DNA from: Candidatus Electronema aureum
GTDB taxonomy: Bacteria; Desulfobacterota; Desulfobulbia; Desulfobulbales; Desulfobulbaceae
Assembly: GCA_004284765.1 (NCBI GenBank)
Contig: NQJD01000003.1
Coordinates: 1 to 32,000, forward strand
DNA: 32,000 bases
Reading direction: 5' to 3'
The number at the start of each line of letters is the position of its first letter. Positions within the stretch are counted from its first letter, which is position 1. The notes beneath the pieces are model-generated. The model had not been told where the DNA came from. It worked only from the letters and a program-made list of their open reading frames with translations, and did not search any database. Shown piece by piece: positions 1-32,000 of the stretch. Made by a program: the position numbers and the translations under genes.

Positions 1-335
1 CTTTCATAAGAACGGCGTTTGGCTGGCGGGCATTCGCCCTCTGAAAACTGAGACCAAGTCGGAAGTCAACTTTTTCAATATTATATTGTTTTTAATGGTA
101 AATTCAATGTGTTTTTTAGGGAGCCGTTCGCTTTGCCACTCATGGTTCACCATTACCCGCCCTTGCCAAGGTGGAAGAAAAATACTTTGCTGAATTCTGC
201 AAATGTGACATTCACTTTTTCTTAGGCACAACAAAGCAGTATCACGGATGGGCTAAGAATCCTTTCGTTATCATTGGCGTATTTTGGCCGCCGCACAATC
301 CACAGCTCAGTCTGCCTTTCGGAGCTGAAGAATCA

Positions 336-608
336 TCCCATTTCACGCTTCGATCAGGCCAATTCACAGATACATTGCCCTGATTCACGCTGCAATCACT
401 CTGGTTCACACTGCAACCAAGGCGGTTTAAACGCACATCGGCTTGATTCACGCTTGGAACAGAGCATTTCACGCGGCAAACAGCCTGTTTTGAGCGTGAA
501 TCAGAGCAAACGAAGCGTGAACCGTGTCATTTGAAGGGTGAATCAAGCCGGTTGCAGCGTGAAACGCTTTGACTGCAACGTGAATCAGAGCGTTTCTGGC
601 GTGCTTTT
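336..608. repeat. Array of about 13 tandem 21-bp units with a TTCACGC core: 7 forward copies, then 6 inverted copies, around a dyad near 484
   Basis: The + strand core TTCAC(G/A)C starts at 342, 363, 384, 405, 447 and 468, with a degenerate copy at 426. The complement (G/A)CGTGAA or GGGTGAA occupies 494-500, 515-521, 536-542, 557-563 and 578-584, with a degenerate copy at 599-605. Every step is 21 bp. ORFs across it only translate the repeat (SVNQ...). Confidence 0.8.
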
Positions 609-712
609 CTGCTGAATAAACTGTATCATAACCGGAGGATGCTGGCATTGCGGCGGGCGTGGGCTGCTGCCGGACAGAAAAAACACGTGCTGCAAGAAAA
701 GGAGGATTGATC

Positions 713-1253
713 ATGCGTTTTCCGAACACAGAACCAGAAATCAGGGCCTTGGCGCAGAACATCATCACTGGGCTTACGAACAACCCGAACTTTCCCTCGC
801 CGCCGGTTTCGGTCGCCGAGCTGCAAAATCAGCTGAACGCGATGATTCAGAACAGCGACGCGCAGGTTGCGGCTCAGGCGGCGGCGAAACAAGCCACGGA
901 CACCAAGCAGGCCTCGGTTGACGAGATGACCGGCTCGGTTAGGCTGGGGCGGCAGGGCGGTTCCGCGCCCGTTGCAGGTGCCGGGCCAGCCGAGGCTGCT
1001 GGAAACAAGGCAGCAGGGAGCTGGCTGGCTGACGCTGGACTGGAAAAAGCCTGCGGACGGCGGCGCGGCGGCCTCGTACAAAATCGAGCGGCGCGGACGC
1101 GCTGAGGGCGACTGGAAACTGGCCGGAATATCGGTTGAAACCGAGGTCACACTCAATAATCAGGAACGCGGCAAGGAATTGGAATACCGAGTTATTGCAA
1201 TCAACAAGGCGGGCGAGGGCGCGCCAAGCAACATTGTGACGGCAGTGCTGTGA
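713..1253 (+). pseudogene. Fibronectin type III domain protein, split over two frames. The N-terminal helical part runs from ATG 713. The FN3 domain is in the frame that opens at 930.
   Basis: Strong RBS aaaggagga lies before ATG 713. The N-terminal part is MRFPNTEPEIRALAQNIITGL... The FN3-like C-terminus (WLTLDWKKPADGG..YKIERR..EYRVIAINKAGEG) sits in another frame, which is closed by TGA at 927-929 and open from 930. The first frame then runs into Ala/Gly/Arg-rich nonsense. Confidence 0.7.
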
Positions 1254-1462
1254 ATCAAGCGGGCCGGATTGCATCATGTTCATACGACGAAGAAGGAAAG
1301 TCGTCCGGCCCGCTGTTCCGCATTATCTTGGACAAAATCGAAGAGGCGCAGATGGAACGCGCTATCAACACCCGTGCGGAAGCTCTGGCCTTGGCCGCCG
1401 CCATCGCCGTGAACCCCATTCATAACGCCGCCAAGTCAGAATCGTCTTCGCAAGAGACATGA
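1250..1462 (+). CDS. Hypothetical small protein (70 aa), possibly translationally coupled to the FN3 gene
   Basis: The GTG start overlaps the FN3 stop (GTGA). No recognisable domain. It contains an 11-bp-stem hairpin (agcgggccgga...tccggcccgct), so it may be noncoding. Confidence 0.25.
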   Translation: MNQAGRIASCSYDEEGKSSGPLFRIILDKIEEAQMERAINTRAEALALAAAIAVNPIHNAAKSESSSQET

Positions 1463-1478
1463 GCCGCAAGGAACGTAT

Positions 1479-2270
1479 CTACAACACAGGGACTTTTTGC
1501 ATCCCTATAGCCGGCAGCATAAGCACCGATCCACAGCGTCCGGTGATGCCCGGTCTCGCCTGCTCTTTGGTTGCCCGGCGATAGGAAAAGAAATCTTGGT
1601 TGCAAACCGTGCAGATACCTGCGGTGTCGATTTGCTCAGACCTCACTCCGGCCGCTATGAGCTGTTCCTGGCTGACTGCCCAGAAATCAAAGCAGTTCTC
1701 CTTGACCTGATGCCGATGCAGTGATGCAGGCAACTCTGCCCGCCAGTTGACAAACTCCGCGCAGCAAGGGCCAAGCGAAGGGCTGATAACCGCCCGCAAA
1801 TCAGTCGGATCAGTGCCAAACCGCGCCTGCATAAGCTGCACCGTAGCCGCGATAATGTTCAGCACACTGCCTTTCCAACCATTGTGCACCGCCGCAATCA
1901 CCGCCCGCACCGGATCGTGCAGCAGCACTGCTTGGCAGTCCGCCTGCTGAATCAACAAGCCCACGCCCCGCTGGTTTGTGACCAGGGCATCTGCCCCCGC
2001 ATATTCAGTGTCCTTGCTGATTGTTTCGTCTGCCACGAGCACCCGGTCGCCGTGTACTTGCATTGCTGAGACAAGATGCTCTATCCCCAAGCACTGCTTG
2101 ATGAGCTGCCGATTCGTCGCTACGTCTTTTGGCCTATCACCCACGCCATAGCTGAGGTTCAAGCTGGTAAAGGGTGGCGCACTTACCCCGCCTTGCCGAC
2201 AGAACATGCCATGCGGCAGATCAGCAAGCAACATAGAGCGGTGTACTGGATTACAAACGGTCGTAAGCAT
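1479..2270 (-). CDS. pgeF: Peptidoglycan editing factor PgeF / YfiH (DUF152, laccase-domain family)
   Basis: Family-typical motifs: FCRQGGVS, GADALVT, QQADCQAVLL, AAVHNGWKG, GPCC. Confidence 0.85.
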   Translation of the reverse strand: MLTTVCNPVHRSMLLADLPHGMFCRQGGVSAPPFTSLNLSYGVGDRPKDVATNRQLIKQCLGIEHLVSAMQVHGDRVLVADETISKDTEYAGADALVTNQRGVGLLIQQADCQAVLLHDPVRAVIAAVHNGWKGSVLNIIAATVQLMQARFGTDPTDLRAVISPSLGPCCAEFVNWRAELPASLHRHQVKENCFDFWAVSQEQLIAAGVRSEQIDTAGICTVCNQDFFSYRRATKEQARPGITGRCGSVLMLPAIGMQKVPVL

Positions 2271-2301
2271 CGTTAGCAGTCATTACCCTCAAGTTGCATG
2301 G

Positions 2302-2336
2302 CAAAAAAAGAAGGCAGGAATTTCCCCCTGCCTTCT
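2302..2336 (-). terminator. Rho-independent terminator after the alpha-2-macroglobulin gene
   Basis: Stem agaaggcagg (2309-2318) pairs with cctgccttct (2327-2336). A T-run follows on the minus strand (the A-run at 2303-2309 on +). Confidence 0.75.
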
Positions 2337-2358
2337 GTCATAAGGTTTCGCTACCTTG

Positions 2359-5300
2359 TTATTCTTTTTTGATCACCGTTACGGCACTTGACTTATTCCG
2401 CGCTCGGTATTCAGGCCGATACATTGCCTCGATCTCTGAGGGCGGTGCAGCGTACGTACCGGGTGTGACCGCACGGACTAAATAGGCAAAGCGGAAGGGC
2501 CGTACATTGGGGTTCCCTTCAATATGCGCCAACTGCTCGGTGTCAAAAGCAACCACAAAGCGGTCGTCTCGTGCATCGGTATAGCGAGACGAACTGAGTT
2601 CAGCTAACCAGCTAAAGGATGCTGCTTCTGTACTCGTTATCGGCTTCTCAATCTCAAAGCCCGCAGGCAGCAAATCAATCAGCAAGGACTGGAAGTTACC
2701 GCCTTCTTTTGCCTCGCCCTCGACCAGCACCACAGCCAGCTCACCCTGTGCTACCTTGTCCAGAGACAGTGACTCGCCTGCGGTATTATACCAGCTCCGC
2801 CGAACAGCGAAGCCGTTTTCTACCGGTGCAGGCTCGTTGATCGGCGAACCCTGCACGGTTGTTACCACCCAGACTGCAATATTGCCCTTGTTGCGCAACG
2901 TGACGGGGTGAGTCAGCAGAGCATCGCCACTGCGATTGAGGGAGAAGAAGGAGGTTTTGGTCTCTGCCGGTTTTGCCTCCTCTTTGGGGGTATCACTGAA
3001 GGCGGAGAGAAAGCGGCCTAAGAACGAAGGTCGACTTTTTTCCTCTGGCTTCGGCTGCGGTGCGCTGCTATCCGTTACTTCTATATCAAGCGCCTGTCCC
3101 TTGTCTAAGGTCAGAGCAGCCATGATTAAGGCCGCCTGTTCTTGGGTGGACATATACTTTCGTTTGGAGAGCAGGCCGACCAACTCTTGCCACGCTGCGG
3201 CAGGATCAATTTGCTTCAGGCCCGTGTCACCAAGAATGCTGACGATACTTGCTACATCACGCAAGCGAGAGCCATAGCTCCACCAAGAAGCAGCCTCGGT
3301 GTCTGCTTTCCGCAAGGCCGTTGATAGACCTTTTACCGCCCGGTCGTGATCGCCAAGCAAGGATAGTGTTCCGGCCAGCTGGGCTTGGGCTAATGGTGAA
3401 CCGATGCTGTCAAACTTGGTATCAAAAAGGTAACGGGCATCTTCATGCCGAGCCTGACCAGCGCGGGCTAATACCCAGTGCGCATAGGCCAACGCTTCGA
3501 TATGCTTATCCTCGCTGCCGCTGTTCTTGACTTCATTAGTCAGCCAATCTAAGCCCTTTTTGTAGAAGTAATCTGGCACAGCAAAGCCCTTCTCCTGCGC
3601 TCGACCTAAGAAATCCATCGCGTATGCCGAGAGCCACGGCTCAGGATCGCTGGTATCTGACCAAAGACCGAAGCTACCTTCACCAAGCTGTTTTTGCAGA
3701 ATCAGTTCAATCGTCTCCTGTACCCGCATGGGCAGCTTTTTATCGACAGGATAGCTGAAGCGTTCTGCGAGCTGATTGGCGTAAAGCAGCGGCATAGCCC
3801 GACTGGTTAATTGCTCCAGACAGCCGTGCGGATAACGATCTAATTCACCAAGCAACCCAGCTACATCAACATTGGGCGCACTGGAAATACTGAGATCAAC
3901 CTTGGCGGTGGCTGGGTACAGGCCATTCAGTACCGCTTGATTCAGACTGATGACTGCGCTTGGCTCCATTTTGCTATAGCTGCGGGTCAGCGTGGGGAGA
4001 TATTTGCCGCGCACGTTAAGATCAAAGTCGCCTGCATAGCTGTAACTCTCCGGCCCAGTTACGCTCAGATGCAGCTTGCCACTGCCAATACCAGAAGCTG
4101 TTACTGGAAAACTGAGGCTCTGCCGTTTACCGGGTTGGAGTTCGGCTGTTACCGTGCTGCTGGCCATCGTCACCGCGCCCTCAGCTTGCCAAGCAATTTG
4201 ATAATCACCTGCCGGGCCGTCGATGTTCTCAAGCAAAAGCTGAATGCTGGATTGATCGCCATCTGCTAAATAACGCGGTAACGAAGGTGAAATCACCACC
4301 GGATCGTTAACTCGCAGGGCGCGGCTCGATGCACCAGTTTTCTCTTTTGACCACGCCACAGCCATCAGGCGCAGCTTGCCGTTAAAGTCCGGGATATTCA
4401 ACGGTACAGTGGCAATGCCGTCTTGTTCCGCCTTAACCACGCCAGAGAAGAGCGAGACGACCTTGACGTTGGACTGCGGCGCACCGCGCAGACCATCTTC
4501 GCCCGCACCACTACGCAGGGTAAGTGGTTTGCTGTCCGGCGGAATGATCAGCTGACCGTACATGTCGCGAAGATCGAGACCAAGCTGCTGTTTTGCAAAG
4601 AACCACGCCACAGGATCAGGCGAGACAAAGTTCGTCAGTTGCAGCACGCCCTCATCCACGGCGGCTAAGGTCAGGCGAATTTCACTGCCTGCCTCTGCAC
4701 CCTTGACGCTGATCGGCACTTGCAGCACTTGGCGCGGTCGCACCTGTTCTGGCGCAGTAACCGTCACCTCTAACCGCTGCGGGGCAGAATTCACTGGCAG
4801 CCAAATCAAACCCACGGCTCGGTCTGCGCCCTTCTTTTCCTCTTTGCCGGGGCGATAAACCGTAAGCAAGGCATACACGCCCGCACCCCAGCCGTCTTCA
4901 ACCGGGATGTCAATGGTCTGCTCTTTACCCGTGAGGGCAAAGTTACGCACTCCATTCACTGTGGTATTAGCCAACACTAAACTGGCTTGGCCCAGATAAG
5001 GCGCAGTCAAAGTCAGCTTGGCTGTATCGCCAACCTTGTAGTCTTGCCGGTCAAGCACTACCTTAACTGAATCCGGTGTGTCGCTCTCGCCAACGCGCTG
5101 CTCGCCAGCAGTGAAACGCAGGGTGGAGAGCAGAACCTTGTCCTTGGTCAGCAGCTCCAAGCGGTATTGCCCCTGACCTGCTGGAACAGATATCGGTTGC
5201 GGCCCAGCCTTGTCCAACGTGAGCTGTCCGCGCTGCTCCTCTTGATCGCGGACAATCCGCTCGTAGGCCCACTCGCCGTCCTTGTGGAACCACTGGTAAT

Positions 5301-7701
5301 CAATATCCTCACGCACTAAGCGCCAGTTCGTTTCGCCTTGCTCCTGTGGCAGGCCTTTGTCGTTCAGGGCAATAACCTCAAACTTGGCTTCGCTCTGCTC
5401 TGGGATGTGCAGATCAGTAAAGCCAGGCTTCACGCCGAGATATTCCTTGAGATGACGCACGGGTAAGCTGGCTGTAGCACTCACTGCTCTGCCATCGATA
5501 TCTAAAACATCTGCGCTGATCACCGCTTTGAGCGGCTGTAAGGTGGCGTTCTGCTGGCCTTCAAGAATCAACGAGAGCAGGCCGTGTCCCTTCGCATCCG
5601 TGGTGATTTCTTCCAGCTCAATTTCCGCAATACCCGGCTTTTCTTGATCTTTGCCGAAGTAGAACTCGGCAAAATCAGTAAAGGGATGGGGATCGTATTC
5701 CAGCTGCATCTTCGCCTTGACGCTTAACTCTGAGCCGGGCGAGCCGTAGAAATAATCAGCCTGCACAGTCAATTCAGCCTTATTTTGTTCGTCTATTACG
5801 CCGTTTGGCTCCAAGCGCACCTCTAACCGTGGTGGCTTAAAGGATTTCACCTGAAAGGTCGTTTGACCGACCGGCTTATCCTCCACATCAGCATAAAGAA
5901 CAGCAGTCCAATTGCCAGAACGGGCAGCGTTGGCCAGATTAATCGTCTCACTGTAGCCACCCGCTGGATCAGACTGAAGCAGCCGTTCAATCAGCACCTT
6001 ACCGTCCGGGCCACTGACTCGCAGCGTCATAGGCGGCGCGACGGCGGAACGAGCAATACGGTCGCGGACTATTGCGGCCAAATGGACAGTCTCGCCGGGC
6101 CGGTAAATGCCGCGCTCGGTATAGATATAAGCATCAAGCGGGCCGGGTGCGGTTCTGCCACTCACACCTCGGTCGCTGAGGTCAAAGGGAGCCTGTTCTA
6201 ACTGAAGAAAGGTGAAGCCGTGCTTGCTGTTCATCGACATAAGATGCACAGCTGTCTGCCCGCCTTTGCCTTGCAGTAGGCCAGGAGCGAAGCGGACTAA
6301 GCCTTTCTCGTCTGTGGTCAGCGTAGCCAACGGGGTATTGTTCTTAGCGTAAAGACCGATCTCCACCCCAGCGATGGGCAACGCGGTATCTAAGCTGCGG
6401 GCGGCGACAGTCAGGCCATCACTGCCTTGATACGTGGTCAGGCCGATGTCTGTGACTACAATCCACTGGCTGGCTTTGCCTTCCCAGCGGCTTTCGTCCT
6501 CCTCGTCATCAGCGTGTTGCTCGGCCACCAAAACATAAAGACCAGGCGCAATGGCAAGAACATCTTGCGGCAGGACAATACTGCTGGTCATGATCTTGTC
6601 TTGCTCCGGCGTGATCTCTGTACTGCCCTTCCAGACTTGTTCACCAACCGTTTCTTCTATGGTCTCAAGTTGATAGCCTTCTAATTTATTACGGAAGTGT
6701 TCCCGAACAAACTCACCAAGAATGTTGCGCTCATGAATGCGAAAGAGCTGGAGCCGTACCTTATCGACGTTCACCGTGTTCAGGCCGATACCCCGATTGC
6801 TGCGGTCAGCAAGGATGTAGTCGCTCTGATTAAACCAGAGGGCAGGCTTGCGATGTTCAGTTTCGATAGTCAGTATCACTGATTCTGGCAAAGTACGTTC
6901 CTTCACCTTCAAGCCACTGCGCACAGTCACGCTGTAGGAGGTACCGTAAGCGGCTCCACCAATGCAGAGTTTGCTGTCCTCAACGTGGAAATCCGAGGAA
7001 ATGGTTGGCGTAGTCTGCACATAATCGCTGTAATGAATCTCGTCTGGGTTGGGTAAATGCTCGTTGAAGCTGAGGCAGAGCTGAGGTTGGCTGCTGTCAG
7101 TTTCAGCATCGGAACGTTGTACTTTCAGCGTCTTGTCTTCAAGTTCCTTCTGCCGCAGCGCAGCAAGCCGAGCCTCATGTTGCTGCTTTGCCCCCTCACT
7201 GTCGCCTAACTTAGCCAATAATTCATACACGCTGATAGCGGCAGGTGTCCAGTTCGCGTCAACGGTGGTACGGTTTTCTAATGCCTTGCCAACAAGAGCA
7301 AGGGCTTCTCTCTGAGCGGCTGGCGCATCAGCTGCCGCAAGATAAGCTAACCAGCCGTTCCGACTCGCTTCCGGCCATTTTCCAGCACATGCTTCTGCCT
7401 GCGCTGCAACTCGCCAAAAAGCAGCAGTTGGCTTACCACCTGAAAGAGCAGCAGCATTTTTGCACAACGTTGCAGCGATGGTACAATCCTCTATTTTTGT
7501 CGCCGCTGTCAATATTTCGGCAGCGTGGAGCAAGACAGCAGCCTCGTCAGGCTTCGGCGGTTTGTTGTCGGACGCAACGTATCCAGCGGCAAACTGCTGC
7601 GCCTCCTGCTCCAAATACTGAAGCGTGTATTCGTCAGCAGCAGCCAACGAAGAAAAGAGACAAAGCAACAGGAAGACAGCGGAGAGGACGACAGCTTTCA
7701 T
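2359..7701 (-). CDS. Bacterial alpha-2-macroglobulin family protein (about 1780 aa) with a thioester motif
   Basis: Size fits the family. RBS ggagga precedes ATG 7701. Signal peptide MKAVVLSAVFLLLCLFSSLAAADE. GCLEQ thioester motif is encoded at 3811-3825 (minus strand). Confidence 0.9.
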   Translation of the reverse strand: MKAVVLSAVFLLLCLFSSLAAADEYTLQYLEQEAQQFAAGYVASDNKPPKPDEAAVLLHAAEILTAATKIEDCTIAATLCKNAAALSGGKPTAAFWRVAAQAEACAGKWPEASRNGWLAYLAAADAPAAQREALALVGKALENRTTVDANWTPAAISVYELLAKLGDSEGAKQQHEARLAALRQKELEDKTLKVQRSDAETDSSQPQLCLSFNEHLPNPDEIHYSDYVQTTPTISSDFHVEDSKLCIGGAAYGTSYSVTVRSGLKVKERTLPESVILTIETEHRKPALWFNQSDYILADRSNRGIGLNTVNVDKVRLQLFRIHERNILGEFVREHFRNKLEGYQLETIEETVGEQVWKGSTEITPEQDKIMTSSIVLPQDVLAIAPGLYVLVAEQHADDEEDESRWEGKASQWIVVTDIGLTTYQGSDGLTVAARSLDTALPIAGVEIGLYAKNNTPLATLTTDEKGLVRFAPGLLQGKGGQTAVHLMSMNSKHGFTFLQLEQAPFDLSDRGVSGRTAPGPLDAYIYTERGIYRPGETVHLAAIVRDRIARSAVAPPMTLRVSGPDGKVLIERLLQSDPAGGYSETINLANAARSGNWTAVLYADVEDKPVGQTTFQVKSFKPPRLEVRLEPNGVIDEQNKAELTVQADYFYGSPGSELSVKAKMQLEYDPHPFTDFAEFYFGKDQEKPGIAEIELEEITTDAKGHGLLSLILEGQQNATLQPLKAVISADVLDIDGRAVSATASLPVRHLKEYLGVKPGFTDLHIPEQSEAKFEVIALNDKGLPQEQGETNWRLVREDIDYQWFHKDGEWAYERIVRDQEEQRGQLTLDKAGPQPISVPAGQGQYRLELLTKDKVLLSTLRFTAGEQRVGESDTPDSVKVVLDRQDYKVGDTAKLTLTAPYLGQASLVLANTTVNGVRNFALTGKEQTIDIPVEDGWGAGVYALLTVYRPGKEEKKGADRAVGLIWLPVNSAPQRLEVTVTAPEQVRPRQVLQVPISVKGAEAGSEIRLTLAAVDEGVLQLTNFVSPDPVAWFFAKQQLGLDLRDMYGQLIIPPDSKPLTLRSGAGEDGLRGAPQSNVKVVSLFSGVVKAEQDGIATVPLNIPDFNGKLRLMAVAWSKEKTGASSRALRVNDPVVISPSLPRYLADGDQSSIQLLLENIDGPAGDYQIAWQAEGAVTMASSTVTAELQPGKRQSLSFPVTASGIGSGKLHLSVTGPESYSYAGDFDLNVRGKYLPTLTRSYSKMEPSAVISLNQAVLNGLYPATAKVDLSISSAPNVDVAGLLGELDRYPHGCLEQLTSRAMPLLYANQLAERFSYPVDKKLPMRVQETIELILQKQLGEGSFGLWSDTSDPEPWLSAYAMDFLGRAQEKGFAVPDYFYKKGLDWLTNEVKNSGSEDKHIEALAYAHWVLARAGQARHEDARYLFDTKFDSIGSPLAQAQLAGTLSLLGDHDRAVKGLSTALRKADTEAASWWSYGSRLRDVASIVSILGDTGLKQIDPAAAWQELVGLLSKRKYMSTQEQAALIMAALTLDKGQALDIEVTDSSAPQPKPEEKSRPSFLGRFLSAFSDTPKEEAKPAETKTSFFSLNRSGDALLTHPVTLRNKGNIAVWVVTTVQGSPINEPAPVENGFAVRRSWYNTAGESLSLDKVAQGELAVVLVEGEAKEGGNFQSLLIDLLPAGFEIEKPITSTEAASFSWLAELSSSRYTDARDDRFVVAFDTEQLAHIEGNPNVRPFRFAYLVRAVTPGTYAAPPSEIEAMYRPEYRARNKSSAVTVIKKE

Positions 7702-7803
7702 GGTTTCCTCCATGTGAAACGGGAAGGGGCGGGAACTACACTACTGGCATTATACCCAGCTGTCAGGCTGCTGAAAACAAAAAGATTTGCTAAATCACAG
7801 AGC

Positions 7804-7837
7804 AAAAAAAGAGGGCAGCCCCTTGTGGGACTGCCCT
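7804..7837 (-). terminator. Rho-independent terminator after the collagen-like gene
   Basis: Stem agggcag (7812-7818) pairs with ctgccct (7831-7837), with inner ccc/ggg pairing. A T-run follows on the minus strand (A-run 7804-7810 on +). Confidence 0.75.
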
Positions 7838-7861
7838 TTGGCTGTAGGCTGCTAAAGAATG

Positions 7862-9768
7862 CTACTTTTTGTCGCAGACCACGGCGTGAGCAACAACCTT
7901 GAGATAAGCCGCATCGCCGCTGACATTAACCTCGTAGCTGTCAATGAATGCTTTATTCAGCCCTTCATGCAGATTGCCGTACTGATTAGGAAGCGGAGTT
8001 GCGACATTCGTTGCTCCTACATAGAGATGCGTTGCACTCATGCCGACATCATCAGTCATCTTAAAGGTAACGGAAACTTTTGTCCCTTCATATTTTACTG
8101 TCAGTGTGCCTACGTTCACTGCTTTGCTTAGGTCGTTTTCTGTCGCGCTGGTATAAATCGGCTGCGTTAGGGTCTGGCCTTTATTTATGTTAATCTGCCA
8201 GCCCCAAAGATTGGCAGCCAAAATATCATCTAACTCGGTCTGGCCAAAGCCAAAGGCGGTTCTACAGCTGCTCCCCGCATCCCGACAAATGATCCAACCG
8301 TTCTCGTCAACACCGACCATGAAATCGCCCTCATAGCATTGCACTGACGAGGTTGGCGCGATGGCAGATTCTGCCGCTGAGAGAAAAGACAGCGATGTTG
8401 TTGAAATGCTTGATGAGGTAGGACAGGTGCATACGCCTGGGAGTCCTTGCGGGCCTTGTGGGCCTATAACTCCGGCTGGACCTTGCGGGCCTGCTGGCCC
8501 TTGTAATCCCTGCGGCCCTGTCGGGCCAATGATACCCGGAATCCCCTGTACTCCTTGTGGGCCAGTAGCACCGATCGGGCCGGTGTTGCCCGTGTCGCCT
8601 TTCAACCCCGTATCACCTTTAGGGCCAATTTCACCCTGTGGGCCAACAGCACCGACCGGGCCTATCGGGCCGGTTGCACCGGTAGCTCCAGTTTGACCAA
8701 CTGGGCCTATTTCTCCCTGCGGGCCGGTGTTGCCGGTGTCGCCTTTCAACCCCGTATCACCTTTAGGGCCGACTTCACCTTGTGGGCCAGCAGCACCGGT
8801 GCTCCAGTTGGGCCTATCGGGCCAATTTCTCCCTGTGGGCCTGTGTTGCCCGTGTCGCCTTTCAGCCCCGTATCACCTTGTGGGCCAGCAGCACCGGTTG
8901 CTCCAGTAGCACCAGCCGGGCCTATCGGGCCAATTTCTCCCTGCGGGCCGGTGTTGCCGGTGTCGCCTTTCAACCCCGGATCACCTTTAGGGCCGACTTC
9001 ACCCTGTGGGCCAGTAGCACCGATCGGGCCGGTATTGCCCGTGTCGCCTTTCAGCCCCGTATCACCTTTTGCTGCCATGAGTTCCCAACAGCCAACAGGA
9101 GCAGGGTCACGTGTAGGCTCTACCCCTTTTATAGACTTGCAGCAGGTGTTGACATAGCTACTGCCGCCATGCTGAACAATACTGCCAGCCTCATACACCA
9201 AGTTTTCCTGCCAAGCACCCACCCAAGAAAATTCATTTTCTTCACATTCTTCTGTAGGCAATGTGCTTTCTCCTGTACAAACCTCTGCTTGGGCAGCGGC
9301 AAGATATAACGTTCTACCTGCATAGGAGGAAACATCAATCGCATAGCTATCCTTAACAGCATTGATCAAGGATGGATGATGATATTTACTGTATTGACCA
9401 TGTGCGGTGGTTGGGGCTTTTTTATCACCGAGATAGAGGCTGGTCTCGCTCATTGAGAAACCTTTCAGCATGACAAAGGACACTTTGAGCAGATTTCCTT
9501 CATGCTTGATTTGTAGGCTGCCCGCGAGTGTGCGTGAAGAGAATTTCTTTCCCGTCCCTACATAAATCGGCGCAGTCAAGCTATTATCAGCTTTTACAGT
9601 GAGTTGCCATCCTCGCTGCCAAGGATCATTTTTTTCCGGAGCTTCATTGAATTTTTTTTCTCCATAAGCAAAGGCCGTTGCGCATTTTTTCTCCTCAGCT
9701 TGGAGATTAGCAGCTGCCAATAGAAGCGACGCAAGGCATAAGGTTGCCAATTTTATTTTTATTTTCAT
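7862..9768 (-). pseudogene. Secreted collagen-like triple-helix repeat protein with two copies of an uncharacterised Cys-bracketed globular domain. The frame is broken at about 8800.
   Basis: RBS GGAGG precedes ATG 9768. Signal peptide [26 protein letters not shown]. The G-X-Y run continues across the junction of ORFs 8746-9990 and 7862-8749. The upstream ORF leaves the G-X-Y frame after GPIGPTGAP. Confidence 0.75.
8435..9069 (-). repeat. Collagen-like G-X-Y coding repeats (about 70 triplets) built from reiterated [20 protein letters not shown] units
   Basis: Near-identical nucleotide blocks recur, for example accttgtgggccagcagcaccgg ending at 8799 and at 8897. The antisense ORFs read as PCGP/PVSP runs. 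Confidence 0.9.
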
Positions 9769-9816
9769 AAGAGCTACCTCCGCCGCAGCAGTTAAATTTT
9801 TCTCCTTCTTTTTTGC

Positions 9817-9822
9817 ATTATA
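9817..9822 (-). promoter_or_regulatory. Candidate -10 box (perfect TATAAT on the minus strand) for the collagen-like gene
   Basis: ggggTATAATgc lies about 50 nt upstream of ATG 9768, in the 220-bp AT-rich divergent region shared with recC. The -35 is only approximate (TTGTGC). Confidence 0.3.
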
Positions 9823-9988
9823 CCCCGTTGCGCCCTTGTTGCACAATAGGCATGTCTCTTCTTCTAAGGATATGTTACAATTTAACACCTGATATACTGC
9901 TAACCTAATAAATGCAAAGCAGATCAATCGTAATGACAAGATAGATGACCTTTCTTTAATTTTCCCAAATCGTTTGCACTGATTATCC

Positions 9989-12900
9989 ATGTACCTTTAC
10001 CAATCCAACCGCCTTGAAAACCTGCTGACCGCGCTCTGTGCTGTTCTCGCGCAACCGGTCGGTAATCCCTTAGCCTCAGAAATCATCGTAGTGCAAAATC
10101 CGGGTATGGCTCGTTGGCTCTCCCAGCAAATTGCCCTACGCACAGGCATTTGTGCCAACAGCTCTTTTCCGCTGCCTGCCTCCTTCATCTGGAGTCTCTT
10201 TGCTAAAACCCTTGGCGGTCTGCCAGACCTACGCGAGTTCAATCGTGAAGTGCTGCTCTGGCGGATATTGGCCAAATTAGACAGCTTGCTGGAACTGCCC
10301 TCAATGCAGGAAATCAACGCCTATCTGCGCGACGACCGCGACGGCAGCAAAGCCTTCCAGTTAGCAGGACGGATCGCTGATCTCTTTGATCAATATTTGG
10401 TTTATCGCCACGACATGGTGCTGGCTTGGGAAAAAGGCCGGGAAGAACATTGGCAAGCCCAGCTCTGGCGGCAGCTGACTGACAGTGGTAGTACGCACCG
10501 GGCCGAGGTGCTGGAACGCTTCCTGCAAGCGGCAGACCAAGGTGTATTGCGCACCGATGGCCTACCAGAGCGAATCTGCATCTTCGGCATCAACTCGCTG
10601 GCCCCGGCTTACATAGAGGTGATTGGAAAAATCAGCCACCACATCGACATCCGCGTTTTCCATTTCAGCCCCTGTCGCCAAGTCTGGGACGACATTATGC
10701 CGGAACGTCTGATTGCCCTCAAGCGGCAGAACTGGCGCAGGCGCGGCACTGCCGATATCAGCAGCTACTATACTTCCGGTAATCCACTCTTGGCTTCACT
10801 CGGTGGATTAGGCCGCGAGTTTTTCAAACTGTTGATGGAATTGAATCCGATGGCCGAGGAGCAAGACCTCTACCAAGCCCCACCGCAGGACAATCTACTT
10901 GGTCAGATTCAGGGCGATATTCTTGATCTGCGCGACCGGGGCGATCGGAGCAAGGGCGAGACACTGCCGCTGAAGTCGGGTGAATCTTCCATTCGTTTCC
11001 ACTGTTGCCACAGTCCGATGCGAGAAATCCAGGTGTTGCACGACCGCCTACTTGACCTCTTCGCCGCTGATCCACAGCTTAACCCAGCGGATATTTTGGT
11101 CATGGCCCCGGATATCAATCGCTATGCCCCAGCCGTGGCTGGAGTTTTTAGCTCGGCTGGCGGCAAGTTGCGTATTCCTTGGTCAATTGCTGATCAATCC
11201 TGCCGCGAAGAACAGCCGGTGCTTGAAGGCTTTCTTGGCCTACTGACGCTGGTCACCAGCCGTTGCACCGCCCCGGAAGTAGCGGCGATGTTGGAAAACC
11301 CAATTATCCTTGAACGCTTCAGCCTGACTGAGGATGAAGTCCCGCTGCTACGAAAAATGATCACCGCCGCAGGCATTCGCTGGGGCTTGGAGCAGCGGAG
11401 CGGGGCAGACGCACTCCATAGCTGGGAGACTGGGATAGACCGGCTCCTGCTTGGCTGCCTGACCGGGCAGTTAGACGCACCTTGGCAGGGTATCATGCCG
11501 ATCAGCGGTGGCCTGAGTGAAGGCGGCGATTGGTTAGGCAATTTGGCTGAATTTATCCGCGAACTACGGCGACTCCGACGACAAACAAGTCGTCCATTGC
11601 CTCCGGTGGGCTGGGGCAAACTCTTTCTCCGCGTGATCGACCGGTTCTTAGACAGCGGTACTGATCAGCACAACGAAGGCCTGCTTCTCCTCCGCCAGAG
11701 TATTGCTGATTTTGTCGAACAGTGTAAACGAGCTAACTTCCAGCAACCGATCAGCCTCGCCGTTATTCGTCGTCATTTTCAACAGCTTTTGACTGCTCCA
11801 GCAGGCGGACAGGCGTTTCTTGCGGGCCGCGTCACCGTCTGCAATATGGTGCCGATGCGTTCAGTGCCTTTTAAGGTAATCTGGCTGCTCGGTATGAACG
11901 ACGGTGACTTTCCTCGCTCTCAGCATCCGCCCGCCTTTGATTTGATGGCCGAACACCGCAGGCCGGGCGACCGTAGTCGCCGCGACGACGACCGCTATCT
12001 TTTCTTAGAAGCTCTGCTCTCGGCTCGCCACCATTTTGCCGTTTCTTGGGCTGGACGTGATCTGCGCGACAACAAACCTCGCCCGCCTTCAGTAGTGGTG
12101 GCAGAGCTGCGTGACTACATCAGCCGAGGCTGGATAACTGCGGATGACACTGCCGCTGCTGATCAGCTCACCGTGGAGCATCCACTCCAGCCCTTCAGTC
12201 GCCGCTGTTTTGACGGCAAAAATCCGAACACTGCCTCGTATCGGACTGAATGGTTGCCCGCCTCTGGCAAACCGGTGCCGGTGTTCGCCAGTCGCCCTTT
12301 GCCACAGCCAGAGCAATGGGCGCGGCAGATTGATCTAAACCAGCTCGTGCGGTTCTGGAAACATCCGGTACGTTTTTTCCTTGAACAGCGACTCGGCTTG
12401 CGCACCGCCTATCTATCTGATGTGTTGCTGCCAGAAAGCGAGTCGTTTGCCCTTGATCAGCTCCAAAATTATCAATTAGCCGATGAAATATTGCATGAAA
12501 TTCGTCACGGCAGGCAGGCTGACTGTCCCTTGCATCGGCGACAAGCAGCAGCTGAATTACCGGGTGGTTGTTTCGGCCATCTTTTGCACCAAAAAATGCA
12601 GACCGAGGCGACAGAACTGCTCGGTAAAGTGAAGCCGCTGCTCTCGCAGCCGGTGGAGCCTGTAGAACTCCGACTGACCATCGACGGGGTGCGGCTGACC
12701 GGGCGACTCACCTCGCTTTGTCGTTGCGGCAGAGTTACCTTCCGGCCTGCCAGCCTCAAGGCAAAAGATATACTTGAACTCTGGATTCATCACATCGCTT
12801 TGCTCCTGCATCAGCCTACTGGAGTGGAACCACAATCGCTTCATGCGGCCAAAGATAAAACACTCTGCTTCCAAGAGGTACCTGATCCGCATGACCAGCT

Positions 12901-13138
12901 CGCTCGACTAATTCATCTATTTCAACAAGGTTGCTGCGAGCCGCTTCATTTTTATCCCGAAAGTAGCTGGGCGTGGATCAAGGGCAAATCAGCGGAGGCA
13001 GCGTGGTCTTCCAGCTTCCGCCACAAAGGCGAAGGCGACGATCCGGCTTATGAAATTGGCTTACGCGGCCATGCGCCCTTTGACCAGCAGTTTGAGGAGT
13101 TGGCAGAGAAAATATGGACGGTAGGGCAAATGCGTTGA
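9989..13138 (+). CDS. recC: Exodeoxyribonuclease V gamma subunit RecC
   Basis: 1049 aa. The N-terminus [13 protein letters not shown]...[11 protein letters not shown] is typical of RecC. No recB or recD is adjacent. Confidence 0.9.
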
Positions 13139-13837
13139 CTACTCTTCATAAATCGCCAAGCTGGTGTTGAAGACTAACCGCTCCAGCTCGTCGTCCTGCG
13201 TCACCGCCCGCCCGATCATCTCGCCGAATCTTCGAGCCTCATCTATCTGCTGCCGGGTGTGGCCGTATTTCGGATAATGATCCTGCATCCACGACATCCG
13301 CTCCGGGGTTTCACCGGCCAGCTTGAGGAACACGCCGATAGTCCGCCACGGCTCTTTGCTGGTGTGAGTGAAAATGATGCCGTTCGGCACTCGCGCCCCC
13401 AGATTTTTCAACAGGGACTTAATCCCCCACCAGTGCATCCGCCAGAAGCCCCGGCAGGAAATGACCGGCAGCACTGTCTGCTGGGCGAAAAGCCGCTGGC
13501 CGTCACGGTCAAGGAGCGAGAGTACCGGGCCGCTGGGGTTGTACGACCAAGTCGGGCCGGCGAGGATGATCAGGTCATACGGCTCAAAGCAGCGTTCCGG
13601 CAGCGGCTCAATCGGGATGCGCTGCCGGAAGAGCGTGACGATCATTTTCTTAAACGTCTTAGGAATGGTGCCGATGGGAAAATGCTGCGGGATGGTCGGG
13701 ACAAGCCGCTCGCAGACCACCTCGGCCTCGTACTCGGCCATGCCGTCGAGCAGGGACTGAACGAGATTTTTGGTCTGGGAGCTGAAGGAATAATAGAGAA
13801 CAAGAATGCGCTTGGGCTGCGCCGGGCTGCCGCTCAT
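13139..13837 (-). CDS. Flavodoxin-like fold protein of unknown function (start at 13837, or at 13888 as an alternative)
   Basis: KRILVLYYSFSSQTKNL followed by YDLIILAGPTW resembles a flavodoxin-like nucleotide-binding fold. The antisense ORF 13259-13921 is Arg/Pro-rich and was rejected. Confidence 0.5.
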   Translation of the reverse strand: MSGSPAQPKRILVLYYSFSSQTKNLVQSLLDGMAEYEAEVVCERLVPTIPQHFPIGTIPKTFKKMIVTLFRQRIPIEPLPERCFEPYDLIILAGPTWSYNPSGPVLSLLDRDGQRLFAQQTVLPVISCRGFWRMHWWGIKSLLKNLGARVPNGIIFTHTSKEPWRTIGVFLKLAGETPERMSWMQDHYPKYGHTRQQIDEARRFGEMIGRAVTQDDELERLVFNTSLAIYEE

Positions 13838-13920
13838 GGGACACCTTTGCTTTCGCAGATGAGATTTATCACTTTTTTTGATAAGCAAAGGGAGAATACT
13901 TTACCACAGAATGAAAAATA

Positions 13921-13952
13921 AAAAAAGCCCCCTGACTGGTTTTGTCAGGAGG
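13921..13952 (-). terminator. Rho-independent terminator immediately after dsrJ
   Basis: Stem cctgac (13931-13936) pairs with gtcagg (13944-13949), with flanking G/C pairs. A T-run follows on the minus strand (A-run 13914-13926 on +). Confidence 0.7.
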
Positions 13953-13979
13953 CTGGCCGGAACTTAGGAGCTTCGCGGC

Positions 13980-14363
13980 TTAGGGAGTGGTGTGGCAGGT
14001 CCAGCAGTCAGGCGTTTTCACTGAGGCGTAGGCATGGCAGCTGTCGCAGAACTTCTCTTTGCTGCCGCCGTGGCACGCCAAGCAGCTCATGGTCGGCTTC
14101 TGCCCGTCCTTGGCCGCATTGTAGTCCTTGGCGGTGACGTGGATGCCTTGCAGCACATTCATGTGTTTGGCCCGCATTTCCTCCGCAGGCGGATGGCTTT
14201 GGCCGTTCGGGAAGCTGACACCTTGGAGCATGTCTTTGGACAGGTTCGGATCCTTGGCCGGAGCCGCGCCGACATTGCAAACCAGATTGTTGTACCAGAT
14301 GGGGAAGGTGATCAGAAGAACGAAGACCGCCAGTCCCGGAATGATTTTGCCGCTATCGTACAT
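13980..14363 (-). CDS. dsrJ: DsrJ, triheme cytochrome c of the Dsr membrane complex
   Basis: 127 aa with an N-terminal membrane anchor and three CXXCH motifs (CLACH, CDSCH, CWTCH). It lies directly downstream of dsrK. Confidence 0.85.
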   Translation of the reverse strand: MYDSGKIIPGLAVFVLLITFPIWYNNLVCNVGAAPAKDPNLSKDMLQGVSFPNGQSHPPAEEMRAKHMNVLQGIHVTAKDYNAAKDGQKPTMSCLACHGGSKEKFCDSCHAYASVKTPDCWTCHTTP

Positions 14364-14386
14364 TGAAATATCCTCCGTTGCTGACG

Positions 14387-16018
14387 TTACAGGAGAGTCC
14401 GTAGACCCTCAGTAAGTTCCTGTCTGTTTTCGCCTTCGATCACCAAGGCGTTGCCAACCAGCTCGCTCACGCCAGCGACCTGCACCTCCGGCACCCAGTA
14501 GCTCATCAGGGTGCTGAGGGTGGCGCGGTCAATGGCACAGATGGTGGCCAGCGTGTTGATGCCGTGTTTGTCATACACATGCTTGACCGCGTTGGCGCGC
14601 GGCAGGCCGGAGCGCATCCGCAGCTCCATGATCTCCTCGGTGTTCAGGGCTGTGCCGGAGCCGCAGCAGAAGGTCTTCTCGCGGATGGTGTGTTCCGGCA
14701 TCTCGTGCCACTGTTCCAGCACGTTGTTGAGGATGTAGCGCGGCTCCTCCAGCATTCCCATGGCCCGCGCCGGGTTGCAGGAGTCGTGGAAGGTGGCCTT
14801 GACGTGCGCGTTGCGGCTCTTGTCCAATTTGATCTTGCCGTGCTTGATCAGGTCAGCGGTGAACTCGCTGATATGCACCATCTTGGTTGAGGCCGCGTTC
14901 TCAAAGACCGTGCCGGTGGCGGGTGATTTCGGCACTTCAAGGAAGTCCGCCGGGCCGTTCATGGTGTCCATGTACTGATGGATGACGCGCCACATATGGC
15001 CGCACTCGCCGCCAAGTATCCACTTGGCGCCTAAGCGCTTGGCCTCGGCGTACATCTTGGCGTTCAGCTTCTTCATCATCTCGTTCGAGGTGAAGAGGCC
15101 GAAGTTGCCGCCCTCAGAGGCATAAGTTGACCAGGTGTAGTCCAAGCCGATGGCCTCAAACAGGAGCATGTAGCCCATGCAGGTGAAGATGCCCGGCTCG
15201 GCGAACACGTCTGCGGACGGGGTGATGAACAGCACCTCCGCACCCTTGCGGTTGAAAGTCGGGTTGACTTTGACCCCGGTCAGGTTTTCAAGGTCCTCGC
15301 AAAGAAATTCGACATTGCCCTTGAAAGCCTGCGGGGTCAGGCCCATGTGGTTGCCGGTGCGGTTGGAGTTGGAGACTGGCTCCATCGCCCAGTTGATGCC
15401 ACAGCCCACCAGATGTAGCAACTCGCGCAGCATCATGGTGATTTCGGCGGTGTCAATACCGTAGGGGCAGAAGACCGAGCAGCGGCGACATTCGGTGCAT
15501 TGGTAGGCGTACATAAACCACTCTTTCAGCACGCTGACAGTCATCTCGCGCCCGCCCGCCATTTTGCCGAGCAGCTTGCCTGCCAGAGTGAACTCCTGGC
15601 GATAAACCGAGCGCAGCAGTTCGGCCCGCAGCACCGGCATGTTTTTTGGGTCGCCAGTGCCGAGGAAGAAATGGCACTTGTCTGCACAGGCACCGCAGCG
15701 GACGCAGCAATCCATGAATATCTTCAAAGAGCGGAAGCGGTCTAAGCGGTCCGCCAGTCCTTTGATGATGATCTCCTTCCAGTTTTCCGGCAGCTTCCAG
15801 TCCTCGTCCTCCGGGTTCCAAGCGCGAGCATTCGGGAAGCTCACGCCCTGCTGGCTGTTGAGATACTCCAGCTTTTCCGGCTTGGTCGTGTAGGCGTAGT
15901 TGCCCGGCTTGAACACCGCCGGGATTTCCGTCCAGTCTTTGTCCGGCATGGAGCCAGTCATCAGGGTCGGGTCTTCGACCACGCTCCGCGCCAGCTCATC
16001 TTTTTTTATAACGGCCAT
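14387..16018 (-). CDS. dsrK: DsrK, HdrD-like iron-sulfur subunit
   Basis: 543 aa. Ferredoxin-type clusters CVRCGACADKC and CTECRRCSVFCP, Cys-rich CCG-type C-terminal region, located between dsrM and dsrJ. Confidence 0.9.
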   Translation of the reverse strand: MAVIKKDELARSVVEDPTLMTGSMPDKDWTEIPAVFKPGNYAYTTKPEKLEYLNSQQGVSFPNARAWNPEDEDWKLPENWKEIIIKGLADRLDRFRSLKIFMDCCVRCGACADKCHFFLGTGDPKNMPVLRAELLRSVYRQEFTLAGKLLGKMAGGREMTVSVLKEWFMYAYQCTECRRCSVFCPYGIDTAEITMMLRELLHLVGCGINWAMEPVSNSNRTGNHMGLTPQAFKGNVEFLCEDLENLTGVKVNPTFNRKGAEVLFITPSADVFAEPGIFTCMGYMLLFEAIGLDYTWSTYASEGGNFGLFTSNEMMKKLNAKMYAEAKRLGAKWILGGECGHMWRVIHQYMDTMNGPADFLEVPKSPATGTVFENAASTKMVHISEFTADLIKHGKIKLDKSRNAHVKATFHDSCNPARAMGMLEEPRYILNNVLEQWHEMPEHTIREKTFCCGSGTALNTEEIMELRMRSGLPRANAVKHVYDKHGINTLATICAIDRATLSTLMSYWVPEVQVAGVSELVGNALVIEGENRQELTEGLRTLL

Positions 16019-16048
16019 TGTGATAGTCCCTTGTCCACCTGTTATTCG

Positions 16049-17065
16049 TCAGCCTTGCGGCAGTTCTTTTTCAACCGGAATGCCCTGCTCGATCATGTCC
16101 GCCCGGAACTCGTCCTCGTAGGACGCATAGGAATGCGGCCTGATGTCCGGGTTCCACGGGTTGATGTGCCGCCGCATCCGGCTGTCATTGGCCAGATTGC
16201 GGGTCGGGCTGAGAAAGACCCCGCCCATGTGCATCAGCTTGGAGAAGGGAAAATAGGCGAGCAGGCAGGAGACTAAGAACAGATGCACGTAGAAGACGGA
16301 GGCGATGTTAGGGTTGATTACGGGATGGAAGGTAGTTAGACCAACAGCGAGCTGCTTGATGGCCACAATGTCCATGCCGGAGCGGAGGAAGTAGCGCATC
16401 AGGATGCCGGTAAGTGCGATGCCGATCAGGAGGAAAAGCGGGAAGTAGTCGTTGGCCAAGGAGATGTAGTTCACCGTCTTGATCAGAAAACGGCGGGCCA
16501 GCAGGGCCAATAGGCCGACAAGGATCAGCGCGTCGGTGACGTAGAGCGACAGCTCCGGGGTTGGATTAAGGGTGAAGCCGTCCAGGTACTCCAACGCGCT
16601 GACGAAGAACAGCTCCGATCCGACAAAGAGGCGGAAATGCCGAAGCAGAATCACCAACATGCTGTAATGAAACAGAATGCCGAAGAGCCAGAGCCAGCGG
16701 GTGGCACTATAGGTCAGCTCAGGGCCGGGCTTGATGCTGGCCTTGGTGTTGCGCCAGAGAGAGCGGAAGAAGACGATCTCCATGAACATCCGGCCCAGCA
16801 CTTCGCCGGTGCTCACCGGGGCCTCGAACTTGTCCCGCTTCACCCAAGGCATAGAATAGCCTTGGCCGCAGGTGGTGGGGATGCGGAACGGCACTGGCGA
16901 TTTGGCCCAATAGAGCACCCGCCAGCAGAAGCCGCTGATAAAGAGAAGCAGGGCCGCGTAGGGCACGGCAACACCAAAAAGGTATTGCATGCCGGGGATT
17001 GCGGACCCTATCCACGCAATCAGCGCAAGCGCGATGACCGCAATTAGGGGGAAGGTGTGCTTCAT
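16049..17065 (-). CDS. dsrM: DsrM, NarI-like dihaem b membrane subunit
   Basis: Polytopic membrane protein directly upstream of dsrK. ATG 17065 has the RBS gggag. The track's longer start at 17101 lacks one. Confidence 0.85.
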   Translation of the reverse strand: MKHTFPLIAVIALALIAWIGSAIPGMQYLFGVAVPYAALLLFISGFCWRVLYWAKSPVPFRIPTTCGQGYSMPWVKRDKFEAPVSTGEVLGRMFMEIVFFRSLWRNTKASIKPGPELTYSATRWLWLFGILFHYSMLVILLRHFRLFVGSELFFVSALEYLDGFTLNPTPELSLYVTDALILVGLLALLARRFLIKTVNYISLANDYFPLFLLIGIALTGILMRYFLRSGMDIVAIKQLAVGLTTFHPVINPNIASVFYVHLFLVSCLLAYFPFSKLMHMGGVFLSPTRNLANDSRMRRHINPWNPDIRPHSYASYEDEFRADMIEQGIPVEKELPQG

Positions 17066-17109
17066 TGATCGCTCCCTTTTTGAAAAATAAAATATCTTCA
17101 AGCATATTG

Positions 17110-17667
17110 CTATGCTTTATCCGCTGTGCAGCCTCCCTGTGGCGACAGTTCCCGCAAATTTTCCCGGATCAACGCTGAAGCGCAGGCTGAATCCGTCAGG
17201 ATATAACTGCCGCTTTTCAGCTCCCGGATGCGCGCCTTGTGCAGACGCTCCCGGCATTCCATGTAGATATCAAAGGCCTGTAAAACTGCCCGATCTACCT
17301 CAGCATCAAAGGGAATCAACTCTGGGAGCAATGCCCGGCAGTCTTTGTCTGCCGAAAATATCTGCCGCACCACGCTCTTCATATCCAGCAGCGGCGCGAC
17401 TGCCTGCGAGGGCGTGAAATTCTGCACCGCCCGGATGCGGATGATCTGATCCAGTGGCCCGGCAAACTGCTCCGCGCCTGCGCCTTCAACCAGCAATCGG
17501 AACAGCTCAGTCAGCCCCTCGCGGATGTTCATGCCGACCGGATTGGCGAACCTGTCCTGTGACTTCTTGAAAAAACTGGATGACTCGTAGGTGTCCAGTG
17601 TCCGTTCCGTCCACAGAGCGAGGATTTTCTCCTCGTTGCGCTTCAGGGCTTCGTTCAGGCTCTGCAT
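17110..17667 (-). CDS. DsrT-like / RsbRD N-terminal-domain-like protein preceding dsrM
   Basis: The call rests on position immediately upstream of dsrMK and on an all-helical soluble sequence. Family assignment is from memory only. ATG 17667 is preferred over the track's TTG at 17706. Confidence 0.45.
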   Translation of the reverse strand: MQSLNEALKRNEEKILALWTERTLDTYESSSFFKKSQDRFANPVGMNIREGLTELFRLLVEGAGAEQFAGPLDQIIRIRAVQNFTPSQAVAPLLDMKSVVRQIFSADKDCRALLPELIPFDAEVDRAVLQAFDIYMECRERLHKARIRELKSGSYILTDSACASALIRENLRELSPQGGCTADKA

Positions 17668-17715
17668 GATGGTCTTTGCTCTATCACGATTGCAGGCGGA
17701 TTTCAAGAGAAAAAT

Positions 17716-19848
17716 TCATTTCTTGCCGACTGAGTTTTCCGCAACAGCGGCGGAGCTGTCCATAAGAAAGAGGGCCAAGTCGGTGTAAGGATCAGTAGCA
17801 AGCTCCTGCTCCAAGGTCTTTTTTTCCTTTTTACCGCTGGTTGGCTCTTCATCCTCTTCACCTAACACTCCGGCTGCCTCAGTTTCCTTTTTGGCCCGCT
17901 CTAATTCTTTACGATCCTTTAAAACTCCAGCGAGATAGACCGGAACAAGACTTTTGTCTTTACGCTCCTTAGCCAGAAGGCTTTCGGTCTCAATTTTTTT
18001 GAACTTTTCGTTTGATGCCAAATACGCACTACTCTTCAGCTTGGCCTCCTCAACATCCATGTGGGGGCCTTTCCAAGAGGAATAGCTCACTGACTTTACT
18101 TGATCCCAAGGCAGAGAGTAATCTAAATATTGCTCGCCTGTTTCCAAATAATCCAACATGCTGGGTAGCGTGACATCCGGCACCACACCTTTGTATTGCG
18201 TCGAGCTGCCGTTAATTCGGTAGAACTTTTGAATCGTGACCTTGAGTGCACCGAGGTCGTCATATTTTTTCAGATGAAGCAGAGGAAGGTTACGATTCAT
18301 ATCCATCAGAGCCTGCACCGTCCCCTTACCGTGGGTATGAGCACCACCAACAATCAAGGCACGCCCGTAATCTTGGAGTGCGGCGGCGAGAATCTCCGAA
18401 GCCGAGGCGGCGAACTGGTTGATCAGCACCAGCATAGGGCCGTCATAGACGACGTTTTTATCCTCGTCATCCAGCATCAGTATCTTGCCTTCAGCATTTT
18501 TTACCTGTACGACCGGGCCACCAGGCAAAAATAACCCAGACACATCCACCGCATCAGAGAGCGATCCGCCGCCATTACCGCGTAAATCAAGGATCAGACC
18601 TGTAACACCCTCTTTCTTCAGCTTACCCAACTCACTGCGAGTGTCGTCGGTGACATTACGAGACTCCTCTGCTTTTTTGCTATCAGAGAAATCACGGTAA
18701 AAGCTGGGAATGCGCACGTATCCTATTTTCTGGCCTTTTTTATCCTTGAGGACAGCAGACTTGACGTAAGTATCCTCCAATTTAACCACATCGCGAGTGA
18801 TTGGGATCACTAACCGAGTGCCATCAGATCGAGACACGGTCAAACGTACCTCGCTCCCTTTGGGTCCACGAATATGGGAGACCGCATCACGGATGCTCAT
18901 CGCGGAGATATCGACCGGCTCGCCGTCTTTTTCTGAGACAGCCATGATAACATCCTCAGCTTGAAGCTGGCCTTGCGCTTCTGCGGGGCTACCAGGAATG
19001 ATGTTTACCACCTTAATATGGCCGTCATCTTCCCGCAGCAGCGCGCCGATTCCTTCCAACGAACCGCTCATGTGAATGTCGAAATCTTCCTTAGAGGAAG
19101 GGGCCATGTAGCTGGTGTGCGGATCATAGGCCCTTGCAATGGCATCAAAATAGCGATTGTAATGCTCTTGCTGATCAGTCTTCCGTAGACGCTCAATGTA
19201 GCGGTGCGTTTTCTTGCGGACTTTATCAATTGCCGCAGCCCAAACTTTCGGGTCAACTTGAGCATTTTCAACACTGACAGCCGGTTGTTTTTTATCCTGA
19301 AGTGCTTTGTTTTCCTTTTCAATTTCCTCAAGATAGGTGTCGATCACCTCCAGCTTGAGGGAACGCCGCCAACGGTCACGCAGTTCATCTTCATTCGCCG
19401 GAGAGGTCATCTTTTCCGGGTCGGTTTGGAGATAATCCACTCGGTCAGGATCAAATCCAGCATCCAAAAGTTGATCAGCTAACTTGTCAACTTCTGCGGC
19501 CCGCCGGTTGAGCAGGCTCATGCCAGCATCAGGCAACAAGATACGGCCTTGGCCGATTTCCTCGCCGATTTTGTCAGAAAGCGCGTCTAACTGACGAATA
19601 TCCTCGGCCAGCAAAAATTGTTTGCGTGGGTCCAGTTGCTTGAGATAAAGATCGTAGGCGGCCTTGGATATCTGCGTATCAAGAGGCTTATGACTGAAAT
19701 GCTGCGCAGGTAACTGATGACTGAGCATGTAGGCGATGAGCCGGTTGCGTCCAGCATCAAACTCAGTCGGCATGACTTTGCCATGAAGCGATGCGCCAAA
19801 AAATAAGGAGGCAAAAAGCCCGCTAAGGACAATACGATGCAGTCGCAT
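17716..19848 (-). CDS. prc: Carboxy-terminal processing (tail-specific) protease, S41 family
   Basis: 710 aa with a signal peptide, a PDZ-like GIGALLREDDGHIKVVNIIPGSPA segment, and DLRGNGGGS with ASASEI peptidase motifs. Confidence 0.9.
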   Translation of the reverse strand: MRLHRIVLSGLFASLFFGASLHGKVMPTEFDAGRNRLIAYMLSHQLPAQHFSHKPLDTQISKAAYDLYLKQLDPRKQFLLAEDIRQLDALSDKIGEEIGQGRILLPDAGMSLLNRRAAEVDKLADQLLDAGFDPDRVDYLQTDPEKMTSPANEDELRDRWRRSLKLEVIDTYLEEIEKENKALQDKKQPAVSVENAQVDPKVWAAAIDKVRKKTHRYIERLRKTDQQEHYNRYFDAIARAYDPHTSYMAPSSKEDFDIHMSGSLEGIGALLREDDGHIKVVNIIPGSPAEAQGQLQAEDVIMAVSEKDGEPVDISAMSIRDAVSHIRGPKGSEVRLTVSRSDGTRLVIPITRDVVKLEDTYVKSAVLKDKKGQKIGYVRIPSFYRDFSDSKKAEESRNVTDDTRSELGKLKKEGVTGLILDLRGNGGGSLSDAVDVSGLFLPGGPVVQVKNAEGKILMLDDEDKNVVYDGPMLVLINQFAASASEILAAALQDYGRALIVGGAHTHGKGTVQALMDMNRNLPLLHLKKYDDLGALKVTIQKFYRINGSSTQYKGVVPDVTLPSMLDYLETGEQYLDYSLPWDQVKSVSYSSWKGPHMDVEEAKLKSSAYLASNEKFKKIETESLLAKERKDKSLVPVYLAGVLKDRKELERAKKETEAAGVLGEEDEEPTSGKKEKKTLEQELATDPYTDLALFLMDSSAAVAENSVGKK

Positions 19849-20047
19849 AGAATAACTCCAGAAAATACAAAAAGATCAGCCGTAAGCCAACCTGAGTAAA
19901 AAAGGATAGGGTATCAGCCGAGTTCGGTAGAACAATGCAACAAAACTCGACAAAGTTTCATACCACGTGCGTCTTGAAATGTAAACAGGCAAAAGAGATG
20001 CGGCGGAACACCGCTTGCCCGGTAGGAAAAAAATCAGAAGGTACAGA

Positions 20048-21121
20048 TCATTTGAGCGGTTCCGATCGGTTAAGAGGCAGAGGAATTTCATTTGCCTGCC
20101 GCAGAAAGCCGTTGTGGAGAAATGCCTCCAAATGGTCTGCATACTTTTTGTTGGCAAGCGCACTCGGATGGCCGTCGTGAGGAAGATTCATATACCGAAT
20201 ATTTTCTCGAAAATTGACGGAGATGTCAACGTTAGGAATCCCGTTCCGCTGGGCAAACTCTAACATCTGCGAATCCTTACCAATGGTGGCGAGGATAAAC
20301 TTCACACCGCGTTGCTGCGCAAGCTGGGCGATCTCCAGTACAAGAGCCTCCGAAACTTTGCGGCTCGGCTGCAAAGTTTCTTCAAGCTCATTCCACTTGA
20401 TTTCCAGAAAATGTGCCAACGCTGAATATCGCATCAGAGGGAACTCGGTATATACAACATCAGCAAGGAAATACTGTAATTTTCCGTTGTTGTCTAAACG
20501 AGCATAAGGCTGGACAATAGGGCCAAGTTTGTTCCACGGAGCGACCGACTTCCGCCGTTTTCTCAAGAAAGTATTTCGTTCGTCATGAATGTCTGCATAC
20601 GCCAGCACTGCAATTTCAGGAGTTTTGTTGGCTGCAAGCGCGTCACGAAACTGGATCAAAGAATGAATGGTGCCATATCCGGTGAAACTATAATTGACCA
20701 CCTCGTATTCCGGCAGACGTTCCTGAAGCAGCCAAGGATAGGCCTGCTCATCGTTCAGGGTCCAGCCATACGTGAACGAACAGCCGAATAGCCATATCTC
20801 CGGCTTATTGCTGGCCGGATTGTAGCTGGCAAGAGGATGAGTTACACGCAATCCATTCGATAGGTTCGTCACATGGAAAGAGTAATTTGTCCTGCGTAAC
20901 GTCACAGTAAATTCTCCTGGGAGAGAAGCATATCCAAGAGTAGGGTGTTTTCTGAAGAATTTTCCTCCTGGTTCAACCAGCACAGGAGTGTCATGAACTC
21001 GCCAAGGCTGCACCCCTTTCTGCCGAAGAATTACTTCAGCACTGATCAGAAACAGTCCTACTATGACAAGTAAATAGACCGCATAGCAAGCTACTTTGTT
21101 TTTCTGGATGAATTCTTTCAC
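20048..21121 (-). CDS. Membrane-anchored SGNH/GDSL-like hydrolase
   Basis: N-terminal TM helix. The GCSFTYG block resembles SGNH block I, and DGHP near the C-terminus resembles the DxxH block. The gene looks more AT-rich than its neighbours by eye. Confidence 0.5.
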   Translation of the reverse strand: MKEFIQKNKVACYAVYLLVIVGLFLISAEVILRQKGVQPWRVHDTPVLVEPGGKFFRKHPTLGYASLPGEFTVTLRRTNYSFHVTNLSNGLRVTHPLASYNPASNKPEIWLFGCSFTYGWTLNDEQAYPWLLQERLPEYEVVNYSFTGYGTIHSLIQFRDALAANKTPEIAVLAYADIHDERNTFLRKRRKSVAPWNKLGPIVQPYARLDNNGKLQYFLADVVYTEFPLMRYSALAHFLEIKWNELEETLQPSRKVSEALVLEIAQLAQQRGVKFILATIGKDSQMLEFAQRNGIPNVDISVNFRENIRYMNLPHDGHPSALANKKYADHLEAFLHNGFLRQANEIPLPLNRSEPLK

Positions 21122-21182
21122 CGACTCTTCCCTCTCTTTATCCGATTGTTACTTCCGCTGCCTAAACCGTTTCATCAATACG

Positions 21183-21944
21183 CTACCGACAAAATTCCAC
21201 AACCTCTTTATACTTGCATCCGCTACCACCGAAAATATCCAGTGCGCTGCCCACTGTCGCATCAATCTTGCCTTGACCAACGCGCCGGATCAGCTCTACA
21301 TCAGCCATACTCCCAACCCCGCCCGCGTAGGTGAGAGGCACGGGTGAATCTGCGACCGCCAGCAGGGCCAGCAGCCGCTCGTCCACACCCATACACTTCC
21401 CTTCCACATCCACCGCGTGAATGAGAAATTCTGCACAGCTGCTGCTCAATTCTGCTAACAACTCTTTACTCATGCGCAGCGTGGTGAACTTCTGCCAGCG
21501 GTCTGTAACCACATAATAACCGTCCTCTTTCCAGCGGCAGCTGAGGTCAAGCACTAACCGCTCTTTACCAATGAGCCGCCGTAGCTGCTCTAAGCGGTCG
21601 AAATCCAGCTGACCATCGTGAAAGACATAGGAAGTGACAATGACGTGTGAGGCTCCCAGTTTCAGCCAGTGCTCTGCATTGGTATCGCTGATGCCGCCAC
21701 CGAGCTGGAGACCACCCGGCCAAGCGGACAGCGCATCTGTTGCGGCAGCTTCGTTACCCGGCCCCAGCATGATGATGTGGCCGCCAGTGAGATTGTTCTG
21801 CCGGTACAAATGAGCGTACCACGAGGAGGGAAGATCAGAGGAAAAGTTGGTACGGAGGACTGCGGAGTGGTCGTCGCTCAAGGTGGAGCCGACGATCTGC
21901 TTAACCCTGCCTTCATGCAGGTCTATGCAGGGACGGAAACGCAT
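21183..21944 (-). CDS. hisA: Phosphoribosylformimino-AICAR-ribotide isomerase, eukaryote (His6) type
   Basis: MRFRPCIDLHEGRVKQIVG...LQLGGGI...VIVTS...DLSCR...EFLIHAVDVEG...YAGG...SALDIFGG is collinear with yeast His6 as I remember it. Confidence 0.85.
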   Translation of the reverse strand: MRFRPCIDLHEGRVKQIVGSTLSDDHSAVLRTNFSSDLPSSWYAHLYRQNNLTGGHIIMLGPGNEAAATDALSAWPGGLQLGGGISDTNAEHWLKLGASHVIVTSYVFHDGQLDFDRLEQLRRLIGKERLVLDLSCRWKEDGYYVVTDRWQKFTTLRMSKELLAELSSSCAEFLIHAVDVEGKCMGVDERLLALLAVADSPVPLTYAGGVGSMADVELIRRVGQGKIDATVGSALDIFGGSGCKYKEVVEFCR

Positions 21945-22013
21945 CGGATGTATGTACAATGAAAAAAAAAGGTAATGACTCAAATCTGTGGATGAGCCAG
22001 TTTGAGCCACTAC

Positions 22014-22047
22014 CATAAAAAGAAAGCCGGGTCAGAGAACCCGGCTT
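22014..22047 (-). terminator. Rho-independent terminator after the ATPase gene
   Basis: Stem aagccgggt (22024-22032) pairs with acccggctt (22039-22047). A T-rich run follows on the minus strand. Confidence 0.7.
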
Positions 22048-22060
22048 CGTGCCTCAACAA

Positions 22061-22756
22061 TCAGTCTTCTTGCCGCACCATCATCGTGGCTGGGTCAAGG
22101 CGGAGATGGCTGCTGCCTTCTGCCTTCTTGCCGCTATCGCGGAGGATCTCCAGCTCAATGTGATCCTGATACGACTTCAGCAGTACCACGGTTTCAAACA
22201 GGTCGTCCAGCTCGTGGCAAGGCGCAGGGACACCGGTGGGCGATACGCGGGTATCGTCGCGGTGGCTGGTGGCCGAGAACCACGTTTGCAAGCGCAGGCT
22301 CTCCATCAAATTCTTGATGTCTTCCAGCTTGGCATGATCGGTAGCGGTGAAGTCAAAGCCGTCAATCACCACACAGTCGGGCGTGAAGATGTTCTGCTGG
22401 ATCAGATCATTCAGTCGCTCTTCCAAACGGGAACGATCAAAGGCAGCCTCTTTGAAGGTCATGATCATCCGATGCTGGCGGACCATGTCGATCAGCTCGT
22501 GCGGCTTGGCTACCGGGCATTCCTGAAGAATGGCCTGAAGCATATCGTCGTACCAGAGCTTGGTCTTGTCTAAATTCTCGCCGATGCTGATGTGTAGCAC
22601 CCGATTGCCGCGCAGAATGGTATCCAGCGCGATCTGCACCAGCAGGGCGGTCTTACCCAAGCCAGCGCGGGCCATGATCAGCCCCATCTTCTTATCATTG
22701 CCAGTCAGCTTGAGTACCCGCAGGGGGTTCTGTTTAACTAACGGTTCATATCCCAT
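22061..22756 (-). CDS. RecA/KaiC-superfamily P-loop ATPase of unknown function
   Basis: Walker A ARAGLGKTAL and a Walker B-like CVVIDGFD. RBS gaggtg precedes ATG 22756. It lies 66 bp downstream of the EF-G paralog. Confidence 0.5.
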   Translation of the reverse strand: MGYEPLVKQNPLRVLKLTGNDKKMGLIMARAGLGKTALLVQIALDTILRGNRVLHISIGENLDKTKLWYDDMLQAILQECPVAKPHELIDMVRQHRMIMTFKEAAFDRSRLEERLNDLIQQNIFTPDCVVIDGFDFTATDHAKLEDIKNLMESLRLQTWFSATSHRDDTRVSPTGVPAPCHELDDLFETVVLLKSYQDHIELEILRDSGKKAEGSSHLRLDPATMMVRQED

Positions 22757-22822
22757 GATGCACCTCGTATTTGTTTCGTGTCTCTTGCAGGGAGGCAACG
22801 CTGCCTCAGTTCCTGGAATCCG

Positions 22823-24904
22823 TCAGTTCTTCTTGGAGGCCTCGTATTCCTTGATCAGCTGCTCGGCCACACCTTTCGGCACCTGCTTGTAGGCGGAGAA
22901 CTCCATGCTGAACTCAGCCTTACCTTGGGTCAGTGAACGCAGGATAGTGGAATAACCAAACATCTCGCCAAGCGGCAGTTCGGCCTCAACCACGGTGTAA
23001 GCGCCTTCCTCTGAAGTACCAACAATCACGCCCCGGCGCTGATTCAGACTGCCCATAATCGCACCTTGGAATTCAGACGGTCCTTCCACAGCCACCTTCA
23101 TGATCGGTTCCATGATAATTGGGCCAGCCTTTCTGTAGCCCTCTTTGAACGCGCCTTTGGCGGCCTGTTGGAACGCCATATCTGACGAATCCACCGTATG
23201 ATAGCCGCCGTCGTTGATGACGCAGCGGACACCAGTAATTGGCGCACCGGTCAAGAGACCTTTGTCCATCGAAGCCGAAAAGCCCTTATCGCAGGAAGAA
23301 ATGAACTCGCGGGGAATAGAGCCACCGACGATATCGTCAACAAACTCATATACGCCCTCTTCGAGCGGCTCTAAGTAACCACCCACCCGACCAAACTGAC
23401 CGGAACCGCCGGTCTGCTTCTTATGGGTGTAATCAAACTCAGCCCGCTGGGTGATGGTCTCGCGATACGCTACGCGCGGCGCACCCACCTCAACCTCAGC
23501 TTTGTACTCACGTTTCATCCGTTCGATATAGACATCTAAATGCAGCTCGCCCATACCAGAGATGATCGTCTCACCAGTCTCGTGATCAACAAAAGACTTG
23601 AACGTCGGGTCTTCCTTACAGAAGCGGTTCAATGCCTTGGAGATGTTGTCCTGCGCTTTGTTGTCCTTGGGCTTGATGGCCAAAGAGATAACTGGGGCAG
23701 GAATGTGCATCGAGGTCATGGACCAGTTGATATTGCCACCGCAGAAGGTATCGCCAGAAGCGCATTCCACACCAAACAGAGCGATGATGTCACCAGAACC
23801 GGCCTCCTCGATTTCTTCCATCTCGTTGGCGTGCATCCGCACTAAACGGCCTACTTTGACCTTCTTGCCCGTGCGGGTGTTGGTGATGAACTCACCTTTT
23901 TTGACCTCGCCCTGATAGGTGCGCACATAAGTAAGCTGACCGTAGCGTCCGTCTTCCAGCTTAAACGCCAGAGCGACCAACGGGTCTGCCGTATTGTTGG
24001 AGACTTTGATTTCAGCTTCGTTGTTGTCTATATCTAAGGCGATGTTCTCAACATCAGTGGGGCAGGGCAGATACATCTCCACGCCGTCCAACAGCAGCTG
24101 AATTCCCTTGTTTTTGTACGCCGAACCGACCATAACTGGAGCCAGCTTGAGAGAAAGCGTACCTTTGCGGATCGCCTCGCGGATCAACGCTTCCGGGATA
24201 TCGCCTTCCTCCAACATCGCTTCCATCAGCTCGTCAGAGAACATGGAAACTGCATCCAGCATTTCCTCACGCTTGGCCTTGGCCTGATCGAGCAGAGCAG
24301 CAGGGATTTCGTCGTAACGAATATCGCGGCCTTGCTCTCCCTCGAAATAGACTGCCTTCATGGTCACCAAATCAACCACGCCTTCCAGATCGCTTTCTAA
24401 GCCGATAGGAATCTGAAGCATCACCGCGTTCAGGTTCAACTTTTCGCGCAGCTGACGAACAACGCGCTCCGGGTTTGCACCGGTACGGTCGCACTTGTTG
24501 ATGAAGGCGATGCGGGGAACATTGTAGCGGGTCATCTGCCGATCAACCGTGATCGACTGCGACTGCACACCACCGACCGAGCAGAGGACAAGAATGGCAC
24601 CGTCCAAGACCCGCAGGGCGCGTTCTACCTCAACGGTAAAATCAACGTGGCCAGGCGTGTCGATGATGTTGATGTCGATATCTTTCCAAGAGCAGTACGT
24701 GGCGGCAGACTGAATGGTGATGCCGCGCTCCCGCTCCAGCTCCATCGAGTCCATAGTCGCGCCTACGCCGTCCTTGCCGCGCACCTCGTGGATGGCATGA
24801 ATGCGCTGGGTGTAGAACAGAATGCGCTCGGTGAGCGTGGTCTTGCCCGAATCGATATGGGCGCTGATGCCGATGTTCCGCACAAACTTCAAATCTTTGT
24901 TCAT
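22823..24904 (-). CDS. fusA: Elongation factor G (paralog outside the str operon)
   Basis: Contains [17 protein letters not shown] and NKCD GTPase motifs. 693 aa from [13 protein letters not shown]. No rpsL, rpsG or tuf gene is nearby. Confidence 0.95.
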
Positions 24905-25306
24905 CTCTCTTGTTCCTCTGCTTCCTGACCGCTGTGATGTTCCCCGGCCTGCCCCGGACGAAACGCAGCTGCCTGCCTGCAAACGTCAGTTAAAAAATAA
25001 AAAAGGAGTCACAGTATCCTGCAACCCCTTGACACGTTTCCTCATGCCATGCTGCCGGGCCAAACAAACCGCAGCTACTCCAAAAAAGTACAATATATAC
25101 ACCAGAGCGGCCAGCTGCGCAAGCCAAAATCGGCAGAGGCGGGCCAGAAAAAGCGCGGCGGCCCTTTGTCTGCTCGGACTGAGCCGCCCTCGTGCGCGCC
25201 CGCATTTCCATCACGGCGCAAAAAGGATGAGAATCATTTCCGCGTCGTCATACGTATCACGGCAACAAGCCAATGGCGGCCCGCAATCCTCGCACTGTTT
25301 CCCTGC

Positions 25307-25600
25307 CTACACAATCCGCCGCTGTAGCCTTCTTTCAACAAGACGGCCTGACAGATACTTATGAATAATGCTGGCCAGCAAGGTTTGACACGGGATGCCG
25401 TCTTCAACTGCTCTGATGCTGGCAAGATCAAAGTCCTGCTCTGTCAGACAGATGTCCACCTGCCTGCGCTGGGCGAGCGTGTTCGCTGCTGCTTCGCGGG
25501 CAGCGGCGAGTTCCGCTTCCACATTGGGAACAGACTTCAACTTTCCCTGCTCAAAGGCGGCAAGGATTTCCTGCTCATAGGAGTCAAGCTTATCATTCAT
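25307..25600 (-). CDS. CopG/RHH-type antitoxin of the kind paired with BrnT-family toxins
   Basis: DSYEQEILAAFEQGKLKSV...GIPCQTLLASIIHKYLSGRL matches the pattern I recall for these antitoxins. Its start overlaps the upstream ORF's stop (ATGAATGA). Confidence 0.65.
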   Translation of the reverse strand: MNDKLDSYEQEILAAFEQGKLKSVPNVEAELAAAREAAANTLAQRRQVDICLTEQDFDLASIRAVEDGIPCQTLLASIIHKYLSGRLVERRLQRRIV

Positions 25601-25694
25601 GCTCTTTGCTCCGCAAATACTGCCGGGTGGCTTTCCGGCTTGGAATGATGGTCTTCAAGAAATGCCCGCCGTTTTCTTTCACGACAAAAGGCAT
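25593..25694 (-). pseudogene. 33-codon remnant resembling the C-terminus of a BrnT (DUF497) toxin
   Basis: MPFVVKENGGHFLKTIIPSRKATRQYLRSKEHE resembles the ...IRIISARKATKKERKxY toxin ends I recall. About two thirds of a full-length toxin is missing. Confidence 0.45.
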
Positions 25695-25698
25695 AAGA

Positions 25699-25726
25699 GT
25701 TATACAAAGCTAATGCTCCTTGTCAA
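25699..25726 (-). promoter_or_regulatory. Sigma70-like promoter (TTGACA-N16-TATAAC) abutting the toxin-remnant ATG
   Basis: On the minus strand, TTGACA is at 25726-25721 and TATAAC at 25704-25699. The ATG begins at 25694, which implies a leaderless or near-leaderless transcript. Confidence 0.5.
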
Positions 25727-25753
25727 GACCTTGCTGCGCGCCTGCCTTCCCTG

Positions 25754-25782
25754 TTGACAGAGGCAGTGCCGGTGCTTATGCT
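25754..25782 (+). promoter_or_regulatory. Sigma70 promoter TTGACA-N17-TATGCT for the AbiTii-like gene
   Basis: TTGACA at 25754-25759 and TATGCT at 25777-25782, about 140 nt upstream of ATG 25921 (RBS aaggag). Confidence 0.55.
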
Positions 25783-25920
25783 GGCTGTGTAATCTACATA
25801 GCGGCTGAAGCGCATTGCCGTGCTTTGGGGTTCCGCTTTGTGGAAAGCCCGCGCCGTGAAGCCATGCGGGAGGCACCTCGGCAAGCTGAGGCCAGAGCGT
25901 GATATCAAGGAGCATAAGAG

Positions 25921-26928
25921 ATGCCAAAGATTGTTCTCGAATTGCGGCATGACGCAATAAGCGAGAGTTGCTCACTTGGTGAGCTGTTACGCAAGGCCTT
26001 GGTCGTGGCGAAGAAGCTGCATATCACTGACTTTGAGCTGTGGGCAAGCCACGAACTGAACGGCTATCCTCCCGGAACTGAGATTCCACAATACCGCGAG
26101 GTCGTCGGCACTATTAAGGTATTGGATGCTCACAGGGGGTGCTGGATTCCTTTCATCATTCAGGGACCATATGCTGATGCCGCCTCCAGAAGAAGGATAA
26201 ACGAAGCAGTCGGTTCTCTTGAGGCACTTGTGAGCGATCAGGAACGCGGCAACTTTTCACTTCCTTTTCCTCCAGAGATTGAGGCACGCCTCATGAGGGA
26301 GATGGATTTTCCAACGCAGCTAATGCTTCAATTTGGCTCCAGCCAAATTCATGGCATCTTGCAAGCTATCAGAAACACTATTCTTCACTGGGCACTTGAT
26401 CTTGAGAGTAGAGGCATACTGGGAGATGATATGAGCTTCACATCCGAAGAGCAACAGGCTGCTAAGAAGATGCAAACCGTCAACATTGAGTACTTCCAAG
26501 GGATTCTGGGTGATGTCAAGCACAGCACAGTGACTCAGAATCTGAATATGGATGTCCGAAAAGGAGACTTTGATTCGCTGGCTGCTTACCTGCGGTCAGT
26601 TGAGGTGGAAGAGGCGCAGATTGCTGACCTGAAGGAGAGAATCAAGCAAGATCCGGTTCCGCAAGGCAAGGACAAGCTGGGACCTAAAGTTAGCTCATGG
26701 ATTGGAGAGATGGTTGGCAAAGCCGCATCAGGAGGTTGGCAGCTCGCAGTTGGAACAGCAGGCAGCCTGCTGTTCCAACTGCGAGCTGCCTATACTACGG
26801 ATTCGTCTGATCGAACCAGAGCCGCAGGCCGCAGACTGGTTAGGAGCATTATGCCTCACCCGGAGCGGGCTGAAGGTCCGCCGTGGCTGCGCATGTTCCA
26901 GAATGCACGGGAGTGGTGCAAAGAATGA
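25921..26928 (+). CDS. AbiTii-domain-like protein whose ORF reads through into a purL-like C-terminal remnant
   Basis: The N-terminus ...SLGELLRKALVVAKKLHITDFELWASHELNGYP...IPQYREV fits the AbiTii domain pattern as I recall it. The last 26 aa, IMPHPERAEGPPWLRMFQNAREWCKE, resemble the C-terminus of FGAM synthase. Confidence 0.6.
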   Translation: MPKIVLELRHDAISESCSLGELLRKALVVAKKLHITDFELWASHELNGYPPGTEIPQYREVVGTIKVLDAHRGCWIPFIIQGPYADAASRRRINEAVGSLEALVSDQERGNFSLPFPPEIEARLMREMDFPTQLMLQFGSSQIHGILQAIRNTILHWALDLESRGILGDDMSFTSEEQQAAKKMQTVNIEYFQGILGDVKHSTVTQNLNMDVRKGDFDSLAAYLRSVEVEEAQIADLKERIKQDPVPQGKDKLGPKVSSWIGEMVGKAASGGWQLAVGTAGSLLFQLRAAYTTDSSDRTRAAGRRLVRSIMPHPERAEGPPWLRMFQNAREWCKE

Positions 26929-26983
26929 CGCATGGGGCAGCTTGCCTGTCCCGCCCTCAAAAGCACAGGCATCTTTCCTGCGT

Positions 26984-27045
26984 CGTCATACGTATGACGG
27001 CAGATTCGTGATAGGTATGACGACAACGCCATGATACCTATCACG
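26984..27045. promoter_or_regulatory. Three operator-like 16-bp palindromes with 23-bp centre-to-centre spacing
   Basis: cgtcatacgtatgacg (26984-26999, perfect), cgtgataggtatgacg (27007-27022), catgatacctatcacg (27030-27045). Half-site CGT(C/G)ATA(C/G). A fourth copy, cgtcatacgtatcacg, lies at 25246-25261. Confidence 0.65.
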
Positions 27046-27106
27046 ACACGTTCGCATCGAGTATCATCTCCTCCGTCTGAGAATCATTCTCATTACAAAA
27101 AAAGCC

Positions 27107-27135
27107 TTGACAAGGAAATGCCGCAGCATTATGCT
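27107..27135 (+). promoter_or_regulatory. Sigma70 promoter TTGACA-N17-TATGCT for the HU-like gene
   Basis: TTGACA at 27107-27112 and TATGCT at 27130-27135, about 60 nt upstream of ATG 27195 (RBS ggag). It shares the 11-mer cttgacaagga with the minus-strand promoter at 25717-25727. Confidence 0.55.
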
Positions 27136-27194
27136 GCCGAAAATCGTTTCTCCTCTCTGTTTGACGCAGTCTTTCCTCAGCATTGGAGCATGTC

Positions 27195-28275
27195 ATGGCA
27201 ACAATTCAATGGCGGCCCGAACCTAACCCCCTCACCGTTCCCTATTCTTGGAAGATTCGCTTTGTGCCCCGCGACTCATCCGGGACAGACGAGCTGGCTG
27301 TCGCGATGAACGAGGAGAATCCGAACTACAGCGTGGAAGATGCCAAAACCATGCTGGCCCTCCTGAAGCGAGTTATTCAGAAGAAATTGCTCAACGGCGA
27401 ACAGGCGACCATAGACGGCATGATCACGTTCGGCTTCTCCTTCACCGGCAGGTTAGACACGCCGGACGACCCGCTGCCGCCGGTTGACGAGACCCTGCAT
27501 GTGGATGTCCGGGTGCTTGCACCTTTTTTCAAGGAGATCAGGCAGCAGGCTCGCTTTGAGAAGCTGCCCATGACCGAGAAGGGGCCGGTGATCGACAGCG
27601 TTGAAGACACCCGCCTGCATCTGGCCGATGTGCTCAACAGCAAGGGTGTGCTGAAGCTGACCGGCACCAACCTGCTCTTCGACCCGGAGGTCGAGGGCAA
27701 TGGCTGCGTGATCGAGGGCACCCGCAGCTGGCAGGCGGCGCAGACCCAGTTCGGGCCGCTTGCCGATTCGAGCATTGTCATTGTGCCTGATATTCCTGCC
27801 CAAGACGCGCCCTTCAACAATGAGTACACGCTCTCGGTCTCAGCACGGCCCAGCGGCCACGGCAGCCCGCGCACCGGCACCTACCGCAGGAGGCTGCGCT
27901 CACCGCTCGCTGTGACCAAGCTGGGTCATCCGAATCCGCCGGAGGTCGGCATCCTGACCGGCAAGGCTGCCAATCCTTTGGCGAGCGTGACCGGCGGCAC
28001 GGTGAGCGCGGATGAAATGCTGCGCATTCAGGCGGTGTTCGACATCAGAAACAGCGTGCTGCTCCTCAGTTTGCTCGGCATGAAGGAAAACGGGCCTGCG
28101 GGCGCGGCAGTGACAGTTGCAGCCAACGGCGCATACACCGTGCCGGGCTTCAGCGGGTCAGCGGTCGGTCAGCAGCCTGAGCGTCCGGGTCAATGACTAT
28201 GCCGCCTTGGTGGATTTGGTGCGGGATCAGTATTATGGACGGCTGGTGGATGTGTTGGAGGTGAAGACTGCATGA
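27195..28275 (+). pseudogene. HU-like DNA-binding N-terminal domain plus DUF4469-like Ig-type C-terminal region. The last ~27 codons sit in a +1 frame.
   Basis: The in-frame ORF ends at 28196. The overlapping frame, open from 28114, reads ...SLSVRVNDYAALVDLVRDQYYGRLVDVLEVKTA and stops at 28273-28275. Family assignment is from memory of architecture, not a search. Confidence 0.5.
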
Positions 28276-28290
28276 TGTGAGATGCGCTTG

Positions 28291-28329
28291 AATAAAAAAC
28301 CGGCAGCAGCAATGCTTCGCTTCTGCCGG
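28291..28329 (-). terminator. Terminator after the PHP hydrolase gene, between convergent genes
   Basis: Stem ccggcag (28300-28306) pairs with ctgccgg (28323-28329). TTTTTTATT follows on the minus strand. Confidence 0.6.
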
Positions 28330-28358
28330 ACGGCATGACCGCGCTGCTGCTCCCTTGT

Positions 28359-29981
28359 TTACTCGTAGGTCACAACCAGCTGCGCCGCTTGGCTGGCCGA
28401 GCCTTCATAGGCCTCAGCAGTGCGCTCGCCGGTGCCGGTGATGATGATCGCCATGCCGTTGTTGGCTGACCAGCCAGTGCGGTTGACGATCTCCTGCACG
28501 ATGTCCTTCAGGTCAGGGGTCTGCTGACCTGCGCCTGCCTGGCCGACGGTGCTCCAAGCCACTGGTGTCCAAGCTACAGAAGCCGTGGTGGTTGCGCGGC
28601 TGCTGATGTTGTTGGAAGCCGTGGTGAAGGTGGCCGCATTGTCGGCAGCTTGGCCTTTGATGGTCAGGCTGGTTGTGCCGGAGTTGGTCTCATCCACGGT
28701 GAACTGGATGTAGGCATTGGTGATGGTCGCTCCCTGCGGAATGCCGAGGTTGGCGAAGCGCATCCCCACGTACTGATTGCCAGTGGTGGAGGAGTCATAG
28801 ACCAGCTCCAGATCAGAGCTGTTCAGCGTCACCACGCCGCCGGTCTGCCGCTGCTCGGCATCGTCGCTGCCTGTTGCCACCCGTGCGGAAACCGTGGAGC
28901 TGCCGCCGCCTGCTGTGCCGGTCATGGTGATGGGTGAAGAGATGGCCTCGCCGCCGTCCTGCTGCGTCACCTTCACATAATAGTAGTCGCCTTCAGCTGC
29001 GGTCACGCTGCCGGTGATGATCGGATGGGCCTGATTGGGATTCCACGTTTGCGCAACCGCGCCGTTCTTGATCAGCTGCACGGTGGAGAAGACCTCGCCG
29101 TTGCCGTCATTGGCTTCAATGCGCAGCGCATGAGTGGCCGGATCAAGCACCGAACCCATTTCCGCGCTGCTCAGGGTGAAAGAGAGCGTCAGGTTCTTGT
29201 CGAGCGTGGAGAACATCCGGCGGGCCTGCATTGCCTCCATGATCGCAGTGCGGGTCTTGGCTGTGGCCAGCACGGCCAGACGGTAGTCGGTGTCCGTGCC
29301 CCACGTGGCGGTGTGGTTGTCGTCGCCGCCTGCTGCGCCGATGTCCCAACCACGAGAAATGGCCTCGTCAAAGAAGCTCTTGCTGCCGTCGTTGGTGTAG
29401 TAGCCGTCGTTGTAGTAGTAGGTGTCGAAGTCGTCGGCCTTGTTGAACAGCTCCATGCCCACGAACTTGTCAGACGGCGCAGTGGTGAAGTGGCTGAACT
29501 CGCGGCTCTGCCCATCCTCGCGACCCGGATGGTTGAAGAAGGCCACGCCGCTGCGGGCGTTGAGCCATGTCACCAGCTCAGTGAAGGTGTCAGTGGCTGT
29601 GCTGCCCGCAGAGCAGTAATCATCCGTTCCGATTACGGTGACATGGCCGTAGTTGCCGCCGGATGACCACTCAAAGCCCCACAGGGCGACAAAGTTGCCG
29701 TCGCTGTTGTAGGTGTTCGCCGTGTTCTTGATGGTCGTCCACTCCGTGGAGCTGATGCCTGAATCATGGTCGGCCAAGCTGAAGAAGTCCAGCCCAGCAG
29801 TGTCCCGCGCATAGGCGTAGGCCTGAGCAGGAGTGCCGGAGCCGTCAGAGACGTTGGAATGGTTGTGCAGATGGCCGTAATAGACATTATAGCTTGCTAA
29901 TGCGGGTGCCGTAGCACCAAATATGCCCATACAGGCACCTGCAAAAACAGAAATCCCCAGTTTGCTGTAGCTCTTTTGCAT
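28359..29981 (-). CDS. Secreted PHP-family (CehA/McbA-like) metallohydrolase with beta-rich C-terminal domains
   Basis: Signal peptide, then YGHLHNHSNVSDG...FFSLADHD...FFNHPGRE...GGDDNH metal-ligand motifs. Confidence 0.7.
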   Translation of the reverse strand: MQKSYSKLGISVFAGACMGIFGATAPALASYNVYYGHLHNHSNVSDGSGTPAQAYAYARDTAGLDFFSLADHDSGISSTEWTTIKNTANTYNSDGNFVALWGFEWSSGGNYGHVTVIGTDDYCSAGSTATDTFTELVTWLNARSGVAFFNHPGREDGQSREFSHFTTAPSDKFVGMELFNKADDFDTYYYNDGYYTNDGSKSFFDEAISRGWDIGAAGGDDNHTATWGTDTDYRLAVLATAKTRTAIMEAMQARRMFSTLDKNLTLSFTLSSAEMGSVLDPATHALRIEANDGNGEVFSTVQLIKNGAVAQTWNPNQAHPIITGSVTAAEGDYYYVKVTQQDGGEAISSPITMTGTAGGGSSTVSARVATGSDDAEQRQTGGVVTLNSSDLELVYDSSTTGNQYVGMRFANLGIPQGATITNAYIQFTVDETNSGTTSLTIKGQAADNAATFTTASNNISSRATTTASVAWTPVAWSTVGQAGAGQQTPDLKDIVQEIVNRTGWSANNGMAIIITGTGERTAEAYEGSASQAAQLVVTYE

Positions 29982-30212
29982 CGCTCTTTCCTCTGTGAAG
30001 GATCCAATCTATGCTGCTTGATTGCAGCACCACCGAATCTAAGCAGGAAAAAGCAGAGTTTGATGAGCTTCAGGTTAGTTCTCTGTGAGAAGCAGAGGGA
30101 TGAGCCTGTTCGTTAATTCTCTTGCGATCTTTCGCAGGCGCGGTATAGTTCCTTGTTCATGCTGAAGAAAAACGATGCAGCAGCATATCCAAATACATAC
30201 AGGAACGCACAA

Positions 30213-30350
30213 ATGAGCGAAAAAAAGTCACCCACAACCAATCCGCCGCGCCCAATCCCGCAGCAGAAGCAGCAAAAGCAAGGGCAGAACAAGGGCTACA
30301 ATGCGCCTCCTCCTCCCAAGCCGCAAGTGCCGTCAAAGAAAGGCCGATAA
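30213..30350 (+). CDS. Hypothetical 45-aa Pro/Gln/Lys-rich basic peptide
   Basis: RBS aggaa lies 8 nt before ATG 30213. The sequence MSEKKSPTTNPPRPIPQQKQQKQGQNKGYNAPPPPKPQVPSKKGR is low complexity, so coding status is uncertain. Confidence 0.3.
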   Translation: MSEKKSPTTNPPRPIPQQKQQKQGQNKGYNAPPPPKPQVPSKKGR

Positions 30351-30469
30351 GTACAAGGATGGGGCTTTTTGCTTGATACAGTTGACGTTATCAACGCATT
30401 TGCCCCACCATCATTTCAATAGGGAAGTTTATGTTTTGATTGCGCGAAAGACCGCTCTTGTCGATTCCA

Positions 30470-31210
30470 ATGAACCTACAGGAAGACCCGATAAAACCCG
30501 GCGAAGGCCATCGTCAACGGTTACGTGACCGATTTCAGGCCCAAGGCATGGACGCTCTGACCGATACTGAGGTCATTGAACTGCTGCTGACATTCGGCAC
30601 GCCTCGTTCCGATTGCCGTCCTTCAGCGGAGGAAGCCATGCAGCGGTTCAAAACACTGCCGGAAGTTTTAGACGCGCATCCAACAGCCTTGGAAAAGGTC
30701 AAAGGCATGGGGCCAAAAAACATCTTTGCTCTTCAATTCATTCAAGGTGTGGCACGGCGTTATCTCCGCCAGCGAATTCAGAAAAAGAACTACGTCACCT
30801 CATCTAAAGACGTGGCCGATTATCTCATTCATGCCCTGCGCAGTCTGCGCCGCGAGGTTTTCATGGCCGTCTATCTTGATGCCTCGCACGCAGTCATTGA
30901 CAGCGAAATTCTCTCTGAAGGCACCATCAACGTCAATACCGTTTATCCCCGCGAATTGATTAAGGCAGCACTGTCCCGCAATGCTGCCGCCTTGGTCATC
31001 GCCCACAACCATCCGTCGGGTAGTCTCCAGCCTTCGGCGCAGGACGAACAGCTCACCCGCACACTCTTCCTGATGTGTTCTTTCATGAATATCAACTTGC
31101 TCGATCATCTGATTATCGGTGCGGGCGAGACCGTCTATAGCTTTGCCGATCAAGGTCAGATGGCTGCTGTCCGCAACGACTGCGCTGCCCTTCGCTCTCG
31201 GCTGGCCTGA
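30470..31210 (+). CDS. radC: RadC-family JAB-domain protein
   Basis: GHRQRLRDRF, the TDTEVIELLL helix-hairpin-helix region, and the HNHPSG JAMM motif. Start is ATG 30470 or TTG 30440. Confidence 0.85.
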   Translation: MNLQEDPIKPGEGHRQRLRDRFQAQGMDALTDTEVIELLLTFGTPRSDCRPSAEEAMQRFKTLPEVLDAHPTALEKVKGMGPKNIFALQFIQGVARRYLRQRIQKKNYVTSSKDVADYLIHALRSLRREVFMAVYLDASHAVIDSEILSEGTINVNTVYPRELIKAALSRNAAALVIAHNHPSGSLQPSAQDEQLTRTLFLMCSFMNINLLDHLIIGAGETVYSFADQGQMAAVRNDCAALRSRLA

Positions 31211-31323
31211 GTTTAATACAGCTAACATGGTGGATGATAAGACAGAGGCAAGAATTTAGATGAATTACGGTTCATCTATTACCCTTTAGCGAGCGGAATT
31301 TGGAACGAGGTTTGCGAAGAAGT

Positions 31324-31345
31324 GCGCCCCCGGTGAAGGGGGCGC
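31324..31345. other. 8-bp all-GC hairpin (gcgccccc ggtgaa gggggcgc)
   Basis: Perfect stem 31324-31331 with 31338-31345 and no following T-run. It is either a radC 3' structure or the palindromic core of a degenerate CRISPR repeat. Confidence 0.5.
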
Positions 31346-31389
31346 GGTTGTCGGTTCTCGTGATGAGCAACCTTATATGGTCAAAACGT

Positions 31390-31422
31390 GTTTCAATCCA
31401 CGCACCCACAAAGGGGAGCGAC
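31390..31422 (-). repeat. Solitary CRISPR-repeat-like 33-mer (type I-C-like on the minus strand)
   Basis: The minus strand reads GTCGCTCCCCTTTGTGGGTGCGTGGATTGAAAC. This matches the GTCGC..CCC-loop-GGG..GCGTGGATTGAAAC layout of I-C repeats as I remember them. Only one clear copy is present and no cas genes are visible. Confidence 0.5.
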
Positions 31423-31469
31423 TTTTGCTAAATAAGGCTTCAGCAGACCTTCTTCAGGGGGGACAGAAG

Positions 31470-31550
31470 TTACCTAATGAAGTATCTAAGGACTTCGATC
31501 AGTGTTGTTGCCGTGATGCTGGCTAACACTGACATCCAAAACTCTTCCAT
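31470..31550 (-). CDS. Candidate 26-aa hydrophobic peptide (MEEFWMSVLASITATTLIEVLRYFIR)
   Basis: Strong SD (GAGAGGTG, with core GAGG 6 nt before the ATG) and a TATAAC -10-like box at 31578-31573. One predicted TM-length hydrophobic stretch with a basic tail. It falls below the ORF-track length cutoff. Confidence 0.3.
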   Translation of the reverse strand: MEEFWMSVLASITATTLIEVLRYFIR

Positions 31551-31662
31551 CGTACACCTCTCTTGGTTCGTGGTTATAAGCAGTTGGACATAATTAACCG
31601 CTTGCCTTAGCCGTAAGAAGAGGGTATTCTGTTATAAACAGAACCACTCTTACTGTGGTGTT

Positions 31663-31713
31663 ACGCGCTGAATCGAATGCCGCCAAGCAATTTACGATTC
31701 AGCGCGTTTTTTT
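31663..31713 (+). terminator. Strong rho-independent terminator on the + strand
   Basis: 13-bp stem acgcgctgaatcg (31663-31675) pairs with cgattcagcgcgt (31695-31707), followed by TTTTTTT. Confidence 0.8.
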
Positions 31714-31848
31714 ATTTATACAGATAGGTTGTATGGTTTTGAACCTCCTTTTTCGTTGTGAAATAGTTAGCTCCAAGCTGAAGATGGCTATTTATACATC
31801 TCGATTAAGAGCTTTGCAAGGTAAATCTTTATTCACCTGCTGGCAACA

Positions 31849-31888
31849 TATATGTCATAACGTAAACGGATTTACGTTATGACATATA
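31849..31888. repeat. 18-bp perfect inverted repeat with a 4-nt loop
   Basis: tatatgtcataacgtaaa cgga tttacgttatgacatata, located in AT-rich intergenic DNA. Confidence 0.85.
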
Positions 31889-32000
31889 CATTCACATCAG
31901 CATGGATGTTGGGGTTCGCTGCGTTTACCCGCAACTTGCTAGCCTCTGTAGCGCAGATGATTGAACTGGCAAACAGCATCCCCCTAGTCGGTGCCCGACT

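Follow-up and report, generated by a model that had tools for sequence, protein, structure and literature searches.

This locus of Candidatus Electronema aureum raises the question of what a strictly periodic array of short repeats does upstream of a gene for an FN3-domain protein, and what might read it. The window, that is, the whole 32,000-nt stretch of DNA analysed (contig NQJD01000003.1, positions 1 to 32,000, forward strand), lies on a chromosome (2.94 Mb, OW818638.1). A first-pass annotation had reported seven forward and six inverted units that share a TTCACGC core at a spacing of exactly 21 bp, with a polarity flip at a short dyad and no ORF to explain them. We confirmed this arrangement of thirteen 21-bp units between positions 337 and 610, although only 10 of the 13 cores are good, and no ORF in the window spans the array. 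The array and the sequence to its left comprise the following features:

1-158, minus strand: right end of an IS1-family insertion sequence, with its terminal inverted repeat at 137-158
337-483, plus strand: distal array half, seven 21-bp units with TTCACGC-like cores at 342 + 21i
468-500, no strand: central dyad at which polarity flips, an inverted repeat with arms 468-483 and 485-500 that are 81% complementary around a symmetry centre at base 484
485-610, minus strand: proximal array half, six 21-bp units reading GCGTGAA on the plus strand, with cores at 494 + 21i

The forward cores start at 342, 363, 384, 405, 426, 447 and 468, and read TTCACGC four times, TTCACAG, TTCACAC and, in one degenerate unit, TTTAAAC. 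The inverted cores start at 494, 515, 536, 557, 578 and 599, and read GCGTGAA three times, GGGTGAA, ACGTGAA and, again in one degenerate unit, GGCGTGC. There is a degenerate unit in each half (426 and 599), and the unit at 363 is weak too. On each strand, all TTCAC pentamers within 336-608, 11 in total, share one phase (position modulo 21 is 6 on the forward and 13 on the reverse strand); the pentamer occurs at 2.3 per kb in the rest of the window. The same-face geometry proposed earlier is real. With a weight matrix built from the 13 units, ten units scored 19-25 bits and the three weakest 9-12 bits, and a scan of the remaining 31.7 kb of the window gave no score above 11.3 bits. Hence, the 21-bp unit is not a dispersed repeat within the 32-kb window; dispersal throughout the genome was what the first-pass annotation had named as speaking against its own reading. 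Mean identity among the units is ∼54%, and both orientations are equally alike (forward-reverse pairs 0.54-0.56, forward-forward 0.54, reverse-reverse 0.52). Units in mirror-related positions resemble each other no better than any other pair does (0.56 vs 0.54, permutation p = 0.33). What the array shows is hence one repeat family with a flip in polarity, not a long perfect palindrome, and a recent inverted duplication as the source of the mirror was rejected on the same grounds.

The cognate binding protein had been supposed to be encoded to the left of the window. What was found there instead is the remainder of the IS1-family element, followed by a 224-aa ORF without a family, a DUF488 protein and a CCA-adding enzyme; no Rep, Par, primase-helicase, RHH, integrase or regulator gene is present in this left flank. 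The inverted repeats of the insertion sequence (12113-12134 / 13007-13028 in locus L001) map to window 137-158, the InsA zinc-ribbon and IS1 DDE (InsB) ORFs lie just left of the window, and the promoter of the element (TTGAAT-16-TATAAT) is at 107..80 on the minus strand. The only AT-rich stretch, at ∼60-125, also belongs to the insertion sequence, and neither an AT-rich unwinding region nor a DnaA-box cluster was found next to the array. The IS1-family element is outside the module formed by array and gene, and marks an interruption of its native upstream flank. In the orthologous arrays of L124, L129 and L128 the left neighbours differ, and the alignment stops exactly at the first unit.

To the right of the array the window carries a member of the FN3 gene family:

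700-705, plus strand: Shine-Dalgarno sequence AGGAGG of the FN3 gene, read from the sequence, with GGAG conserved in orthologues
713-1253, plus strand: FN3-family gene, a pseudogene with the N-terminal frame at 713-1105 and the FN3 frame at 972-1253

The lesions of the pseudogene are a deletion of ∼20 codons and a frameshift near 940-972; the intact orthologues P0001 (from L124) and that of L129 are 93-95% identical to it over the two pieces. The family protein is acidic, ∼200 aa long, and consists of a helical domain at the N terminus and an FN3 domain at the C terminus, with mean pI values of 4.9 and 5.8, respectively. The N-terminal domain is confidently predicted to form a helical hairpin (helices at residues 7-21 and a long one at 34-87) and matched no known family. 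A search at E ≤ 0.001 returned 230 homologues, from Electrothrix, Electronema, Sumerlaeota, Planctomycetes and many metagenome bins, and just one viral contig among 2.9 million carries the family. Pfam recognised fn3 only, PADLOC gave no match, and across Pfam, NCBIfam, PADLOC, PHROGs and the PDB sequences nothing but the FN3 domain was significant, the NCBIfam and PHROGs matches being weak, sub-threshold and to unrelated families. A profile search of 1.84 billion representative proteins was dominated by giant multi-FN3 proteins. Since both domains are acidic and nothing beyond FN3 gave a significant match, the FN3 protein itself is unlikely to bind the array, and it was set aside as a candidate.

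In several lineages the family gene opens an operon. Its stop codon there overlaps the start of a DNA methyltransferase gene, which is followed by a restriction enzyme of the MvaI/BcnI, EcoRV or XamI family; LamG, PIN, DarT and small island-type genes were also seen downstream of family genes, and array and gene often lie within variable islands with restriction-modification and toxin genes. In one lineage (L185, L169) the array stands between the FN3 gene and a divergent DnaG-type primase plus AAA gene, and in relatives the position of the primase is taken by a Toprim protein (L180), a RecD2-like helicase (L194) or a PD-(D/E)XK nuclease (L205).

The FN3 gene had been regarded as an accessory neighbour of the array. 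The homologous loci speak against this. Each of the first three loci fetched has its own 21-bp array before the family gene: the orthologue L124 has the same mirrored array, the paralogue L125, from the same genome as the window, has ∼12 direct units of GAGGCATTTGnGGTTCGGAAy, and L126 (Electrothrix scaldis) has ∼13 units of cGATTCACACTTCAATCAGGA. A further 80 metagenome loci were fetched, and the 69 with at least 300 bp upstream of the gene, which come from cable bacteria, Planctomycetes, Sumerlaeota and sediment metagenomes, were analysed. The strongest self-similarity lag upstream of the family gene was 21 or 42 bp in 59 of the 69, and more than 40 loci have clean arrays of 9-19 units, mostly ∼12-13, at exact 21-bp spacing. 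Conversely, the fetched loci, 447 kb in all, contain 71 lag-21 arrays, and 63 of these directly precede a family gene. Two of the other eight are the window's own array in L001, two (L170, L200) stand before another, tandem copy of the gene, and four (L147, L173, L206, L207) have no family-gene partner assigned. A scan of a genome collection for four TTCAC cores at 21-bp spacing yielded, among the matches listed, unrelated 7-bp/21-bp tandem repeats and no family member. We defined the module as at least 6 units with a 21-bp period that end within a few hundred bp upstream of a same-strand family gene, and the window, with the array ending at 610 and the ATG at 713, fits this definition. The flanking genes are unrelated from locus to locus, and neither all-against-all clustering nor Pfam scans of the upstream and downstream genes revealed a recurring regulator near the module. 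The FN3-family gene is the one constant partner of the array. Metagenome contigs often break just upstream of family genes because of the arrays there.

The comparison of loci also separates what stays constant from what varies. The period is fixed at 21 bp: there is no slip to 20 or 22 bp and there are no phase-breaking indels, and the mean lag profile peaks solely at 21, 42 and 63, with a faint 7-bp sub-period. Mean self-identity is 0.57 at lag 21, and 0.23 at lags 10 and 11 against a baseline of ∼0.235. Copy number and position are similar across phyla, and the array persists down to ∼50% identity between the proteins. The unit sequence differs among clades and between the two paralogues of this genome. 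Across the family, a common ancestral unit is traceable as about GAGGCAtTTGAAGC(G/T)TGAAAt, to whose AAGCGTGAA part the GCGTGAA core of the window corresponds. Within each array, the units are homogenised. Many are partly palindromic, with the sequence of the palindrome varying by clade. The earlier expectation that homologous loci would keep both the periodicity and the mirror arrangement holds for the period; most arrays are all-direct, and only the Electronema clade (the window, L124, L129 and, more weakly, L128) has an inverted distal half. There it is the distal half that is inverted relative to the typical orientation of the family, and the proximal half that is oriented as in other clades (AAGCGTGAA-type units).

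At the sequence level, the array evolves at a near-neutral rate. Identity between the window and L129 is 0.77 for the array (0.815 for cores, 0.74 for spacers), compared with 0.67-0.76 at four-fold sites, and the distal inverted half (core 0.83, spacer 0.79) is as conserved as the proximal one. L129 has in addition lost exactly one unit of the proximal half by a clean 21-bp deletion. Since the divergence of the array is near the rate at four-fold sites, selection on its exact sequence is weak.

The arrays do not encode protein: a coding repeat of seven-codon heptads was rejected, as there is no frame that stays open from array to array, and stop codons interrupt all six frames of many arrays; the array of L140, open as MRHFQLR repeats, is a single case. 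AAGCTT, AGATCT, CAATTG or GATC occur in some units, and methyltransferase genes occur among the neighbours, which had prompted the idea that the arrays are clusters of restriction or methylation sites. This was rejected too, as no 4- or 6-bp palindrome is shared by all units, and the sites are not those of the neighbouring enzymes.

Between the array and the gene, two further features bear on how the array might act:

599-605, no strand: core of the last unit, degenerate GGCGTGC, at positions of about -37 to -31 in the putative promoter, which is where a -35 element would sit
622-629, plus strand: inferred -10 region of the FN3 gene, TGTATCAT, with TGTAT invariant in four orthologues

The -10-like element lies ∼82 nt before the ATG in the Electronema clade and reads TGTATAAT in L129 and TGTATATT in L128; in these two loci, the best site of a weight-matrix promoter scan falls between array and ATG. 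Judging from the sequence, transcription of the FN3 gene would start near 636, from a promoter with a weak -35 (GTGCTT). The GCGTGC of the last unit is invariant in the window, L124, L129 and L128. Outside this clade, -10-like elements were found at the proximal edge of the array in L154 (TGTGATAAT) and L157 (TACAAT), and in the L143 clade the interval from array to gene contains a canonical TTGACA-17-TAGAAT. In several clades, probably of planctomycete type, the array extends to 13-30 nt of the ATG and reaches the ribosome-binding site, and no sigma-70 promoter was recognisable between array and ATG in these clades. A sigma-54 or ECF-type promoter spacing within the units was also considered, and did not fit by eye.

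The reading that best fits these data is one that the first-pass annotation had offered only as a secondary suggestion, namely that the array is a same-face, multi-site landing pad for a protein that controls the adjacent promoter. We put its probability at roughly 0.45. The array would then be the upstream control region of the adjacent gene, and this lineage's version of a conserved two-part module. Its units would form a row of weak, partly dyad-symmetric sites on duplex DNA, all on one face of the helix, and an oligomerising DNA-binding protein encoded elsewhere would fill them cooperatively. The putative promoter combines a good -10 with a poor -35, and the last unit would lie over that -35; occupancy would therefore switch the promoter, and activation would be slightly likelier than occlusion. 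A binder that is symmetric, or that tolerates either orientation on duplex DNA, could also use the inverted distal half of the Electronema clade.

Several observations qualify this proposal. Unit sequences differ so strongly among clades and paralogues that a single sequence-specific factor cannot read all arrays. The two arrays of E. aureum share little sequence, which would call either for paralogue-specific factors encoded elsewhere in the genome or for recognition by geometry. The landing-pad reading is weakened by the lack of a recurring regulator gene beside the module. It is also weakened by two features that fit a transcribed leader, namely array-to-ATG distances of 13-30 nt without a sigma-70 promoter, and GC-rich hairpins after the array. 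The better folding of the sense strand in 34 of 44 arrays points in the same direction. Finally, twelve or more tandem sites are, to our knowledge, far beyond what known activators use.

Some of these features also belong to the case for an element that acts as RNA, which is the alternative that survives best, although we consider it unlikely. The array would be transcribed as a long 5′ leader or as a separate repeat RNA, in which each 21-nt unit forms a small hairpin followed by a G-rich linker such as GAGGCA, and the RNA would bind a protein or ribosomes, or modulate read-through into the gene. Such a layout would be similar to that of type III toxin-antitoxin loci and of leaders that carry repeated protein-binding motifs. 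Consistent with this, arrays in several clades abut the ribosome-binding site and leave no recognisable promoter before it, the arrays of L171, L199, L193, L190, L177 and L165 are followed by GC-rich hairpins, palindromes are maintained with different sequences across clades, and the sense strand is more stable than the antisense strand (median z = -3.45), although its better folding follows a mild G+T skew. However, there is no wobble signature, as G-T mismatches outnumber A-C mismatches (280 vs 228) by no more than base composition accounts for, and the hairpins have no T-tails. In the cable-bacterial and L143 clades, the array is followed by conserved -10-like elements. About half of the window's units are inverted, and would give complementary RNA, yet they are equally conserved and homogenised. 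Moreover, the partner is an acidic protein without a match to any RNase or toxin family. Rfam 15 gave no match at E ≤ 1 in window 1-2500, and no match at E ≤ 0.1 overlapping the arrays of 11 related loci. On balance, a duplex-DNA role upstream of a promoter is best supported for the window array; an RNA role remains, as the less likely option, for the family at large.

Quite unlikely, in our view, is a structural role of the DNA that is independent of its sequence. Small bends repeated in phase would produce a curved or easily wrapped segment of ∼270 bp upstream of the promoter; selection would act on period and copy number alone, and the sequence would drift and be homogenised by recombination. 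The strict period and the ∼12-13 copies, combined with near-neutral sequence evolution, agree with this. Two wedge models, which are crude, predicted strong curvature for the arrays of the window, L124 and L129, with end-to-end/contour ratios of 0.45-0.62 against ∼0.9 for periodic shuffles, so that these arrays are in the top 0-5% for curvature; the models also gave curvature for those of L163, L137, L125, L131 and L144. In contrast, about half of the arrays (those of AAGCTT-type and AAGCGTGA-type clades) are predicted to be straight, often straighter than their shuffled controls. Curvature was therefore rejected as a universal property of the arrays. In addition, cores are somewhat better conserved than spacers, which also speaks against this role.

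The same difference between cores and spacers counts against a functionless minisatellite, which would have arisen by one tandem duplication, hitch-hiked with the gene and kept its register by unequal recombination. Near-neutral divergence between orthologues, homogenised units, the clean loss of one unit in L129 and the persistence of the array beside a pseudogene in the window would all be explained by such a scenario. Persistence across phyla and down to ∼50% protein identity is hard to square with bacterial deletion bias, and phase-breaking indels are absent. We regard it as very unlikely.

Least probable of all is what the first-pass annotation had favoured, an iteron-type origin or partition centromere of a mobile element of which the cable-bacterial copies would be remnants: the geometry is like that of plasmid iterons and parC-type centromeres, and the primase-AAA lineage with its Toprim, helicase and nuclease relatives, as well as the frequent location in variable islands, would suit it, but the constant partner is an FN3 gene and not a replication or partition gene (no Rep, Par, primase-helicase or RHH gene adjoins the window array), most contexts, like that of the window, are ordinary chromosomal neighbourhoods, one chromosome carries two different arrays, the family is on a single one of 2.9 million viral contigs, no unwinding region or DnaA-box cluster adjoins the array, and the units are of neither the P4 iteron nor the parS type. 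The primase-AAA lineage leaves a small probability of an origin-like role in that particular mobile element, which would not explain the family-wide link to the FN3 gene.

It is possible, though doubtful, that array and FN3 gene together form a self-contained and apparently undescribed module that has spread horizontally through several phyla, and that the array represents a new kind of regulatory scaffold. Such a scaffold could be a platform on which a factor forms filaments or rings, with a specificity that evolves together with the array, an element recognised by its geometry and not by its sequence, or a repeat RNA that works with the acidic FN3 protein. Neither Rfam, nor four protein-family libraries, nor the literature on cable-bacterial FN3 proteins and 21-bp repeats yielded a described counterpart for an array of this size that keeps a strict period while its sequence drifts and that stays with one gene family across phyla. 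If the proposal is true, we would be dealing with a cis-element defined by geometry (two helical turns, about twelve times) and not by sequence, kept beside one small gene family in cable bacteria, Planctomycetes, Sumerlaeota and uncultured sediment and digester bacteria. Identifying the reader of the array would then reveal either a natural case in which a promoter is controlled by cooperativity of very high order, or a new system based on repeat RNA. It would also give a handle on an abundant and completely uncharacterised protein family, and a clue as to why the module often heads restriction-modification and accessory operons.

How does the array compare with known repeat systems? In type III toxin-antitoxin modules (ToxIN, CptIN, TenpIN), repeats of 34-45 nt in 2-5.5 copies are transcribed and cut by the endoribonuclease toxin. 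As in these modules, the tandem repeats lie just upstream of a gene for a protein of ∼170-200 aa, their sequence varies among homologues, and in some clades a hairpin lies between repeats and gene. Here, however, the units are 21 bp long and present in ∼12 copies, the hairpins have no T-tails, and the protein is an acidic FN3 protein without a match to ToxN/AbiQ, CptN or TenpN-type toxins in Pfam, PADLOC, NCBIfam or PHROGs.

Type II and III plasmid centromeres (R1 parC with 2x5 repeats of 11 bp, pSK41 parC with 20-bp repeats, tubC) are located upstream of parMR or tubRZ, and their binder, encoded in the operon, coats the repeats into a regular superstructure. Like them, the array is a phased repeat block that would overlap the promoter of the adjacent operon. 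Genes for actin-like, tubulin-like, ParA, ParR or RHH proteins were found neither in the window flank, nor in L001, nor among 59 downstream and ∼29 upstream neighbours of related loci. The parS palindrome TGTTNCACGTGAAACA has no match with up to 3 mismatches in the window; some units resemble a parS half-site only (GTTTCACG).

Iterons (RK2, R6K, F, P1 oriR/incA, the lambda O sites) are units of 17-22 bp spaced by ∼21-22 bp directly upstream of a gene, and those of P1 incA occur in two orientations. The thirteen tandem units at exactly 21 bp upstream of a gene are similar. Iterons, however, adjoin a Rep initiator gene and an AT-rich unwinding element with DnaA boxes, whereas the array adjoins the gene of an acidic FN3 protein, and Rep gene, unwinding element and DnaA boxes are absent. 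A likeness to the iterons of the P4 alpha protein had also been suggested. The type I iterons of P4 repeat the octamer TGTTCACC in ori and crr; with up to one mismatch this octamer has 40 matches in the window, none of which falls within 336-608, so that the suggested likeness was not borne out.

LytTR-type sites (AgrA, ComE, PlnC/D, AlgR) consist of 9-bp direct repeats with 12-bp spacers, normally two of them. The earlier comparison with these sites fits the spacing only: in both cases the centre-to-centre distance is 21 bp, and the array has a conserved 7-9-bp core with a variable spacer of ∼12-14 bp upstream of the -35. It differs by its thirteen repeats and inverted units, and neither a match to the LytTR consensus nor a nearby LytTR gene was found.

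Response regulators also bind tandem sites next to the -35. These sites are contiguous: OmpR sites F1-F3 and C1-C3 are 20 bp long and the pho boxes of PhoB 22 bp, and Streptomyces PhoP recognises direct-repeat units. Each of these sites contains two direct half-repeats of 10-11 bp, and there are 1-4 sites (for PhoP up to ∼10 half-units); the proximal site replaces the -35, and occupancy is cooperative. Unlike these sites, the array has no half-repeat signal at lags 10 and 11, has 12-13 full units, and changes its sequence from locus to locus, whereas theirs is conserved across targets. Like the OmpR and PhoB sites, it repeats every two helical turns or so, upstream from a promoter with a poor -35. 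By analogy, what the array would most resemble among these systems is a much-extended landing pad for an activator or repressor, abutting a weak -35.

In several lineages, the FN3-family gene ends in a stop codon that overlaps the beginning of a DNA methyltransferase gene, and a restriction endonuclease gene of the MvaI/BcnI, EcoRV or XamI families comes next. Elsewhere, the gene that follows the family gene is of the LamG, 23S_rRNA_IVP/bAvd-like, PDDEXK_3, PIN or DarT type. Such downstream genes were seen at L181, L185, L184, L205, L172, L183 and L188, and the module formed by the array and the FN3 gene seems to stand at the head of accessory or defence-type operons. One group of loci carries, on the opposite side of the array from the family gene, a divergent gene for a DnaG-type primase together with an AAA protein, for a Toprim protein or for a RecD2-like helicase; these neighbours suggest a mobile-element context for that group.

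Neighbouring genes of the module in other loci
L181 1679-4043; L185 3562-5923: family gene with its downstream neighbours
L185 1-3013, L169 1-633, L180 1-1443, L194 1-907, all minus strand: divergent primase-, Toprim- or helicase-type genes

In the window, the FN3-family gene is a pseudogene, and the array ahead of it is intact, with 92% identity to the array of an intact-gene orthologue. An IS1-family element with imperfect 22-bp terminal inverted repeats lies 178 bp upstream of this array, and was inserted exactly where a 224-aa ORF has its stop codon. The window also contains a small accessory cluster (25921-31210), and a collagen-like gene region with a 108-bp tandem duplication (8810-9021).

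Features of the window
1-158, extending leftward (L001 12113-13028, ~916 bp): IS1-family insertion sequence
713-1253: FN3-family pseudogene, ~20 codons deleted and a frameshift near 940-972
7862-9990, minus strand: collagen-like Gly-X-Y repeat gene(s)
25921-26928: AbiTii-domain protein
27183-28196: protein weakly matching an HU-type DNA-binding domain
30440-31210: RadC

Where the family gene occurs as a tandem pair (L170 1396-3000; L200 1036-2677), the 21-bp array precedes the second copy only. At L199 (949-4233), a family member is fused to the N-terminus of a 1094-aa protein, and the fusion gene keeps a 12-unit array upstream. Arrays of 11-12 units with TTCAC every 21 bp were also found in other genomes, e.g., Gemmatimonadales and Pyrinomonadaceae among the matches listed. 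No FN3-family gene lies near these genome-collection matches (L074 1842-2077; L067 5964-6178; L110 199-434).

Across all arrays, the self-identity was ∼0.29 at lags of 7, 14, 28 and 35, against a baseline of 0.235. This faint 7-bp sub-periodicity within the 21-bp units hints that the unit derives from three heptamers. A second repeat type, made of ATCCTGT heptamers at 9-bp spacing in opposed sets (ACAGGAT...ATCCTGT), occupies the interval from array to gene in certain clades, and Electrothrix-type loci carry the related TAATCCTTTAATCCTGTTC on the upstream side of the array. These repeats (L140 ~2560-2800; L131 ~690-790; L139; L138; L126 5535-5560; L154 ~105-130) may represent a MITE or another operator.
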